Shown: piece after piece, positions 1 to 64,000 of the stretch | How positions within the stretch are numbered: position 1 is the first letter of the stretch | How the letters are laid out: each line of letters starts with the position of its first letter | Origin: an uncultured Acidimicrobiia bacterium | GTDB taxonomy: Bacteria > Actinomycetota > Acidimicrobiia > Acidimicrobiales > AC-14 | Reading direction: 5' to 3' | DNA length: 64,000 nt | Assembly (NCBI GenBank): GCA_963836205.1 | Contig: CAWIIV010000006.1 | Coordinates: forward strand, 128,001-192,000 | The notes under the pieces: model-generated | What the model saw: only the letters and a program-made list of their open reading frames with translations | Database searches by the model: none | Told to the model about the DNA's origin: nothing | Program-made: the position numbers and the translations under genes

Positions 1-800
1 AACGTGATCGCCGGGAGCATGGCCTCCCGTTCGAGGCGCTCGATCACCTCCGCCCGCCGGGGGGTCTGCAAGGCCGACGACGACCGCCGCTGGGGCCCCC
101 GGTACGACACCGCGTGGGTGACCTTGGCGTCGAGCTTGGTCGCCTCCGGGTTGGGCTTGCCGTCGACGAAGGTGGGCAGGAGCTTGAGCTCGTCGGACTC
201 CCGGTCGCTCACCATGTAGAAGTGGTTGAGTTCCACCGGCCGCCGCTCCTCGATGATGGCGACCGTCGACCCCCGCACCGTCTGGATCCAGTCGGCGAAC
301 TCCTCCGCGTTCGACACCGTCGCCGACAGGCAGACGAGGTCGACCTCGGGGGGCGTGTGAATGATCACTTCCTCCCACACCGGCCCTCGGTACTGGTCCT
401 GCAGGTAGTGGACCTCGTCGAGGACGACGTAGCGCAGCCCGTTCAGGGTCGGAGAGGCGGCGTAGATCATGTTGCGGAGGACCTCGGTGGTCATCACCAC
501 CACGGGGGCGTCGCCGTTGATCGAGTTGTCGCCGGTGAGCAGCCCCACCTTGTCGGCCCCGTGCACCCGTCCGAGATCGTTGAACTTCTGGTTCGACAGA
601 GCCTTCAGGGGCGTGGTGTAGAAGGCCTTGCCCCCCTCGTCGAGGGCCTTGGCCACCGCGTACTCGGCCACCACCGTCTTGCCCGACCCCGTGGGCGCCG
701 CAACCAGGACCGAGTAGCCGCCGTCGAGGGCGTCGAGGGCCCGGACCTGGAAGGCGTCGAGCTCGAACGGCAGCGCGGCCGCGAACTCGTCCCGTTTCAT
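1..800 (-). CDS. helY: DEAD/DEAH-box (Ski2-like) helicase HelY, runs off the window edge
   Basis: Manual translation from ATG at 800: MKRDEFAAALPFELDAFQ...VAAPTGSGKT (Walker A), YTTPLKALSNQK, VVLDEVHYL. Lies downstream of tatC as in other actinobacteria. Confidence 0.85.
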   Translation of the reverse strand, partial: MKRDEFAAALPFELDAFQVRALDALDGGYSVLVAAPTGSGKTVVAEYAVAKALDEGGKAFYTTPLKALSNQKFNDLGRVHGADKVGLLTGDNSINGDAPVVVMTTEVLRNMIYAASPTLNGLRYVVLDEVHYLQDQYRGPVWEEVIIHTPPEVDLVCLSATVSNAEEFADWIQTVRGSTVAIIEERRPVELNHFYMVSDRESDELKLLPTFVDGKPNPEATKLDAKVTHAVSYRGPQRRSSSALQTPRRAEVIERLEREAMLPAIT

Positions 801-824
801 TCCTGCGTGGTCACTTCTTCAACG

Positions 825-1520
825 TCATTTCTTGAGCAGCCGTCCGATGAGAATCGACCCCTCGTAGAACAGGTACATCGGCCCGGCCATGGCGAAGAGC
901 GAGTACGGGTCCTGGCTGGGCGTGATCACCGCCGCCACCGCCACGATGATCACGATCGCCGGCCGCCGCCACGAACGCAGCTTGCGGCTGGTGACCACCC
1001 CCGCCAACTGCAGGAACAGCAGGAGGATGGGGAACTCGAAGGCGATCCCGAAGGCCACCATCATCAGGGTGATCAGGCTGAGGTACTTGCCCGGCGAGAA
1101 CATCGGGTCGACCGAGCTGCCGCCGATGCCGATGAGGAAGCGCAGGGCCTGGGGGAACGTGTACATGGCCACCGCCGCGCCGAGGGCGAAGAGGAGCATC
1201 GAACCCACGATGAAGGGGATGGCGAACTTCTTCTCGTTCTTGTGCAGGCCGGGCGTGATGAACCGCCACAGCTGCCAGAGCACCACCGGCGAGGCGATGA
1301 ACGCGCCGCCCCAGGCCGCCACCTTGAGGCGGGCGGCGAGCCCTTCGAGGGGGTCGAGGATGATGAAGTCGGTCCGACCGGTGATGTCGGTGTAGGGCCT
1401 GATCAGCACGCTGAGGATCTGGTTGAACAGGGCGAAGGCCACCACCGCCCCCACCAGGAGGGCGACCACGGAGATGATCAGCCGGCGGCGAAGCTCGGTG
1501 AGGTGACCGATGAGCGGCAT
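825..1520 (-). CDS. tatC: Twin-arginine translocase subunit TatC
   Basis: MPLIGHLTELRRRL, WRFITPGL, FGIAFEFP and ITPSQDP motifs; multiple TM helices. Confidence 0.95.
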   Translation of the reverse strand: MPLIGHLTELRRRLIISVVALLVGAVVAFALFNQILSVLIRPYTDITGRTDFIILDPLEGLAARLKVAAWGGAFIASPVVLWQLWRFITPGLHKNEKKFAIPFIVGSMLLFALGAAVAMYTFPQALRFLIGIGGSSVDPMFSPGKYLSLITLMMVAFGIAFEFPILLLFLQLAGVVTSRKLRSWRRPAIVIIVAVAAVITPSQDPYSLFAMAGPMYLFYEGSILIGRLLKK

Positions 1521-1574
1521 GCGCTCGGCGTCGTCGGCGATCGGGTCGTCCTCGATGATGGCGATGGGAGTCGC

Positions 1575-2250
1575 CTACAGGCGTGCGGGATCGCCGCTCG
1601 GGGACCCGGACGACCCGCCCGCCGCCTCGATCGCCGACGCGGCCTCGGGGGCCGAGGCGGTCTCGGGGGCCGAGGCGGTCTCGGGGGCCGAGGGTCCGGA
1701 ATCCGGTCGCCGCGGGCGCCTCGGGGGCCGAGGCGGTCTCGGGGGCCGGAACGGTCTCGGTCGCCGCGGGCGCCTCGGGGGCCTGCGCTGTCTCAGCGGC
1801 CGGGGGCGTCTCGGGGACGGACGTCGCGCTGGGCGCGGCGGTTGTCTCGGTCGCCGGCGCCGCCGTGGCGGGCTCGTTGGCGACCTCGGTCGCGCCCGCC
1901 GCGGTCTCTGTGGCCGCGGCGACCGCGGCGTGGTCGGCGATCAGGGCCGGGCCGGCGTCGGGTGCGGTGGTCGGGGACACCACCGTGGAGAGCGACGTCG
2001 GGTCGGTGCGGGTGGCGACCGCGGCCGTGGTGTCGGGTACCGCCACCGGGGCGACCACAGTGGACTTGGGCGGGACCTCGATGTCGACCGCGTCCTTGAT
2101 CTCGGTGGTCACGTCGTGGGTCCAACGACGGACTTCGGCGATGGCCTTGCCGACCTGGCGGCCCGCCTCCGGCAACCGCTTCGGACCGAGGACGATCAGG
2201 GCGACGACCAGGATGACCAGGATCTCCGCCGGTCCCAGATTGGTCGGCAT
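1575..2250 (-). CDS. tatB: TatA/TatB-family subunit with long Ala/Pro/Thr tail, apparent frameshift near 1700
   Basis: NLGPAEILVILVVALIVLGPKRLPEAGRQVGK. The APETAS repeats continue in another frame after about 1700 and end at TAG 1575-1577. Confidence 0.8.
1643..1800. repeat. Imperfect 18-bp coding tandem repeat (APETAS) in tatB tail
   Basis: Several copies of GGGGGCCGAGGCGGTCTC and variants. Confidence 0.75.
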
Positions 2251-2259
2251 GGGTTGAGT

Positions 2260-2463
2260 CTACTGAGGGGGTACGTCTTCACTGGCCGCCCGTTGGGCCG
2301 CCAGCTCGTCGCGGAGCTTGGTGATGCCGATCCCGACCTCGCTCAGCTCCTGCATGCTCTTGACCAGCGTCCCCACCGACCGGCCCACCTGGCGGACCGC
2401 CTTCAGCACGAACAGCAGGGCGATGATCGCGACGGGGACGACGATCCACCAGACACCGGACAT
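2260..2463 (-). CDS. Small single-TM hypothetical protein, first gene of tat operon
   Basis: 67 aa with an N-terminal hydrophobic helix and an amphipathic tail. TAGAAT lies 6 nt upstream of the ATG (leaderless pattern). Confidence 0.65.
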   Translation of the reverse strand: MSGVWWIVVPVAIIALLFVLKAVRQVGRSVGTLVKSMQELSEVGIGITKLRDELAAQRAASEDVPPQ

Positions 2464-2532
2464 GCCCGAATTCTACCGACTTCGCCTGGGATACGGTCCG
2501 GCGACGCCCGGCTCCCGAGAAAACCCCCGCCG

Positions 2533-3249
2533 ATGCCCGAATCCCTGCGCCACCCACCGATCGCCTTCGCCCACCGGGGCGGGCGGGCCCATGCCCCCGA
2601 GAACACTCTGGAGGCGTTCCGGCTGGGCCTACGCCTGGGGGCGACGGGGCTGGAGAGCGACGTGTGGCTCACCGCCGACGGGGTCCCCGTGCTCGACCAC
2701 GACGGCCTGGTGCGGGCCCGGCGCCTGGGCCGGCTGCGAAGCGTCCCCATCTCGGCCGTGGCCCGAGCGGATCTGCCCGCCCACGTGCCCACCCTGGCCG
2801 AGCTGTACGCCGAGTGCGGGACCGACTTCGAGCTCTCCCTCGACGCCAAGGACCAGACGGCGGCTGAGGCGGTGGTGGCGACGGCCCGGGCCGCGGGCGA
2901 CGGCGCCCACGAGCGGCTGTGGATCTGCCACCCCGACTGGCAGCTGCTCGCCGGCTGGCGGGAGGACCCCGACTTCGCGGGCGTCCATCTGGTCAACAGC
3001 ACCCGCCTCAAGGAGATGCGCCAGGGTGCGGAGCGGCGGGCGGCGCAGCTCGCGGACGCGGGCATCGACGCCGTCAACCTCCACTACAGCGACTGGTCGG
3101 GGGGCAAGACCGTCCTCTTCCACCGCTTCGGTCGCTACGCCTTCGGCTGGGACGCGCAGCACGAGCGCATCATCCGCGACCTCGTCCGCATGGGGATCGA
3201 CGGCATCTTCGGCGACCACGTCGACCGCCTGGTGGACGCCATGCGCTAG
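2533..3249 (+). CDS. Glycerophosphodiester phosphodiesterase family protein
   Basis: FAHRGGRAHAPENTLEAF, GLESDVWLTADGVPVLDHD, GIDGIFGD. Confidence 0.9.
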   Translation: MPESLRHPPIAFAHRGGRAHAPENTLEAFRLGLRLGATGLESDVWLTADGVPVLDHDGLVRARRLGRLRSVPISAVARADLPAHVPTLAELYAECGTDFELSLDAKDQTAAEAVVATARAAGDGAHERLWICHPDWQLLAGWREDPDFAGVHLVNSTRLKEMRQGAERRAAQLADAGIDAVNLHYSDWSGGKTVLFHRFGRYAFGWDAQHERIIRDLVRMGIDGIFGDHVDRLVDAMR

Positions 3250-3590
3250 CCGCCCGCAGACGCTCCACTGGCGAAGACGATGGTGAACACCTGGTCGAGC
3301 CCGGAGATGTTCAACACCCGGGTGGCCGAGGGCGTCGGCGAGCGCAGGACGACGTCGCCCCCGCGTCCGCGGCAGTGCTTGAGGGCGATGACGAACTCCG
3401 ACAGCCCGGTGGAATCCACGAACGCCAGCTCGCTCAGGTCGAGAACCAGCGAGCTGGCACCGTCGTGGTAGAGGCGGCACAGCGCCTGACGGAGGACGTC
3501 GGCGCTCGACACGTCGAGCTCGCCGACCAGGTGCACGGTGGCGTCGCGCCCGTCGGCGGCGATTCTGAGCTCCAGCGGCCCCGCATCCAT
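3246..3590 (-). CDS. STAS-domain anti-sigma factor antagonist
   Basis: VGELDVSSA, LDLSELAFVDSTGL (phospho-acceptor Ser motif), ISGLDQVF. Confidence 0.9.
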   Translation of the reverse strand: MDAGPLELRIAADGRDATVHLVGELDVSSADVLRQALCRLYHDGASSLVLDLSELAFVDSTGLSEFVIALKHCRGRGGDVVLRSPTPSATRVLNISGLDQVFTIVFASGASAGG

Positions 3591-3678
3591 CCGGGACTCC
3601 TCGGTCGGGGGGATGGGACTGGCGTCCCGCAGCTGAGCCTTCAACCGACTGGGATCCTACAACCGCCGAGCGCGATTT

Positions 3679-5232
3679 TCAGGGGCCAACCTCCGAGTGC
3701 CGCACCTCGTCGCGCGCCGCCACCCGGACGATCTTGTTGACCGCCGACAGGTAGGCCCGGGCCGACGCCTCGACCACGTCGGTGGACACTCCCCGTCCGG
3801 AAACGCGGATGCCGTCCGCCTCGACCTGCACGATCACGTCGCCGAGGGCGTCGACGCCACCGGTCACCGACGACACGTTGAAGTCGGTGAGCTTGCCGTC
3901 GATGCCGGTGGCGGCCTTGATGGCCTGGCAGGCGGCGTCGATCATCCCGTCGCCTTCGGCCTGGGCCTCGACCTTCTCCCCGTCCCGGATGACCACCACC
4001 CGGGCCCGGGGGATGCCGACCGTCCCCCCGGCCACCTCGAGCGACTCGAGGGTGAAGGCGGGCGCCTGGCTGGTGCCCAGCTCCTCGGCCACGATCGCCT
4101 CCAGGTCGGCGTCGGTGAGCTGGACCTTGCGGTCGGCCAGCTCCTTGAACCGGGTGAAGGCGGAGTTGAGCGCCTCCCCGCTGATGGTGATGCCCATCTT
4201 GGCCAGGGTGTCGGAGAAGGCGTGGCGTCCCGAGTGCTTGCCCAGGACGATCTGGCTGCCGACCTGACCGACCGCGGCGGCGTCGATGATCTCGTAGGTG
4301 GAGCGCTCGGCCAGCACGCCGTGCTGGTGGATACCCGACTCGTGGGCGAAGGCGTTCCGGCCCACGACGGCCTTGTTGTACTGCAACGGGTAGCCGGTGA
4401 GGCGGCTGACCAGGCGGCTCGTGCGGGCCAGCTCCTCGGTGTGCACACCCACCTCGACGCCGGGGAACTGGTCGGCCCGGGTCTTCAGCGCCATCACCAC
4501 TTCCTCCAGGGCGGCGTTGCCGGCCCGCTCCCCCAGGCCGTTGACGCACACCTCCACCTGGCGGGCGCCCGCCTGCACCCCGGCCAGGGAGTTGGCGGTG
4601 GCCAGGCCCAGGTCGTTGTGGCAGTGGACGGACGTCACGTAGTCGCCCTTGACCTCCCGGCGCACGTATTGGATCAGGGCCCCGAAGTCCCACGGGATGC
4701 CGTAGCCGACGGTGTCGGGGATGTTCAGGGTGGTGGCACCGGACTCGACCGCCGCCTGCAGCACCTCCAGCATGAAGTCGAGGGGTGTGCGGGTGGCGTC
4801 CTGGGGGCTGAACTCGACGTCGTCGGTGTGCTCCCGGGCCCGGGCCACTCCGGAGCGGATGGCCGCCAGCACCTGGGTCTGGTCCATCTTGAGCATGTGC
4901 TCGAGGTGTTGGGGGCTGGTGGAGATGAACACGTGGATGCGGCCCCGGTCGGCGTCGCGCAGGGCGTCCCAGCAGCGGTCGACGTCGGTGACCTGGGTGC
5001 GGGAAAGTCCGGCGATCACGGGCCCATGGACGGTGCGGGCGATGCCCCGGACGGCCTCGAAATCACCCTGGCTGGCGACGGGGAACCCGGCCTCGATGTA
5101 GTCGACGTTGAGGCGGGCCAGCTGCTCCGCGATCTCGAGCTTCTCGGCCGCGTCGAGGGAGATCCCGGGCGACTGCTCGCCGTCCCGAAGGGTAGTGTCG
5201 AAGATGATCAGCCGGTCGGGGTCAGGGTTCAT
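3679..5232 (-). CDS. leuA: 2-isopropylmalate synthase
   Basis: [39 protein letters not shown]; C-terminal regulatory domain. Confidence 0.97.
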
Positions 5233-5269
5233 TGCCGGAATCCTTCCTGATGCGCAAATACTCTGGGGC

Positions 5270-5306
5270 AAAGAAAAAACCTCCCGGCCCGGAGGCACGA
5301 GAGGTT
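5270..5306 (-). terminator. Attenuator terminator upstream of leuA
   Basis: mRNA reads AACCUCUCG-UGCCUCCGGGC-CGGGAGGUU followed by UUUUCUUU. Confidence 0.85.
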
Positions 5307-5330
5307 CGGCGAGCGCGGTGGCGCTCGCCG

Positions 5331-5372
5331 CTAGGTAAGGAGCAGGTCGGTGGCGAAGGTGGTACGTGACAT
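5331..5372 (-). CDS. Leucine leader peptide MSRTTFATDLLLT
   Basis: 13-codon ORF with tandem CTG CTC CTT Leu codons, followed by a GC hairpin (CGGCGAGCGC/GCGCTCGCCG) and a U-tailed terminator directly upstream of leuA. Confidence 0.85.
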   Translation of the reverse strand: MSRTTFATDLLLT

Positions 5373-5444
5373 CTCGCCCGAGAATGACAGCCTGCTCGCC
5401 ACCCGTCAAGTGGGGGCCGAGATCGAGATGAGGGACCACACACC

Positions 5445-6473
5445 ATGAAGCCTGTTCGCACCGGACTGGTCGCGGGGCTGCTCGCAGGAGCGGCCGGCGC
5501 CGCCAACAAGCTCGTCGGGGACTGGCGGGAGGGCGGCGACGGCTCGCCCAAAGTCCTGACGGGCGCCAACGGCAAGGCGCCGGCCAAGGTCGCCGGCCTC
5601 ACCGACTCGGTCGGCGCCATGAGGGCCCGCCGGGCCGCGAAACGGGCGGAGGCCAACCGTCCCCCGTGGGTCGTGGCGCCGGCACCGGCCGCACCCGCCA
5701 TCGCCGCCGCGCCCGCGCGACCGGCCCCGGCCCCCGCCCCGGCGCGCAGGCTGCCCAGCCTCGACCAGCTCCGGCCGCCGTCGGCCAAGTCGGTCGGCGC
5801 CAGCGTCGGCAAGTACGCGGTCAAGCAGGCGGGCAAGGCCATCACCAAGGCCGCCGCCGACCGGGTGGGCAAGGCCATCGAGGTCATCGAGGTGCTGGAG
5901 AAGGTGGTGGCATCGGCCGCGGCCGAGTCGGCGGCGAAGCCCGACCTGACGCCGTCGGGTCCGGGGGCAGGGGCGATGGCGAGGAACCTGCCGCCGGCCG
6001 CGAACGTGGTGTCGGTGCCCGTCCGCCCGGGCCCGGCCGACGTTCCGTCCACCGCCACCCCGGGTCCGGAGGCGGCGGCCGAGGTTGTCGCCCCGGCCTC
6101 GCCGCCGGAGGTGCCGAAGCCCAGGGGCACGCTGGTGTCGGTGCGCAAGTTCGAGCGGGGCCCGCGGGTGGTCGTCGGCCCCGGGGTGAAGCCGAATGAA
6201 CCGGAGCCCGCCGCGCCCGAGTCGGCGGGCGAGGTGGCGGTGGCGGAGGCGGTGGAGGCCGTCGTCGAGGCGATGGAGGCGACCGTCACCGATGCCGCAC
6301 CTGCGACACCAGCCAAGGCGAAGCCGAAGTCGAAGGCGGCGGCGAAGCCCAGGGCGGCGGCGAAGCCCAAGGTGGCCGCGCCCAGGAAGGCGGCGGCCAA
6401 GCGGGCACCGGTCAAGCCCAAGTCCGACGCTCCGACGGAGGCGAGGGCACCGGGCGGTGACACCACCACCTGA
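5445..6473 (+). CDS. Ala/Pro/Lys-rich hypothetical protein with histone H1-like tail
   Basis: 342-aa ORF with GC-ending codons and GAGGGA upstream. Tail reads AKAKPKSKAAAKPRAAAKPK. Confidence 0.6.
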   Translation: MKPVRTGLVAGLLAGAAGAANKLVGDWREGGDGSPKVLTGANGKAPAKVAGLTDSVGAMRARRAAKRAEANRPPWVVAPAPAAPAIAAAPARPAPAPAPARRLPSLDQLRPPSAKSVGASVGKYAVKQAGKAITKAAADRVGKAIEVIEVLEKVVASAAAESAAKPDLTPSGPGAGAMARNLPPAANVVSVPVRPGPADVPSTATPGPEAAAEVVAPASPPEVPKPRGTLVSVRKFERGPRVVVGPGVKPNEPEPAAPESAGEVAVAEAVEAVVEAMEATVTDAAPATPAKAKPKSKAAAKPRAAAKPKVAAPRKAAAKRAPVKPKSDAPTEARAPGGDTTT

Positions 6474-6502
6474 CGGGCCGGCGGTCGACGTCGCGATAGT
6501 TC

Positions 6503-6543
6503 GTTGTGCAGTTACGTCGGTATATCCCACATAACTGCACAAC
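6503..6543. repeat. Intergenic palindrome (REP-like, or bidirectional terminator)
   Basis: GTTGTGCAGTTAcGT...ACaTAACTGCACAAC between convergent genes. Confidence 0.7.
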
Positions 6544-6637
6544 CAACGCGAAGGCGGCGGCGGTCGACTTGGAGGCGATTGCGGCGGCGGCGGGATCGGT
6601 GGCGGCGGTCGACGTGGAGATGCGGCGGCGGGCGGCG

Positions 6638-6847
6638 TCAGCCCCGGGCGGGGAGACGGCGGCGGTCGCGGTACTCCCAGCAGGCGAAATGCCAGTGGCG
6701 GCGGAGGTCGGGGGACTCCAGGGGCACGACTACCAGGTGGCCCATCCCCTCCGCGATCACCTGGTTGCAGCCGGGGCAGAGGTACGCCTTGCGGGCCTGG
6801 TAGGGCTGGATGCGGCGGACCTCGACCTCGTCCTGCACGTCGCTCAA
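6638..6847 (-). CDS. Small conserved actinobacterial Cys/His (probable Zn-binding) protein
   Basis: TTG overlaps the serA stop. KAYLCPGCNQVI..G.GHLVVVP...RRHWHFACW. Confidence 0.75.
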   Translation of the reverse strand: MSDVQDEVEVRRIQPYQARKAYLCPGCNQVIAEGMGHLVVVPLESPDLRRHWHFACWEYRDRRRLPARG

Positions 6848-8412
6848 CCTGAGCTGAGGGCGTGCACCTGGATGATCCCGGGTTGGGCCCGCAGGTCGTC
6901 CAACACCTCGGCCGGCAGGGGCCGGTTGGTGGACAGCACCATGAGGGCGGCCTCGCCCGAGGGAGCCACGCCCACGTCCATGTCGGAGATGTTGACGCCG
7001 GCGCGGCCCACGGTCATGCCGACCAGGCCGATCATCCCCGGCCGGTCGTCGTTGCGGACGACGACCATGTTGCTCGACGGCGGGATGTCGACGGTGTGGT
7101 CGTCGACCATCACCAACCGGGCCTCGTCCCGCAGCCCGAAGAGGGTGCCGGCCAGCCCGTGGTCGTCGCCGTGGAGGGAGATGAGGTTGACGTACTCCTG
7201 GGCCTCGGTGGTCTTGGACTCCCGCACCACCACGCCCCGCTCGGCGGCCAGTTGGGGGGCGTTGACGTACGACACCGGCTCCTCGCTTCCCGCCCCCAAC
7301 AGCCCCTTGAGGACGGCCAGGGTGAGGATGCGGGTGTCGTAGTCGGCCAGGTGGCCCTGGAACTCGACCTCCAGCGTCGCCGGCACCCCGTCGTTCAACG
7401 AGGCGAACAGCCCTCCCAGCCGCTCGGCCAGCGGGAGGAACGGTCGCACCGTCTCCGACGCCTCGGTCGCGCTCACGTTGACCGCGTAGGGCACGAACCC
7501 GCCGCTCAGGGCCAGCTGCACCTGCTCGGCGATGGTCTCCCCCGCCTTGTCCTGCGCCTCCCGGGTGCTCGCCCCCAGGTGGGGGGTGACGACCACCGCG
7601 TCCAGCTCGAAGAGGGGCGAGACGGTGGTGGGCTCCTTGTCGAACACGTCGAGGGCGGCCCCCCCGATCTGCCCTGAGCGCAGGGCGGCGTCGAGGGCGG
7701 CCTCGTCGAGGATGCCGCCCCGGGCGGTGTTGACGATGCGCAGCCCGGGCCGGGCCCGCGACAGCATGTGCTCGCCCAGCAGCCCGATGGTGTCCTTGGT
7801 GCGGGGCAGGTGGATGGTCACGAAGTGCGAGACCTCCATGAGCTCCTCCAGGCTGACCAGGTCGACGCCCATCTGCCGGGCCCGGTCGGCGGAGACGAAG
7901 GGGTCGTAGGCCACCAGCCGCATCCCGAAGGCCGACGCCCGCTGCGCCACCAACGCCCCCACCCGCCCGAGCCCGACCACGCCCAGGACCTTGCCGTGCA
8001 GCTCGATGCCCTCCCACCGGATCCGCTCCCACTTCCCGGCCTTCAGGGCGGCGTTGGCCTGGGGAACGTTGCGGGCCATGGAGAGGAGCAGGGCCATGGC
8101 GTGCTCCGCCGCCGACAGCACGTTGGACTGGGGCGCATTCACCACCATCACGCCTCGCCGGGTGGCGGCGCCGACGTCGACGTTGTCGAGGCCGATCCCG
8201 GCCCGGCCCACGACCGCCAGGTCGGTGCCGGCTTCGAGGATGTCGGCCGTGACCTGGGTCTCGGAGCGGATGATGAGGGCGGCCGCCCCCTTCACCGCCA
8301 CCGCCAGATCGGCGGGCGTGAGGCCGAGGCGGATGTCGACCTCGTGCCCCGCCTCCCGGAGCCGGGCCAGGCCACGTTCGGAGATGGTTTCGCTGACGAG
8401 CACTCGGGCCAT
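6844..8412 (-). CDS. serA: D-3-phosphoglycerate dehydrogenase
   Basis: VGRAGIGLDNVD, GVVGLGRVG, NTARGGI, TPHLGAST; C-terminal ACT domain (DRPGMIG). Confidence 0.96.
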   Translation of the reverse strand: MARVLVSETISERGLARLREAGHEVDIRLGLTPADLAVAVKGAAALIIRSETQVTADILEAGTDLAVVGRAGIGLDNVDVGAATRRGVMVVNAPQSNVLSAAEHAMALLLSMARNVPQANAALKAGKWERIRWEGIELHGKVLGVVGLGRVGALVAQRASAFGMRLVAYDPFVSADRARQMGVDLVSLEELMEVSHFVTIHLPRTKDTIGLLGEHMLSRARPGLRIVNTARGGILDEAALDAALRSGQIGGAALDVFDKEPTTVSPLFELDAVVVTPHLGASTREAQDKAGETIAEQVQLALSGGFVPYAVNVSATEASETVRPFLPLAERLGGLFASLNDGVPATLEVEFQGHLADYDTRILTLAVLKGLLGAGSEEPVSYVNAPQLAAERGVVVRESKTTEAQEYVNLISLHGDDHGLAGTLFGLRDEARLVMVDDHTVDIPPSSNMVVVRNDDRPGMIGLVGMTVGRAGVNISDMDVGVAPSGEAALMVLSTNRPLPAEVLDDLRAQPGIIQVHALSSG

Positions 8413-8556
8413 CCGGCCATGGTCGCCCATGCCGGGGCCGGAGGCCAAAGCGGTTTCCCGTCCCGTCTCATCCCCGGCCCCCACTCGGTCCGAATACCTC
8501 GCGGGGACGGCACCGGCCGCCGGCCCTCTTTCGTCCACCGACCGAGGAGCAAGCCC

Positions 8557-9441
8557 ATGAGGAAGCGCCATCTACTGGTCGCCATCGCCGCATCCGCCGC
8601 CGCCGTCAGCCTGGTGCTGCCCGCCTCCGGGGCGGCCGCCCAGGCATCGGGCACCACCCTGCACGGCCTGACCACGACCAACCGGATCGTGACCCTGAAC
8701 ACCGCCTTCCCGCTGTTCGCGACCGGCGACGTGGCCGTCTCCGGGCTGGCCCCGGGCGAGCAGCTGATCGGGATCGACCGCCGACCCAAGACAGGCGTCG
8801 TCTACGGCGTCGGCAAGTTGGGGACGGTCGGTCGGCTCTACACCGTCGACCCCGCCTCAGGCGTGGCCACGCTCGTCGCCTCCCTGGTCGCCGCCCCCAC
8901 CGCCGCCAGCCCGCGCGGCGGCCCCGTCGCCCTGTCCGGTACCGAGTTCGGGTTCGACTTCAACCCCATGGCCGACGCCCTGCGGATCGTCAGTGACACC
9001 GGACAGAACCTGCGGGTCATCCCGTCCGACCGGATGCCGGCGACCGGCCCTGCCCTCCTCACGGGCGACACCTTCACCGACGCCGCCCTCAACGCCGACG
9101 CCACCCCGGCCACCGGCGTCAGCGCCGCCGCCTACACCAACAACGTGGCGGCTGCCGCGTCGACGGTGCTCTACGACATCGACACCCGCCGGGACGTGCT
9201 GGTGCAGCAGACCCCGCCCAACGCGGGCACGCTCGTCACCGTCGGCTCGTTGCGGTTCCCGGCCGGGTCGGTGGCCGGCTTCGACATCGTCACCGCCAAC
9301 GGGGCGGACACCGGCTACGCCGCCCTGACCCTGACCGGGCAGCCGTTCACCTTCCTGGCCGGGATCGACCTGGCGACCGGGCGAGCCCGGATCACAGGGG
9401 TCGCGGCCTTCCCGCAGACGCTCCGGGGCCTGACCGCCTGA
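8557..9441 (+). CDS. Secreted DUF4394-type protein
   Basis: Signal peptide; GIDRRP, GFDFNP.ADALRIVSD.GQNLRV, AAAYTN and LYDID motifs; GAGGAG RBS. Confidence 0.8.
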   Translation: MRKRHLLVAIAASAAAVSLVLPASGAAAQASGTTLHGLTTTNRIVTLNTAFPLFATGDVAVSGLAPGEQLIGIDRRPKTGVVYGVGKLGTVGRLYTVDPASGVATLVASLVAAPTAASPRGGPVALSGTEFGFDFNPMADALRIVSDTGQNLRVIPSDRMPATGPALLTGDTFTDAALNADATPATGVSAAAYTNNVAAAASTVLYDIDTRRDVLVQQTPPNAGTLVTVGSLRFPAGSVAGFDIVTANGADTGYAALTLTGQPFTFLAGIDLATGRARITGVAAFPQTLRGLTA

Positions 9442-9454
9442 GGCCGTCTGACGA

Positions 9455-9496
9455 ACCGGGGCCTACGGCGCCTTGAGCCGTAGGCCCCGGTCGTTT
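9455..9496 (+). terminator. Intrinsic terminator-like hairpin
   Basis: Perfect 15-bp stem ACCGGGGCCTACGGC/GCCGTAGGCCCCGGT followed by CGTTT. Confidence 0.75.
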
Positions 9497-9586
9497 GCAA
9501 GACCCGGTGCGCCGACCGCTCGGTTTCGCGTATCAAGCCCGCGCCCCGGCGCTCTTCGTAGATAGGCGAACGGACGGAGGACGGCG

Positions 9587-11839
9587 ATGGCGGACATCTC
9601 GGCGGCGGGGACGGCCACCATGGTTCACCGGTTCGACCCGGCGGACGACGTGCAGGCCGAGGCGGCGGCGAGGATCGAGGAGCGGGCGAGAACCCGCCGG
9701 TCCAACGTCGAGCAGTTCCGGGCCGGGGTGGCCATCGTCGACACCGAGGTGCGCAAGGCCAAGCGCGCCGACCGGATCCGGAGCTACCTCGCCGGCGAAG
9801 CGCCCGCCGGCGCGCCGGTGGCGGTCCCCGGTCCCGGCCCGGTGGTCGCCGATGTCGACGGTCGGACACTCGAGCAGGTGATCAACAGCGCCGACTTCGT
9901 CGGCATCCGCTTCCTCGAGGCGGGCCTGGCCGCAGCCCGGGCCGTCGGCCGGGTCAATGTCCGCAACGCGTCGCAGCAGGTCACCAGCTACGGGACCGCC
10001 TCGCTGATCTCGGCCCAGCTCGCCCTCACCAACCACCACGTCCTGCCCACGGCCGACGTCGCCCGGCGGTCGGCCATCGAGTTCAACTACCAGGACGGCA
10101 TCGACGGCCACCCGCTCCTGTCCCGGATGTTCCCTTTCGACCCCGACCGCTTCTACCTGGCCGACAAGGACAACGACTTCGCCATCGTGGCCGTCTCCGC
10201 CACCGAGGAGGAGCTGGCCGAGTTCGGGTTCAACCGGCTCATCAACGTCGAGGGCAAGGCGGTGGTGGGAGAGTTCGTCACCATCGTCCAGCACCCGCGA
10301 GGCGAGAAGAAGCAGGTTTCCCTCCGGGAGAACCGGGTGGTCGACCTGCTCGACATGTACATCCACTACGCGACCGACACCGAGCCGGGCTCGTCGGGAT
10401 CGCCCGTGTTCAACGACCAGTGGGAGATCGTCGCCCTGCACCACGCCAGCGTCGCCGCCCCCGACCGGGCCGAGCTGGGCGGGATGATGAACGAGGGGAT
10501 CCGGGTCAGCGCCCTGCTGCGGTCGGCCCAGGCCCGGGCCCAGGAGCTACCGGCGCCGATGGCACGCCTCCTCGAAGGCGTCTTCCTGTACGAGCCTTCG
10601 GCCGGGGCCCAGGTGGCTCCCTCGCCCCGGCCCGGGTCGACCACCGCCCCCCGCCGGCTGCAATCGTTCTCGGTGCCCGAGGTCCCCGTGACCGAGACCA
10701 GGATCGTCGTCCCGATCGAGATCATCGTCCGCATCGGCACCCCGCCGGCCGCCACCGTCACTTCGACCGGCCCCGTCAACGGCAGCGGCTACGGCAATGG
10801 GCTCGCCAACGGCAACGGCCACACCAACGGCAACGGCAACGGCAACGGTCACGCGAACGCCAACGGCAACGGTCACGGCGACCGGTCGACCGTCGCGGTC
10901 GCCCTCCCGCCCGCGGCTCCCGCCGCCTCCCCCCTCGAGCCGGCTCGGCCGTTCCAGCCGGCCGAGCCGGCCGAGGAAGCGATCCGGATCGACCCCGACT
11001 ACTCCAACCGCAAGGGCTACGACCCCACCTTCCTCGGCCCCGAAGTCCCGCTTCCCGAGCTGCCCGCCGCCCTGCTGGCCAAGGCCGCCCTGCTGACCAC
11101 GCCCGGCCCGGGGCCCCGCCACGTCCTCCCTTACCACCACTTCAGCGTCGTGATGAACCGGGAGCGGGGCCTGGCCTTCTTCACCGCGGTCAACATCGAC
11201 GGCACCCTCGGCCACCGCCTGCGGCGGGAGACCGACCGGTGGACGCTCGACCCCCGCATCGCCAAGGCGGCCCAGATCGGCGAGGCGGTGTACGCCGACA
11301 ACGCCCTCGACCGGGGTCACCTGGTACGACGGCTGGACCCGGCGTGGGGGCCGTCGGCGGCGGCGGCCAAGCCCGCCAACGACGACACCTTCCACTTCAC
11401 CAACTGCACGCCCCAGCACAAGGACTTCAACCAGCGCCAGACGTCGTGGGCCGGGCTGGAGGACTTCGTCCTCGAGAACGCGGAGAACCACGACCTCAAG
11501 GTGACGGTGTTCACCGGGCCGATCCTCGCCCCCGACGACGACGTCTACCGGGGCGTCAAGCTCCCCCGCCAGTTCTGGAAGGTCGTGGTGATGGCCCGCG
11601 GCGACGGCCGGCTGTCGGCCACCGGCTACCTCCTCAGCCAGGAGAAGCTCATCCACGGCCTGGAGTCGGTCGAGGAGTTCTCCTACGGCGCCTACCGCAC
11701 GTTCCAGGTGCCGGTGGCCCGGGTGGCCCGGCTGAGCGGGTTGTCGTTCGGCAACCTCGCCTCTGCCGACCCCCTGCACGGTTTGGAGTCGACCGAGCTG
11801 TTTCACGAAGTCGGCTCCCCCGCCGACCTCGTGCTCTAG
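9587..11839 (+). CDS. Trypsin/V8-like serine protease fused to DNA/RNA non-specific (His-Me) endonuclease
   Basis: Protease triad TNHHV / DFAIV / TEPGSSGSPV. Nuclease DRGHLVRR, TFHFTNCTPQH..FNQ..W..LE, PRQFWKV. No signal peptide. Confidence 0.9.
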   Translation: MADISAAGTATMVHRFDPADDVQAEAAARIEERARTRRSNVEQFRAGVAIVDTEVRKAKRADRIRSYLAGEAPAGAPVAVPGPGPVVADVDGRTLEQVINSADFVGIRFLEAGLAAARAVGRVNVRNASQQVTSYGTASLISAQLALTNHHVLPTADVARRSAIEFNYQDGIDGHPLLSRMFPFDPDRFYLADKDNDFAIVAVSATEEELAEFGFNRLINVEGKAVVGEFVTIVQHPRGEKKQVSLRENRVVDLLDMYIHYATDTEPGSSGSPVFNDQWEIVALHHASVAAPDRAELGGMMNEGIRVSALLRSAQARAQELPAPMARLLEGVFLYEPSAGAQVAPSPRPGSTTAPRRLQSFSVPEVPVTETRIVVPIEIIVRIGTPPAATVTSTGPVNGSGYGNGLANGNGHTNGNGNGNGHANANGNGHGDRSTVAVALPPAAPAASPLEPARPFQPAEPAEEAIRIDPDYSNRKGYDPTFLGPEVPLPELPAALLAKAALLTTPGPGPRHVLPYHHFSVVMNRERGLAFFTAVNIDGTLGHRLRRETDRWTLDPRIAKAAQIGEAVYADNALDRGHLVRRLDPAWGPSAAAAKPANDDTFHFTNCTPQHKDFNQRQTSWAGLEDFVLENAENHDLKVTVFTGPILAPDDDVYRGVKLPRQFWKVVVMARGDGRLSATGYLLSQEKLIHGLESVEEFSYGAYRTFQVPVARVARLSGLSFGNLASADPLHGLESTELFHEVGSPADLVL
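10778..10880 (+). repeat. (AACGGC)n coding microsatellite, Asn-Gly linker
   Basis: Encodes [34 protein letters not shown]. Confidence 0.8.
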
Positions 11840-11847
11840 GTCCTGCT

Positions 11848-13590
11848 CTAGCTCGGGGCAGGCCGCAGGCGGAGGCCGAGCTCGGCCAGTTGGCGCTCGT
11901 CGACGGACGTGGGCGCGCCCGTCAAGGGGTCGACGCCCGACTGCGTCTTGGGGAACGCGATCACCTCGCGGATGTTCTCCTCGCCGGCCAGGATGGCGAC
12001 CAGCCGGTCGATGCCGAAGGCGAAGCCGGCATGGGGCGGGGCCCCGTGGCGGAAGCCGTCGAGGAGAAAGCCGAACTTGCGCTGGGCGGCCTCGGCGTCG
12101 ATCCCGAGCAGGGAGAAGACCCGCTGCTGCACGTCGGAGCGGTGGATACGGACACTGCCCGACCCGAGCTCCCAGCCGTTGAGGACCAGGTCGTAGGCCT
12201 GGGAACGAACCGAGAGCGGGTCGGACTCCAGCCGGTCGAGGTCGTCGGGGTGGGGCATGGTGAACGGGTGGTGGGCGGGGATGGGCCGGCCCTCGGCGCC
12301 CAGGCCCTCGAACAGGGGGAAGTCGGTGACCCACACCAGCTTGGTGCCGCCCTCGCCCACCGGCGGCCGGCCCAGGTCGAGGCGGAGCATCCCCAGGACA
12401 TGGTTGGCCGTGCGCCGATCGCCGGCCACGACGAGCAGGAGGTCGCCCGGCTGCGACTCGGTGGCGGCCAGCAGGTTCTTCTTCTCGCTGTCGGCCAGGA
12501 ACTTGGCCACCGGTGATTCGAGCTCGCAGTTGCCAGTCTCGAGCGGACTTGTGACCTTCATCCACACCAACCCGGCCGCCCCCGCCTGCTTGGCCCGGTC
12601 GACGAGGCGGTCGAGGGCGGCCCGGCCGTGGGTCGCCACCCCACCCGGCACCCGGATGGCCTTCACCGCCGCCGGCGGGAGGAAGGCCCGGAAGTCGGTG
12701 TCCTCGAACACCGGCGTGAGGTCCATGATCTCCATGCCGAAGCGGAGGTCGGGCTTGTCGGTGCCGTAGCGCTCCTGGGCCTCCTGCCAGGTCATGAGGG
12801 GGATGCGTCCCGGGTAGCCCCGGCCGGCGGCCTCGATGGCGGCCACCACCGCCTCGGAGATGAAGGCGATGACGTCGGCCTGGTCGACGAAGCTGGCCTC
12901 GGCGTCGAGCTGGGTGAACTCGAACTGACGGTCGGCCCGCAGGTCCTCGTCCCGCAGGCAGCGGGCCATCTGGTAGTAGCGGTCGACGCCGCCCACCATG
13001 AGCAGCTGCTTGAACAGCTGCGGGCTCTGGGGCAGCGCGTAGAACCTGCCCAATTGCAGGCGGGACGGCACCACGAAGTCGCGGGCGCCCTCGGGAGTCG
13101 ACGCCACCAGCACCGGCGTCTCCACCTCGAGGAAGCCGTTGGCCTCCATGGTGCGGCGGACGGACGCCATCACCGTCGCCCGCAGGCGAAGGTTGCGCTG
13201 CATGACCGGGCGACGGAGGTCGACATATCGGTGGCGCAGACGGGTCATCTCGTCGGCGTCGGTGCGGTCGGAGACGGGGAAGGGCGGCGGTTCGGCCCGC
13301 GACAGGATCTCGACCGCGCAGTCCCCCACCTCGACCTCGCCGGTGGCCAGGGCGGGGTTGACGGTGCCCTCGGGCCGGGCCCGGACGGTGCCCGACACCT
13401 TCACCACGTACTCCGAGCGCAGTTCGTGGGCGCCGTCGACCACGCACTGGACGATGCCGGTGTGATCGCGCACGTCGACAAACGCCAGGTGCTTGCCCTG
13501 CTCCCGCCGGGTGGCGACCCAGCCGCAGACCTCGACCTCCCGGCCGATGTCGGCCACGCCGAGACGCCCGCAGTAGTCCGTCCGCATCAT
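11848..13590 (-). CDS. aspS: Aspartate--tRNA ligase
   Basis: MRTDYCG, STPEGARDF, LPQSPQLFKQLLM, RDEDLRADRQFEFTQLD, HHPFT, GAPPHAG. Confidence 0.97.
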   Translation of the reverse strand: MMRTDYCGRLGVADIGREVEVCGWVATRREQGKHLAFVDVRDHTGIVQCVVDGAHELRSEYVVKVSGTVRARPEGTVNPALATGEVEVGDCAVEILSRAEPPPFPVSDRTDADEMTRLRHRYVDLRRPVMQRNLRLRATVMASVRRTMEANGFLEVETPVLVASTPEGARDFVVPSRLQLGRFYALPQSPQLFKQLLMVGGVDRYYQMARCLRDEDLRADRQFEFTQLDAEASFVDQADVIAFISEAVVAAIEAAGRGYPGRIPLMTWQEAQERYGTDKPDLRFGMEIMDLTPVFEDTDFRAFLPPAAVKAIRVPGGVATHGRAALDRLVDRAKQAGAAGLVWMKVTSPLETGNCELESPVAKFLADSEKKNLLAATESQPGDLLLVVAGDRRTANHVLGMLRLDLGRPPVGEGGTKLVWVTDFPLFEGLGAEGRPIPAHHPFTMPHPDDLDRLESDPLSVRSQAYDLVLNGWELGSGSVRIHRSDVQQRVFSLLGIDAEAAQRKFGFLLDGFRHGAPPHAGFAFGIDRLVAILAGEENIREVIAFPKTQSGVDPLTGAPTSVDERQLAELGLRLRPAPS

Positions 13591-13648
13591 CCGGAGCAAC
13601 GACCGATCCGCGCAGGGACACGCGTGCGGGGATGAGGGCGCGCAGTTT

Positions 13649-14899
13649 TCACAAGAGTCGCTTCCTGACGTGGTCGACAAGGTCGGCCCGGGGCACGACC
13701 TCCTGGTCGCCGGAGCGCAGGTCGCGCAGGGTGGCGGTGCCCTCGGCCGCCTCCCGCTCGCCGACGACCACCGCCAGCCTGGCGCCCGAGCGGTCGGCCT
13801 GCTTGAACTGGGACTTCATCGAGCGGTGGTCGAAGCCCCGGTCGGCGCCGATGCCCGCCTCCCGCAGCTCGGCCGCGATGACGGTGGCGGCGGCACCGCC
13901 GGTGGTGTCGACGACGAAAACCTCGACGGTCGTCTCGGGCACCGGGAAGACGCCCTCCGCGTCGCAGGCGAGCAGCAGCCGCTCGATGCCCATCCCGAAG
14001 CCGATGCCGGGCGTGGGAGGGCCACCGAGGGCCTCGGCCAGCTTGTCGTAGCGGCCGCCGCCACCGACCGCGTTCTGGGCCGAATCGAGGGCGGACGCGG
14101 CCAGCTCGAAGGTGGTGCGGGTGTAGTAGTCGAGGCCCCGCACCAGGCGGGGCTCCAGGCACACGGGCACGCCGAGGGCCTGCAGCCCGGCGAGGACGCG
14201 GTCGAAGTGGGCCCGGCAGGGGTCGCAGAGGTGCTCGACCATCTGGGGGGCGCCGGCGGTGGCCTCCCGGCACGCGGGGCGCTTGCAGTCGAGGACCCGC
14301 AACGGGTTCTGGGCGTAGCGGGCGTGGTGCTCGTCGCACAGCCGGTCGGCCCGCGGCTCGAGGTAGGCCTGGAGGGCCTCCAGGTAGGCCGGACGGCAGG
14401 CGTCGTCACCGAGCGAGTTGAGCAGCAGCTCCACCCGGGTGAGGCCGAGGTCGCGGCACACCGACCAGGCGAGGGCGACCACCTCCACGTCGAGGTCGGC
14501 GTCGTCGGTGCCCAACGCCTCGATCCCCACCTGGTGGTGCTGGCGGAAGCGTCCCGCCTGGGGCCGTTCGTAGCGGAAGTTGGGGCCGACGTACCACGCC
14601 TTGAACGGCGGGAGCGGGCGGTGCTGGACGTAGGCCCGCACCACCGAGGCGGTGCCCTCCGGACGCAGGGCCAGGTGGCGGCCCCCCTTGTCCTCGAACT
14701 CGTACATCTCCTTGCGCACCACGTCGGTGCCCTCGCCGACCCGCTCGAAGACGCCGACGTCCTCGAACATCGGGCTGAGGATGAGGCCGTACCCGGCCCG
14801 CTCGACCCGGCCCGCGAAGCGCGCCACCAGGAGTTCCCACCGGCGGGATTCGGGAGGGAGGACGTCGCGCGTCCCGGTCGAGGCTTGAAACTCAGCGAT
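13649..14899 (-). CDS. hisS: Histidine--tRNA ligase (start appears as ATC)
   Basis: LRPEGTAS, FRYERPQAGRFRQH, LVRGLDYY, GGGRYD. The conserved N-terminus FQASTGTRDVLP lies upstream of the first GTG (14827). Confidence 0.95.
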   Translation of the reverse strand: MAEFQASTGTRDVLPPESRRWELLVARFAGRVERAGYGLILSPMFEDVGVFERVGEGTDVVRKEMYEFEDKGGRHLALRPEGTASVVRAYVQHRPLPPFKAWYVGPNFRYERPQAGRFRQHHQVGIEALGTDDADLDVEVVALAWSVCRDLGLTRVELLLNSLGDDACRPAYLEALQAYLEPRADRLCDEHHARYAQNPLRVLDCKRPACREATAGAPQMVEHLCDPCRAHFDRVLAGLQALGVPVCLEPRLVRGLDYYTRTTFELAASALDSAQNAVGGGGRYDKLAEALGGPPTPGIGFGMGIERLLLACDAEGVFPVPETTVEVFVVDTTGGAAATVIAAELREAGIGADRGFDHRSMKSQFKQADRSGARLAVVVGEREAAEGTATLRDLRSGDQEVVPRADLVDHVRKRLL

Positions 14900-14987
14900 G
14901 GACGGAGGCTACCGGAGGTATCCCGAGGCCTCGCCCGGATAGGTCGGCACCGCCACGGCCCATCCCGTGGCGGACCGGACCCGAGTG

Positions 14988-15982
14988 TTACTTCTCCCGC
15001 CCGAGGGTGTCGCTGACGATCTTCAGGGCCTTGGGCAGGTACTTGCCCAGGGCGACGGCGATGGCGGGCTTGATGGCGACCGCGTAGCCCTGCTCGCTGG
15101 TGTCGGGCGCCCGCACGACCGGAGGCTTGGCCTTGCCGGTCGCGCTCTTGTGGATGCTGGGCGGAAGGTTGGCGCCGGACTTGGCGCTGGCGGTGGAGTG
15201 TCCGACTGCGACCCGCAGGCCGGGGCTGGGCGCCGGTGCCGGCTCCGGCTCGGGCTCGGCGGCGGCTTCGGGCTCGGCGGCGGCCTCGGGCTCGGCGGCG
15301 GCTTCGGCCTCCGGCTCGGCGGCTTCGGGTTCGGCCGTCAGCCTCGGGCGCGGCCTCGGGCTCGGCGGCGGCCTCGGGCTCGGCGTCGGCTTCGGCGTCG
15401 TCGGCGGCGGCCGGGGCCTCGTCGGCAGCCTCGGGTGCGGCGTGCCGCCGCGGGCCGGGACGCGGCCTGCTTCACGGCCAGGGCCACGCCGTCGCCGACC
15501 CGCTTCAGGGCCGCGATCACGCCGGACATGTCGACCGCCGGGGGCGCGGGAGGGGCGGGGGGCGGGGGGGAGGACGCGGCGGTCTCGCCCTGGGCGACGA
15601 GCTCGGCGACGGAGTCGGCCACCCGGGTCTGGATCGAGACGAGGGTGACGAGCTGACCGGACATGTCGGTGATGGCAGCCGTGAGCTGCTCCATGGCGAC
15701 CACGCTGGGGTCGGGTGCCGGCGGGGCCGGGGGCTCGGGCTCGGGAGCCGGTGCCGGTGGAGCGGCGGCGGCGCGCGGCCGGCGGGGAGCAGCCGCCCGC
15801 TTGGTGGTCGATTTGGCCTTGGCGGCCGCCTTGATCGGCGCGGGGGCCGCCGCCTCGGCGGGTGCGGGCGCGGGCGTCTCGGCCGGAGCCGCCTCGGGTG
15901 CGGCCTTGGCCGCCTTCCGGGCCCGGGGGGCGGACGCCTTCTTGGCCTTGGTGGCCTTACCCGTGGGGCTGGTATCGGTCAC
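14988..15982 (-). CDS. Low-complexity Ala/Pro/Lys/Glu-rich hypothetical protein, frameshifted near 15340-15460
   Basis: GTG start with AGGAGG RBS. The coding pattern (AEPEAA repeats) continues across frames to TAA at 14988. Confidence 0.55.
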
Positions 15983-16167
15983 GGTCGTGAATCCTCCTAC
16001 GCATCGATGTCGACAGAAGCGACGAGCGGTTGCTGCAAACCAGGCCCGTCACTCGGCGAAGCGACCATGAACATCGGATGATCCGAAGCTTGCGGCAGCA
16101 TCGGCGTAAACCTACACCGCGACGCGCGTCGCGCCAGGGGCCTGCCGCGCCGCTCGGAATGTCGAGG

Positions 16168-18387
16168 TCAGCGAGGGCCGGCGCCGGGCAGGACCCGGTA
16201 GGCGTCGTACACCGATTCCACCCGCTTGACCGTCGCCAGCACCGACTCCAGGTGGGACGGGTCGGCCAGCTCGAACTCGAACCGGAGGTGGGCGACCTGG
16301 TCGGATCCGGTGGACGTGAACGACGAGACGATGTTGACGTGGTGCTCGGAGAGAACGGTGGACACGTCGCGCAGCAGGCGGGCCCGGTCGAGGGCCTCGA
16401 TCTCGATGGAGGCCACGAACATCCCCACCGACCCGCCGTCCCAGTCGACCTCGATCTGGCGGTCGCCCATGCGCGACGAGAGCGCGACCGCGTTGGCGCA
16501 GTCGGACCTGTGCACCGAAACGCCCCGGCCGGCCGTGACGAAACCCACGATGTTGTCGCCCGGCACGGGCGTGCAGCACCGCGACAGGCGCACCATCACG
16601 TCGTCGAGGCCCTCCACGTGGACGCCGATCTTGCCCCCGACCCGGCGGCGCGACGGGCGGCGCACGGTAGATGGCAGCTGCTCCTCGGAGACCCCGCCGT
16701 GGAGCTCGCGCGACACCCGCTGGGCGACGGTGTGGGCCGACACGTGGCCCTCGCCGATGGCGGCGTGGAGCGAGTCGAGGTCGGCGTAGTGCAGAGCCTC
16801 GGCCACCGCCACCAGCACCGGCGAGGTGGTGAGCTTCTGCACCGGGAGGCCCTCCCGGCGCATGTAGCGCACCAGGTCCTCCCGGCCGTTCTCGATGGCC
16901 TCCTCCCGCCGGCTGCGGCTGAACCACTGGCGGATCTTGTTACGGGCCCGGGGGGTGGCGACCACCTTGAGCCAGTCGCGCGACGGCCCCGCCCCCTCCA
17001 CCTTCGAGGTGAAGACCTCCACCGTGTCGCCCGACGACAGCGACGAGTCGAGGGGCACCAGCCGGCCGTTGACCTTGGCCCCGATGCAGCGGTGCCCGAC
17101 GTCGGTGTGGATGGAGTAGGCGAAGTCGATGGGCGTGGCCCCCGCGGGCAGGGTGACGACGTCGCCCTTGGGGGTGAAGACGAAGACCTCGTCCTGGTCG
17201 AGGTCGACCTTGAGCGTCTCCATGAAGTCGGCCGGGTCGATGGTGTCGCGCTGCCAGTCGACGATGCGGGCCAGCCAGCCCGGCTCGGCGGTGGGGGTGC
17301 GCTTCTCCTTGTAACCCCAGTGGGCGGCGATGCCCGCCTCCGCCCGCTGGTTCATGTCGCGGGTGCGGATCTGGACCTCGAGGGGCTTGCCCTGGGGACC
17401 CACCACCGTCGTGTGCAACGACTGGTAGAGGTTGAACTTGGGCATGGCGATGTAGTCCTTGAACCGACCCTGCACCGGCTTCCAGGTGGCGTGGATGGCG
17501 CCGAGGGCGGCGTAGCAGTCCTTGTCGCTGCCGACCACCACCCGGATGCCGACCAGGTCGTAGATGTCGGAGAACTCCCGGTTCTTCACGACCATCTTCT
17601 CGTAGATGCTCCAGTAGTGCTTCGGCCGGCCGACCACCTCGGCGTCGATGCGCAGCTCGGCCAGGCGGGCCTTGACCATGTCGAGGACCTGGCTGATGTA
17701 GATGTCGCGCTCGGGGGCCCGCATCGACACCATCTGCTCGATCTCGGCATAGCGCTTGGGGTAGAGGGTGGCGAAGGCCAGGTCCTCCAGCTGCAGTTTG
17801 ATGCCGGAGATGCCGAGGCGGTGGGCCAGGGGGGCGTAGACGTCGAGCGTCTCCTGGGCAGTGCGGTGCTGGTTCTCGATCGGCATGGCCGCGATCGTCC
17901 GCATGTTGTGGAGGCGGTCGGCCAGCTTGATGAGCAGGACCCGGATGTCCTTGGCCATGGCCACCAGCATCTTGCGCATGGTGGCGGCCTGCTGGGCCTC
18001 CTTGGAGTCGAAGCTGACCCGGTCGAGCTTGGTGACGCCGTCGACGATGGCGGCCACCTCGGCGCCGAAGTCCTTGACGATGTCGTCGAGGCTGACGCCG
18101 GTGTCCTCCACCGCGTCGTGCAGGAGGGCGGCGGCGATGGTGATGTCGTCGAGCCCGAGGTCGGCCAGGATGGTGGCGACGGCCACCGGGTGCTGGATGT
18201 AGGGGTCGCCCGAGCGCCGGGACTGGCCCCGGTGGGCCACCTCCGCGACCTCGTAGGCCCGGGTGATGAGGGTGGTGTCGGCCTTCGGGTGCCGCGCCCG
18301 ATAGGCGTTGAGGACTTCCTTCAGCTCATCGGCGGATGCCGACCCCGCCGTGCGCCGCCACGGCAACACTCGATCGGCAGTGACCAA
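16168..18387 (-). CDS. relA: Bifunctional (p)ppGpp synthetase/hydrolase Rel
   Basis: PYIQHP, LLHDAVED, KLADRLHNMRT, YQSLHT; TGS (DFAYSIHT), CC and ACT domains. Confidence 0.97.
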   Translation of the reverse strand: MVTADRVLPWRRTAGSASADELKEVLNAYRARHPKADTTLITRAYEVAEVAHRGQSRRSGDPYIQHPVAVATILADLGLDDITIAAALLHDAVEDTGVSLDDIVKDFGAEVAAIVDGVTKLDRVSFDSKEAQQAATMRKMLVAMAKDIRVLLIKLADRLHNMRTIAAMPIENQHRTAQETLDVYAPLAHRLGISGIKLQLEDLAFATLYPKRYAEIEQMVSMRAPERDIYISQVLDMVKARLAELRIDAEVVGRPKHYWSIYEKMVVKNREFSDIYDLVGIRVVVGSDKDCYAALGAIHATWKPVQGRFKDYIAMPKFNLYQSLHTTVVGPQGKPLEVQIRTRDMNQRAEAGIAAHWGYKEKRTPTAEPGWLARIVDWQRDTIDPADFMETLKVDLDQDEVFVFTPKGDVVTLPAGATPIDFAYSIHTDVGHRCIGAKVNGRLVPLDSSLSSGDTVEVFTSKVEGAGPSRDWLKVVATPRARNKIRQWFSRSRREEAIENGREDLVRYMRREGLPVQKLTTSPVLVAVAEALHYADLDSLHAAIGEGHVSAHTVAQRVSRELHGGVSEEQLPSTVRRPSRRRVGGKIGVHVEGLDDVMVRLSRCCTPVPGDNIVGFVTAGRGVSVHRSDCANAVALSSRMGDRQIEVDWDGGSVGMFVASIEIEALDRARLLRDVSTVLSEHHVNIVSSFTSTGSDQVAHLRFEFELADPSHLESVLATVKRVESVYDAYRVLPGAGPR

Positions 18388-18462
18388 CCAGCCCCCCTCT
18401 CCTCATTGAAAGGTACCGACCTGTCCCAGCCTACGTGATCGGTGTCGGCACCATTTGGTGGG

Positions 18463-18987
18463 TCACTCGTAGGTGAGGAGCGATACCGCCTCGTGGGTGC
18501 CGATGCGGGCCCGTCCACCGAGGAACGCCAGCTCGATCACGAAGCCCAGCCCGACCACGGTGCCGCCCGCGGCCTCGACCAGGCGGAGGGTGGCGGCGGC
18601 GGTGCCCCCGGTGGCGAGCACGTCGTCGACGATGAGGACCTCGTCCCCCGCGACGATGGCGTCCTCGTGCATCTCCAGCCGGTCGGTGCCGTACTCGAGG
18701 GCGTACTCCTCGTGGCGGGTCGGTCCCGGGAGCTTGCCCGCCTTGCGCACGGGGACGAAGCCCGCCCCCAGGATGTAGGCGATGGGCGCGGCCAGGATGA
18801 AGCCCCGGGCCTCGATGCCGACGACCTTGTCGACCCGGCGCATGGCGAAGCGGGACGCCAGCGAGTCGAGGGTGCACCGGAAGGCGTCGTCGTCGGCCAG
18901 TAGCGGCGTGATGTCCTTGAACACGATCCCCGGCTGCGGGAAATCCGGAATGTCGCGGATGTGGTCCTTCAGGTGGGCGACGTCCAC
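18463..18987 (-). CDS. apt: Adenine phosphoribosyltransferase
   Basis: IPDFPQPGIVFKDIT, GIEARGF, VRKAGKLP, IVDDVLATGGT. Confidence 0.96.
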   Translation of the reverse strand: MDVAHLKDHIRDIPDFPQPGIVFKDITPLLADDDAFRCTLDSLASRFAMRRVDKVVGIEARGFILAAPIAYILGAGFVPVRKAGKLPGPTRHEEYALEYGTDRLEMHEDAIVAGDEVLIVDDVLATGGTAAATLRLVEAAGGTVVGLGFVIELAFLGGRARIGTHEAVSLLTYE

Positions 18988-19001
18988 AGGCTCGGCGCGG
19001 G

Positions 19002-20375
19002 CTAGCGCTTCTTCCCCTTCTTGCGGGGACGGGGGGCACCGGGACGGTTGCCCGGGGGGCGAGCGCCACCGCCGCCACCGCCGCCACCGCCGCCCGCCGG
19101 CTTGGCCGTGGGGGGACGGGCGGGCACGAGCACGTCGCCGTTCTTTGCGGGGCCGTTCTTGGTGGGGCCGCCCTTGGCGGGGCCGCCCTTGGCCGGGCCG
19201 CCCTTGGCCGCGGGGGCCTTCGCTCCCGGCGCGGGGGTCTTGGCCGCGGGCGCCTTCGCCCCGGTCGGCTTGGACGAGCCCGCCTTGGCTGCGGCGGCCG
19301 GTTTCGCCCCGGCGCCGCCGGCGGACTTGGCCTTGCCCGAGATGGTTGCGTTGCCGCCGCTCGATCCCAGCGCCGCGGCCGCGGCCGGCGTGAGCACCGC
19401 CCCGCCGCCGCCCTTGGCCGCCAGCCGTTGCCGGACCGCCACGTAGCGGGGCTCCCGTTCCTTGACGATGGCCAGGATGGGGGCGGCGATGAAGATCGAC
19501 GAGTAGGCGCCGGTGAGGAGCCCGATGAGCAGGGCCAGGCCGAAGTCCTTGAGGGTGGTCGCACCCAGCACGCCGGCCCCGATGAGCAGGATCGACAGGA
19601 TGGGCAGGATGGCCACCAGCGACGTGTTCAGCGACCGCATGAGGACCTGGTTCATCGACAGGTTCACGGTGTCGGTGTAGGTGAGGCGGCCGGTGGCCGA
19701 CAGTCCCTTGGAGTTCTCCTCCACCTTGTCGAACACGACGATGGTGTCGTACAGCGAGTACCCGAGGATGGTGAGGAACGCCACCACCGTGGCCGGGGTG
19801 ACCTCGAAACGGGAGATCGAGTAGACGCCGACGGTGACGAAGATGTCGTGCACCACCGCGGCCAGGGCGGCGACCGCCATCTTCCACTCGAACCGGAGCC
19901 AGATGTAGGCGCTGATCAGCACGAAGAAGGCGATGAGGGCGGTGCGGGCCTTCTTGGTGACGTCCTTGCCCCAAGAGGGGCCGACGTCGTTGACGCTGAC
20001 CTGGCTGGTGTCGACGCCGCCCATCTGGGCCATGGCCTCGGTGATCCGCTGCTGTTCCTCGGGCGCCCGGGTGTCGGACTGCACCCGGACGGTGTCACCG
20101 CCCGCGATCTGGATCTTGGCGTCGCCCATCCCGAACGGCCGGAGCTGGTCGCGGGCCTCGGCCACCGAGACACCGGGGGCCTTCACCTCCCACGAGGTGC
20201 CGCCCTTGAAGTCGATCCCGTAGTTCAGGCCCTGGGTGAGCAGCGAGATCAGACCGGCGGCGATGACCACGCCCGAGGCGATGAACCAGATCCGCGCCCG
20301 ACCCGCGAAGTCGAAGGCGGTCTCGCCGTGGTAGAGGCGGTGACGGAGGGTGCGACCCTCGGCGTCGCGACTCAT
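19002..20375 (-). CDS. secF: Protein translocase subunit SecF with Lys/Ala/Gly-rich tail
   Basis: GIDFKGG, VGPSWG, LGYSLYDTIVVFDKV; ATGA overlap with secD. Confidence 0.95.
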   Translation of the reverse strand: MSRDAEGRTLRHRLYHGETAFDFAGRARIWFIASGVVIAAGLISLLTQGLNYGIDFKGGTSWEVKAPGVSVAEARDQLRPFGMGDAKIQIAGGDTVRVQSDTRAPEEQQRITEAMAQMGGVDTSQVSVNDVGPSWGKDVTKKARTALIAFFVLISAYIWLRFEWKMAVAALAAVVHDIFVTVGVYSISRFEVTPATVVAFLTILGYSLYDTIVVFDKVEENSKGLSATGRLTYTDTVNLSMNQVLMRSLNTSLVAILPILSILLIGAGVLGATTLKDFGLALLIGLLTGAYSSIFIAAPILAIVKEREPRYVAVRQRLAAKGGGGAVLTPAAAAALGSSGGNATISGKAKSAGGAGAKPAAAAKAGSSKPTGAKAPAAKTPAPGAKAPAAKGGPAKGGPAKGGPTKNGPAKNGDVLVPARPPTAKPAGGGGGGGGGGARPPGNRPGAPRPRKKGKKR

Positions 20376-21829
20376 GGCTTGGCCCCACCGGAGGCAACTG
20401 CGGCCGGTGCGTTGAGGCCCCGGGCCACGCCCACCCACCGGGCCTCGGTGAAGAGCCGGCTGCGCCCGAGCAGCACCACCATGGGCCGGGTGAAGACATA
20501 GGCCACCACCACGTCGAGCAGGGTGGAGAGGGCCAGGAAGAAGGCGAAGCCCCGCACCGAGCCCACGCTCAGCACGTAGAGCACCACCGCGCCGATGAAG
20601 GAGGCGGCGTCGGCGGCGAGGATGGTGCGGTAGGCCCGGGAGAAGCCCCGGTCGACCGACGAGCGGATGGTCTTGCCCGAGCGGATCTCGTCCTTCAGCC
20701 GCTCGAAATACACCACGTAGGAGTCGACGGTGACACCCACCGACACGATGATGCCGGTGGCCCCGGCCAGGGTGAGGGCGAGGCCGCTGGTGGTGCCGAG
20801 CCACGTGACCAGGGAGTACATGAGCGCGCCCGACACCAGCAGGCCCAGCCACACCACCAGGCCCAGGGCCCGGTAGTAGAGGACCATGTAGAGCGCCACC
20901 AGGCCCAGGCCCACCGCGCCGGCGATCATGCCCGCCCGCAGGGAGTCGCGGCCGAGGCTGGCCGAGACCGTCTGCACCGTCTGGCGGTCGAGCTGGACCG
21001 GGAGCGAGCCGTAGCGCAGCACCAGGGCCAGGTCCTTGGCCTCCCGCTCGCTGAAGTTGCCCGAGATCTGGCCCGACCCGGGGAAGTTGGTGGTCTGGAG
21101 GCTGGGGGCGGACTGGACGACGCCGTCGAGGTCCATCGCGATCTGGCCGTTGACGCCGACCTTCTCGGCCATCGCGTTCCACTGGGTGGTGCCTTCGGAG
21201 GTGAGGCTGAACTGCACCTCCCACACGCCGTTGGTGGTGTTGACCGTGGCCCGGGCCGACGACATGGCCTGGCCGTTGACCTCCGCCGGACCGAGGAGGT
21301 AGCGGGCGGGGACGTTGCCGTTCTCGTCCTTCTTCTCGGGGAGGACCACCTGGGCCTCGGGGGTGTTCTCCTCGGGGGTGGTGGTCTTGTCACGGTCGAT
21401 CGGGGCCGTCGTGGGCGTGGTGGGGTCGACGGTGGTGGTCGGCTCGGTGGGGACGGCGGTGGTGGTGGGCGACGGGGTGGCCGGCAGGCGCTCGAGCACG
21501 GGCCGGAAGTAGAGCTGGGCCGTCTGGCCCACGACCTCCACCGCCCGGTCCTTGTTCTTGACGCCCGGCAGCGAGACGATGATCGAGTCGCCCTGGCGGG
21601 AGATGTCGGGCTCGGCCACGCCCAGGGCGTCGACCCGGCTGCGGATGATCTCGATGGCCTGGTCGAGGACCCCGGAGGCGACCTCGTCGCGGGGCTGGAG
21701 CACGACCGAGGCCCCGCCCTGGAGGTCGAGGCCGAGCTGGGGGGAGTTACCGGCGGCGAGGGTGAGGCCGAGGGACCCCGCCGCCAGCACCAGAACCCCG
21801 ATCAGGCACACCGCCATGGAACGGGGCAC
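20372..21829 (-). CDS. secD: Protein translocase subunit SecD
   Basis: LGLDLQGG, RVDALGVAEP, GSLPV, VDSYVVYFER. Confidence 0.95.
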   Translation of the reverse strand: MPRSMAVCLIGVLVLAAGSLGLTLAAGNSPQLGLDLQGGASVVLQPRDEVASGVLDQAIEIIRSRVDALGVAEPDISRQGDSIIVSLPGVKNKDRAVEVVGQTAQLYFRPVLERLPATPSPTTTAVPTEPTTTVDPTTPTTAPIDRDKTTTPEENTPEAQVVLPEKKDENGNVPARYLLGPAEVNGQAMSSARATVNTTNGVWEVQFSLTSEGTTQWNAMAEKVGVNGQIAMDLDGVVQSAPSLQTTNFPGSGQISGNFSEREAKDLALVLRYGSLPVQLDRQTVQTVSASLGRDSLRAGMIAGAVGLGLVALYMVLYYRALGLVVWLGLLVSGALMYSLVTWLGTTSGLALTLAGATGIIVSVGVTVDSYVVYFERLKDEIRSGKTIRSSVDRGFSRAYRTILAADAASFIGAVVLYVLSVGSVRGFAFFLALSTLLDVVVAYVFTRPMVVLLGRSRLFTEARWVGVARGLNAPAAVASGGAKP

Positions 21830-21832
21830 TGA

Positions 21833-22303
21833 TCAGGCCTTCTCCCCGGGACCGGGCGGGGTGGTGGGGGGCGTCGTCGGGGGGGGCGGGATGTAGGAGA
21901 CGTCGGGCTCGGGCTGGGGCGGGGCGGGCGGCGCGGGCGTGGGCGCGGGCGGTGTGGGTGGCGGCTCGGGCTCGGGCTCGGAGGCGAGGAGGTCGTCCTC
22001 GAACTCGTCCATGTCGTCATCGACGACCTCGTCGTCGACCACCTCGTCGGGGAAGGCCGCGATCCGGGTCTGGATGGCCGACCGCAGCAGGCGGATCGAC
22101 GTGCCCGGCGCCACCTCCAGGGTGACGATGTCGTCGACGACCGAGACGATCGTGCCGACGATGCCGCCGGTGGTGATGACCTCGTCGCCGGCGGACACGG
22201 TGGCCACCAGCTCCTGGTGTTGACGGACGCGGCGCTGCTGGGGGCGGATGAGCAACGCCCACATGAGTCCGAACGTGATGATGAGAGGGAGAAGGGCTTC
22301 CAT
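21833..22303 (-). CDS. yajC: Preprotein translocase subunit YajC
   Basis: LIRPQQRR, GDEVITTGGIVG; acidic and Pro-rich tail. Confidence 0.92.
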   Translation of the reverse strand: MEALLPLIITFGLMWALLIRPQQRRVRQHQELVATVSAGDEVITTGGIVGTIVSVVDDIVTLEVAPGTSIRLLRSAIQTRIAAFPDEVVDDEVVDDDMDEFEDDLLASEPEPEPPPTPPAPTPAPPAPPQPEPDVSYIPPPPTTPPTTPPGPGEKA

Positions 22304-22371
22304 GGCAAGGTCGGCCCCGGAGGGCCCGCCGCGAAGACTACCCGGGTCGTGGTGGGTCGGTCAGGCCGGGG

Positions 22372-23412
22372 TCAGCCGAACAGCGGCGTCACGCCGGGCG
22401 AGCCCGACGCCGCCGCCGGTGGCTCCAAGCCGAGGTGCTGCCAGGCGGCGGGGGTGGCCACCCGGCCCCGCGGCGTTCGCTGGAGCAGGCCGAGCTGGAG
22501 GAGGAAGGGCTCGTAGACGTCCTCCACCGTCTCCGGCTCCTCGCCCACGCAGATAGCCACCGTCGACAGGCCCACCGGTCCGCCTGCGAAGCGGACGCAC
22601 ACCGCGCCGAGGATGGCCCGGTCGACCTTGTCGAGGCCCTGGGCGTCGACCTCGAACAGCTCGAGGGCGGCGTCGGCCGTGGCTCGGGTGACCACCCCGT
22701 CGCCCCGCACCTCGGCGTAGTCGCGCACCCGGCGGAGGAGACGGTTGGCGATGCGGGGCGTACCCCGGGCCCGGCGGGCGATCTCGAAACCGCCGTCGGC
22801 CTCGAGGGGGACCCCCATGATCCCGGCCGCTCGACGCACGATGGCCTCCAGCTCGTCGACCCGGTAGTAGTCGAGGCGGGCGACGAAGCCGAAGCGGTCG
22901 CGGAGGGGGCCGGTGATGAGGCCGGTGCGGGTGGTGGCCCCGACCAGGGTGAAGCGGGGCAGATCGAGGCGGATGGAGCGGGCGGACGGACCCTTGCCGA
23001 TCATGATGTCGAGCTGGAAGTCCTCCATCGCCGGGTAGAGGACCTCCTCCACCACCCGACTGAGGCGGTGGATCTCGTCGATGAACAACACGTCGCCCTC
23101 GACCAGGTTGGTGAGCACCGAGGCCAGGTCGCCCGCCCGTTCGAGGGCGGGACCGGATGTGATCCGGAAGCCGACGCCCATCTCCGCGGCCACGATGCCG
23201 GCCAGGCTGGTCTTGCCCAGCCCCGGCGGGCCGGCGAAGAGGAGGTGGTCGACCGGCTCACCCCGGCCCCGCGCCGCGCCCAGGAGGATCTCCAGGTGCT
23301 GGCGGAGCTGGCTCTGGCCCACGAACTCGTCGAGGCGCCGGGGCCGGAGGGTGACCTCGTCGCGAGCCTCCTCGGGGCCGGGATCGGTGGCCAACAGCTC
23401 GTTGCGGGTCAC
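22372..23412 (-). CDS. ruvB: Holliday junction branch migration helicase RuvB
   Basis: [39 protein letters not shown]. Confidence 0.97.
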
Positions 23413-23428
23413 CGGCACCCCTGAGTGG

Positions 23429-24067
23429 TCATCGGCGGGCTCCGAGGAGGCGGAGGGCGGCCCGCAGGAGCTCTTCGACGCTGCCCTCGGTGGGGAGCTC
23501 ACGGAGGATGGTGTGGATCTCGTCGTGCTCGTAGCCGAGGGCGGCCAGGGCGGCCCGCACCTCGGCCCGGCTGGAGACCGACCCGTTGCCGTTGCCGTTG
23601 CCGTTGCCGGTGCCGTTGGCGTGGCCGTTGGCCGCCACCGCCGCCTCCAGGTCGCCGTCGGGGAGGTCGAGGCGGGACTTGAGCTCGATCATGAGCCGGG
23701 CCGCGGTCTTGCGGCCCACGCCGGGGACGAGGCAGAGGGCGTCGAGGTCGCCGTCGGCCAGGACCTCACGAAGCGAGCCCGGCCCGTGCACCGACAGGAT
23801 GGCGAGGGCCAGGGCCGGCCCCACCCCATGGGCGCCGATGAGGGCCTCGAAGCAGTCGCGCTCGTCGCGTGAGCCGAAGCCGAACAGGGTGAGGGAATCC
23901 TCCCGGACGGCGAGGTGGGTGTGGACCAGGGCGGTGGCACCGAGCTCGCCCAGGTGGGCCATGGTGGCCGGGGGGACGACGACCCGGTAGCCGACCCCAC
24001 CGACCTCGAGCAGGACCTCGCCCTTGGTCGACCGGTGCAGGATCGTCCCCCGCAGCGAGCCGATCAT
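23429..24067 (-). CDS. ruvA: Holliday junction branch migration protein RuvA
   Basis: [39 protein letters not shown]; NG-repeat linker. Confidence 0.95.
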
Positions 24068-24582
24068 CGGGCCCGGGCCTCGGCGCCGGCGGCCAGCCGG
24101 GCTCGGAGGGGGGCGCTGGCGAGGTGGCACAGGGCCAGGGCGAGGGCGTCGGCGGTGTCGGCCGGCTTGGGCGGCTCGGCCAGCCCCAGCAGCGACTGCA
24201 CCATGCGCTGGACCTGCTCCTTCGACGCCGATCCGTAGCCGGCGACCGCCTGCTTGACCTCGTTGGGCGTGTACTGCACAACCTCGCACCCGGCCCGGGC
24301 GGCGATGGCCAGCGCCAGCCCGCTCGCCTGCCCCACCGACATGGCGGTGCGGGCGTTGACCTGGAAGAACACCCGCTCCACGGCCACCGCGTCGGGCCTC
24401 AGCTCGTCGACGAGGGCCTGCAGGTCGGTGTGGAGGGCGGCCAGCCGGGTCGGCAACGGGTCGGACGGAGGCGTGGTGAGCACGCCTGCGGCCACCAGAG
24501 TCGGCCGTTGGCCGACGGCACCGGCCAGGCATCCGTACCCACACCGGGACACCCCCGGATCGATCCCCAGGACGACGAACAT
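24064..24582 (-). CDS. ruvC: Crossover junction endodeoxyribonuclease RuvC
   Basis: VLGIDPG, AVERVFF, YTPNEVK, DTADALALALCH. Confidence 0.96.
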   Translation of the reverse strand: MFVVLGIDPGVSRCGYGCLAGAVGQRPTLVAAGVLTTPPSDPLPTRLAALHTDLQALVDELRPDAVAVERVFFQVNARTAMSVGQASGLALAIAARAGCEVVQYTPNEVKQAVAGYGSASKEQVQRMVQSLLGLAEPPKPADTADALALALCHLASAPLRARLAAGAEARAR

Positions 24583-24589
24583 GCGTTCG
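24576..24589. promoter_or_regulatory. LexA (SOS) box overlapping the ruvC start codon
   Basis: CGAAC-ATGC-GTTCG matches the actinobacterial CGAAC-N4-GTTCG consensus. TAGCCT (-10-like) is immediately upstream. Confidence 0.85.
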
Positions 24590-24637
24590 GAGGCTAGCCG
24601 AAACCACCGTCGGAATCGAGCATCCCCACCGCCTCGC

Positions 24638-24810
24638 CGAACTGGTGACGGTAGACGTCGTCCGGGCAACCAAAAATGTCACCGGATCGCAGCCGGATCG
24701 AACTGGTGACGGTAGACGTCGTCCGGGCAACAAAAAATGTCACCGGTTCGGCGGCCGGGATCGAACTGGTGACGGTTTCGGTCGTCAGACGGCCAAAAGT
24801 GTCACCGGTT
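24638..24810. repeat. Three tandem REP-like palindromes (GAACTGGTGAC...GTCACCGGTTC)
   Basis: Copies at about 24638-24689, 24699-24750 and 24762-24810; period 61-63 bp. Confidence 0.85.
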
Positions 24811-24819
24811 GCGGAGGGG

Positions 24820-25587
24820 TCAGTCCTCCTCGAAGGCTTCCATGACCGAGTCGGGGATGTCGAAGTTGGCGTAGACGGCCTGGACGTCGTCGTTCTCCTC
24901 GAGGGCGTCGACGACGCGGAGGACCTTGCGGGCGTCGGCCTCGGTCTCCAGGGCGATGGTGGACGTCGGGAGCATGGTGAGGTCGGCGTCGGTGACCTTG
25001 AGCCCAGCGTCCTCCAGGGCGGTGCGGACCTTGGACAGGTCGGACGGCGGGGTGATCACCTGCCACGTGTCGCCCTGGTCGACGAGGTCGTCGGCGCCTG
25101 CGTCGAGGGCCGTCATCATCAGCTCGTCGTCGTCGATGGAGTTTGGGCCGCCCGTCTTGGGCACGACCATCGTCCCCTTGCGCTCGAACTGCCACGCCAC
25201 CGCCCCCGGCTCGGCGCTCGATCCGCCGTTCTTGGAGAAGATGGCCCGCACGTCGGCGCCGGTGCGGTTGCGGTTGTCGGTGAGGGTCTCCACGTAGACG
25301 GCCACCCCACCGGGGGCGTAGCCCTCGTAGTTGATGGCCTCGTAGCGCACGCCCTCGAGGTCGCCGGTGCCCCGCTTGATGGCCCGCTCGATGGTGTCGG
25401 TGGGCACCGAGGCCTCCCGGGCCTTGGTGTACATCGAGCGGAGGGTGGCGTTGGCGGCCATGTCGGCCCCGCCCTCCCGGGCCGCCACCTCCACCTGGCG
25501 CAGGACCTTGGCGAAGACCTTGGCCCGCACCTTGTCCTTGGCGCCCTTCTGGTGCTTGATCGTGGCCCATTTGGAGTGGCCGGACAT
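24820..25587 (-). CDS. yebC: YebC/PmpR family protein
   Basis: MSGHSKWATIK, YEGYAPGGVA, TDNRNRT, DDVQAVYAN. Confidence 0.95.
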   Translation of the reverse strand: MSGHSKWATIKHQKGAKDKVRAKVFAKVLRQVEVAAREGGADMAANATLRSMYTKAREASVPTDTIERAIKRGTGDLEGVRYEAINYEGYAPGGVAVYVETLTDNRNRTGADVRAIFSKNGGSSAEPGAVAWQFERKGTMVVPKTGGPNSIDDDELMMTALDAGADDLVDQGDTWQVITPPSDLSKVRTALEDAGLKVTDADLTMLPTSTIALETEADARKVLRVVDALEENDDVQAVYANFDIPDSVMEAFEED

Positions 25588-25596
25588 GGAACCTCC

Positions 25597-26169
25597 TCAG
25601 GTCCTGCTCAAGAAGTGCTGGTGCAGGCGCAGGTCGCCCGACAGCTCAGGATGGAACGCGGCCACCAGGATCTGGCCCTGGCGGCAGAGGACGGGCTTGC
25701 CGTCGACCCGGGCGAGGACCTCGACACCCTCGCCCACCCGCTCGACGACCGGCGCCCGGATGAACACGGCCGGGAACGTGCCCCCGGCCAGGCCGTCGAC
25801 CGCCAGCGAGGTCTCGAAGGAGTCGACCTGGCGGCCGAAGGCGTTGCGCCGGACCGACACGTCGACCGCGCCGAACGAGCGTTGCTCGGGTCGCCCGTCG
25901 AGCACCTCGGCGGCCAGCAGGATCATCCCCGCACAGGTGCCGAAGGCGGGCATGCCGTCGGCCAGCAGTCCGCCGATGGCATCGAACAGGCCCGCCGACT
26001 CGAGCAGCTTGGACAGGGTCGTGGACTCGCCGCCGGGCAACACCAGCCCCTCCACACCGGCCAGGTCGGCGGGGGTACGGACCTCCACCGGGGCCGCGCC
26101 CAGGGCCCGCAACGCGTCAGCGTGGAGGCCGACCGCCCCCTGCAGGGCCACGATCCCGACCTTGTGCAC
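25597..26169 (-). CDS. pdxT: PLP synthase glutaminase subunit
   Basis: ALQG, LPGGESTT, GTCAG, RNAFGRQVDSF, FHPEL. Confidence 0.96.
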   Translation of the reverse strand: MHKVGIVALQGAVGLHADALRALGAAPVEVRTPADLAGVEGLVLPGGESTTLSKLLESAGLFDAIGGLLADGMPAFGTCAGMILLAAEVLDGRPEQRSFGAVDVSVRRNAFGRQVDSFETSLAVDGLAGGTFPAVFIRAPVVERVGEGVEVLARVDGKPVLCRQGQILVAAFHPELSGDLRLHQHFLSRT

Positions 26170-26189
26170 CTGGCGGCCTCACGGGAGCG

Positions 26190-27089
26190 TCACCAGCCGC
26201 GGTCCGACAACCGGACGCCCAGGGTGCCGATCTCCTGGCCGGGCATGGCCTTGCCCAGGCCCCGACTGACCTTGGTGACGATGTGGGGGTCGTTGAAGTG
26301 GGCGGTGGCCTCGACGATGGCCTTGGCCATGGCCTCGGGGTCGTCGCTCTTGAAGATGCCGGAGCCCACGAACACCGCCTCCGCCCCCAGCTGCATGACG
26401 AGGGACGCGTCGGCCGGGGTGGCGATGCCGCCGGCGCAAAACAGGGGCACGGGCAGGCGGCCGGCGTCGGCGACCTCGTTGACCAGGGCAATCGGCGCAT
26501 GGAGCTGCTTGGCCCACGCGTAGCGCTCGGCCGGATCGGCCACCGTCAGCTTGCGGATGTCGCCCAGGATCGAGCGCAGGTGGGTGACGGCCTCGACGAT
26601 GTTGCCGGTGCCGGCCTCGCCCTTGGAGCGGATCATGGCCGCCCCCTCGGAGATGCGGCGCAGGGCCTCGCCCAGGTTGGTGGCGCCGCAGACGAAGGGC
26701 ACGGTGAACGCCCACTTGTCGATGTGGTGGGCCTCGTCGGCGGGGGTGAGCACCTCGCTCTCGTCGACGAAGTCGACCCCCAGCACCTCCAGGATCTGGG
26801 CCTCGGCGAAGTGGCCGATGCGGGCCTTGGCCATGACCGGGATGGTGACCGCGGCCTGGATCGACTCGATCATGGCCGGGTCGCTCATGCGGGCCACCCC
26901 GCCGTCTCGGCGGATGTCGGCCGGCACCCGTTCGAGGGCCATGACCGCGACCGCACCGGCGTCCTCGGCCACCCGGGCCTGGCCGGCGGTGACGACGTCC
27001 ATGATCACGCCGCCCTTGAGCATCTCCGCCAGTCCCCGCTTGACCAGGTCGCTCCCCGTGGTGGGCCGGTTGCTCTGCTCGTCGGTCAC
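26190..27089 (-). CDS. pdxS: PLP synthase lyase subunit
   Basis: [45 protein letters not shown] 6 nt before GTG 27089 supports this start. Confidence 0.96.
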
Positions 27090-27129
27090 GGGGGACATTC
27101 TACGGCCCGCACCGGCGAGCCCGGCCCGA

Positions 27130-28188
27130 TTAGGGAGCGACGGTCGTCGCCGGTTCGGGCACGGGCGGCGATTCGACGCTCACGTTGGCGTCGGAGTGGA
27201 CCAGCTCCACGACGGTGCGCCCGGGCGGGAACACCATAGGGGCGCCGTTGGCGTCGGCGAAGGAGGTGACCGTGATGGCGCCCACCTTCGACCACGTGCC
27301 CTTGGTGAGGGTGCCGTCGAGGAAGTACCACGCCTCACCCGACCCGGTGACCTCGGGGTAGGTGACGGCGGCGTCGGCCGCGAACCGGGCGTAGGGGACG
27401 AACTGCACGATCACGTTGCCGGGCGTCCACACCCCGCCGCCCTCCAGGTTGTGGGCCTGGCCGTTGGTCGACCGGGCCCACCCCTTGGCCTCCGCGTCCC
27501 ACGTGTAGGAGGCGGTGATGTCGGCGAGAGGGATGTCCATCGCCGAGACGGGGGTGGCGCCGACAGGGGCGGTGTACGTCTCCCCCAACTTCAGGAACTG
27601 GGCGAACGGCGGCGGCTCATCGGCGCCGTCGACCTGGCGGTAGAGCTTCTCGGAGTCGGTGTACAGGTTGTGGGGGGCGGACCGGCCCGACCGGCGGTAG
27701 AGGGCCTCGGTGTTGTTCTCGTCGATGAAGTCGAGGTCGGCGTTGCGCACCAGCTGGACGATGTTGGGGGCGCCGCCGGAGAAGACGAGCAGGCCACCCA
27801 GGGGCGCCACGATGAGAGGGTCGGCGGGCCGCACCGAACGCACCGGGCCGATGGGGTCGGCGTCGGTGGACTGGAACACGACGACGAAGCGGGTGATCCC
27901 CTCGGTGACCTCCTCGTAGACCACGTCGGCCGCGTCGAGCCCGGCCTGGGGGCGGGCGGCGGCGTTGTTGTCGATCTTGACCGTGACCGCCGCCCGGTGG
28001 AGCTTGTCCGGATCGGTCTGGGGCAGTCCGGTGAGCGGCGCCTGCGGCGGCAGCGTGGTGGACGTGGTGGCGGGCACGGTGGTGGTGGCCCGTCCCTGGG
28101 ACGCCTTCTTGCCGCCCCCGCAGGCGGCAGTGACCATGAGGAGGGCGACGGCCAGGACGATTCCGGCGCGCCGGCGGGAGATTGCCAT
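27130..28188 (-). CDS. DUF3048 (YerB-like) lipoprotein
   Basis: Lipobox TAAC; VKIDN..ARPQAGL..AD.VYEE, GPVRS.R, APHNLY. Confidence 0.85.
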
Positions 28189-28191
28189 GCG

Positions 28192-29104
28192 TTAGAGCTC
28201 CTTGAGGGCCTGGATCCGCTCTTCCAGCGGCGGATGCGTGTCGAACAGGCGGTTCAACCACGCTAGGCGCCCCTCCTGCTGGGTGCGAGCCAGGGGCGAC
28301 TCGATCCAGAGGTGGGCGGTGGCCCGGGACGACGAGTGCACCACCGTGGTGTCGTCCTTGAGCTTCTCCAGGGCCGAGATCAGCCCCGGGGGATACCGGG
28401 TGAGCGACACCCCGCTGAAGTCGGCCAGCGCCTCCCGCCGGCGGGAGACGGCGAACTGCATGACCCGGGCCACCACCGGCGCGATCAGGAGCAGCACGAA
28501 GCCGAGGACGGCGAAGACGGCGGTCGGACCGGCACCCCCGGGGCTGGAGTCGTCGCGGTGGCGGGGGCCGCCCCACCACAGGAAGCGGAGGCTGAAGTCG
28601 GCCACCAGGGCGACGACGCCCACGAAGGTCACGGCCAGGGTGGAGACCAGGACGTCATAGTTCTTGATGTGGCTCAGCTCGTGGGCCAGGACGCCTTCCA
28701 GCTCGATGCGGGTCAGCTTCTCCATCAGCCCGGTGGTGACGGCGATGGCCGCGTGTTGGGGGTTGCGGCCGGTGGCGAAGGCGTTGGGGGCGGGATCGTC
28801 GACCAGGTAGACGCGGGGCTTGGGCAGGCCGGCCGCAATACAGAGGCCCTCCACCAGGTTGTGCAGCCGGGGCTCGCTCTCGGGCGTGGTGAGGCGGGCG
28901 TGGCTCATGGCCAGGGCCACCGCGTCGGACTTGTACCAGGCCAGGGCGGATCCGACCCCGACGACGACGAGGGCGATCAGAAGGCCGGCGATACCGAAGT
29001 CGAAGAGGAGACTGGACGGCCCACGCCAGGCCCATGAACAGCACCACGAATCCCACCACCAGCAGGACCGAGCGCCGCTTGTTGGACGCGATCTGCTCGT
29101 ACAC
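28192..29104 (-). CDS. htpX: M48 zinc metalloprotease HtpX, +1 frameshift near 29014
   Basis: GTG-YEQIASNKRRS N-terminus is in one frame; PNAFATG, HELSH and THPP are in the next. Removing one base joins them. Confidence 0.88.
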
Positions 29105-29106
29105 AG

Positions 29107-29320
29107 GCTCGCTACGCTCGCCGGAAGGGCTTGGAGCCGCCTTCGGCGGCACGATCTTCTTGTTCCGGCCGACCAAGCTCGCTGCGCTCGACGGTCGGTC
29201 GGTCCGCCGCCTTCGGCGGCGGAGGTGCTCGGTGCGGTCACAGCTCGCTGCGCTCGCCGGGAAGGCTTGGAGCCGTCTGCGGCGACACGTCTTGTTGTTC
29301 GCCGCCTTCGGCGGCGGAGA
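29107..29320. repeat. Composite repeat: 3x GCTCGCT(A/G)CGCTCG alternating with 3x GCCGCCTTCGGCGGC
   Basis: Motif A at about 29107, 29177 and 29243; hairpin motif B at about 29136, 29206 and 29301. Confidence 0.8.
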
Positions 29321-29340
29321 CGCTTGCGTCTGTTGTCACA

Positions 29341-29889
29341 TTAGAACTGGACGTTTACGGGGCCGCGGCTGGTGTCGTCGGCCTCGAAGAACTCCTGTTG
29401 CTTGAAGCCGAAGCGGGCGGCCACGAAGTTCGACGGGAAGGTCTCGATCTTGTTGTTCAGCTGGAGGACGGCGTCGTTGTAGAACTGCCGGGCATAGCTG
29501 ATGCGGCCCTCGGTGCCGGTGAGCTCCTCCTGCAGGGACAGGAAGTTCTCGTTGGCCTTCAGCTCGGGGTAGGCCTCGGCCACCGCGAACAGCGACTTGA
29601 GGGCGCCGGTGAGCATGTTCTCCGACTGGGCCTGCTCGGCCACCCCGGAGGCGTTGATGGCGTTGGCCCGGGCCTGGGTGACGGCCTCGAAGGTCTCCCG
29701 CTCGTGCTTGGCGTAGCCCTTGACCGTCTCCACCAGGTTGGGGATGAGGTCGTACCGGCGCCGGAGCTGCACGTCGATCTGCGACCACGAGTTCTTGACC
29801 CGGTTCCGAAGGCGGACCAGGCCGTTGTACGTGAGCACCACGTACAGGACGAGGAGGACGACGACGCCGACGAGGATCCACAGGAGCAT
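29341..29889 (-). CDS. lemA: LemA family protein
   Basis: [36 protein letters not shown]; TATGAT upstream. Confidence 0.95.
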
Positions 29890-29945
29890 GCGGTCCCAAT
29901 CATACGGCGTGCCGTCGCTGCCGGCTGGCCGTCTCCCGCCGGAGC

Positions 29946-30086
29946 CGAACTGGTGACGTTTTCGGTGGCCCTGGCCCCCAGAATCGTCACCAGTTCGCCA
30001 CTCGCCGCCAACCGGTGACGTTTTCGGTGGCCCTCGCCCCAGAACTCGTCACCAGTTCGCCACCCCCGCCGGCTGTCACCGGTTCG
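29946..30086. repeat. REP-like palindromes, two full copies plus a half copy
   Basis: CGAACTGGTGAC...GTCACCAGTTCG at 29946-29997 and about 30009-30059; GTCACCGGTTCG half site at about 30075. Confidence 0.85.
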
Positions 30087-30092
30087 CCTCCG

Positions 30093-31178
30093 TCAGACCC
30101 GGGCGATGGCTCCTTGGAAGAGGTCGACGTAGCGCTCGGCGAGGTGGTCCATGGAGAACTGGTTGGCCCTCGCCTCCCCGGCCACCACCAGCCGGGCGGC
30201 GGTGGACGGCTCGTACAGGACCCGGGTGAGGGCGGCGGCCAGCGCGGTCGGGTTCCCGGGCGGGACCAGGAGGGCCGCCTGGCCACACCCTCCCCCACCA
30301 GCCACGTTGCGGTAGCCGGGGATGTCGCTGGCCACGACCGGGGTCTGGGCGGCCATGCCCTCCAGCAGCACCATCCCGAACGACTCCCCCCGCAGCGACG
30401 GGGCGCACAGGGCGTCGGCGCCCCGCAGCCGGGCCGCCCGCTCCCCGTCGCCGATGCGGCCCAGCCACTCCACCCGCTGGTCGCCCACGCTGAGGGCGGT
30501 GAGCTTCGCCGTCTCGGGTCCGTCGCTCGCCACCCACAGGCGAGCGTCGGTGGGCAGGCGGGCCATGGCGGCCAGCAGGACTTCGAGCCCCTTGCGGGAC
30601 TCGTGGCGGGACATGAACAGCACCGTCGGGCCCGTGGTCGGCCACGGCGTGGCCTTGGCGAAGCGCTCCACCTCGATCCCGTTGAACAAGACCTGGTAGT
30701 CGCCGCCCAGGGCCCGCGCCGCCATGGCCCGGGCGTCCTCCGAGACCGCGCAGCGGACGGTGAGGCGCCGGGCCAGCCAGCGGGCAAGGGGCCGCATCAC
30801 CCGGTAGGCGGCACTCACCCCGGAGGCGTGGAAGGTGCCCACCATCGGGATCGACGCCAGGGCCAGGCTGGTGAGGGTGGGGCCGGGGGCCAGCGGCTCG
30901 TGCAGGTGGAGGACGTCGAACGGCTCGTCGCGGAGCACGGCCATGGTGCGCAGGGCGCACGACGGGTCGGGCGCGATGGGTGCCATGGAGCCGTTGGCGG
31001 CGGTGGGGATGCTGTTGCCGAGAGGAATCACCCCCACCTCGGGCGGCGGGCCGTCGCACGGGCCGAGCACGCGGGCGTCGTGGCCGAGCGTCCGCAGCGC
31101 CCGGGCCAGCCCCAGGACCTGGCCCTGCACCCCACCGGGGATGGTGAGGCTGTACGGGCAGACGACGGCGATCCGCAC
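30093..31178 (-). CDS. pimA: GT4 glycosyltransferase, PimA-like phosphatidylinositol mannosyltransferase
   Basis: RIAVVCPYS..PGGVQ, HLHEP, RKG, GESFGMVLLEGMA; near pdxS as in other actinobacteria. Confidence 0.75.
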   Translation of the reverse strand: MRIAVVCPYSLTIPGGVQGQVLGLARALRTLGHDARVLGPCDGPPPEVGVIPLGNSIPTAANGSMAPIAPDPSCALRTMAVLRDEPFDVLHLHEPLAPGPTLTSLALASIPMVGTFHASGVSAAYRVMRPLARWLARRLTVRCAVSEDARAMAARALGGDYQVLFNGIEVERFAKATPWPTTGPTVLFMSRHESRKGLEVLLAAMARLPTDARLWVASDGPETAKLTALSVGDQRVEWLGRIGDGERAARLRGADALCAPSLRGESFGMVLLEGMAAQTPVVASDIPGYRNVAGGGGCGQAALLVPPGNPTALAAALTRVLYEPSTAARLVVAGEARANQFSMDHLAERYVDLFQGAIARV

Positions 31179-31259
31179 GAACCGGAGCGTACCGGCGCCG
31201 GACCAGACCGGCTTGAGGAAGACTGTCCCGATGAATGATGCCCGAGTGAAGGATGCCCA

Positions 31260-33770
<2,511 letters not shown>

Positions 33771-33776
33771 AGCGCG

Positions 33777-34698
33777 TTGGAACCGCCTCTGGTGCGGTGC
33801 GCGGTGGCGCCAGGGGTGCCGTCGCCCGCGATCGGCGACGCCGTCGTCGCCGGAGGTGGGGTGATCGTCGACCCGGCGGAGGCTGACGCCCTGGTGTGGA
33901 CCGAGCCCCTGGACGGCCCCGGGTTGGCCAAGACCCTGGCCGGTGCGCCGGGCGTCCGGTGGGTGCAGCTGCCCTTCGTCGGGGGTCGACGCCTTCACCT
34001 CGCTCCTCGACGACACACGGGTCTGGACCAGCCCCAAGGGCGCCTACGCCGAGCCGGTGGCCGAGCACGCCCTCGCCCTCGGCCTGGCCGGGCTCCGCCA
34101 CCTCCCGACCCGGGCCCGGGCCCGGGAGTGGGGCGAGCAGGCGGGACGGCGGCTGATGGGCGGGCGGGTCACCATCGTCGGCGGCGGGGGCATCGCGGAG
34201 GCGCTGTTGCGTTTGCTGGAGCCGTTCACGGTCGACTCGACGGTCGTCCGTCGCCACGTCCGGCCGGTCGTCGGCGCCACCCGGGTGGTGGGAGCCGACC
34301 GCCTCCACGACGCCCTGCCCGGCGCCGACCTGGTCTTCCTCGCCCTTGCCCTCACCCCGGAGACCACCGGGATCATCGGCGGGGCCGAGCTCGACCTCAT
34401 GGAGTCCCACGCCTGGCTGGTCAACGTGGCCCGGGGCAGGCACGTGGTCACCGACGACCTGGTGGCCGCCCTCCGCCGCCGGTCGATCGGCGGGGCCGCC
34501 CTCGACGTCACCGAGCCGGAGCCCCTGCCCGCCGACCATCCCCTCTGGCAGCTCGACAACTGCCTGGTCACGCCCCACACGGCCAACACGTGGGCGATGG
34601 CCGAGCCCCTCTTCGCGGGCCGGGTGGCGGAGAACGTCGCCCGCTTCCGCCGGGGGGAGGAGCTCCTCGGCCGGGTCAGCCCCCGCCTGGGCTACTGA
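33777..34698 (+). CDS. D-isomer specific 2-hydroxyacid dehydrogenase, frameshift in G5 run at 33981
   Basis: RWVQLPF.G|VD, YAEPVAEH, GGGGIA, VNVARG, ALDVTEPEPLP, TPHTA. Confidence 0.85.
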
Positions 34699-35488
34699 CG
34701 ACCGCGGCGACGGTGACGACCACCCGGTCCATGACCGGCGGGTCGAGGGGCACCCGGTCGGGGGTGCCGGCGACCACCCAGAGGGTGTGGGTGCCGGCGG
34801 CGAGGTCGGGGACGGCGACCGTGGCCTCCGCCGACTGGACCACGCCCGGCTCGTCCGGGATCGGCTGGCCTGCGGGCGGCGCGTCGCGGTCGACCAGCAC
34901 GTAATACAGGCCGTCACCGGGGACGGCGAAGCCCTCGGACTGCACCTGGAGGACGACCGGCTCGCCCGCGGCCGGGTTCGGTGGGGCCGAGGCGTCGATC
35001 GACGGGCCGGCGACGGTGAACGAGGTGGCGGCCTCGTTGCGGCCGATCCGGCGGTGGGTACCATCGCCGTAGACGACGGACACCCGGTGGGGGCCGACCC
35101 GGAGGCCGGGGACGACGATGGGGTCGTCGGTGGTGTGGACGATGTCGGCCGCTACGGGGATCACCATCCCTGTGTCGACCGGGTCACGGTCGATGAACAC
35201 GTGGTAGTGCCCGGTGCGCCCGCCGATCGCCCCGTCGGCGGCGACGATGGTGATCCCCGAGCCGGTGACGTCGAGGCGCAGGACGTTGCCCCCGATCACG
35301 TCGCCGGTGGCAGGCGACACGATGGCGAGCACGCTCGGTGGCCCCGACGTGGTGGGAGGCGTCGCCTCGGCGGCCGTCGTCGGAGTGATGACGGCTTCGT
35401 CGCCACCGCCGCCGCTGTCACCGCACCCGGCCGCCGTCGCCACGAGCAGCGCGGCGAAAGCAACGTTCCGGAGCCGCGGCGACCTCAT
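34676..35488 (-). CDS. Lipoprotein with DUF4399-like Ig-fold repeats
   Basis: Lipobox AAGC; GHYHVFID...YGDGTH and a degenerate second repeat. Confidence 0.65.
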   Translation of the reverse strand: MRSPRLRNVAFAALLVATAAGCGDSGGGGDEAVITPTTAAEATPPTTSGPPSVLAIVSPATGDVIGGNVLRLDVTGSGITIVAADGAIGGRTGHYHVFIDRDPVDTGMVIPVAADIVHTTDDPIVVPGLRVGPHRVSVVYGDGTHRRIGRNEAATSFTVAGPSIDASAPPNPAAGEPVVLQVQSEGFAVPGDGLYYVLVDRDAPPAGQPIPDEPGVVQSAEATVAVPDLAAGTHTLWVVAGTPDRVPLDPPVMDRVVVTVAAVVSSPGGG

Positions 35489-35520
35489 CGCCGCCGAAGC
35501 TAGCCCCCGGGCATCCGCCG

Positions 35521-36372
35521 TCAGTACACCCAGACCGGCGAGCCGACCGGCATGAGGCCCTCGGCCCAGATCCAGTCCATGGCCGCGTTGCTCACCCGGA
35601 CGCAGCCGTGGGAGGCGGGGTAGGCGGGCACGTCGGAGTAGCCATGCACGGCGATGCCGTCGCCGTGGAAGTACCGGGGCCGGTAGAGGCCGCCCAGCTC
35701 GCCCACGTCGAGGCCGTCGACGACCCACGCCACCTGCCAGTGGCCGGCGGGCGTGTCGGCCATCTCGGTGCGACCGTCGACCCAGTAGGGCTCCTCGGTG
35801 CCGGTGGACGCGTTGAGGACCCACCGCACGGCCCCGTCCCGCACCACGAACAGCACCTGCCGGGCCTTGTCGACCTCGATCAGGTCGCCGCCGGAGCTGG
35901 CCGGCGACGGCCGGGAGGCGTCCGCAAGGGCGGCGACGGTGGCCGCCCCCGCGATGCCGTCCCGCTCCATGCCCTCCACCTTCTGGAAGGCCATGACCGC
36001 CTGGACGGTGAGCCCGCCGTAGGTGCCGTCGGGGGTGCCGAGCCAGTAGCCGAGGCTGCGCAGTGCCTGCTGGAGGGCGAGGACCTCGGGACCGGTGGCA
36101 CCGGGGCGCAGGGTCGTGGGCTCGGGATCGGGGGTCGGGACAGGCGTCGGCACGGGCTCGGGGACGGTCGTCCTCGGCGGACGCGGCGGCGGCTCGGTCG
36201 TGGGCGGGGTGACGGTCGTGGGGGGCAGCGTCGGTACCGTGGTCGCGATGGGAACGGGCTCGTTCGGGACCTCGGCTGCTGCGTTGGTGAGGGCGAAGAG
36301 GGCGACGGCAACGACCGCGGTGAGCGCCGCGATCGCCGCCGACATGCGCTGGAGGATGCGTGTCGTTCTCAT
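35521..36372 (-). CDS. L,D-transpeptidase (YkuD) with peptidoglycan-binding domain
   Basis: Signal peptide; LQQAL..LGY...DG.YG..T..AV.AFQ; AVHG...ASHGCVRV. Confidence 0.92.
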   Translation of the reverse strand: MRTTRILQRMSAAIAALTAVVAVALFALTNAAAEVPNEPVPIATTVPTLPPTTVTPPTTEPPPRPPRTTVPEPVPTPVPTPDPEPTTLRPGATGPEVLALQQALRSLGYWLGTPDGTYGGLTVQAVMAFQKVEGMERDGIAGAATVAALADASRPSPASSGGDLIEVDKARQVLFVVRDGAVRWVLNASTGTEEPYWVDGRTEMADTPAGHWQVAWVVDGLDVGELGGLYRPRYFHGDGIAVHGYSDVPAYPASHGCVRVSNAAMDWIWAEGLMPVGSPVWVY

Positions 36373-36469
36373 GCCTGGTCGGACGGGTCGGGGGGTGCCT
36401 TCGTTCCGTTGCAGTTCGGTAACAACGGGATTGGAAGGAATGGGTGTCGACACCCGTCGAAGCCCGAGA

Positions 36470-37087
36470 ATGGACATCGTGCTCGCCCTGCCGATCCCCA
36501 CCTGGCTGGTGGGCCTGCTGCGGGCGGTGGCGCCCGTCCCCCCCACCTCCGGCGACGTCGACCGCATGGTCGTGGCCCGGGCCCGGCGGGGTGACCACCG
36601 GGCCTTTGCCCAGATCGTCGACCACTACGACCACCGCCTGCGGGGACTGGCCTACCGCCTCCTGCGCGACCGCGACCGGATGGACGACGTGCTCCAGGAG
36701 GCGTACGTCAAGGCGTTCCGATCGCTGCCCCGTTTCAAGGGCGAGTCGGCCCTCGGGACCTGGCTCTACCGGATCGTCTACAACGCCTGTATCGACGACC
36801 TCCGCTCCCGGAAGGATGCGGTGTCCCTCGACGACCAGGCCGCCCCGGTGGATATGGCCGACACCCGCCCCGGCCCGGCCGACGTCGCCGTGGGCCGGCA
36901 TGACCTGGCCGACGCCCTCGACACCCTGCCTGCCGACCAGCGGGCGGCGGTGATGCTGGTCGATGCCTACGGCCTCGACTACGGCGAGGCGGCCGACGTC
37001 CTCGGGGTGGCCGCCGGCACCGTCGGATCCCGCCTCAGCCGGGCCCGGTCCGCCCTGCGCGCCGTCCTGGGGGACGACGGCCGGTGA
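36470..37087 (+). CDS. ECF RNA polymerase sigma factor
   Basis: DDVLQEAYVKAFR, TWLYRIVYNACID, GTVGSRLSRAR. Start uncertain. Confidence 0.9.
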   Translation: MDIVLALPIPTWLVGLLRAVAPVPPTSGDVDRMVVARARRGDHRAFAQIVDHYDHRLRGLAYRLLRDRDRMDDVLQEAYVKAFRSLPRFKGESALGTWLYRIVYNACIDDLRSRKDAVSLDDQAAPVDMADTRPGPADVAVGRHDLADALDTLPADQRAAVMLVDAYGLDYGEAADVLGVAAGTVGSRLSRARSALRAVLGDDGR

Positions 37088-38511
37088 ACGACCGCCCGCC
37101 CGACCGGGACGAGCTCCTGGGCCAGGCCCTTCGCCGCCTCGAGGTCCCCGACCACGGTCCCGACTTCTACCCGCAGCTGATGGCCCGCCTGGCCGACGCC
37201 GGCACAGGCGCCGGCGCGAGTCGCCTGGCCCGTCAGACCCGCCGGTCTCGCTGGACCAGCCCCTACCTGCTCACGGCGGTGGTGGCGGCGGTGCTGGTCA
37301 TCGTGGTGGGCACCATGTCGGTGCTGCGGCAAGGCGAGCCCAGCATCGACGAGCCGGTGCTCATCACCGCGTCCGAGGTCCGCAGCCGGGTGGCGGGCGC
37401 GCTGGCGTCGCTCGACACCCTCCGGGGCGAGATCACCCTCGACTGCGACATCCCCTGGGGGACCTGCACCCCGCCGGAGACAGGAGTCCGCACCACCTTG
37501 CGGTGGTCGTTCGTCACCACGGCCGACGGCGACGAGCGGGTGACGGGTATCGGGGTCACCGACGACACTGCGTTCAGCGCGTCGACCCGGACCCAACGGG
37601 AGGTCGTCGACTTCGGCGGGGGGCCCCAAGGGGTCGAGACCACCAATGTCGGGGCCGGTCCCCCCGACTACTCGGTGGGACGCTCGCCGCTGCGGCGGGA
37701 GCTGGGGTCGGTGGTGCGGGCGTTCGTCACCGACACGGCCGACGTGCCCGTCACCGACACCGTCGAGCAGGGGCGGGCCGCCTGGCGGCTGGTGACGCCG
37801 GTGGTGCCCAACAAGCTGGCCGGACCGGGCGGCAGCGGCGACCAGTTGGAGGTGATCGTCGACCGCGAGAGCGGCTTCCCGCTGCGCATCACCGAATCGC
37901 TGGAGGGACGATTCCTGCACCAGGTGAGCCTCTCCGGGCTGGTCGCCGACGAGCCCGTCGACCCGGAGATGTTCGAGTTCGACTTCCCCGCGGGGATCGA
38001 CGTGTTCCGCCGCGACGCCGGGTACCGGCGGGTCACCGTCGAGCAGGCAGCGGCCATCGTCGGGTACCAGCCGTTGCTCCCGACCGACCTTCCCGACGGC
38101 TTCGAGCTGGCTGAGGTGACGGCGGCCGGCGAGGGCGGCGGCACCGGCACCGAGGGCATGAACCCGGCCGCCCCCGGCGTGGTGTCGGTGGCCTATCGCC
38201 GGGGCTTCGACCGGATCGTGGTGACGACCCGTCTGACCGACGGGTTCTCCCGCTGCAACCGGGAGCTGCCGGGGTCGGACCCGTCGGCGTGCTGGGCCGA
38301 TCCGCTGTCGTCGGGGGAGGGCTTCGTCGACGAGCCGGCGCCGTTCGTCGTCGGCGACGGCTCACTGGCCGGGGCCGACGCCGAACTGGTCGTCTCGCCC
38401 CGGGGCATCCCCCACGTGTGGACCATCGACGACCGCCTGGTGGCCACCATCGCCGGCGACGCCTCGGCGGTGGAACTGCGGCGGATGACGGAGTCGTTCG
38501 CGCCCGCCTGA
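37084..38511 (+). CDS. Putative anti-sigma factor: single TM plus extracytoplasmic LolA/RseB-like domain
   Basis: GTGA overlap with the sigma gene; TM helix; VDRESGFPLR..VDPEMFEF. Confidence 0.65.
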   Translation: MNDRPPDRDELLGQALRRLEVPDHGPDFYPQLMARLADAGTGAGASRLARQTRRSRWTSPYLLTAVVAAVLVIVVGTMSVLRQGEPSIDEPVLITASEVRSRVAGALASLDTLRGEITLDCDIPWGTCTPPETGVRTTLRWSFVTTADGDERVTGIGVTDDTAFSASTRTQREVVDFGGGPQGVETTNVGAGPPDYSVGRSPLRRELGSVVRAFVTDTADVPVTDTVEQGRAAWRLVTPVVPNKLAGPGGSGDQLEVIVDRESGFPLRITESLEGRFLHQVSLSGLVADEPVDPEMFEFDFPAGIDVFRRDAGYRRVTVEQAAAIVGYQPLLPTDLPDGFELAEVTAAGEGGGTGTEGMNPAAPGVVSVAYRRGFDRIVVTTRLTDGFSRCNRELPGSDPSACWADPLSSGEGFVDEPAPFVVGDGSLAGADAELVVSPRGIPHVWTIDDRLVATIAGDASAVELRRMTESFAPA

Positions 38512-38761
38512 CGGCCGCTACCGGCGGGCCCGGCCGGTGATCCGGACGACGACCCGGTGGCCAACACGCCGAGGGGGACGAGCGGTCCCACTTCGGCCCC
38601 GGGTGAACGGAAGCCGACCCCGGTCGGGCCGGCAGTCCGGTCGGTCCGGGCACCCCGCTCGGCCCGGTCGCATCCGGATCCCGTGTTCACCGGGAGGGAG
38701 CAGTGAGGCGCCCTCTTCCGTACGGCCGTCGGGCGAGCGTCACCCGACGCCTACCCGCGGC

Positions 38762-39277
38762 CTACGTGGGCGGCGGGGGCGGGGGCGGGGGCGGGGGCGG
38801 GGGCGGTATGGCGAAGACGTTGGCCGCGTGGGCGGTGAGGGCGAACTGCGACAGCGCCGGTGACGTGATCGCGCAGCCGGTCCCCACCCGCTGGCCGGTT
38901 CGGGTGCCCGACAGCGTGTAGGTGCCGTCCCCGCCGAACTGGGTGAAATCGGGACCCGTGTAGGCGAAGTCGAACGTGCCTGACTCGCGTACGACCGCCC
39001 GGCAGGTCCTGGGGTCGAGAACCTCGGTGTGGGTGGTGGGCGTCTGGCTCAGGAAGACATCGCCCGCCGGAAGGTGAAGCGTCTCGCTGTTGGCGCTCGT
39101 CTCGATGAAGGTGCCGACCCCGCTGACGACGATGCCTTGGGCAACGGCGATGCGGACGCCGCCGTTCTTCGTCAGGTAGAAGTCCTGGAGCGGAGCCGCC
39201 GAGACCGAGGGGGCGGCAACCATCAGGATGGCTACCGACACGGAGACGCAGAGCGCAGCGAACACACGTCGTTTCAA
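38762..39277 (-). CDS. Secreted hypothetical protein with poly-Pro tail
   Basis: AGGAGA RBS, TTG start, signal peptide MKRR...VSA, two Cys in the mature part. Confidence 0.6.
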   Translation of the reverse strand: MKRRVFAALCVSVSVAILMVAAPSVSAAPLQDFYLTKNGGVRIAVAQGIVVSGVGTFIETSANSETLHLPAGDVFLSQTPTTHTEVLDPRTCRAVVRESGTFDFAYTGPDFTQFGGDGTYTLSGTRTGQRVGTGCAITSPALSQFALTAHAANVFAIPPPPPPPPPPPPPT

Positions 39278-39340
39278 GGGGATCTCCTCGCCAAATCGAC
39301 TCTTGAACAGTCGAACAGTAACAACGTGGCGACGGTCCAG

Positions 39341-40087
39341 TTACAGGCGGACCCCCAGCGCGGTCGCACCGGCGTCGAGGAGAGAGCGCAGGGCAATGGC
39401 GCTGGCGGCGACCGCGACCACCTGTACCGCGGGGCCGGCAAGAGCCAGCACGCCCACCTCGCAACCGGGCCCGGCACCGGCGCCGTCGAGCACCACCGGT
39501 GCCGGATGGCGACCGACCGGGTCGACGACCAGTAACGAACCCGTGGCGCGCGCCCCGCCGCCGACCGCCGGGCTGGCCCAGGCCGGGTGAGCGAAGCCGA
39601 GGTCGACCTGGTGGCGGACCAGCGGCCGGCCATCGAGGTCGATGGACAGCCGGCTCGACACCGATCCGCCGACCTCTCGGTGGCGGCCCCGGACGATCTC
39701 CTCCCGCCACACGAGCGTGGCCCCGGCGGCCAGCCAGACCCGGGCACGGGCCCGATGGTCGCAGCCGGACGCGGCGACTGTGGGCTCCGGTAGCCACCGC
39801 AAGCTCCCGCCCTCCCCCACCTGGGCGTCGATCTCGACGACCGACGGGGCCGGTCCGGGCAGAACCACCGCGGCGGCGACCGTCCGCAGGGTGAGCTCGG
39901 CGCCGGGCCCGACCACGATCTCGATCCGCAGGACGTCGCCGCCGAGCGGGCCGCCGGCCCCCCCGACCAGGTGCACCAGTGTCCCCACCGCCGGCCGCAA
40001 CACCAACGGCCCCTCCGACCGCAGGCACGTCAACCGGGTGCCGCCCGCGCCGTCGGCCTCCACGACCACCCGCCCCCGGGCGATCAC
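39341..40087 (-). CDS. ureD: Urease accessory protein UreD
   Basis: GGPLGGD, WLPEP; last gene of the ure cluster. Confidence 0.85.
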
Positions 40088-40767
40088 CCCCCCGGGCCGG
40101 GGTGGGCCGACCGCACCCGCCAGGCGGCCAGCTCGGCCCGCACCCAGGCGGCCGCGCCCGACGCGCCCCGGTCCTCCACCAGCGAGCTGAACAGCACCGG
40201 GCCCGTCCCCCGCCGGGCGCGGGCGTCGCGGTCCATCACGCCCAGGTCAGCTCCCACCAGGGCGGCCAGGTCGGTCTTGTTCACCACCAGCAGGTCCGCC
40301 GACGTCACCCCCGGACCACCCTTGCGAGGCACCTTGTCGCCCCCGGCCACGTCGATGACGAAGACCTGCCGGTCGACCAGGCCCCGGCTGAAGGTGGCAG
40401 TGAGGTTGTCGCCGCCGCTCTCCACCAGCACCAGGTCCAACGGCCGGTGGCGGGCCTCGAGGTCCTCGACCGCCTCCAGGTTGGCGGAGATGTCGTCGCG
40501 GATGGCGGTGTGGGGGCAGCAGCCGGTCTGGACGGCCACGATGCGGTCGTCGGCCAGCACGCCCGCCCGGCGGAGGAACTCGGCGTCCTCCTCGGTGTAG
40601 ATGTCGTTGGTGACGACGCCCAACCGCAGCTCGTCGCCCAGGGTGCGGCACAGGGCCGCCACCAGGGCCGTCTTGCCACTCCCCACCGGTCCGCCGATGC
40701 CGATGCGCAGGGCCCGGCCACCGGCGACCGCCGCCGGGTGGGCGTCGTGCGAGTGGTCATGAGGCAA
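40084..40767 (-). CDS. ureG: Urease accessory GTPase UreG
   Basis: [32 protein letters not shown]; His-rich N-terminus. Confidence 0.96.
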
Positions 40768-41407
40768 ACAGACGCACCTCCCGGAGGGCGTGGACCTCGG
40801 CGCCCAGGTCGAGCAGCGGGGCCGACGGGCAGGGGAGGCCGTCGAGCGAGACAGCGCCGTCGCCGGCGGCGAACGCAGCCGCTTCCGCCGCCACCTCGTC
40901 GATGGCGACGCCCAACCCCGCCACCACCGCCGACACCAGGAACGGGTCGAGCCCGAGCAGGCGGACGGCGGCGGTGGCCGGCGTCATCACCCCGTCGTAG
41001 GCCGCCCACCGGGCGGCATCCACCGGCGCCAGCCCGGCGGCGGCCGACACCACCCCGACCGCCACCGCATGGTGCGCCGACGTGACCGCCACCGGCCAGG
41101 CGTGGGCTGCCGACCGCAACAGCTGCCGCCCCTGGCGGCGGGACGCGGCCCGCAACGCGGGCGAGGCCATGCGGGCGTCGGCCTCGGCGTCGAGCACGTC
41201 CACCGACCACCGCCCGGCGCACGCCAACGCGGCCAGGCCCGCGGCCACCCGCACCGCGGTCGCCAACCGTCCGACCACGAAGGCCCGCAGCGACTCCACA
41301 TCGACCACCCCGCCCGCGGTGACCGCCTCCTCCAGTCCCCCCGAGTGGGCGTGTCCCCCCGAGGGGAAGCGCCCGTCCGCCAGGAACAGCGCGGCAACGA
41401 CGCTCAC
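40757..41407 (-). CDS. ureF: Urease accessory protein UreF
   Basis: [18 protein letters not shown] and C-terminal RLFAS. Confidence 0.92.
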
Positions 41408-41477
41408 CGTCCGCCGGTTTCGATCGTCCGGAAGGTGGTTCGGGCCGGAATCACCACGCTGCCGACGCATGAAATCA

Positions 41478-43178
<1,701 letters not shown>

Positions 43179-43183
43179 GCAAC

Positions 43184-43501
43184 TCATTTGGCGGCATCGA
43201 GGGGACCGCCGACCTCGCCCCGCAGCCCGGCCACCACCCGCAGGCCGCCGATCGGCACCAGGTCGACCTCCCGCTCGATGCCCGGCTCGAAGCGCACCGC
43301 GGTGCCGGCGGGGATGGCCAGCCGCAGCCCCCGGGCCGCGGCCCGGTCGAACGCCAGGGCCGGATTCGCCTCCGCGAAGTGGTAGTGCGACCCCACCTGC
43401 ACCGGACGGTCACCGGTGTTGGCCACCACCAGCGTCGTCACCGGCTTCCCGACGTTGATCGCCACCGGCCCGTCCCCGAGGACGGTCTCCCCCGGGATCA
43501 T
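43184..43501 (-). CDS. ureB: Urease beta subunit
   Basis: [29 protein letters not shown]. Confidence 0.97.
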
Positions 43502-43503
43502 GG

Positions 43504-43553
43504 CGAACTGGTGACACATCGGGGGGCCAGGACCCCCCGAATCGTCACCAGTT
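43504..43553. repeat. REP-like palindrome between ureA and ureB
   Basis: CGAACTGGTGAC...GTCACCAGTT. Confidence 0.8.
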
Positions 43554-43568
43554 GCACCCGGGGCCGGC

Positions 43569-43871
<303 letters not shown>

Positions 43872-43877
43872 CGGTGG

Positions 43878-44663
43878 TCAGCTTGCCGCGCCCACGGCGC
43901 CCCCCGCCAGCAGGTCGTCGATGCTCCAGCACAGCTCCCGGAACGTCTGGTCCCGCAGCAGCGCCCGCTCCCGGCCCGGCCCGAAGGGGATGGCCAGCTC
44001 GGCCGCCACCTGCCCCGGCCGTGACGACAGCACGTAGACCCGGCTCGACAGGTAGACCGCCTCCTCCACGTCGTGGGTGACCATGAGGATGGTGGCGCCG
44101 GTGTCGGCCTGCACCTGGACCACGAAGTCCCGCATCGACGCCCGCGTCTGCGAGTCCAACGCCCCGAACGGCTCGTCGAAGAGCAGCACCGACGGCTCGG
44201 TGGCCAGGGCCCGGGCGATGGCCACCCGCTGCTGCATCCCGCCCGAGAGCTGCCGGGGCAGGGCGCCGGCAAAGTCCGACAGCCCCATCACCCGCAGGTA
44301 CTCGGTCACCCGGGAGGCGATGTCCGCCCGATCCATGCCCTTGAGCTCCAACCCGAAGCCGACGTTCTCCGCCACCGTCCGCCACGGATACAACGAGTAG
44401 CTCTGGAAGACGAGTCCCCGGTCGGGACCGGGACCGGAGACGTGGCGCCCGTCGACCAGCACCGCCCCCTCGGTGGCCTCGACCAGGCCCGCCGCGATCG
44501 ACAGCAGGGTCGACTTGCCACAGCCCGACGCTCCCACCAGCGTCACCAGCTCGCCCTCCGCCACGTGGAGGTCGACGTCGACCAGGGCCCGCACGATCCT
44601 GCCCTTGGCGTCGACGTAGTCCTTCGTCACCGCGATCATCTGCAACTTCGGAACCGCGGTCAT
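43878..44663 (-). CDS. NitT/TauT-type ABC transporter ATP-binding protein
   Basis: GASGCGKS, LSGGMQQR, DEPFGALD, VTHD. Confidence 0.93.
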   Translation of the reverse strand: MTAVPKLQMIAVTKDYVDAKGRIVRALVDVDLHVAEGELVTLVGASGCGKSTLLSIAAGLVEATEGAVLVDGRHVSGPGPDRGLVFQSYSLYPWRTVAENVGFGLELKGMDRADIASRVTEYLRVMGLSDFAGALPRQLSGGMQQRVAIARALATEPSVLLFDEPFGALDSQTRASMRDFVVQVQADTGATILMVTHDVEEAVYLSSRVYVLSSRPGQVAAELAIPFGPGRERALLRDQTFRELCWSIDDLLAGGAVGAAS

Positions 44664-45568
44664 CGGGCCCACGGCGCCAGCCGGTTGCGAAGGAGGCGGA
44701 ACCCGAGGTCGGTGGCCACGCCGATGAGGCCGATCACGATGAGCACGGCGAAGATGACGTCGGTGTCGAGGAACCTCCCGGCCCGCACGATGCGGTACCC
44801 GAAACCCTCCTGGGCGGCGATGAGCTCGGCCACCACCACCATGTTCCAGGTGGCGGCGATGTTCACCCGCATGGCGTCGATCAGGCCGGGGACGCAGTAG
44901 GGCACGATCACCTTGCGGATGACCTGCCACCGGCCCGCGCCCAGCGTGTACGAGACGTTGATCAGCTCGGCCGGCACCTGGGCGGCCACGTCGGCGCTCA
45001 TGAGGGTGTTGAAGAACACGGTGCCGATCACCAGCAGGGCGATCTTCGACGACTCCCCCAGCCCCAGCCAGATGACGAGCAGGGGGATGAACGCGGGCGC
45101 GGGCATGTAGCGGAGGAAGCCGATCATGGGCTCGAACAGGCCCCGGACCACGGGCCAGGTGCCCATGGCCAGGCCCAACGGCACGGAGATGGCGACCACC
45201 AGGACGAAGCCGATCACGATCCGGGTCAGGGTGGCCCGGGCGTCGGACCACAGCTCGCCGCTCGACGCCAGCCGACCGAAGGCGCGCAGCACCTTCGCCG
45301 GCGACGGCAGGAACGTCGAGTCGACGACGCCGGTGCTGCTCACTGCCGTCCACACGAGGAGCGGAACCAGCACCGAGATGACGGCCAACGGCAGGCGCAG
45401 CCGTTCGGGGACCTGCTCCCGCAGGCGCAGCATCCGGATCCGGGGCCGGCCCGGAGCCAGCACCCGACGCAGCCTCGGGCCCGGTGGCGAGCCGGGGCCG
45501 ACCGGCCCCCCGTCCACCCCCTGCTCGCCGGGCGCGGCCGCGGGCTCGGTCACCCCGATCTCGGTCAC
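44660..45568 (-). CDS. NitT/TauT-type ABC transporter permease
   Basis: FLPSP, RYMPAPAFIPL..W.G.GE, VAELIAA. Confidence 0.92.
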   Translation of the reverse strand: MTEIGVTEPAAAPGEQGVDGGPVGPGSPPGPRLRRVLAPGRPRIRMLRLREQVPERLRLPLAVISVLVPLLVWTAVSSTGVVDSTFLPSPAKVLRAFGRLASSGELWSDARATLTRIVIGFVLVVAISVPLGLAMGTWPVVRGLFEPMIGFLRYMPAPAFIPLLVIWLGLGESSKIALLVIGTVFFNTLMSADVAAQVPAELINVSYTLGAGRWQVIRKVIVPYCVPGLIDAMRVNIAATWNMVVVAELIAAQEGFGYRIVRAGRFLDTDVIFAVLIVIGLIGVATDLGFRLLRNRLAPWAR

Positions 45569-45572
45569 CGGG

Positions 45573-46580
45573 TCAACCGGCGGCCGCCCGGGCGGTCACG
45601 AACGTGGGATCGAGCAGTCCGGCCAGGTCGGGCGCGGTGTCGACCAGCTTGGAGTCGACCAGGAAGGTGGCGATCTGGCGGGCGGCGAAGTCGAGGTGCT
45701 TCTGGTCGTTCCCCGGCGCCAAGGCCTCGACGTTGTCGGCCAGGGTGAAGATGGTGGTGCCGGCGTCGTACTCGCGGTAGGCGGCCACGTCGACCCCCGC
45801 CCGCTTGGCCATGATGGCCACCGCCTCGTCGGCGTTGGCGCCGATGTAGTCGATCGTGTCGAACCAGGCGTCGACCAGCTTCTGGACGTCGCCCGGTCTC
45901 GCCTGCACGAACGCGGCATCCATCACCAGGTGGTCGGGAATGGCGCCCGGGAAGTCGGCCGAGCTGAACAACACCTTCGACCCCTGCCGCTCCCGAGCGA
46001 CGTCGGTGAAGGGGGCGAAGGCGCCCACCGCGTCGAGCCGGCCGGAGGCGAAGGCGGCCGCGGCGGCGTCGGTGAGGAGGGGCTGGAGGTCGACGTCGGC
46101 CGGCGTCATCCCCGCCCGCTGGAGCCCGAGCAGGAGGAGGTAGTGGTCGACGGTGCCCTCCTCGACCCCCACCTTCTTGCCCCGGAGGTCCGCCACCGAC
46201 GCGATCTCGGCCGCGGCGATGATCTGGTCGTTGCCGGTGGAGTTGTCGTTGACCAGCACGATCGACTGCTTCGACCCGCCCGACACCGACGAGATGGTGT
46301 CGTTGAGGGTCTGGCTGTTCCCGTCGATGTTCCCGGTGGCCAGGGCGTTGAGGGAGTCGGTGTAGCTCTCGAAGTAGGTGAGATCGACGTCGAGCCCGTG
46401 CCTGGCGAAGATCCCCTTCTCCTCCGCCACCTGCCACGGGAACCACCCCGGCCAGGCGCTGAAGCCGAGGGAGACCTTGCTCAGCCCGGGTGTCGACGAC
46501 GAGTCGTCGTCGCTGCCACCGCAGGCGGCCAGCCCCACCAGGCCGATCACGACCACCGCCGCTGCCAGACGTCTACGCAT
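45573..46580 (-). CDS. ABC substrate-binding lipoprotein, probable guanidine-binding
   Basis: Lipobox LAAC; SAWPGW, QTLNDT, DNSTGND; under a guanidine riboswitch. Confidence 0.85.
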   Translation of the reverse strand: MRRRLAAAVVVIGLVGLAACGGSDDDSSSTPGLSKVSLGFSAWPGWFPWQVAEEKGIFARHGLDVDLTYFESYTDSLNALATGNIDGNSQTLNDTISSVSGGSKQSIVLVNDNSTGNDQIIAAAEIASVADLRGKKVGVEEGTVDHYLLLLGLQRAGMTPADVDLQPLLTDAAAAAFASGRLDAVGAFAPFTDVARERQGSKVLFSSADFPGAIPDHLVMDAAFVQARPGDVQKLVDAWFDTIDYIGANADEAVAIMAKRAGVDVAAYREYDAGTTIFTLADNVEALAPGNDQKHLDFAARQIATFLVDSKLVDTAPDLAGLLDPTFVTARAAAG

Positions 46581-47700
46581 CGCTCGACTCCTTCTTGGGT
46601 CGCGGCAGGTGGCCGTGGTTGACGAGGGTCCCCAGGACGTCGCAGATCACCCGGGTCCCGAGGAGCGACGTGATCTCGGCGCTGTCGTACGGCGGCGAGC
46701 ACTCCACGATCTCGATCCCGGCCAGGCCCCGGGCCGCGACCCCCTTGACCAGCTTCAATGCCTCCCGGGGCAGGAAGCCGCCCGGCTCCGGCCAGCCCGT
46801 CCCGGGGACGAAGGCGGCGTCGAGGCAGTCGACGTCGAACGACAGCCACACCGCCTCGGCCCCGTCCCACGCCACCTCGAGGGCGTGCTCGATGGCGGCG
46901 TCGAGGCCCATGTCGACGCAGTCGTTGACGGTCATGATCGTCGTCTCCCGCTCCCGGCAGACCTTGACCCCGGGTCGGGGCGCCTGCCACCCGCCGATGC
47001 CTATCTGGACCAGGTTCTTGGCCGGGACGTTGGGGATGTCGGTGGCGTGGAACCAGGGGGTGGTGTGCATCCGTTCGTCGAGGTCGGTCTCCTGGGTGTC
47101 GACGTGGCGGTCGAAGTGGATGATCCCCAGGTTGCCGCCGCCCAGGTGAGGAGCCACCGCCCGCACCGTGGGGTAGCCGATGGAGTGGTCGCCGCCGAGC
47201 ACCACCGGGAAGGCCCCGCTGGCGTAGACGTGGGACACCGCCTTGGTGATCTGGTCGAACGACTTCTCGATGTTGCCGGGGATGGTGAAGATGTCGCCCA
47301 GGTCGCACATGGTGATCGACTCCCGCAGGTCGACCCCCAGCTCGAAGGAGTACGGGCCGTAGAGGGTGGAGATCGCCCGCATCCCGCGGGGGCCGAAGCG
47401 GGTGCCGGGCCGGTAGGTGGTGCCCGAGTCGTGGGGGGCGCCCACGACGGCCACGTCGTACCGGCCGCACGTGCGCACGTCCTCGACGTAGGGCGCCTTG
47501 AGGAACGTGGTGATGCCGGCGTAGTGGGGCAGCTCGCCCCGGCTGAAGGTGGGGATGGTCTTGTCGACGATGGAGTCGGCGCCCGGCAGGCCCATCTCCA
47601 GGCCCCGGGCGATCTCCCGGCGCCACCCGTCGAGGGGGATGAGGACCTCCGCCTCCAGCGCCCGCCTCGCTTCGGGCCCGTGCCGGTCGTGAACTGCCAC
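46573..47700 (-). CDS. gdmH: Ureohydrolase (arginase/agmatinase family), probable guanidine hydrolase
   Basis: IPTFSRGELPHYAG.TFLKAPY N-terminal extension as recalled for GdmH; GGDHS, DRHVD, SFDVD..D, PGTGWPEPGG; AGAGGAG RBS. Confidence 0.82.
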   Translation of the reverse strand: MAVHDRHGPEARRALEAEVLIPLDGWRREIARGLEMGLPGADSIVDKTIPTFSRGELPHYAGITTFLKAPYVEDVRTCGRYDVAVVGAPHDSGTTYRPGTRFGPRGMRAISTLYGPYSFELGVDLRESITMCDLGDIFTIPGNIEKSFDQITKAVSHVYASGAFPVVLGGDHSIGYPTVRAVAPHLGGGNLGIIHFDRHVDTQETDLDERMHTTPWFHATDIPNVPAKNLVQIGIGGWQAPRPGVKVCRERETTIMTVNDCVDMGLDAAIEHALEVAWDGAEAVWLSFDVDCLDAAFVPGTGWPEPGGFLPREALKLVKGVAARGLAGIEIVECSPPYDSAEITSLLGTRVICDVLGTLVNHGHLPRPKKESSDA

Positions 47701-47737
47701 CTGTCGGCTGCTCCTCTCTGGTGACCGACCCGGCGAA

Positions 47738-47779
47738 CGAGAAAGCCCGGGACGATCGATGTCGATCTCCCGGGCTTTT
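47738..47779 (-). terminator. Riboswitch expression-platform hairpin
   Basis: AAAGCCCGGGA...UCCCGGGCUUUCUC sequesters the 3' tail of the aptamer. Confidence 0.7.
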
Positions 47780-47860
47780 GTCCCTCCGTGTGACGAGTCG
47801 CAGCTCGCCTGCACCTCTCGGACCAGACCCCCCACGAGTGGGGGCGGAACCCTAGGTGCC
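47767..47860 (-). ncRNA. Guanidine-I (ykkC/yxkD) riboswitch
   Basis: CUAGGGUUCCG...CUGGUCCGAGAG...ACACGGAGGGACAAAAGCCCGGGAG matches the ykkC subtype-1 consensus. Confidence 0.93.
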
Positions 47861-47924
47861 GTGTGTTTTCAGTTGTGATGGGACGGTACGCACCCTTCGT
47901 TTCTGCCGTGTTTCCGACGAACGA

Positions 47925-47958
47925 CGAACTGGTGACACGGTCGCCGGACAACGTCACC
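47925..47958. repeat. Short REP-like palindrome copy
   Basis: CGAACTGGTGAC...GTCACC. Confidence 0.6.
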
Positions 47959-48010
47959 GCGGCGGAGCATCCGCGGTTGGCGGCGGGCGGCTACGTAGCG
48001 TTTGCGACGC

Positions 48011-48799
48011 GTGCGGCCCGTCCTCTTTCACGCCGGCTCCTACGGGGTGCCGACCCACGCCTTCTTCGTCGCCCTCGGGCTGCTGGCCGCGGGCATGGTG
48101 TTCGTGGTGGAGGCCCGGCGGCGGGGTCGGCTGGACGAGGCCATGGGGTGGATCGTGGCCGGCACCCTCCTCGGCGGCGCGATCGGCGCCCGCCTGAGCA
48201 CGCTGTGGGGCTACGTCGACGACGCCGCCGACCCGAGCCTCGTCGGCGCGGCCCTCGACGGCGGCAAGAGCATCCTGGGCGGGCTGTCCGGCGCCTATGT
48301 CGGAGCCCTCGTCACCAAGCGCATCCTGGGCTACCGCCGGTCCACCGGCGACCTGTTCGTGCCCGCGGTGGCCCTGGGCATGGCCGTGGGCCGGGTGGGC
48401 TGCTTCCTCACCGAGCAGGTCGGCACGCCCACGTCGATGCCGTGGGGCATCCACCTGAGCCCGGAGGCGGCGGCCCGCATCCCCCACTGCCCGTGGTGCG
48501 CGTCGGGCGTCGCCATGCACCCGTCGATGCTCTACGAGATCGCCTTCCACGCGGTCGCCTTCGTGGTGGTCCTCCGCCTCCGGGGCCGCCTGCGGACGGA
48601 AGGCGACGTGTTCAAGCTCTACCTGCTCGGCTACGCCCTCTTCCGCTTCTGGGTCGAGTTCGTGCGGGGCGGCGACCAGGTGCTGGCCGGTCTCACCCGG
48701 CCCCAGCTCTTCCTCGTCCCGTCAGGCCTGGTGCTGGCCGCCTACTTCGCCCGCCGGGTGACGCGGCCGGCCCCGGTGTCCGTGGCGGCGGACCGATGA
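48011..48799 (+). CDS. Lgt-family (prolipoprotein diacylglyceryl transferase-like) membrane protein
   Basis: GGKSILGG, GRVGCFL, HPSMLYE, RFWVEFVR. Confidence 0.85.
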   Translation: MRPVLFHAGSYGVPTHAFFVALGLLAAGMVFVVEARRRGRLDEAMGWIVAGTLLGGAIGARLSTLWGYVDDAADPSLVGAALDGGKSILGGLSGAYVGALVTKRILGYRRSTGDLFVPAVALGMAVGRVGCFLTEQVGTPTSMPWGIHLSPEAAARIPHCPWCASGVAMHPSMLYEIAFHAVAFVVVLRLRGRLRTEGDVFKLYLLGYALFRFWVEFVRGGDQVLAGLTRPQLFLVPSGLVLAAYFARRVTRPAPVSVAADR

Positions 48800-48854
48800 G
48801 CCCCGATTGATGAGCCCCGATTGATGAGCCCCGATTGATGAGCCCCGATTGATG
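48796..48854 (+). repeat. 4x 14-bp tandem repeat ATGAGCCCCGATTG, each a mini-ORF MSPD*
   Basis: ATGs at 48796, 48810, 48824, 48838 and 48852; each TGA overlaps the next ATG. Confidence 0.95.
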
Positions 48855-49079
48855 GACACCGTCCTGGCCGTCCTCCTTCTCGTCGGCCTGGCCCTCCTCC
48901 TGGCGTCGGCGGGCGGCGTGGCGCTGGCCAGCATCGTGAGGGCCCGTCACCGGAACCTGCCTCCCGACGAGGTGCAGCGCAAGGCGGCGGCCGCCTTCTG
49001 GATCGGGTCGATCGTGGGACTTGCCCTGGAGCTGGTCCTGTTCGGGATGTGTGTCTCGATGTTGAACCAGATGGGTTAG
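48852..49079 (+). CDS. Small 2-TM protein with C-terminal ELVLFGMC motif
   Basis: 75 aa, coupled to the last mini-ORF; paralogue of the next ORF. Confidence 0.7.
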   Translation: MDTVLAVLLLVGLALLLASAGGVALASIVRARHRNLPPDEVQRKAAAAFWIGSIVGLALELVLFGMCVSMLNQMG

Positions 49080-49082
49080 CGG

Positions 49083-49286
49083 ATGGACATCGTCAACGCC
49101 ATCCTCGGGCTGACCCTGCTCTTCGCGGCGCCGGCCACGATCATCGGCGGCATCGCCGCCATCATCGCCCTCGCGTCCGGCCACCGGGCCGTGCGGGCCT
49201 TCTGGATTGCCTTCGTCATCGTCGTCGCCATCGAGCTCATCCTCTTCGGGATCTGTCTCGCCGCCTTCCGGGACTTCGGCGGCTGA
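49083..49286 (+). CDS. Small 2-TM protein with C-terminal ELILFGIC motif
   Basis: 67 aa; TGATG overlap with the radical SAM gene. Confidence 0.72.
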   Translation: MDIVNAILGLTLLFAAPATIIGGIAAIIALASGHRAVRAFWIAFVIVVAIELILFGICLAAFRDFGG

Positions 49287-50884
49287 TGCGGGGCATGCCC
49301 CTGCGGGGTGACCGCATCCTGCGCTACGTCACCGCCTTCTGCCCCACCTGCCACGCGGAACGACCCGACCGACCCCTCGCCGAGGTGGCCCGCCTCGGCG
49401 GCTACCTCTCGGAGGCCGACGGGCGGGTGTGGCTGGTCCGGGGCTGCCCGACCCACGGGCGCATCGTCACCCTCTACGACGAGTCGCCCGAGATCCTGGC
49501 CTACCTCGAGCAGTGGACGGCGCCCACCAAGGCCCACCGCCCCGACACCCCGGGCAACTTCGACCCCATCCCGTCCGCCTACCTCCGGGGTCTCGGCGAG
49601 CTCCAGACCCAGCACACGTGCACCCTGCTGGAGGACATCGCCGAGAAGTGCAACCTGCGCTGCCCCACCTGCTTCACCGACTCCGGGCCCGAGCGGGCCG
49701 GTCTCGTACCCATCCACGACGTGGTGGCGAACGTCGACCAGCGCCTGGCCCGGGAGAACGGCGCCCTCGACGTGGTCATGGTGAGCGGCGGCGAGCCCAC
49801 AGTCCACCCGGACCTGGTCGAGATCCTCGACCGCATCCTCGAGCGGGACGTCACCCGGATCCTGGTCAACACCAACGGCATGCGCCTGGCCCACGACGAC
49901 GCGCTGCTGGCCGCCCTGGCCGAGCGCCGCGACCGGGTCGAGGTCTACCTCCAGTTCGACGGGTTCCGGGCCGCCACCCACCGCCATCACCGGGGAGCCG
50001 ACGTGGGAGCCGTCAAGCGGAAGGTGGTCGAGCGGCTGCGCGACGCCGAGATCTTCATGACCCTCACCATGACCGCCGCCCTGGGCGTCAACGACGACGA
50101 GATCGGCGACGTGGTCAACTTCGGCCTCGACACCCCCTACGTGGGCGGGGTCAGCATCCAGCCCCAGTTCGGGTCGGGCCGGTCGGGCGCCATCGACCCC
50201 CTCGACCGCCTCACCCACACCGGCGTGCTGGCGCGCCTCGGCCCTCAGACCGGCGGCCGCTTCGGCTGGCGGGACATGACCGCCCTGCCCTGCTCCCACC
50301 CCCATTGCTGCAGCATCGGCTACGCCATCCGCACCGACGCCGGCGAGTGGAAGTCGCTGGTGGGCATGATCGGCCACGAGGAGCTCAAGGCGAACCTCGA
50401 CCTGGTCAGCAACCGGATCGCCGACCGGGAGCTGCCCGCCCGCCTGCGCCGACTGCTGAAGGACTCGCTCCTGGGCCTACTCAGCGACCAGGCGTCGCTC
50501 ACCCATCCGAGCGTGCCCCAGCTGCTCCGCAACGTGTGCGACCACTGCGACCTGGGCGTGCGCACGCTCGCCCGCATCACCACCCGCCCCGGGGCCGAAG
50601 GCCGCCGCCGCATCCGGGACCTGCTGGCCCACCGGGTGAAGCGCATCGTGGTGAAGCCGTTCATGGACCTCGACACCATGATCGAGGAGCGGCTCCAGCA
50701 GTGCTGCGTGCACGTCGGGTCCCGGGGCGCCGACCACAACGGCGACGGTGGCGGCCACCAGTGCGCCCCCTTCTGCGCCATGCAGGCGTGGCCCGCCCTG
50801 GGCGCCACCCGCCTATCGGCGACGGCGACCGCCGAGTCCGCTGCCGCCGAGGACCAGCCGGTCACGCTCGGCCGCCGTGGCTGA
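49286..50884 (+). CDS. Radical SAM enzyme, tetraether synthase (Tes/GDGT-MAS/MJ0619)-like family
   Basis: N-terminal CPTC...CPTHG, CNLRCPTCF, GGEPT, VYLQFDG, PCSHPHC, CCVH...PFC. Confidence 0.85.
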   Translation: MRGMPLRGDRILRYVTAFCPTCHAERPDRPLAEVARLGGYLSEADGRVWLVRGCPTHGRIVTLYDESPEILAYLEQWTAPTKAHRPDTPGNFDPIPSAYLRGLGELQTQHTCTLLEDIAEKCNLRCPTCFTDSGPERAGLVPIHDVVANVDQRLARENGALDVVMVSGGEPTVHPDLVEILDRILERDVTRILVNTNGMRLAHDDALLAALAERRDRVEVYLQFDGFRAATHRHHRGADVGAVKRKVVERLRDAEIFMTLTMTAALGVNDDEIGDVVNFGLDTPYVGGVSIQPQFGSGRSGAIDPLDRLTHTGVLARLGPQTGGRFGWRDMTALPCSHPHCCSIGYAIRTDAGEWKSLVGMIGHEELKANLDLVSNRIADRELPARLRRLLKDSLLGLLSDQASLTHPSVPQLLRNVCDHCDLGVRTLARITTRPGAEGRRRIRDLLAHRVKRIVVKPFMDLDTMIEERLQQCCVHVGSRGADHNGDGGGHQCAPFCAMQAWPALGATRLSATATAESAAAEDQPVTLGRRG

Positions 50885-51164
50885 CCCCCGCATCCCGGCC
50901 GCCCTCCGGGGAGCGTCGGAGCCTTCGGAGTCGCCGTCCGACCCGCTCCACTGGTGCGTGTTCACCACCGTCAGCCTGCTGACGTGGGCCCTGGGCCCGG
51001 CCGTGCTCGTCGTCTTCTCGACGGCCGGTCTGGTGGCCTACTCACGATCCTTCGCCCGTGGCCGGCGCCGCAGCCGCTGCCTGCTGCGCGACACCCGCCT
51101 GGTGGTGGCCTACCTGGCCGTCACCCTCGCCTTGGGCGTCGTCGCCACCGTCCGCGGCCTGTAA
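50877..51164 (+). CDS. Small membrane hypothetical protein
   Basis: GTG overlaps the rSAM end; DPLHWCVFTTV...SRCLLRDTRLV with about 3 hydrophobic segments. Confidence 0.65.
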   Translation: MADPRIPAALRGASEPSESPSDPLHWCVFTTVSLLTWALGPAVLVVFSTAGLVAYSRSFARGRRRSRCLLRDTRLVVAYLAVTLALGVVATVRGL

Positions 51165-51257
51165 CCCGTCCCCCGGGACGGCCCCGAAGCCGTCAGCTAC
51201 GGGCCACGGAGATGCAAGAGAAGCGACAGGTAATGGTCATGGGGCCTACATGCTCGC

Positions 51258-51273
51258 TTCACGGACGGGCAAT
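51258..51273 (+). promoter_or_regulatory. Possible GlnR-type box upstream of urtA
   Basis: TTCAC-N6-GCAAT loosely fits gTnAc-N6-GaAAc; context is a nitrogen-scavenging operon. Confidence 0.3.
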
Positions 51274-51326
51274 GGCGCCTCCCTATGGTTCGGCGGAAAT
51301 TGATCCGTCGAGCACTGAGGGGGCTC

Positions 51327-52619
51327 ATGGGAATGCGCAGACGATCGGCGCGAAGCCGATCGATGTCGAGAAGTCTGGTCGCGGTCGCAGCGGCGGCGGG
51401 GTTGGTCCTGGCCGCCTGCGGCAGCGACGACGACACTGCAGGCACTGCGACGGGGCCGGAGACGGTCAAGGTCGGGATCCTGCACTCGCTGAGCGGGACG
51501 ATGTCGATCAGTGAGGTCGCCGTCCGGGACGCGTCGCTGCTGGCGATCAAGGAGATCAACGCCGCCGGGGGCGTGATGGGCAAGGAGATCGATCCGGTCG
51601 TGCGGGACGGGAAGTCGGACTGGCCCACGTTCGCCCAGGAGTTGGAGTCGCTCATCACCACCGAGAAGGTGGCGGTGACGTTCGGCGGGTGGACGTCGGC
51701 CAGCCGCAAGGCCATGAAGCCGGTGGTCGAGGGCCTCGACGGGCTGCTGTTCTACCCGGTCCAGTACGAGGGCCTGGAGGTGTCGCCCAACATCTTCTAC
51801 ACCGGCGCCACCACCAACCAGCAGATCATCCCCGCCCTCGACTACCTGAAGGAGAAGGGCCTCACCCGGCTGTTCCTGGTCGGCTCGAACTACGTCTTCC
51901 CCCAAACGGCCAACAAGGAGATCAAGGCCTACGCCGCCGCCAACGGCATGGAGATCCTCGGCGAGGAGTACCTGGAGCTGGGTGAGAAGAACGCCCAGAC
52001 CGTGGTTCAGAAGGTGCTCGACGCCAACCCCCAGGTCGTGTTCAACACCCTCAACGGGGACACCAACGTGAGCTTCTTCCAGGAGCTGAAGGCCAAGGGC
52101 AACACCCCCGACAAGATCCAGACCATCTCGGTGTCGATCGCGGAGGAGGAGACCAGGGGCGTCGGCATCCCCAACCTGGTCGGCCACCTGGTGGCCTGGA
52201 ACTACTACCAGACCACCGACCTGCCCCGGAACACGGCGTTCGTGGCGGCCTACAAGGCCGAATACGGGCCCAACCGCAACACCGACGACCCCATTGAGGC
52301 CGGCTACAACTCGGTCTACATCTGGAAGGCAGCGGTGGAGAAGGCCCAGTCCTTCGACGTCGAGGCCGTTACTGCCGCCGCCGGGGGCCTGGTGCTGGAC
52401 ACGCCCGAGGGCCTCCTCACCGTCCACCCGACCAACCACCACGTGGCCAAGACGGCACGGATCGGCGTGATCAACGACCAGGGGCTCATCGACGAGGTGT
52501 GGACCTCGGGCAAGCCCATCGAGCCCGATCCCTGCCTCGACACCTACCCCTGGGCGGCGGCCGCGGGACTGGCCACCCCCGAGGCACGCGCCGAGTGCGA
52601 CGCGGCCAAGGCCAGCTAG
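51327..52619 (+). CDS. urtA: Urea ABC transporter substrate-binding lipoprotein
   Basis: VGILHSLSGTMSISE, FGGWTSASRK, YPVQYEG, NTLNGD, WNYYQ; lipobox LAAC. Start may be 51363. Confidence 0.94.
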   Translation: MGMRRRSARSRSMSRSLVAVAAAAGLVLAACGSDDDTAGTATGPETVKVGILHSLSGTMSISEVAVRDASLLAIKEINAAGGVMGKEIDPVVRDGKSDWPTFAQELESLITTEKVAVTFGGWTSASRKAMKPVVEGLDGLLFYPVQYEGLEVSPNIFYTGATTNQQIIPALDYLKEKGLTRLFLVGSNYVFPQTANKEIKAYAAANGMEILGEEYLELGEKNAQTVVQKVLDANPQVVFNTLNGDTNVSFFQELKAKGNTPDKIQTISVSIAEEETRGVGIPNLVGHLVAWNYYQTTDLPRNTAFVAAYKAEYGPNRNTDDPIEAGYNSVYIWKAAVEKAQSFDVEAVTAAAGGLVLDTPEGLLTVHPTNHHVAKTARIGVINDQGLIDEVWTSGKPIEPDPCLDTYPWAAAAGLATPEARAECDAAKAS

Positions 52620-52638
52620 CGCTAGCGGAGTGAGGAAC

Positions 52639-52670
52639 GTCCGCCGCCCGGCCCCGCCCGGGCGGCGGAC
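52639..52670 (+). other. Intercistronic stem-loop after urtA
   Basis: Perfect 13-bp stem GTCCGCCGCCCGG/CCGGGCGGCGGAC with no U tail. Confidence 0.7.
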
Positions 52671-52706
52671 CTTCATGCTGGCCTCACCTCGCGAGGAGCA
52701 CACGAC

Positions 52707-53600
52707 GTGGACACCTTCCTGAGCAACCTCTACATCGGCATCACGCTCGCCTCGCTCTTCCTCCTGGTGGGGCTGGGCCTCACCTTCACCTTCGGCCAGA
52801 TGGGCGTCATCAACATGGCCCACGGCGAGTTCATCATGGCCGGGGCCTACGTTCCCTACGTCCTGCAGACCACGTTCTTCGAGGGCACCAAGGGCGCCGC
52901 AGTCCTCGTCGCCCTCCCCGTCGCCTTCCTCGTCGCCGGCCTCATGGGCGTCGTGCTCGAACGCCTGCTCCTCCGGCGGATGTCGGGCCGGCCCCTCGAC
53001 ACCCTGCTCGTCACCTTCGGCGTCAGCCTGATCCTCCAGCAGCTGGCCAAGGACCTCTTCTCGGCCAACAACAAGGAGGTGGTGACGCCCACCTTCCTCC
53101 GCGGTCAGTCCGACCTCCTGGGCGTCACGGTCACCCACACCCGCCTGTTCGTCCTGGCCGTGGTCCTGCTGTCGATGGCCGGCGTGGCCTTCTTCCTCGG
53201 CAAGCTCGCCGCCGGGCGCCGGATGCGGGCCGTGATGCAGAACCGCGACCTGGCCGCGGTCAGCGGCCTACCCGTCTCCCGGGTCGACGCCACGACCTTC
53301 TTCATCGGCTCGGGGCTGGCCGGCGTGGCCGGCGTGGCCGTGTCGCTGATCGGCTCCGTCGGCACCGCCACCGGCACCTCGTACATCCTCTTCGCCTTCC
53401 TGGTCGTGATCGTGGGCGGGGTGGGCAGCCTCAAGGGGGCGGTCATCGCCGCCGTCGCCCTCGGCATCCTGAACTCCTACGTCGAGTTCTGGACCTCGTC
53501 CAGCCTGGCCAAGGCGGCCGTGTTCGCCTTCGTCATCCTCTTCCTGCAGTGGCGCCCCAACGGGATCGTCTCCTTCCGCACCCGGGGCCTCACCGCGTGA
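52707..53600 (+). CDS. urtB: Urea ABC transporter permease
   Basis: TFGQMGVINMAHGEFIMAGAY, RPLDTLL.TFG.SL.LQQ. Confidence 0.93.
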   Translation: MDTFLSNLYIGITLASLFLLVGLGLTFTFGQMGVINMAHGEFIMAGAYVPYVLQTTFFEGTKGAAVLVALPVAFLVAGLMGVVLERLLLRRMSGRPLDTLLVTFGVSLILQQLAKDLFSANNKEVVTPTFLRGQSDLLGVTVTHTRLFVLAVVLLSMAGVAFFLGKLAAGRRMRAVMQNRDLAAVSGLPVSRVDATTFFIGSGLAGVAGVAVSLIGSVGTATGTSYILFAFLVVIVGGVGSLKGAVIAAVALGILNSYVEFWTSSSLAKAAVFAFVILFLQWRPNGIVSFRTRGLTA

Positions 53601-54799
53601 GCGACACGACCATCGTCGGTCCGCCGCCAGACCCTGCTCCGACGGCGCCCACGGTGACCGGCGCCGAGCCGCGCCGCACCCCGCGCTCCCGCCTCGCCGC
53701 CGGCTCCAGCAGCCCGTGGACCGGCCGGGGCGCCTTCGTCGTCTTCGCCGTCGTCCTCCTGGCGGTGCCCACCGTGGCCAGCAACCCGGCCGACATCCGG
53801 CTGTGGGCCGAGTGGCTCTGCTACGCCATGATCGCCATCGGCCTCGACATCGCGTGGGGCTACGGGGGGATGCTCGCCCTCGGCCAGGGGCTGTTCTTCG
53901 GCCTGGGCGCCTACGCCATGGGCATGCACCTGTCGCTCGAGCAGGTTCCCGACGGCTCCCTGCCCTCGTTCATGGCCCTGTACAGCGACTACACCAGCCT
54001 GCCGGCGTTGTGGCGCCCGTTCCAGAGCCTGTGGTTCGCGGCCGCGGCGGCGGTGCTGGTGCCGGTGCTGGTGGCGGGGCTGCTCGGGCTGCTGGTGTTC
54101 AAGCGCCGCATCCGGGGCCCGTTCTTCGCCATCCTCACCCAGGCCACGGCGGTGATCTTCGTCCTGGTCCTCATCGGCAACCTCAAGCTCACGTCCGGCA
54201 CCAACGGGCTCACCGGGTTCACCACCATCTTCGGCCGCAGCCGCTACGCGCCCGGCACCAACAAATGGCTGTTCACGGTGGCTGCCATCGGCCTGCTGGT
54301 GGTGCTGGCCATCGCCATGAAGGTGGTCCGCAGCCGCTACGGCAAGCTCCTCCAGGCGACGCGCGACAGCGAGGACCGGGTCCGCTTCCTCGGCTACGAC
54401 CCCGCCATCGTCAAGACGGTCGGTTTCATGATCGCGGCCGGCATGGCCGGGCTCGCGGGTGCCATCGCCGCCCCCGTCTTCGGCATCGTCTCCCCCGCCC
54501 AGTTCGACTACGTGCCCTCGATCCTCATGGTCTGCTGGGTGGCGGTCGGCGGCCGGGGGACGCTGTGGGGGGCGGTGCTGGGGGCGCTGGTCGTGAACTG
54601 GGCCCGGGTCGAGGTGAGCGCGGCCCGTCCCGACGACTGGCTGTACCTCCAGGGCCTGCTGTTCGTGGTCGTGCTGGCCTTCGCCCCCGGGGGTATCGCC
54701 GGGCTCCTGCGGGGCCGGTGGCAGTGGCTTTCGGCGTCGCTCGCCCGTCGCAACCGACCCTCGCCCATCGAGAACGCCCCAGTAGGAGGGACCGTATGA
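53597..54799 (+). CDS. urtC: Urea ABC transporter permease
   Basis: WGYGGML.LGQG.FFGLG.Y, RDSEDRVRFLGY, VAVGGRGTL. Confidence 0.93.
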   Translation: MSDTTIVGPPPDPAPTAPTVTGAEPRRTPRSRLAAGSSSPWTGRGAFVVFAVVLLAVPTVASNPADIRLWAEWLCYAMIAIGLDIAWGYGGMLALGQGLFFGLGAYAMGMHLSLEQVPDGSLPSFMALYSDYTSLPALWRPFQSLWFAAAAAVLVPVLVAGLLGLLVFKRRIRGPFFAILTQATAVIFVLVLIGNLKLTSGTNGLTGFTTIFGRSRYAPGTNKWLFTVAAIGLLVVLAIAMKVVRSRYGKLLQATRDSEDRVRFLGYDPAIVKTVGFMIAAGMAGLAGAIAAPVFGIVSPAQFDYVPSILMVCWVAVGGRGTLWGAVLGALVVNWARVEVSAARPDDWLYLQGLLFVVVLAFAPGGIAGLLRGRWQWLSASLARRNRPSPIENAPVGGTV

Positions 54800-55591
54800 C
54801 CAAGGTGCTCGAAGTCAGTGGCCTGGCGGTGGAGTTCGACGGGTTCAAGGCCCTCGACGGGGTCAACTTCTCCGTCGAGCAAGGTGAGCTGCGCTTCCTG
54901 ATCGGTCCCAACGGCGCGGGCAAGACGACCCTCATCGACTGCATCACCGGGCTCACCAGGCCCACCGCGGGCGACGTCCGCTTCGAGGGCCGGTCGCTCA
55001 ACGGGTTGGCCGAGCACCGGCGGGTGAAGCTCGGGATCGGCCGCAGCTTTCAGACGCCCACCGTGTTCGACACCCTCACCGTGGCCGACAACCTCGACCT
55101 GGCCGAGGTCTTCCGCAGCCGCCTGCCCCGGTTGTTCCTCCGCCGCAAGGGCGTGAGCCCGGGCGTGTCGGCCACGCTCGAACGGGTCGGGCTCACCGCC
55201 GTGGCCGAGCGGCCCGCGGGCGCCCTCAGCCACGGCCAGAAGCAGTGGCTGGAGATCGGGATGCTGCTGGTGCAGGAGCCCAAGCTCCTCCTGCTCGACG
55301 AGCCGGTGGCGGGCATGAGCCCCCAGGAGCGGACTCGACACCGGCAAGCTGCTCCACGAGCTGGCCGGCGAGCACACCGTGGTCGTCATCGAGCACGACA
55401 TGGCCTTCCTGCGCCGCTTCGCCCACACCGTCACCGTCCTCCACGAAGGCAAGGTCATCTCCGAGGGCTCGGTCGACAAGGTGCAGGCCGACCCCATCGT
55501 GCGCGAGGTCTACCTCGGCCGGTCCCGCGACGAGCGCTCGGGTCAGGTCAGGGAGCCGGCCATTGCCGGGGGACGCCGAGGGCGGGGCTGA
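54796..55591 (+). CDS. urtD: Urea ABC transporter ATP-binding protein, +1 frameshift near 55333
   Basis: GPNGAGKT, LSHGQKQWLEIG and DEPVAGM are in one frame; VIEHDM and EVYLG are in the next. Confidence 0.9.
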
Positions 55592-56289
55592 TGCACCTCG
55601 AAGTCGACGACGTCCGCATCGCCTACGGGCGCACGGAGGTTGTCTACGGGGCATCGCTCGACGTCCCCGACGGGAGCTGCACGTGCCTCATGGGCCGCAA
55701 CGGGGTGGGCAAGACCACCCTGCTCAACGGGATCATGGGCATGCTCCCGCTCAAGGCGGGCACCATCACGCTCGACGGCCGCGACATCACCGGGATGGCC
55801 ACCCCCGCCCGGGCCCGGGCCGGCATCGGCTACGTCCCCCAGGGCCACCAGGTGTTCCCCCACCTCACCGCGAGGGAGAACCTGCGGGTGGTGCTCGAGC
55901 GCGACCGCAATGGCGACCCGAAGGCGATCGACGACGCCCTCGACGTGTTCCCCCGCCTGCGGGCCCTGCTCGACCGGCCCGCGGGCCTGCTGTCGGGCGG
56001 CCAGGCGCAACAGCTGGCCATCGCCCGGGCGCTGGTGTCCCGGCCCCGGCTGCTCGTGCTCGACGAACCCACCGAGGGCATCCAGCCGTCGATCATCCTC
56101 GAGATCGAGGACGCCATCGCCGAGCTGCACAAGGCGGGTGGCATGACGATCCTGCTGGTGGAGCAGTACGTGGAGTTCGCCCTCCGCCTGGCCGAGCACT
56201 ACGCGGTCATGGAGGGCGGCCTCATCACCCACCGGGGCGAGACGTCCTCCGTCGAGCTCTCCGCCTTCTCCGACCTGCTGGCGGTCTGA
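55591..56289 (+). CDS. urtE: Urea ABC transporter ATP-binding protein
   Basis: GRNGVGKT, YVPQG, LSGGQAQQL, DEPTEGIQPS. Confidence 0.93.
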   Translation: MHLEVDDVRIAYGRTEVVYGASLDVPDGSCTCLMGRNGVGKTTLLNGIMGMLPLKAGTITLDGRDITGMATPARARAGIGYVPQGHQVFPHLTARENLRVVLERDRNGDPKAIDDALDVFPRLRALLDRPAGLLSGGQAQQLAIARALVSRPRLLVLDEPTEGIQPSIILEIEDAIAELHKAGGMTILLVEQYVEFALRLAEHYAVMEGGLITHRGETSSVELSAFSDLLAV

Positions 56290-56295
56290 CCGCCG

Positions 56296-56346
56296 CAACT
56301 GGTGACGGATCCGGGGGTCCTGGCCCCCAGAGACGTCACCGGTTCG
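56296..56346. repeat. REP-like palindrome between convergent genes
   Basis: CAACTGGTGAC...GTCACCGGTT. Confidence 0.8.
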
Positions 56347-56347
56347 T

Positions 56348-58181
56348 TCAGGGGACCCGCACGTTGACCCGGTGGTGGCCGGTGGCGCCGTCGGGGAAGG
56401 GCGAGCTCTTCTCGGCCGTCTGCACCTCGCCGTCGCCGGTGGTGGCCCGCACGGTGAGGACGTGCTCGCCGGCGGTGGCGTCCCAGGGCATCGACCACTG
56501 GCGCCAGGCGTCGTCGCCCAGGGCCGGACCCAGGGTCGCCTCCCGCCACGGCCCCTCGTCGACCCGCATCTCCACCCGACCGATGCCACGGTGGGGGACC
56601 CAGGCCACCCCCGCCGCCGTCGCCGGACCAACCGCCACGCGGCCGTAGTCGCGTGGAACGTCGATGCGGGACTGCACCTTGACCGGACCGTTCCGGGCCC
56701 AGTTGCGCTGCACCCAGTAGGCGTCGTATTCCTCGAAGGTGGTGAGCTCGATCTCGGTCAGCCACTTGGTGGCGGACACGTAGCCGTAGAGCCCGGGCAC
56801 CACCAGGCGGGCCGGGAACCCGTGGGGCGCCGGGAGGGGCTCGCCGTTCATGCCCACCGCCACCAGGGCGTCGCGGCCGTCGGTGGCGACGCCGACGGGG
56901 AAGCCGACGGTGAAGCGGTCGACCGAGCGCCCGACGAGCTGGTTGGCCCCCGGCTGGACCCCGGCCCGCTCGAGCAGGTCGGCCAGGCGCACGCCCAGCC
57001 ACTTGGCCGTCCCCACCAGTGAGCCGCCGACCTGGTTGGACACGCACGACAGGGTGATGTGGCGCTCCACCAGGGGCAGGGCGAGCAGCTCGTCGTACGT
57101 CAGCTCGAAGGGGCCGTCGACCATGCCCTTCACCCGGAGGCGCCAGGTGTCGACGTCGACCGACGGGGTGACGAGCGCCTCGTCGATCCGGTAGAAGCTG
57201 CGGTTGGGGGTGACGAGGGAGCTGAGGCCCTCCACTTCCTGGAATCCGGGGCCGGCGTTGCCGATGGTCGGCGGCGGGCCGGAGGCGGCGGGCAGGGTGA
57301 CCGACGCGCCCGGGTCGGACCGGCCGAACGTCCGGCGCAGGAAGGTGGCCCCGCCGAGCAGGACCGCGGCGCCACCCGCGGCCGTCGAGCCCGCCACCAG
57401 AAACCGCCGCCGGCTGACGACGAGGGCGCCGGGCCAGGCCGTGGGTCCGGCAACCTCGGCCTCGGGCTCGGCGGCTGGTGTGGCGGGCGGCGGGTCGACC
57501 GGTGTGGGCGGCGGGTCGGCGGTCGGGGTGGCGGCCGGCAGGTCGGCGGTGGCGGTGGCGGCCGGCGGCGGCGGTGGCGGCCGGCGGGTCGGCGGTGGCG
57601 GCCGGCGGGTCGGCGGTGGCGGCGGCGGGCTGCGGCGGGCCGGGCGGCGGCGGGTCGACCGGCGGGTCGGTGGCGGCCGGCGGATTGGCGAGGCGGCGGG
57701 CCGGCGAAGCGGTGGCGGCGACGAGGAGGCGGCGGAGGGTGACGGCCCCCACGACCGCGGCCACCGTCGCGCCCACGATGGTCGCGCCCACCGGGACGTG
57801 GTCGAGGGAGGCGGCACAGACCACCGCCAGCAGGCCGAAGGCGGCGAAGGCGACGTCGCCCGCCCGTGGCCTGCGATGGGCGGCGACGCCCACCCGGGTG
57901 CCGATGGCGACGGCGAGGACGACGATCACGGCCAGGAGCAGCGGCTTGTCGGCGGTGCCGACGGTCTCCGTCGCCCCCCGGCTGAGGAAGCCCGGCGTGT
58001 GGCGGATGACGGCCTGGCCGACCACCGCCACGAGGGACGGGACGGGGGCGGAGACGGCGTCGGCGAGGCTGGCCGTCGCCAGTGCCACCGCCCCCGCCAG
58101 GCCGCCCGCCACCGCCGCTCGGCGGGAGTCCACCGGCGTCGAGGAACCAGGCGGGCGCGTCTCGACCTTCATGCGAGCCAT
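56348..58181 (-). CDS. Membrane-anchored sulfite oxidase-family molybdopterin oxidoreductase, frameshift near 57565
   Basis: N-terminal TMs (GTADKP), SRRRFL, TPNRSFYRID, LSCVSN, HGFPARLVVPGLYGY..KW, PDGATG. Confidence 0.85.
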
Positions 58182-58268
58182 GGTCCGGACGGCACCGTCA
58201 TCCGTTACAGGTTCTCACCGCCGAGCAGCGGACGGCCGGCGCCGGCCGCGGTGGTCTAACCTGGCCCG

Positions 58269-59036
58269 ATGCTTCAGGGTGCGAAGAGAAGCGTGGCGGG
58301 ATCCGTGGCCGGGCTGGCGGTGTCGATGATCGCCTTGGGGGTCCTCGCCCTCCCGGCCGGAGCCCAGACCGCCACCGGGGCGTCGAGCGTCGGCACGTCC
58401 GACTCGAACGGGGGAGGCGCGGGCGGAGCCACCGTGATCGCCAGTCCCACGGCCGTCTCCGGCAGCACCGGCAGCGCGTCGGCCGGCTCCACCGCCACCA
58501 ACACGGGCGACACCGGCGACGCCACCTCGATCGCCATCACCAACCCCTTCGCCGCCTCCGGCACCTCCGGCGCGGCCGGCGACAGCGGGGCCACCGCGTC
58601 CACCCCCACCGCCACCAACAGCGCCACCCTCGGCACCGCCGTGGCCGGGTCCACCGCCTCCGCACCCGTGGGCGGCAACCAGGCCACCAGCACCGCTTCG
58701 GGCACCGGATCCCCCGCCCCCGCCCCCGGCACCGGCGCCGTCACCGCTGCGGAGGCGGCCGCCGGCGGACTCAGCGCGGCCGACGCCGCCCTGGCCGAAG
58801 CCGCCGTCCTGGCCACGCCACCCGCCTTCGAGCCGCCGTCGGCACCCTCGGTCGACGTCGCCCCCGCACCCAGTGGCATCGACGAGACCCTGGCCGCCTT
58901 CAGCCGCAGCCTGGTCAACGACTACAGCGACGCCGGCGCCACCAACCTCCTGGTCCTCTTCCTCGGGTTCATGCTGGCCGGCAAGATCGCACGCGAGTTC
59001 TTCCGCCTGCACAACTACTGGGACCTGCTGCCCTAA
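58269..59036 (+). CDS. Ala/Thr/Ser-rich secreted or surface protein with C-terminal TM
   Basis: Signal peptide ending AGA, low-complexity core, hydrophobic C-terminal helix; TAACCT 6 nt upstream of the ATG. Confidence 0.6.
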   Translation: MLQGAKRSVAGSVAGLAVSMIALGVLALPAGAQTATGASSVGTSDSNGGGAGGATVIASPTAVSGSTGSASAGSTATNTGDTGDATSIAITNPFAASGTSGAAGDSGATASTPTATNSATLGTAVAGSTASAPVGGNQATSTASGTGSPAPAPGTGAVTAAEAAAGGLSAADAALAEAAVLATPPAFEPPSAPSVDVAPAPSGIDETLAAFSRSLVNDYSDAGATNLLVLFLGFMLAGKIAREFFRLHNYWDLLP

Positions 59037-59039
59037 GCG

Positions 59040-59879
59040 TCACCCGGTCGGCGGCAGCGGGACCAGCTCGACCGTCGATACCTCGGGCAGCAGGTTGAGG
59101 GTGGCGCACGGGCGCTCGGCCGAGAAGCCGGTGCCGTCGGCACCGATCCGCACCACCACGCTCCACCTGGCCAGCCCGGCTCGCGCCAGCTCCTCCCGGA
59201 CGATGGCCTCCGCCGGCCCGGCACCGATGCACCCCTCGCTCAGCCGACGGGCGACGGCGTCCCGGAAGGCGAGGAACCGGGCCGGATCGACCACGGAATC
59301 GTTGGGTACGGGATGCGGCCGGGCGCTCGAGCCGGGTCCCGACGCCGCCGGCGAGGTTACGGCGGCCAGCCCCAGATCGAGGCAAACGTCGCGGCCCGCC
59401 GGCTGGGGGAACACGCCGACGACGCCCGACGCCAGGACGCAGTCCCTGAGCGCCGGCCGGGGCTGAGCCCCGAAGTACCCCTCGTCCCACACCCTCGAGC
59501 ACGCCGCCGACGGCCCCTCGTCCTCGACGGCCACGACTGCGGTGGTCGACCGGAGATCGGCCGCCGCGAAGCAGGCTGCGGTCTGGGGCTTGGAGACCTG
59601 GGTCGCGACCAGGGCGTAGCCGGCGACCGCCACCGACAGGCTGACGAGCACACCCAGCGCGGCCACGCGGGGGCCGCGCCGGCGGCGGAGGCGGCCCGCC
59701 ACCGGCCACGGCGCCCGACCCCGCCGAGTGCGCACGGCGACCCCCGGCTCGAAGGCCACGATGCGCTGGAACAGCGCCTGCGCCGGTTGGGCCAGCACGA
59801 GGTCGTCGTACTGGCCCGCTCGCACAGGGTTCAGCATCCGTAGCCGCTCCAATGGGTCACGGTCACGCTCAGTACTCAT
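59040..59879 (-). CDS. Putative anti-sigma factor (single TM, Cys-paired extracellular domain)
   Basis: ATGA overlap with the ECF sigma gene; basic stretch then TM; six Cys on the outside. Confidence 0.6.
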   Translation of the reverse strand: MSTERDRDPLERLRMLNPVRAGQYDDLVLAQPAQALFQRIVAFEPGVAVRTRRGRAPWPVAGRLRRRRGPRVAALGVLVSLSVAVAGYALVATQVSKPQTAACFAAADLRSTTAVVAVEDEGPSAACSRVWDEGYFGAQPRPALRDCVLASGVVGVFPQPAGRDVCLDLGLAAVTSPAASGPGSSARPHPVPNDSVVDPARFLAFRDAVARRLSEGCIGAGPAEAIVREELARAGLARWSVVVRIGADGTGFSAERPCATLNLLPEVSTVELVPLPPTG

Positions 59880-60439
59880 GGCGGCGCCTTTCCGTGATGT
59901 TCAGGGGGCTCCGATTGGGTCTCGTGTCCGGCTCGGGGACGACCTTTCTCGATTTCCTTCCCCAGGCGGTTCCGGGCTCTGTGCATGCGGACCGCCACTG
60001 CCGCCTCCGAGCAGCCCACCACCAGGCCGATCTCCCGGTGCGACAACTCCTCCCAGACTGCGAGGCGGAGGATCTCCTGGTCGCCCGGGCGCAACCTCAG
60101 GAGGGCCGACAGCACCGTTCGCCGCTCGTCGTCGAAGAGAACGCCGGCGTCGACATCGCTGCTTGGCAGCCACTCCCGGGCCAGCCGGGAGGACAGTTCG
60201 ACCCGCCGCAGGTTGCCCCGACGCTGGTTGGCGATGACCCGGCGGGCGACCCCGTAGAGCCAGGGCAGGGTGTCGGCGCCGGCGGGTACGTCGGCCAGCC
60301 GCCGCCAGGCCACCAGGAACGTCTCCGACACCGCGTCCTGGGCCAGGTCGCCGTCCGGAAGGCGGCGACGGGCATAGGCGGAGACGGCCCCGTAGTACGA
60401 CTCGTAGATCTGGCGGAACCGGAGCGTCCCGTCGTCCAT
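59876..60439 (-). CDS. ECF RNA polymerase sigma factor
   Basis: DAVSETFLVAWRR, PWLYGVARRV, WEELS..EI, VRMHRAR. Confidence 0.92.
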   Translation of the reverse strand: MDDGTLRFRQIYESYYGAVSAYARRRLPDGDLAQDAVSETFLVAWRRLADVPAGADTLPWLYGVARRVIANQRRGNLRRVELSSRLAREWLPSSDVDAGVLFDDERRTVLSALLRLRPGDQEILRLAVWEELSHREIGLVVGCSEAAVAVRMHRARNRLGKEIEKGRPRAGHETQSEPPEHHGKAPP

Positions 60440-60546
60440 GGATCAGCTTTCTAGACGGCAGACGCGGAAGCGGCCGGCTTGGTAGCCGGCCGCTTCACGT
60501 TTCCCGCAAGGACGCGGCTGCTGGGGAAGCCGCGTCCGCAGGGGAC

Positions 60547-61155
60547 CTAGGCCATGTAGATGGAAGACACCCTGTTGTCCCACCCGGCGGCCGGCCACGC
60601 GACGGCCGTCCAGGGCGGGAGGGGACCGGGGGGATACAGGGCCCCCCCGCCACCGGTGTGCTCGGCCAAGTAGGAGTAGCAGGCGCCGACCTGGAACGAC
60701 GTCATCTGGTCGTTGAAGCCGTAGTCGGTCAGGTTCTGCCAGAACAGGCGATCGAAGAAGAGCAGTTGCCGGCCCCCGTAGGTGTTGTGCTCGAAAAGCC
60801 GCAACGGCGAGGAGCACGTGTACGGGTACGCCGCCGCCTGGGGAGGGATCTTCGCCACCCGGGCCTCGGCGTCGGCCAGGGAGCGGAAGCACTCGACCAG
60901 TTTCGCCTGGAGCATGACGATGCACGCCCGGGCCTGCTGCCAGGTGGAGGAGAGGTCGATCCGCCGACCCTCGAAGTCGGCCGTCACCGGCTGGCCGTTG
61001 GAGTGGGCGGCGCGGGCGGCGGCGGGGTCGTGCTCTGCTGGCCGGGCGCCGCCCCGCGCCGTCTGGGCAGAGGCGGGTCCGACGGACGCGACCCACCCGG
61101 CGGTGGCGATCGCGAGCGCCACCCAGCCGACCCATTCCTTGCGCAGCAACCGCAT
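60547..61155 (-). CDS. Secreted protein with beta/gamma-crystallin-like (I36-like) domain
   Basis: Signal peptide; LFEHNTYGG, FNDQMTSF, WDNRVSSI. Confidence 0.65.
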   Translation of the reverse strand: MRLLRKEWVGWVALAIATAGWVASVGPASAQTARGGARPAEHDPAAARAAHSNGQPVTADFEGRRIDLSSTWQQARACIVMLQAKLVECFRSLADAEARVAKIPPQAAAYPYTCSSPLRLFEHNTYGGRQLLFFDRLFWQNLTDYGFNDQMTSFQVGACYSYLAEHTGGGGALYPPGPLPPWTAVAWPAAGWDNRVSSIYMA

Positions 61156-61396
61156 TCCCCCCCTGCTTCCTGACGAACCCGCCCATCACGATGGGCGCGG
61201 ACGTCATGGGAACCAATGTCCGGGTCGGGTGCGAACCTTTCACCGTTTTTTGAGCCGGTTCGGCCCGGGTCGGGCGGCGGCGGGATGCCTGGTCGGCGGG
61301 GGCGGCCGGGGGGTGCTCAGGCTGTCGTCGTGCGCGTCGTCGCCGGCACCGCCGCCGATCGACGGTCGGGTCCCGCCAGAGAGCCTCTGGGCGGGG

Positions 61397-62483
61397 TTAG
61401 AACTTCCCGCCGTTGACCAGGCTGTCGCCCGACGGCAGGGGCTCCATGGCGTCCCAGTGCTCGACGATCAGCCCGTCCTCCAGGCGGAAGATGTCCATGG
61501 CGGCCATGTCGTTCCCGGCCCACACCAGGTGCGACAACGTCGCCACGAAGTTGCCCTGGCCGACGATCCGGTGGACGGCTTCGTAGTACATCGGCGGACC
61601 CGTCGGCACCGCCGCTTTCGAGCAGGTGCCGGAGGGCGTCCAGGCCGTCGGGTGCGCCCGAGTTGTGCTGGAGGTACTGCTCGGCCGAGATGAAATCGCC
61701 CACGTCGGCGGTCGGCGACTTGGACAGTCCTTCGGTCAGCAGCCGGCGGACGACGTCCTTGTTCTTCTCGGTCAGCTCCAGGTCGTCGATCTCGGTGGCC
61801 CCGTCGACCTGGGTCCGTCCCGACGGGTTGGGTTCACGCGTCGCGGTGATGACGTCCCAGTGCTCGACGATCTTGTCGTTCCCGTCGACCAGGAAGATGT
61901 CGGCGGTCACCCAGCGAGCGGCTCCGCCGTCGAGGACCTGATTGGCGTGCACGAAGACGTACCGGCCGTCGGTGAGGGTCCGGACGAGCTCGATCTCGCG
62001 TTGGGGGTGCGCCTCGAGGAAGGGCTCGAAGAACTCGAGGAAGCCATCGCGTCCGTCGCGAACACCCGTGCTGTGCTGGGTGTAGTGGTCGCCGAGGTGG
62101 GCGTCGAGTGCTTCGTGGATGTTCCCGCCGCCGATCCCGTCGAGGTAGAGGGCGTGGACGTGGGCCGCGGGGCGAGGCGTGATCAGCGGGACCTCCACCT
62201 GCTGGTCCATCGACATCATGGACGGGTCGACGGCGTCGAGGTACGCAGCCGTCGCCGGCGACGACATGAACGCCTCCATCGACGCGTTGGCCTCGGCGGC
62301 CGAGTCCCACCGGAGCATGATGGTCCAGAGGCCCTCCGCATCGACTTTGATCCTCCGCGAGAGCTCGTCGTACCCGGGGCGCGTCATGAGGAAGTCGCGC
62401 ACCATCACGTCGTTCGCCGCCACGAACTCCTTGGCGGTGACGCCGTCGCGCAGGTGAAGCTTGATCGTCTCGATCACGGCCAT
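61397..62483 (-). CDS. ABM-like plus tandem SnoaL/NTF2-like domain protein, frameshift near 61600
   Basis: YTQH...DG..GF and DIF...KIVEHWD repeated twice (YLQHN; DIFRLEDGLIVEHWD); AGGAG RBS. Confidence 0.75.
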
Positions 62484-62732
62484 GTCTCGCTCCTATCGGC
62501 TTTGTCGGAAGAGAAGCCCCAGCCGCTGCTGACCTTCCACGGTCTCGTCGACCGGCCGCGACACGGTGCGGACGCGTCGCACCAGTCCTCGTAGCCCTCG
62601 AGCCCGCTCCTACTGTCGCCCACGGTACACGTGCCCACGAAGCGATCGGGACCGATGTCCGTTCGCCGAGACGTGTCGCAAATCTGTCGCGTCGATGACG
62701 CGAAAGGCGTCGCGAGCCGGGACCCTCGACCC

Positions 62733-63389
62733 TCAGGTCGCCTCGAAGACCTTCCGTTCCAGGCAGCGGGCGTCGTCGATCTCGATCACCTGCTCGGCCT
62801 CGACCCGCACCATCCAGCCTGAGGTCGGGTCGTAGGCGTAGCGGATGGTGTTGCGGATGGTGAAACCGCTGACCTCGTCGGCCATCGCCCTGCTCTCGTC
62901 CTCTCCCACCAGGTCGACCAGGGACTCGATGAGGATCTCGGCCGTGGCGTCGGGCTCCGGCGTGACCGTCATCTCGACCACGGCACAGCCGTCGCCGTCC
63001 CGGGGCGTGAGGAGGGCCACCGAAGATGTCGCGGGGAACGGCCGCCCCCCGAACGGGTTGGGCAGCTCGTCGGGGGCGGTGATCCTCTCGTCGGGATCGA
63101 GCACGAGCCCATAGGCGGCGTGCATGACGGCGACGTCCTCCACCACGGTCGTCTGGAGGAACGAGTCCGAGAGCAGGAGGTCGCGCATGGCCGCCGTCGA
63201 CTCGGCCAGTTCGGGTGAGCTGCCCCGCAACCCTTCGAGCTTGTCGACGATCCGCTCGGCTTGGCCGCGAAGGGCGTCCAGGTTCTCCACGTGACCGTAG
63301 GCCCCCGACTCGTCGGTGGAGTACTCGATCGACCGCGCTGCCTGAGTTCGCCTGGCAAGCTTGGTCTGCGCCTTCGGCAGCTGCGGCAT
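62733..63389 (-). CDS. Hypothetical protein (possibly 5'-truncated)
   Basis: Open frame with GC-ending codons; no recognisable motif; start uncertain. Confidence 0.5.
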   Translation of the reverse strand: MPQLPKAQTKLARRTQAARSIEYSTDESGAYGHVENLDALRGQAERIVDKLEGLRGSSPELAESTAAMRDLLLSDSFLQTTVVEDVAVMHAAYGLVLDPDERITAPDELPNPFGGRPFPATSSVALLTPRDGDGCAVVEMTVTPEPDATAEILIESLVDLVGEDESRAMADEVSGFTIRNTIRYAYDPTSGWMVRVEAEQVIEIDDARCLERKVFEAT

Positions 63390-63424
63390 CGCATTCGACC
63401 CATCCGTCACCTCGGTAGGCATCT

Positions 63425-63610
63425 GTGACCCTCCTATACCCCTTGATGGCCGTGGCAATCGCCCTGCAGGCGCGGCCAGGGGCATATGCAGCGCTCATCG
63501 GCTCTGGCGTGTCGTCGGGAGCTGGCGTCCCCACCGGCTGGGGGATCGTGAGGACCTCATTCGACGCGTGGCTACGATCCAAGGCGCCGATGGCGGGAGA
63601 TCTGCGGTAG
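63425..63610 (+). pseudogene. N-terminal remnant of SIR2-like (SIR2_2) protein
   Basis: PGAYAALIGSGVSSGAGVPTGWGIV, then after a frameshift EDLIRRVA; no remainder of the domain. Confidence 0.6.
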
Positions 63611-63618
63611 TGGACACG

Positions 63619-63657
63619 AAAAAAAGCCCCGGTCATCCCAGAAGGGAAGCCGGGGCC
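63619..63657 (-). terminator. GC hairpin with T7 tail on minus strand (terminator or structured RNA)
   Basis: GCCCCGGCTTCCCTTCTGGGATGACCGGGGC followed by TTTTTTT. Confidence 0.6.
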
Positions 63658-63902
63658 CCAAAACAGATACGAATGTTTTCTACTCCGTCGCAGGGAGGGG
63701 TGTCAACCCGCTCTCAGCGCTAACCGTCTCCGTCCCTGCGATCATAGCGTTCGGCTAGTCCAACGGAAACCTTGAAGGTTTTCTTCCGCCCCGACTCCGG
63801 AGCGACCGCCGCCCGTGTCCGTCGCCTGGATCCGCGACCGACCATCATCAAGGTAGGGGGTAGCGTCGTGGCTCCATCGGTTCCTCGAGTACTTCGAAGT
63901 TC

Positions 63903-64000
63903 ATGCCTGATCCCGCAGTGGCCGCACTCGCCACCGACTCGAACGCCCGAGTCCTGGTGTTCGTCGATGGTCAGAACCTCTACAAGACGAGCCAGGAGTT
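63903..64000 (+). CDS. NYN/LabA-DUF88 (PIN-like) domain protein, partial
   Basis: ATG 63903 is in frame with RVLVFVDGQNLY, the first acidic motif of NYN domains. Confidence 0.7.
   Translation, partial: MPDPAVAALATDSNARVLVFVDGQNLYKTSQE

What the first reader, a model, noticed from the sequence alone, without database searches (positions are those of the whole stretch)
48011..51164. Candidate new system: Lgt-like transferase, Cys-bearing membrane peptides and Tes-family radical SAM (lipid-crosslinked peptide or lipoprotein pathway)
Seen: a tightly coupled five-gene operon. The Lgt homologue keeps GR, HP..LYE and RF..EF.R, but has GGKSILGG in place of the canonical GGMSFHGG and GC in place of GN. 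The radical SAM has the N-terminal CxxC...CxxH and the auxiliary HPxC and CCxH/PFC ligands of MJ0619/Tes. Established: Tes/GDGT-MAS joins unactivated lipid tail carbons to make macrocyclic or membrane-spanning lipids, Lgt transfers diacylglyceryl to Cys, and most bacterial Tes homologues are of unknown function. Inference: the Lgt paralogue lipidates the adjacent peptides and the rSAM crosslinks their acyl tails, or the peptides act as lipid carriers for membrane-spanning lipid synthesis.
Basis: partly seen in the sequence, partly recalled or inferred. Interest (0 to 1): 0.85.

Follow-up and report, generated by a model that had tools for sequence, protein, structure and literature searches.

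The report
Lgt paralogue, Tes-like enzyme, Cys-tail proteins
A spare, altered copy of the enzyme that fastens lipid onto bacterial lipoproteins sits in one operon with a relative of the archaeal enzyme that welds lipid tails together and with small membrane proteins ending in a signal-peptide-like helix with one fixed cysteine; this gene set recurs across several phyla and probably makes an undescribed lipid-protein modification.

Summary
Window 48002-51164 (+) carries five translationally coupled genes: an Lgt paralogue (LgtL), two 2-TM peptides (pepA, pepB), a Tes/GDGT-MAS-like radical SAM enzyme (rSAM), and a 95-aa two-cysteine membrane protein (orf5). The pair is tightly linked. LgtL lies upstream of the rSAM gene in 75 of 81 loci from Actinomycetota, Acidobacteriota and Gemmatimonadota. 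The rSAM gene follows LgtL in 79 of 80 mycobacterial loci. Fused LGT-rSAM proteins exist. The proteins between them differ in sequence but share an ending: a positive stretch, a hydrophobic helix, G-x-C, then a 4-15 residue tail. G.C occurs in 59 of 70 proteins against 4.9 expected by shuffling. LgtL keeps the Lgt fold and both catalytic arginines, but always has Y26H, H103L and N146C. The rSAM has the full-length GDGT-MAS fold (TM 0.60-0.65) but fails the Tes and TrsS cut-offs. Best reading (about 40%): LgtL lipidates the G-x-C cysteine, and the rSAM, docked under it, alters the lipid tails. No chemistry is shown. My searches found no publication. This scan noted the module at least nine times before on other DNA.

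The parts
48002..48799 (+). LgtL: a divergent paralogue of prolipoprotein diacylglyceryl transferase, 265 aa, with 7 predicted TM helices
   Evidence: Pfam LGT scores 123.7 bits (cut-off 24.9), but the protein is below every NCBIfam lgt cut-off (best 87.8 against 118.9). The AF2 model has pLDDT 84, and its only PDB fold match at E<=0.001 is E. coli Lgt 5AZB (E 1.6e-8, TM 0.62-0.66). R131 (=R143), Y211, R215 (=R239), E219 and R222 are kept. H19 (=Y26) and C134 (=N146) are invariant in 34 relatives, and L92 (=H103) is nearly invariant (at least 90%). It is the weakest of 3 LGT hits in its own genome.
48795..48854 (+). Perfect 14-nt tandem repeat (GATGAGCCCCGATT x 4.3) running from the LgtL stop codon to the pepA start codon
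   Evidence: Tandem Repeats Finder: 100% matches, score 120; sequence read. In the close relative L004 the peptide gene follows the LgtL match within about 3 nt. Its significance is unknown.
48852..49079 (+). pepA: a 75-aa (76 from TTG 48849) two-TM peptide whose second helix ends in F-G-M-C, followed by an 8-residue tail
   Evidence: ORF; GC3 0.91. It aligns with pepB and 7 peptides from 5 related loci, with invariant M1, F40, A49, E51, G56 and C58 (pepB numbering). The only two matches to this peptide family in the own genome are pepA and pepB. No Pfam or NCBIfam family.
49083..49286 (+). pepB: a 67-aa two-TM peptide, paralogue of pepA, whose second helix ends in F-G-I-C58, followed by a 9-residue tail
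   Evidence: (GC3 0.96). Its stop codon shares one base with the rSAM start.
49286..50884 (+). Radical SAM enzyme of the Tes/TrsS superfamily, 532 aa, with no TM segment
   Evidence: Pfam Radical_SAM 76.6 bits and Zn_ribbon_HMPTM 38.2 bits, both above cut-off. NCBIfam TrsS 195 against 490 and Tes 146 against 450, both below cut-off. Best PDB sequence hit is GDGT-MAS 7TOL, E 5e-26. AF2 model: pLDDT 67, pTM 0.75. Foldseek: 7TOL/7TOM at E 1e-23, TM 0.60-0.65 over about 555 columns; the next hit (SkfB, E 1e-5) covers only the core. There are 13 invariant Cys and the two invariant His of CxxH and CCxH in 30 relatives. It is the only Tes-like gene in the own genome.
50877..51164 (+). orf5: a 95-aa membrane protein with two invariant cysteines (DPLxxC at the start of the first hydrophobic stretch; S-R-C-L-L-R-D in the positively charged loop)
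   Evidence: It forms a cluster of 49 ORFs in 49 of 81 loci. The GTG 50877 start matches homologues that begin MTDPIP or MSDPIP. GC3 is 0.92. No Pfam or NCBIfam family. The nearest Atlas clusters are unnamed 87-105 aa proteins. It was not found in 16 of 17 Mycobacteriaceae loci.

Best explanation
This is a self-contained membrane module that puts a tailored lipid on a dedicated small protein. The steps below are inferred unless marked as shown.

1. pepA and pepB insert with their last helix running from the cytoplasm outward, like a lipoprotein signal peptide. This places the G-x-C cysteine at the outer end of the helix. The topology is inferred from charge and hydropathy, which were measured.
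2. LgtL keeps the Lgt fold and the arginines that hold the lipid donor's headgroup (shown). It transfers a diacylglyceryl-type group to that cysteine. Its altered acceptor site (HGGL to LGGL) fits a lipobox with Gly at position -2 and a bulky residue at -1. Y26H and N146C may change which donor is used or how it is held.
3. The Tes-like radical SAM enzyme sits on the cytoplasmic face directly under LgtL. The two are one polypeptide in some bacteria, with the rSAM fused to LgtL's cytoplasmic C-terminus (fusion shown; docking inferred). There it reaches the ends of the hydrocarbon tails that hang down LgtL's hydrophobic cavity. It modifies them by radical chemistry of the GDGT-MAS kind, that is C-C (or C-S) coupling at unactivated tail carbons. 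This could happen before or after transfer to the protein.
4. orf5 is an accessory membrane subunit, perhaps an anchor or a thiol relay for the rSAM.

The product would be a small membrane protein carrying a macrocyclic or cross-linked lipid near its C-terminus. What that protein does for the cell is unknown.
For: - Linkage. LgtL is upstream on the same strand in 75 of 81 loci. In the 4 loci with no hit, the rSAM gene starts within 132-370 nt of a contig end. Starting instead from a mycobacterial LgtL, the rSAM gene is downstream in 79 of 80 loci; the one miss is a contig end.
- No other partners. Clustering all ORFs of the 81 loci left only the rSAM (81 loci), LgtL (73) and orf5 (49) as widely shared genes.
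- Fusions. P0195 (671 aa) and P0227 (733 aa) are LGT + Zn-ribbon + Radical_SAM in one chain, and both have GR[LV]GC. TM7 of E. coli Lgt begins on the periplasmic side (Mao 2016, PMC4728403, passages), so the fused rSAM is cytoplasmic.
- Acceptor-like proteins. Of 62 loci with a gap of 150 nt or more between the two genes, 54 hold a hydrophobic ORF with [GA]xC in its last 30 residues, and the other 8 hold a hydrophobic ORF without it there; in at least 7 of these 8 the gap-ORF sequences show a G-x-C further in, followed by one more hydrophobic stretch, and the eighth (L005) has G-T-A-C. In 4 of the 13 loci without a gap, such a protein lies just upstream of LgtL.
- Shared motif. In 60 such proteins Gly is at -2 in 59. 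The 15 residues before the helix are net positive in 59 (mean +2.2). The tail after Cys is 4-15 residues (median 10), and its net charge is zero or negative in 52. G.C occurs in 59 of 70 against 4.9 expected by shuffling, and 48 of 70 have exactly one Cys in their last 70 residues.
- LgtL active site. Catalytic and headgroup residues are kept, and there are three clade-invariant changes at positions that Mao 2016 ties to the sn-2 ester (Y26), the central H-bond network (N146) and lipobox binding (H103GGL).
- rSAM. Its full-length fold match is GDGT-MAS alone.
Against: - No chemistry was tested.
- H103 and N146 changes inactivate E. coli Lgt: H103A/N/Q/R/Y are inactive in Mao 2016 (passages), and a preprint presumes low Lgt activity for a Y26H/N146C homologue. 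LgtL may therefore not transfer diacylglyceryl at all.
- The motif is not a canonical lipobox: position -1 is L, V, F or I in 43 of 60 proteins.
- The rSAM fails the Tes cut-off, and its substrate pocket could not be inspected. Residues 372-425 of the model have pLDDT below 50.
- The Lgt active site faces the outer leaflet while the rSAM is cytoplasmic, so access to the tails is an assumption.
- 13 of 81 loci have no intervening gene, and in about 9 of them I found no clear G-x-C protein nearby.
- orf5 is missing from mycobacteria, so it is not essential to the core reaction.
Confidence: 0.4

Rival explanations
1. Lipid-only pathway. LgtL and the rSAM together make a modified membrane lipid, for example a macrocyclic or membrane-spanning glycerolipid. 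The G-x-C proteins are not end products; they act as carriers or scaffolds that hold a lipid intermediate on their cysteine or present lipids to the enzymes.
For: The closest characterised relative of the rSAM works on free membrane lipids. The accessory proteins vary so much in sequence and length (67 to over 200 aa, 1-3 copies) that only the Cys helix seems to matter. The module occurs in Acidobacteriota (19 of 80 rows in the tree). Most members of that phylum make iso-diabolic acid, and no mss gene and few Tes homologues were found in them (Sahonero-Canavesi 2022, PMC13159169, passage). 13 of 81 loci have no intervening gene.
Against: The module is also common in Mycobacteriaceae, Streptosporangiaceae and Gemmatimonadaceae, for which I know of no membrane-spanning lipids (recalled, not checked). 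It is found in only 7 of 401 sampled genomes of the phylum, which is low for a bulk-lipid pathway. A stoichiometric, translationally coupled peptide fits a substrate at least as well as a carrier.
Confidence: 0.2
2. RiPP-like lipopeptide pathway. The rSAM modifies the peptide itself (for example a thioether or C-C link at or near the cysteine), LgtL lipidates it, and a peptidase releases the short C-terminal tail as a lipopeptide.
For: Small precursor-like genes sit in 1-3 copies next to a radical SAM enzyme. The residues after Cys are conserved within lineages, for example C-T-G-[VIL]-N-P-x-[LM]-Y in Mycobacteriaceae and Streptosporangiaceae. Weaker fold hits of the rSAM core include the peptide maturases SkfB, ChlB and SuiB.
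Against: Those matches cover only the common rSAM core (TM 0.26-0.32). Matches to the SPASM-type peptide maturase models cover only the core, about residues 110-285. No peptidase or exporter is conserved with the module. Bulky residues at position -1 do not suit signal peptidase II (established knowledge of lipoboxes, recalled).
Confidence: 0.12
3. LgtL is merely a redundant, weak housekeeping Lgt, and its position next to the rSAM has no functional meaning.
For: A preprint on mycobacterial lipoproteins treats the M. smegmatis Y26H/N146C homologue MSMEG_5408 as possibly redundant with the main Lgt (10.1101/2025.01.07.631728, passages).
Against: The pairing holds in 75 of 81 and 79 of 80 loci across phyla. 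Fused proteins exist. Three substitutions at functional positions are invariant. The own genome already has a canonical Lgt with WHGGLG and GRWGNYFNQELFG.
Confidence: 0.03

Closest known systems
Lgt, phosphatidylglycerol:prolipoprotein diacylglyceryl transferase (E. coli, PDB 5AZB/5AZC; Pfam PF01790)
   Same: Same 7-TM fold; it is the only fold hit (TM 0.62-0.66). R143, Y235, R239, E243, R246, D129 and the HPS.YE and GGL motifs are kept.
   Different: Y26H, H103L and N146C are fixed in the clade. The protein is below all NCBIfam lgt cut-offs. It is an extra copy beside a canonical Lgt. It is always paired or fused with a radical SAM enzyme. The presumed acceptor motif is C-terminal, with Gly at -2 and a bulky residue at -1.
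Tes / GDGT-MAS tetraether lipid synthase (M. jannaschii MJ0619, PDB 7TOL/7TOM; NCBIfam NF045702)
   Same: N-terminal Zn-ribbon/rubredoxin-like domain, CX3CX2C core and Cys-rich C-terminal domain including CCxH. Full-length fold match at E 1e-23.
   Different: About 20% identity. 146 bits against a cut-off of 450. It is bacterial, paired with an Lgt paralogue, and its substrate is unknown. None of 57 full-length relatives reaches the Tes cut-off; the best is 361 bits.
TrsS radical SAM (seleno)protein (NCBIfam NF045646)
   Same: It is the best-scoring named model, 195 bits over residues 38-358.
   Different: Far below the cut-off of 490. Only 1 of 57 relatives (P0225) passes it. In the one review that holds the name in my search, TrsS appears only as a table entry of selenoproteins (PMC13188914, passage); I saw no function for it.
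Bacterial lipoprotein signal peptide with lipobox
   Same: A positive n-region, a hydrophobic helix of about 19 residues, then a small residue and an invariant Cys at the outer end.
   Different: It sits at the C-terminus of the protein, with only 4-15 residues after the Cys. Gly is at -2, not -1. Position -1 is mostly L, V, F or I. No cleavage enzyme is linked to the module.
MSMEG_5408, the second Lgt homologue of M. smegmatis
   Same: It is reported to carry Y26H and N146C (preprint 10.1101/2025.03.27.645668, passage), the two substitutions that mark LgtL.
   Different: I could not show that it belongs to this module. M. smegmatis was not among the loci listed (80 of 230 relatives shown) or 53 (80 of 97 shown).
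Mss, the membrane-spanning lipid synthase of Thermotoga and Thermoanaerobacter
   Same: A radical SAM enzyme that couples fatty-acid tails in bacteria (PMC13159169 and PMC13459092, passages). It is a functional analogue of what the rSAM here may do.
   Different: The authors found no Tes homologue in those organisms, so Mss is a different enzyme. No link to Lgt is described. I did not compare sequences.

Membership tests
Lgt (prolipoprotein diacylglyceryl transferase) | LGT domain and 7-TM Lgt fold | tested here: met
   Pfam 123.7 bits against 24.9. Foldseek finds 5AZB as the only hit at E<=0.001, TM 0.62-0.66.
Lgt (prolipoprotein diacylglyceryl transferase) | Score above the curated equivalog cut-off (TIGR00544 and NF0007xx models) | tested here: not met
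   Best score is 87.8 bits against 118.9; the other models are far below.
Lgt (prolipoprotein diacylglyceryl transferase) | Essential residues R143 and R239, plus Y235, E243 and R246 | tested here: met
   R131, R215, Y211, E219 and R222 align to them and are invariant in 34 sequences.
Lgt (prolipoprotein diacylglyceryl transferase) | Y26, H103 (of HGGL) and N146 (of the signature motif) | tested here: not met
   They are H19, L92 and C134 here. H19 and C134 are invariant in the clade, and L92 is nearly invariant (at least 90%).
Lgt (prolipoprotein diacylglyceryl transferase) | Transfers diacylglyceryl from PG to a lipobox Cys | not testable with these tools
   This needs biochemistry.
Tes / GDGT-MAS (NF045702) | Score above the curated cut-off of 450 bits | tested here: not met
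   146.3 bits; 142.2 bits in the own-genome search.
Tes / GDGT-MAS (NF045702) | N-terminal Zn-ribbon, radical SAM CX3CX2C and full-length GDGT-MAS architecture | tested here: met
   PF23545 38.2 bits against 27. C122/C126/C129 are invariant. 7TOL/7TOM match at TM 0.60-0.65 over about 555 columns.
Tes / GDGT-MAS (NF045702) | Cys ligands of the two auxiliary [4Fe-4S] clusters | tested here: inconclusive
   Invariant C336, C341, C418, C421, C473, C474, C493 and C497 are available. Only CCxH was aligned to GDGT-MAS by HMMER, in a stretch that scored below significance. I had no coordinates to map the ligands.
Tes / GDGT-MAS (NF045702) | Couples the termini of lipid tails | not testable with these tools
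   This needs lipidomics or an enzyme assay.
TrsS (NF045646) | Score above the curated cut-off of 490 bits | tested here: not met
   195.2 bits.
SPASM/twitch peptide-modifying radical SAM maturases | Match beyond the radical SAM core to a SPASM or twitch domain | tested here: not met
   Matches to AlbA, MftC, PqqE, ScmE and similar models cover only about residues 110-285 and are far below cut-off. Fold matches have TM 0.26-0.32.
Canonical lipoprotein lipobox [LVI][ASTVI][GAS]C after an N-terminal signal peptide | Small residue (G/A/S) at -1 and N-terminal position | tested here: not met
   Position -1 is A or G in 7 of 60 proteins. Gly is at -2 in 59 of 60. The motif lies 4-15 residues from the C-terminus.

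The most novel reading that the evidence does not exclude
The module makes a kind of post-translational modification not yet described. A dedicated small membrane protein is S-lipidated at a C-terminal, signal-peptide-like 'reverse lipobox' (h-G-x-C) by an Lgt paralogue. A Tes-like radical SAM enzyme docked beneath the transferase then joins the attached lipid's tails, to each other or to a lipid of the opposite leaflet. The result is a protein covalently stitched to a macrocyclic or membrane-spanning lipid.
Probability: 0.25. Interest if true: 0.9.

Novelty: categorically new. Interest (0 to 1): 0.78.

Why it matters
- **Function for orphan enzymes.** It would give a function to a large, unassigned bacterial branch of the Tes/TrsS radical SAM superfamily: 264 cluster representatives at E<=1e-30, and none of the 57 full-length ones checked passes the Tes cut-off. 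It would also explain the Lgt paralogues with N146C that Lgt specialists have noted without explanation.
- **New chemistry.** If the chemistry is as proposed, it is a new protein-lipid linkage and the first protein-directed use of tail-coupling radical chemistry.
- **Membrane-spanning lipids.** It also bears on how aerobic Acidobacteria make membrane-spanning lipids, which is still unresolved (passage).
- **Testability.** The module occurs in cultured bacteria, including Mycolicibacterium, Nonomuraea, Nocardia and Longivirga. It is only 3.2 kb, so it can be tested directly.
- **Caveat.** The parts belong to known families. What is new is the system and its presumed product, and neither is shown yet.

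Tried and rejected
- **Complex prediction.** LgtL (alignment A3) with pepB (alignment A2) gave no verdict: scores 0.35, 0.04 and 0.02 against a mark of 0.32, and the controls were not run. I use it neither for nor against binding.
- **Fusion search.** The 'longer' setting (932-2660 aa) found nothing at 1e-20, but that length range cannot hold a fusion of about 800 aa. The best 120 'near' hits are all 502-555 aa with no LGT domain. Fusions turned up only among more distant representatives.
- **Link to M. smegmatis MSMEG_5408.** Two genome scans with mycobacterial LgtL queries did not list M. smegmatis, and a paper search for the neighbouring locus tags gave nothing useful. The link is unverified.
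- **Known families.** Pfam, NCBIfam and the Atlas found no family above cut-off for pepA, pepB, orf5, or the 17 G-x-C, orf5 and neighbouring proteins from other lineages that I tested.
- **Signals.** No promoter-like or terminator-like site was found in 47600-51500.
- **Horizontal transfer.** I considered it as the cause of the 62-68% identity across phyla. The rSAM tree groups by phylum: 7 label changes, with 5 the minimum and a shuffled mean of 28.9 (FastTree). Strong constraint with patchy retention fits better, so I make no transfer claim.
- **Long relatives.** The C-terminal extensions of P0224 and P0214 are low-complexity or look frameshifted, and they say nothing.
- Searches failed because a range ran past a stop codon. 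I corrected it.

Full report
**What is there.**
The window has about 70-72% G+C. Its nearest relatives are Acidimicrobiia MAGs. On the + strand between 48002 and 51164 lie five ORFs:

| Gene | Coordinates | Size |
|---|---|---|
| LgtL | 48002-48799 | 265 aa |
| pepA | 48852 (ATG; TTG at 48849) to 49079 | 75-76 aa |
| pepB | 49083-49286 | 67 aa |
| rSAM | 49286-50884 | 532 aa |
| orf5 | 50877-51164 | 95 aa |

- The ORF list gives orf5 as 50748-51164. An in-frame GTG at 50877 yields an N-terminus (M-ADPRIP) that matches homologues beginning MTDPIP or MSDPIP, so I take 50877 as the start.
- The pepA-pepB gap is 3 nt. The pepB stop and the rSAM start share a base. orf5 overlaps the rSAM stop by 8 nt.
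- GC3 is 0.91-0.96 in the five reading frames and 0.42-0.74 in the other frames. The small ORFs therefore look coding.
- No sigma-70-like promoter or intrinsic terminator was found inside the region.

**LgtL.**
- It matches Pfam LGT at 123.7 bits but is below every NCBIfam lgt cut-off.
- An AlphaFold model (pLDDT 84, seven long helices) has E. coli Lgt 5AZB as its only PDB fold match at E<=0.001, with TM 0.62-0.66.
- In the HMMER alignment to 5AZB, R143, Y235, R239, E243, R246 and D129 are kept. Y26 is His, H103 is Leu (DGGKSILGG against DGGMSFHGG), and N146 is Cys (GRVGCF against GRLGNF).
- H19 and C134 are invariant and L92 is nearly invariant (at least 90%) in 34 aligned relatives, and each is at least 95% conserved in 75.
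- According to the Lgt structure paper (Mao 2016, PMC4728403; I read passages), the Y26 hydroxyl bonds the sn-2 ester oxygen of bound PG. N146 belongs to the hydrogen-bond network of the central cavity. H103GGL is the proposed docking site of the lipobox, and H103 mutants are inactive.
- So the scaffold and the headgroup-binding arginines are kept, while exactly the donor-contact and acceptor-contact positions are re-set.
- The genome also has a canonical Lgt (WHGGLG, GRWGNYFNQELFG) and a third, different paralogue. LgtL is therefore an extra copy.

**The radical SAM enzyme.**
- Pfam finds Radical_SAM and the HMPTM-type N-terminal zinc ribbon.
- The best named models are TrsS (195 bits, cut-off 490) and Tes (146 bits, cut-off 450). 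It passes neither.
- The best solved relative by sequence is GDGT-MAS 7TOL, at E 5e-26.
- An AlphaFold model (pLDDT 67, pTM 0.75; residues 103-138 and 372-425 are poor) matches 7TOL/7TOM at E 1e-23 with TM 0.60-0.65 over about 555 columns. The next hit (SkfB, E 1e-5) covers only the core barrel.
- Thirty relatives share 13 invariant Cys and the two invariant His of CxxH and CCxH: CxxC, CxxH, CX3CX2C, C336 and C341 of the C-SHPH-CC stretch, CxxC, CCxH and CxxxC.
- An exhaustive search of 1.84 billion cluster representatives gives 264 relatives at E<=1e-30. Of 57 full-length ones, one passes the TrsS cut-off and none passes the Tes cut-off; the best Tes score is 361.
- The enzyme thus belongs to a large unassigned bacterial branch of the Tes/TrsS superfamily. 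It is not Tes itself. It is the only such gene in its genome.

**The pair is one unit.**
- A scan of species-representative genomes found 271 relatives of the rSAM. The best 80 come from Acidimicrobiia, Mycobacteriaceae, Nocardia, Streptosporangiaceae, Nanopelagicales, Gemmatimonadaceae, Thermoanaerobaculia, Blastocatellia and others, at 62-92% identity.
- Counting the window, LgtL lies upstream on the same strand in 75 of 81 loci. Two loci have another arrangement (one divergent, one downstream). In the four without a hit, the rSAM gene starts 132-370 nt from the contig end.
- In the reverse direction, a scan from the LgtL of M. houstonense kept 80 loci, and 79 have the rSAM gene downstream. 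The one miss ends at the contig edge.
- When all ORFs of the 81 loci are clustered, only the rSAM (81 loci), LgtL (73) and orf5 (49) are widely shared. The other large clusters are antisense shadows of these genes or local mycobacterial synteny.
- Two distant representatives, P0195 (671 aa) and P0227 (733 aa), are single proteins with LGT, zinc ribbon and Radical_SAM domains in that order. Both carry GR[LV]GC, and P0227 carries the His.
- TM7 of Lgt starts on the periplasmic side, so the fused rSAM is cytoplasmic and directly under the transferase.
I confirmed it independently here.

**The cysteine-tail proteins.**
- pepA and pepB have recognisable homologues only in five close relatives, where M1, F40, A49, E51, G56 and C58 are invariant. 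They have no other copy in their own genome.
- In other lineages the gene or genes between LgtL and the rSAM encode unrelated-looking membrane proteins of 67 to over 200 residues, in one to three copies. Their N-terminal parts are proline-rich or helical, and they have no Pfam family.
- What they share is their ending. Of 62 loci with a gap of at least 150 nt, 54 have a hydrophobic ORF with [GA]xC in the last 30 residues, and the other 8 have a hydrophobic ORF without it there. In at least 7 of these 8 the gap-ORF sequences show a G-x-C further in, followed by one more hydrophobic stretch; the eighth (L005) has G-T-A-C.
- In 60 such proteins:
  - Gly is at -2 in 59.
  - Position -1 is variable and mostly bulky (L 12, V 12, F 12, I 7).
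  - Position +1 is Thr in 27.
  - The 19 residues before the Cys are hydrophobic (mean Kyte-Doolittle 2.1).
  - The 15 residues before that are net positive in 59.
  - The tail after the Cys is 4-15 residues long, with a net charge of zero or below in 52.
- G.C near the end occurs in 59 of 70 hydrophobic gap ORFs, against 4.9 expected from shuffling each protein's last 70 residues. 48 of the 70 have that Cys as the only one in the region.
- By the positive-inside rule this helix runs from the cytoplasm outward, with the Cys at its outer end. That is the layout of a lipoprotein signal peptide, but placed at the protein's C-terminus and with a shifted lipobox.
- In 4 of the 13 loci without a gap, such a protein sits just upstream of LgtL. 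In the Gemmatimonadaceae loci a convergent ORF ending in a helix with A-C lies downstream. In a few loci I found none.

**orf5.**
- It is present in 49 of 81 loci by clustering. It is absent from 16 of the 17 Mycobacteriaceae loci; the 17th gave only a 38-aa weak match inside the rSAM gene.
- It has a hydrophilic N-terminus, the motif D-P-[LI]-x-x-C at the start of a long hydrophobic stretch, a positively charged loop with S-[RK]-C-x-L-[RK]-D-x-R-L-V, and a second helix.
- It has no known family.

**Distribution.**
- The rSAM was found at E<=1e-80 in 7 of 401 sampled genomes of the phylum, the window's own genome included, and in none of the same-order genomes listed.
- A FastTree of 80 rSAM sequences groups by phylum: 7 label changes, minimum 5, shuffled mean 28.9.
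- The high cross-phylum identity therefore reflects strong constraint with patchy retention. I make no claim of transfer.

**How it most likely works.**
- Shown:
  - The genes are linked and sometimes fused.
  - LgtL has the Lgt fold and keeps the arginines.
  - The rSAM has the GDGT-MAS architecture.
  - The accompanying proteins share a signal-peptide-like helix ending in G-x-C.
- Inferred:
  - LgtL S-lipidates that cysteine.
  - The rSAM, held under LgtL, reaches the tail ends that point down LgtL's hydrophobic cavity. The bottom of that cavity is fully hydrophobic in E. coli Lgt.
  - The rSAM couples or otherwise modifies the tails, as GDGT-MAS does with archaeol.
  - orf5 assists from the membrane.
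- I put about 40% on this reading, 20% on a lipid-only pathway in which the peptides are carriers, 12% on a RiPP-like lipopeptide route, and 3% on mere redundancy. The rest goes to something not yet thought of.
- The main objections:
  - Changes at H103 inactivate E. coli Lgt, and the N146C change is presumed to lower Lgt activity.
  - The motif is not a canonical lipobox.
  - The active sites face opposite sides of the membrane.
  - Nothing chemical was measured.

**Comparison with what is known, and novelty.**
- Three searches found no paper that joins an Lgt paralogue with a Tes-like enzyme:
  - 'tetraether lipid synthase' with 'Lgt': 0 papers.
  - 'Lgt' with 'GDGT-MAS': 0 papers.
  - 'diacylglyceryl transferase', 'radical SAM' and 'gene cluster': 5 papers hold the terms and 4 were listed. 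None looked relevant by title and abstract start, and I opened only the first.
- Neither Sahonero-Canavesi 2022 nor a 2026 review of lipid-modifying radical SAM enzymes contains the words Lgt or diacylglyceryl (term searches of the full texts).
- Zeng 2022 reports 456 bacterial Tes homologues and suggests a role in brGDGT synthesis, without mentioning context (passages).
[quoted passage not shown] It does not mention a partner enzyme in the passage I saw, and its Suppl. Fig. 5 was not available to me.
- I could not confirm that MSMEG_5408 lies in such a module.
- This scan had already noted the same module at least nine times on other DNA. My results agree with those notes. They add the topology statistics, the Y26H/H103L/N146C triad read against the Lgt structure paper, the orf5 family, the prevalence figure and the phylum-congruent tree.
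- The parts are members of known superfamilies. The system as a whole matches no described one.

**Verdict.**
This is a real, strongly conserved and unpublished module of unknown chemistry. Interest is 0.78.

Noticed in passing
window 48795-48854: A perfect 14-nt tandem repeat (GATGAGCCCCGATT, 4.3 copies, 100% matches) fills exactly the space from the LgtL stop codon to the pepA ATG. In the close relative L004 the peptide gene follows the LgtL match within about 3 nt. It looks like a recent expansion of the stop/start junction and might alter translational coupling.
   Followed up: partly
L082:1396-2418 (own genome, contig C22): A third Lgt-family paralogue in the same genome has GRIGDLIIGDHLG in place of the signature motif and WKGGISLLGG in place of HGGL. 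It lies just downstream of a 408-aa ORF that holds a GKGGVGKS P-loop. It differs from both the canonical Lgt and LgtL.
   Followed up: no
L041:6805-7200 (-), L069:6793-7188 (-), L035:2640-3035 (-), L040:4011-4316 (-), L062:6886-7386 (-): In the Gemmatimonadaceae loci that lack a gene between LgtL and the rSAM, a conserved convergent ORF follows orf5. It has a soluble domain and then a C-terminal helix ending ...L-A-C or A-A-C plus a short tail (the latter in three of the five loci). It could be the acceptor in that lineage. It has no Pfam family.
   Followed up: partly
L009, L020 (contigs labelled uncultured Clostridia): The modules on these two contigs nest inside Blastocatellia (Acidobacteriota) in the rSAM tree, with 99-100 local support. 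Their G-x-C proteins are near-identical in layout to those of Blastocatellia L008. This suggests mis-binning or a recent transfer.
   Followed up: no
L008:1204-1686, L022:3519-3965, L063:4523-4990 and other Acidobacteriota loci: The acidobacterial G-x-C proteins begin with a shared cytoplasmic segment of about 45 residues (…YLREHxxRYSLxxLRxQLLxxGYDPxxVDxAI…), sometimes duplicated within one protein (L059, L049). It has no Pfam match.
   Followed up: no
window 50827-50877: An imperfect 26-nt direct repeat (1.9 copies, 81% matches) lies in the variable C-terminal tail of the rSAM gene, just before the orf5 start.
   Followed up: no

Follow-up and report, generated by a model that had tools for sequence, protein, structure and literature searches.

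The locus analysed here raises the question of why an Lgt paralogue, a Tes-like radical SAM enzyme and two very small cysteine-tailed peptides are encoded side by side. In the window (the whole 64,000-nucleotide stretch of Acidimicrobiia DNA that we analysed), a translationally coupled operon on the plus strand encodes an Lgt paralogue of 265 aa (48002..48799; PF01790), the two-helix membrane peptide pep1 (75 aa; 48852..49079) and its paralogue pep2 (67 aa; 49083..49286), a Tes/GDGT-MAS-like radical SAM enzyme of 532 aa with an N-terminal zinc ribbon (49286..50884) and a second small two-helix membrane protein of 95 aa (50877..51164). The Lgt-like gene is called from a TTG at 48002, and its orthologues point to a GTG at 48011 as the possible true start. 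Three bases separate pep1 from pep2, the ATG of the radical SAM gene overlaps the pep2 stop codon by one base, and the GTG start of the second small protein gene gives an 8-base overlap with the end of the radical SAM gene. The junction between the Lgt-like stop codon and the pep1 start is occupied by a 60-base tandem repeat on the plus strand (48795..48854; 4.3 copies of a 14-nt unit, 100% matches in Tandem Repeats Finder). Each unit amounts to a mini-ORF of four codons, with a one-base overlap between its stop and the following ATG, and the four mini-ORFs form a frame-rotating stop-start relay from the Lgt-like gene into pep1. Relatives in the genus are without this repeat, and their Lgt-like stop and peptide start overlap directly, once. 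Scans around the operon found no promoter or terminator, and a search of sequencing runs matched no RNA run, with DNA runs sharing at most 0.15 of words. Divergent from the cassette, on the minus strand, lie arginase-family and NMT1-type ABC transporter genes (44660-47835) preceded by a Guanidine-I riboswitch (RF00442; 47765-47866, minus strand; 89.9 bits, E = 5e-16), an arrangement that looks like a guanidine-responsive nitrogen-scavenging operon. An unrelated ABC transporter starts downstream of the cassette.

The first-pass annotation had described two paralogous small peptides at 48852..49286, each with a basic loop, then a hydrophobic stretch, then its one cysteine and a tail of 8-9 residues. 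This description agrees with the sequence. Both ORFs are present, their products align by BLASTP over the second helix and tail with 13 of 33 identities (39%; E = 2e-9), and the sole cysteine is residue 67 of 75 in pep1 and 58 of 67 in pep2. It closes the local motifs F-G-M-C (G-x-C at residues 65-67, 8-residue tail) and F-G-I-C (residues 56-58, 9-residue tail), respectively. In this GC-rich genome, GC3 is 0.91 for pep1 and 0.97 for pep2 against GC2 of 0.43 and 0.45, values that mark both frames as coding. Neither peptide matched a family in Pfam or NCBIfam, and a weak match of pep2 to DUF7190 (E = 0.04) was dropped. Word-index homologue searches returned each peptide itself plus one and two close relatives, respectively, and the ESM Atlas held no usable match for pep2 or for the second small protein.

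Conservation of the cysteine held up: it is kept in 12 of 12 genus-level homologues and in all 17 sequences of a set that includes 15 profile-search matches from 1.84 billion representatives. The 12 genus-level peptides have only M1, F49, A58, E60, G65 and C67 in common, and adding the 15 profile matches leaves G65 and C67 as the sole invariants (17/17). Of the shared ELxLFGxC that had been proposed, the G-x-C is therefore universal, but the glutamate, invariant in the 12 close homologues, is replaced in 4 of the 17. Since so large a search gave so few matches, sequence searches cannot trace the wider family; gene context did. For the same genome pairs, dN/dS was 0.64-1.10 for the peptides, despite their five invariant positions, 0.18-0.23 for the Lgt-like enzyme and 0.12-0.18 for the radical SAM enzyme, ratios that are rough because extreme GC3 compresses dS. 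Strains of the genus carry one or two peptides each. In this genome the peptide profiles have two matches, both inside the cassette. Profile searches of five other genomes gave one in-cassette match in each of four mycobacterial genomes and none in that of Dactylosporangium vinaceum, where the cassette has a different type of peptide.

The peptides had been expected to travel with the Lgt-like/Tes pair, and they do. Among 41 related genomes, all three parts occur in the same six (G000, G001 and G004-G007), with every peptide match inside the cassette, and none of the three was found in the other 35, by thresholds of at least 88% identity for the radical SAM enzyme, E ≤ 1e-30 for the Lgt-like enzyme and E ≤ 1e-3 for the peptide profile. 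Two genomes of the same genus (G002 and G003; 95% and 90% complete) are among those with none of the parts. In a scan of 401 genomes of the phylum, Lgt-like and radical SAM orthologues were found in the same seven, at 47-58% and 61-70% identity, respectively. Across these two genome sets, G008, G021 and G159 count as genomes without the cassette, each with only a 33-38% identical radical SAM paralogue. These data support a specific tie between the peptides and the Lgt-like/Tes-like pair. In G007 the cassette appears on two contigs, at the end of C126 and the start of C92, with near-identical peptide copies, and this double occurrence is probably an assembly break or duplicate, not two cassettes.

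A scan of 185,579 species genomes recovered at least 562 related loci. The best 80 of these come from Acidimicrobiia, Mycobacterium/Mycolicibacterium (many Mycolicibacterium species among them), Nocardia, Dactylosporangium, Microbispora, Nocardioides and others, and also from Chloroflexota, Thermoanaerobaculia and Gemmatimonadaceae. For 74 of the 80, the upstream DNA has an Lgt-like gene in the same orientation, and the other six have less than 900 bases of upstream DNA. We searched these 80 loci for proteins in which 20 mostly hydrophobic residues lead up to a cysteine with a tail of 3-17 residues, a filter that does not require glycine. Candidates were found on the cassette strand in 77 of the 80 loci, compared with 3 of 80 in the opposite-strand control; no Cys-tailed protein was found in the available DNA of L069, L086 and L087. 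Under a stricter filter that requires glycine at -2, 59 Cys-tailed proteins are encoded between the enzymes, 10 before the Lgt-like gene and 9 after the radical SAM gene, and 5 more candidates precede the radical SAM gene in loci that do not extend far enough to show an Lgt-like gene. Each cassette has one or two such partners. The absence of Pfam and NCBIfam families and the very few sequence homologues would suit ordinary small membrane proteins caught between the enzymes by chance, or ORFs that are not genes at all. We consider this explanation barely credible, and it is already contradicted by the in-frame GC3 of 0.91-0.99, the invariant G-x-C, the exact co-occurrence with the enzymes and the excess over the control loci.

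The 82 distinct candidates from the looser filter define the shared signal. Glycine is at -2 in 81 of them, a median of 20 uncharged residues precedes the cysteine, the 12 residues before that stretch contain on average 2.5 K/R, and the tail, with a median length of 10 residues, averages 0.2 K/R. The N-terminal part varies freely, from a first helix or hairpin to a DUF2510 domain or a long Pro-rich region, and the C-terminal signal alone is kept. Pfam searches with 32 cassette-linked Cys-tailed proteins gave nothing above cut-off except the N-terminal DUF2510 in one. By the positive-inside rule, basic patches are cytoplasmic. The patch is thus predicted to be cytoplasmic and the cysteine to lie near the outer end of the helix, a sidedness that rests on that rule only. 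In Lgt substrates, too, the cysteine follows the h-region at the outer face, where Lgt acts. The signal-peptide-like layout (basic patch, about 20 uncharged residues, cysteine) is thus present and should place the cysteine at the outer membrane face. The description of the motif as lipobox-like in the first-pass annotation fits loosely: none of the 82 candidates has a canonical lipobox, glycine occupies -2, and -1 is Met in pep1 and Ile in pep2, with a small residue (A, G or S) there in only 15 of the 82. In proteins of the Mycobacterium/Nocardia/Microbispora group, the C-terminal 48 residues are strongly conserved, with 12 invariant positions in 26 sequences, including a Gly-repeat helix, and this module resembles a packed helix more than it does a bare signal.

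The Lgt paralogue matches PF01790 with E = 1e-35 (123.7 bits against a cut-off of 24.9) and scores 87.8 bits with TIGR00544, the NCBIfam Lgt equivalog, below the cut-off of 118.9. The genome carries three LGT-family genes, of which the cassette copy is the third and weakest-scoring, and the two better-scoring Lgt genes are available for housekeeping. It also matches E. coli Lgt (5AZB; E = 3e-12). Measured against the 13-residue Lgt motif set out in the available text of 10.1101/2025.03.27.645668, nine residues are kept (G104, G142, R143, G145, G154, Y235, R239, E243 and R246). The full motif is not present: Y26 is replaced by His, H103 by Leu and N146 by Cys, and the Glu equivalent to E151 sits one residue away, with Gln at the aligned position. 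The Leu at H103 and the E151 displacement describe the window protein; the His at Y26 and the Cys at N146 are invariant in the clade, in 29 of 29 orthologues of an alignment from which row L098, whose reference has an internal stop, was left out. These four changes raise the possibility that the Lgt-like enzyme does different chemistry.

The radical SAM protein matches PF23545 (E = 1e-9) and PF04055 (E = 3e-21), and its zinc ribbon is of the Tes/HMPTM type. NCBIfam places it near TrsS (195 bits) and Tes (146.3 bits), both far below their cut-offs (450 for Tes, NF045702), and its closest solved relative is GDGT-MAS (PDB 7TOL; E = 5e-26). The CxxxCxxC motif is invariant in seven of seven orthologues. 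TrsS gave no functional lead; in the available text of PMC13188914 it occurs solely in a selenoprotein table. A second Tes-like radical SAM family, 33-39% identical, is represented by L010-L016, L019, L026-L038 (other Actinomycetota), and by G002 and G006 of this genus. In the 1.5-kb flanks of eight of these loci (L010-L016 and L019) no Lgt-like gene was found, so not every bacterial Tes homologue belongs to the cassette. A homologue of the second small protein, which has no Pfam family, lies 3' of the radical SAM gene in 57 of the 80 loci, and two cysteines and a basic loop motif are conserved in it. It is the best-conserved small component of the cassette, far above the Cys-tailed peptides.

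A metagenomic protein of 775 aa (P0021) is a natural single-chain fusion of an Lgt-like domain, a zinc ribbon and a radical SAM domain. It indicates that the two enzymes are physically tied, with the radical SAM domain on the same side as the C-terminus of Lgt. In E. coli Lgt, the C-terminus is cytoplasmic. P0022 consists of an Lgt-like domain behind a periplasmic propeller, and two longer Lgt-like relatives (P0023 and P0024) were set aside as apparently frameshifted gene calls.

Small, fast-evolving peptides adjoining a radical SAM enzyme, in numbers that differ between strains, recall RiPP precursors, and the first-pass annotation had envisaged cleavage before the cysteine with release of a short lipopeptide. 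We regard RiPP-like precursors that are lipidated and then cleaved in this way as very improbable. Each of the 22 diverse loci scanned has different flanking genes, with no peptidase or exporter recurring among them. LspA requires a small residue at -1; the -1 residues here are bulky, and the single LspA gene of this genome is on another contig, unlinked to the cassette. The radical SAM enzyme belongs to the lipid-acting Tes type and has no SPASM or recognition-domain match among its Pfam results, and the peptides are membrane hairpins without the leader-core organisation of such precursors. The only recurrent neighbour in the same 22 loci is a divergent ICMT/PEMT-family methyltransferase gene, beside the cassette in two of them (L047:2402-2935 and L055:2123-2653, both minus strand), and an ORF upstream in L023 is ICMT-like by eye. 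Such a neighbour recalls the eukaryotic carboxyl methylation of lipidated C-terminal cysteines.

We favour a model in which the cysteine is lipidated and the protein stays whole. Because the peptides belong to the Lgt-like/Tes-like cassette, they are probably its dedicated lipidation targets. In full, pep1 and pep2 would be dedicated, non-canonical clients: the Lgt paralogue would lipidate their cysteine at the outer face and the radical SAM enzyme would remodel the lipid, a proposal drawn from sequence and gene context whose chances we judge to be evenly balanced. The peptides would insert as hairpins, with the basic loop in the cytoplasm and the G-x-C cysteine near the outer end of helix 2. 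The Lgt paralogue, with its lipid-binding arginines kept and its active site apparently remodelled, would move a glycerolipid moiety onto the cysteine thiol as a thioether, as Lgt does on the lipobox cysteine. The Tes-like enzyme, sometimes fused to the Lgt-like C-terminus, would act from the cytoplasmic face and modify the lipid, most plausibly at the terminus of an acyl tail. This would yield a small membrane protein that stays uncleaved and carries its lipid near the C-terminus. From gene linkage, co-occurrence, motif invariance, layout and the retained catalytic residues, we infer the lipidation itself, the identity of the lipid, the sidedness, the order of steps and the roles of the radical SAM enzyme and the second small protein. 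Against this reading, the motif is C-terminal, not part of an N-terminal signal peptide, and it is not a lipobox.

The Cys-tailed peptides could instead belong permanently, as small subunits or in the manner of a cofactor, to a membrane complex of the Lgt-like and radical SAM enzymes whose substrates are free membrane lipids, which it might for example convert into membrane-spanning lipids. The cysteine would then take part in catalysis, carry lipid transiently or help the helices pack, and would not be where the end-product lipid is attached. We hold this explanation to be possible, though short of probable. The restriction of profile matches to in-cassette copies, the conserved mycobacterial module and the altered active site of the Lgt-like enzyme make a subunit or carrier role a serious rival. 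Such matches argue against a sorting signal with many clients, and a one-to-one partner fits a subunit equally well. The strong conservation of the Gly-rich mycobacterial-type helix and the enzyme fusion, which suggests a complex, point the same way, and in its available text PMC8941075 treats bacterial Tes homologues as candidate synthases of membrane-spanning lipids, proposing 456 of them as branched-tetraether synthases. However, the partner is free to differ in copy number, position and N-terminal architecture, in this genus the peptides evolve almost neutrally while the enzymes are constrained, and the arrangement of n-region, h-region and cysteine copies that of an Lgt substrate.

The client model also admits a more extreme product. 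The cassette might build a protein-anchored membrane-spanning lipid, a covalent protein-lipid staple across the membrane, although we think this unlikely. The Lgt paralogue would add diacylglyceryl to the peptide cysteine in the outer leaflet, the Tes-like enzyme would reach the bilayer midplane from the cytoplasmic side, and the end of one acyl tail of the cysteine-bound lipid would be welded to the tail of an inner-leaflet lipid. To our knowledge, a post-translational modification of this kind is not known from any organism.

The cassette of Lgt-like enzyme, Tes-like enzyme and Cys-tailed peptide is widespread and apparently undescribed: a search of the full-text literature, with subscription-only papers and bioRxiv supplements outside its range, found no description of the gene set, and the words Lgt and lipoprotein do not occur in the available text of the Tes-mechanism review PMC13459092. 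If the peptides are clients, a second protein-lipidation route would exist in bacteria of several phyla, among them many mycobacteria, Nocardia and soil actinomycetes. It would use a C-terminal G-x-C signal of its own, and a radical enzyme would rework the attached lipid. 'Spare' Lgt homologues would acquire a function, and the palaeoclimate use of bacterial Tes homologues as markers of branched-tetraether producers would need rereading. If the lipid is indeed stapled across the membrane, many 'bacterial Tes homologues' would not be synthases of free tetraether lipids. Prediction of lipidated small proteins would also gain a rule; current lipoprotein predictors are blind to such proteins because the G-x-C is not a lipobox.

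How does the cassette compare with known systems? Short C-terminal motifs processed by dedicated enzymes are familiar from sortase (LPXTG), exosortase (PEP-CTERM), archaeosortase (PGF-CTERM) and CaaX/ICMT pathways, and the cassette likewise combines a conserved motif by a C-terminal membrane helix with a neighbouring enzyme. LPXTG, PEP-CTERM and PGF-CTERM signals run from motif to hydrophobic helix to basic tail and have many clients per genome. The cassette order is the reverse (basic patch, helix, motif, uncharged tail), the peptide profiles match only copies inside the cassette, which has one client in place of many, and no transpeptidase is linked to it. The likeness to CaaX/ICMT extends to the ICMT-family gene beside the cassette in 2 of 22 loci, which is absent from this window. 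Of the hallmarks of RiPP systems with a radical SAM maturase, no SPASM or recognition domain appeared among the Pfam matches of the cassette enzyme, and no protease or exporter recurred in the 22 loci.

Canonical Lgt substrates carry their signal at the N-terminus, and the cysteine becomes the first residue of the mature protein; here the n-region, h-region and cysteine are C-terminal and follow a first helix. Neither F-G-M-C of pep1 nor F-G-I-C of pep2 fits the lipobox consensus [LVI][ASTVI][GAS]C (as given in the available text of PMC12462473), and the peptides share with such substrates the invariant cysteine (12/12 and 17/17). With Tes/GDGT-MAS (MJ0619; 7TOL/7TOM; NF045702), which according to the available text of PMC13459092 joins the termini of lipid tails by a cluster-dependent radical mechanism, the cassette enzyme has in common a zinc ribbon, a radical SAM core and a C-terminal Cys-rich region. 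In contrast to Tes, it is bacterial, always lies beside an Lgt paralogue and a Cys-tailed protein, and is not an equivalog.

The resemblance to lipoprotein maturation (E. coli Lgt; 5AZB/5AZC; PF01790) lies in the enzyme and in its neighbours: an Lgt-family protein that retains the arginines and acidic residues of its motif is encoded next to proteins in which a basic patch and a hydrophobic stretch lead up to a single invariant cysteine. The cassette differs in having no linked LspA or Lnt and in the obligate pairing of its Lgt-like enzyme with a radical SAM enzyme. A relative may already be known from Mycolicibacterium smegmatis. Its second Lgt homologue, MSMEG_5408, is treated as a weak or redundant Lgt in the available texts of 10.1101/2025.03.27.645668 and 10.1101/2025.01.07.631728, the latter of which speculates that it prefers another lipid; neither text, as available, mentions a radical SAM partner or a peptide. 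MSMEG_5408 is reported to carry Y26H and N146C (10.1101/2025.03.27.645668, available text), the two substitutions that are invariant in the cassette clade (29/29), and these reported substitutions suggest that it belongs to the same clade as the cassette Lgt paralogue.
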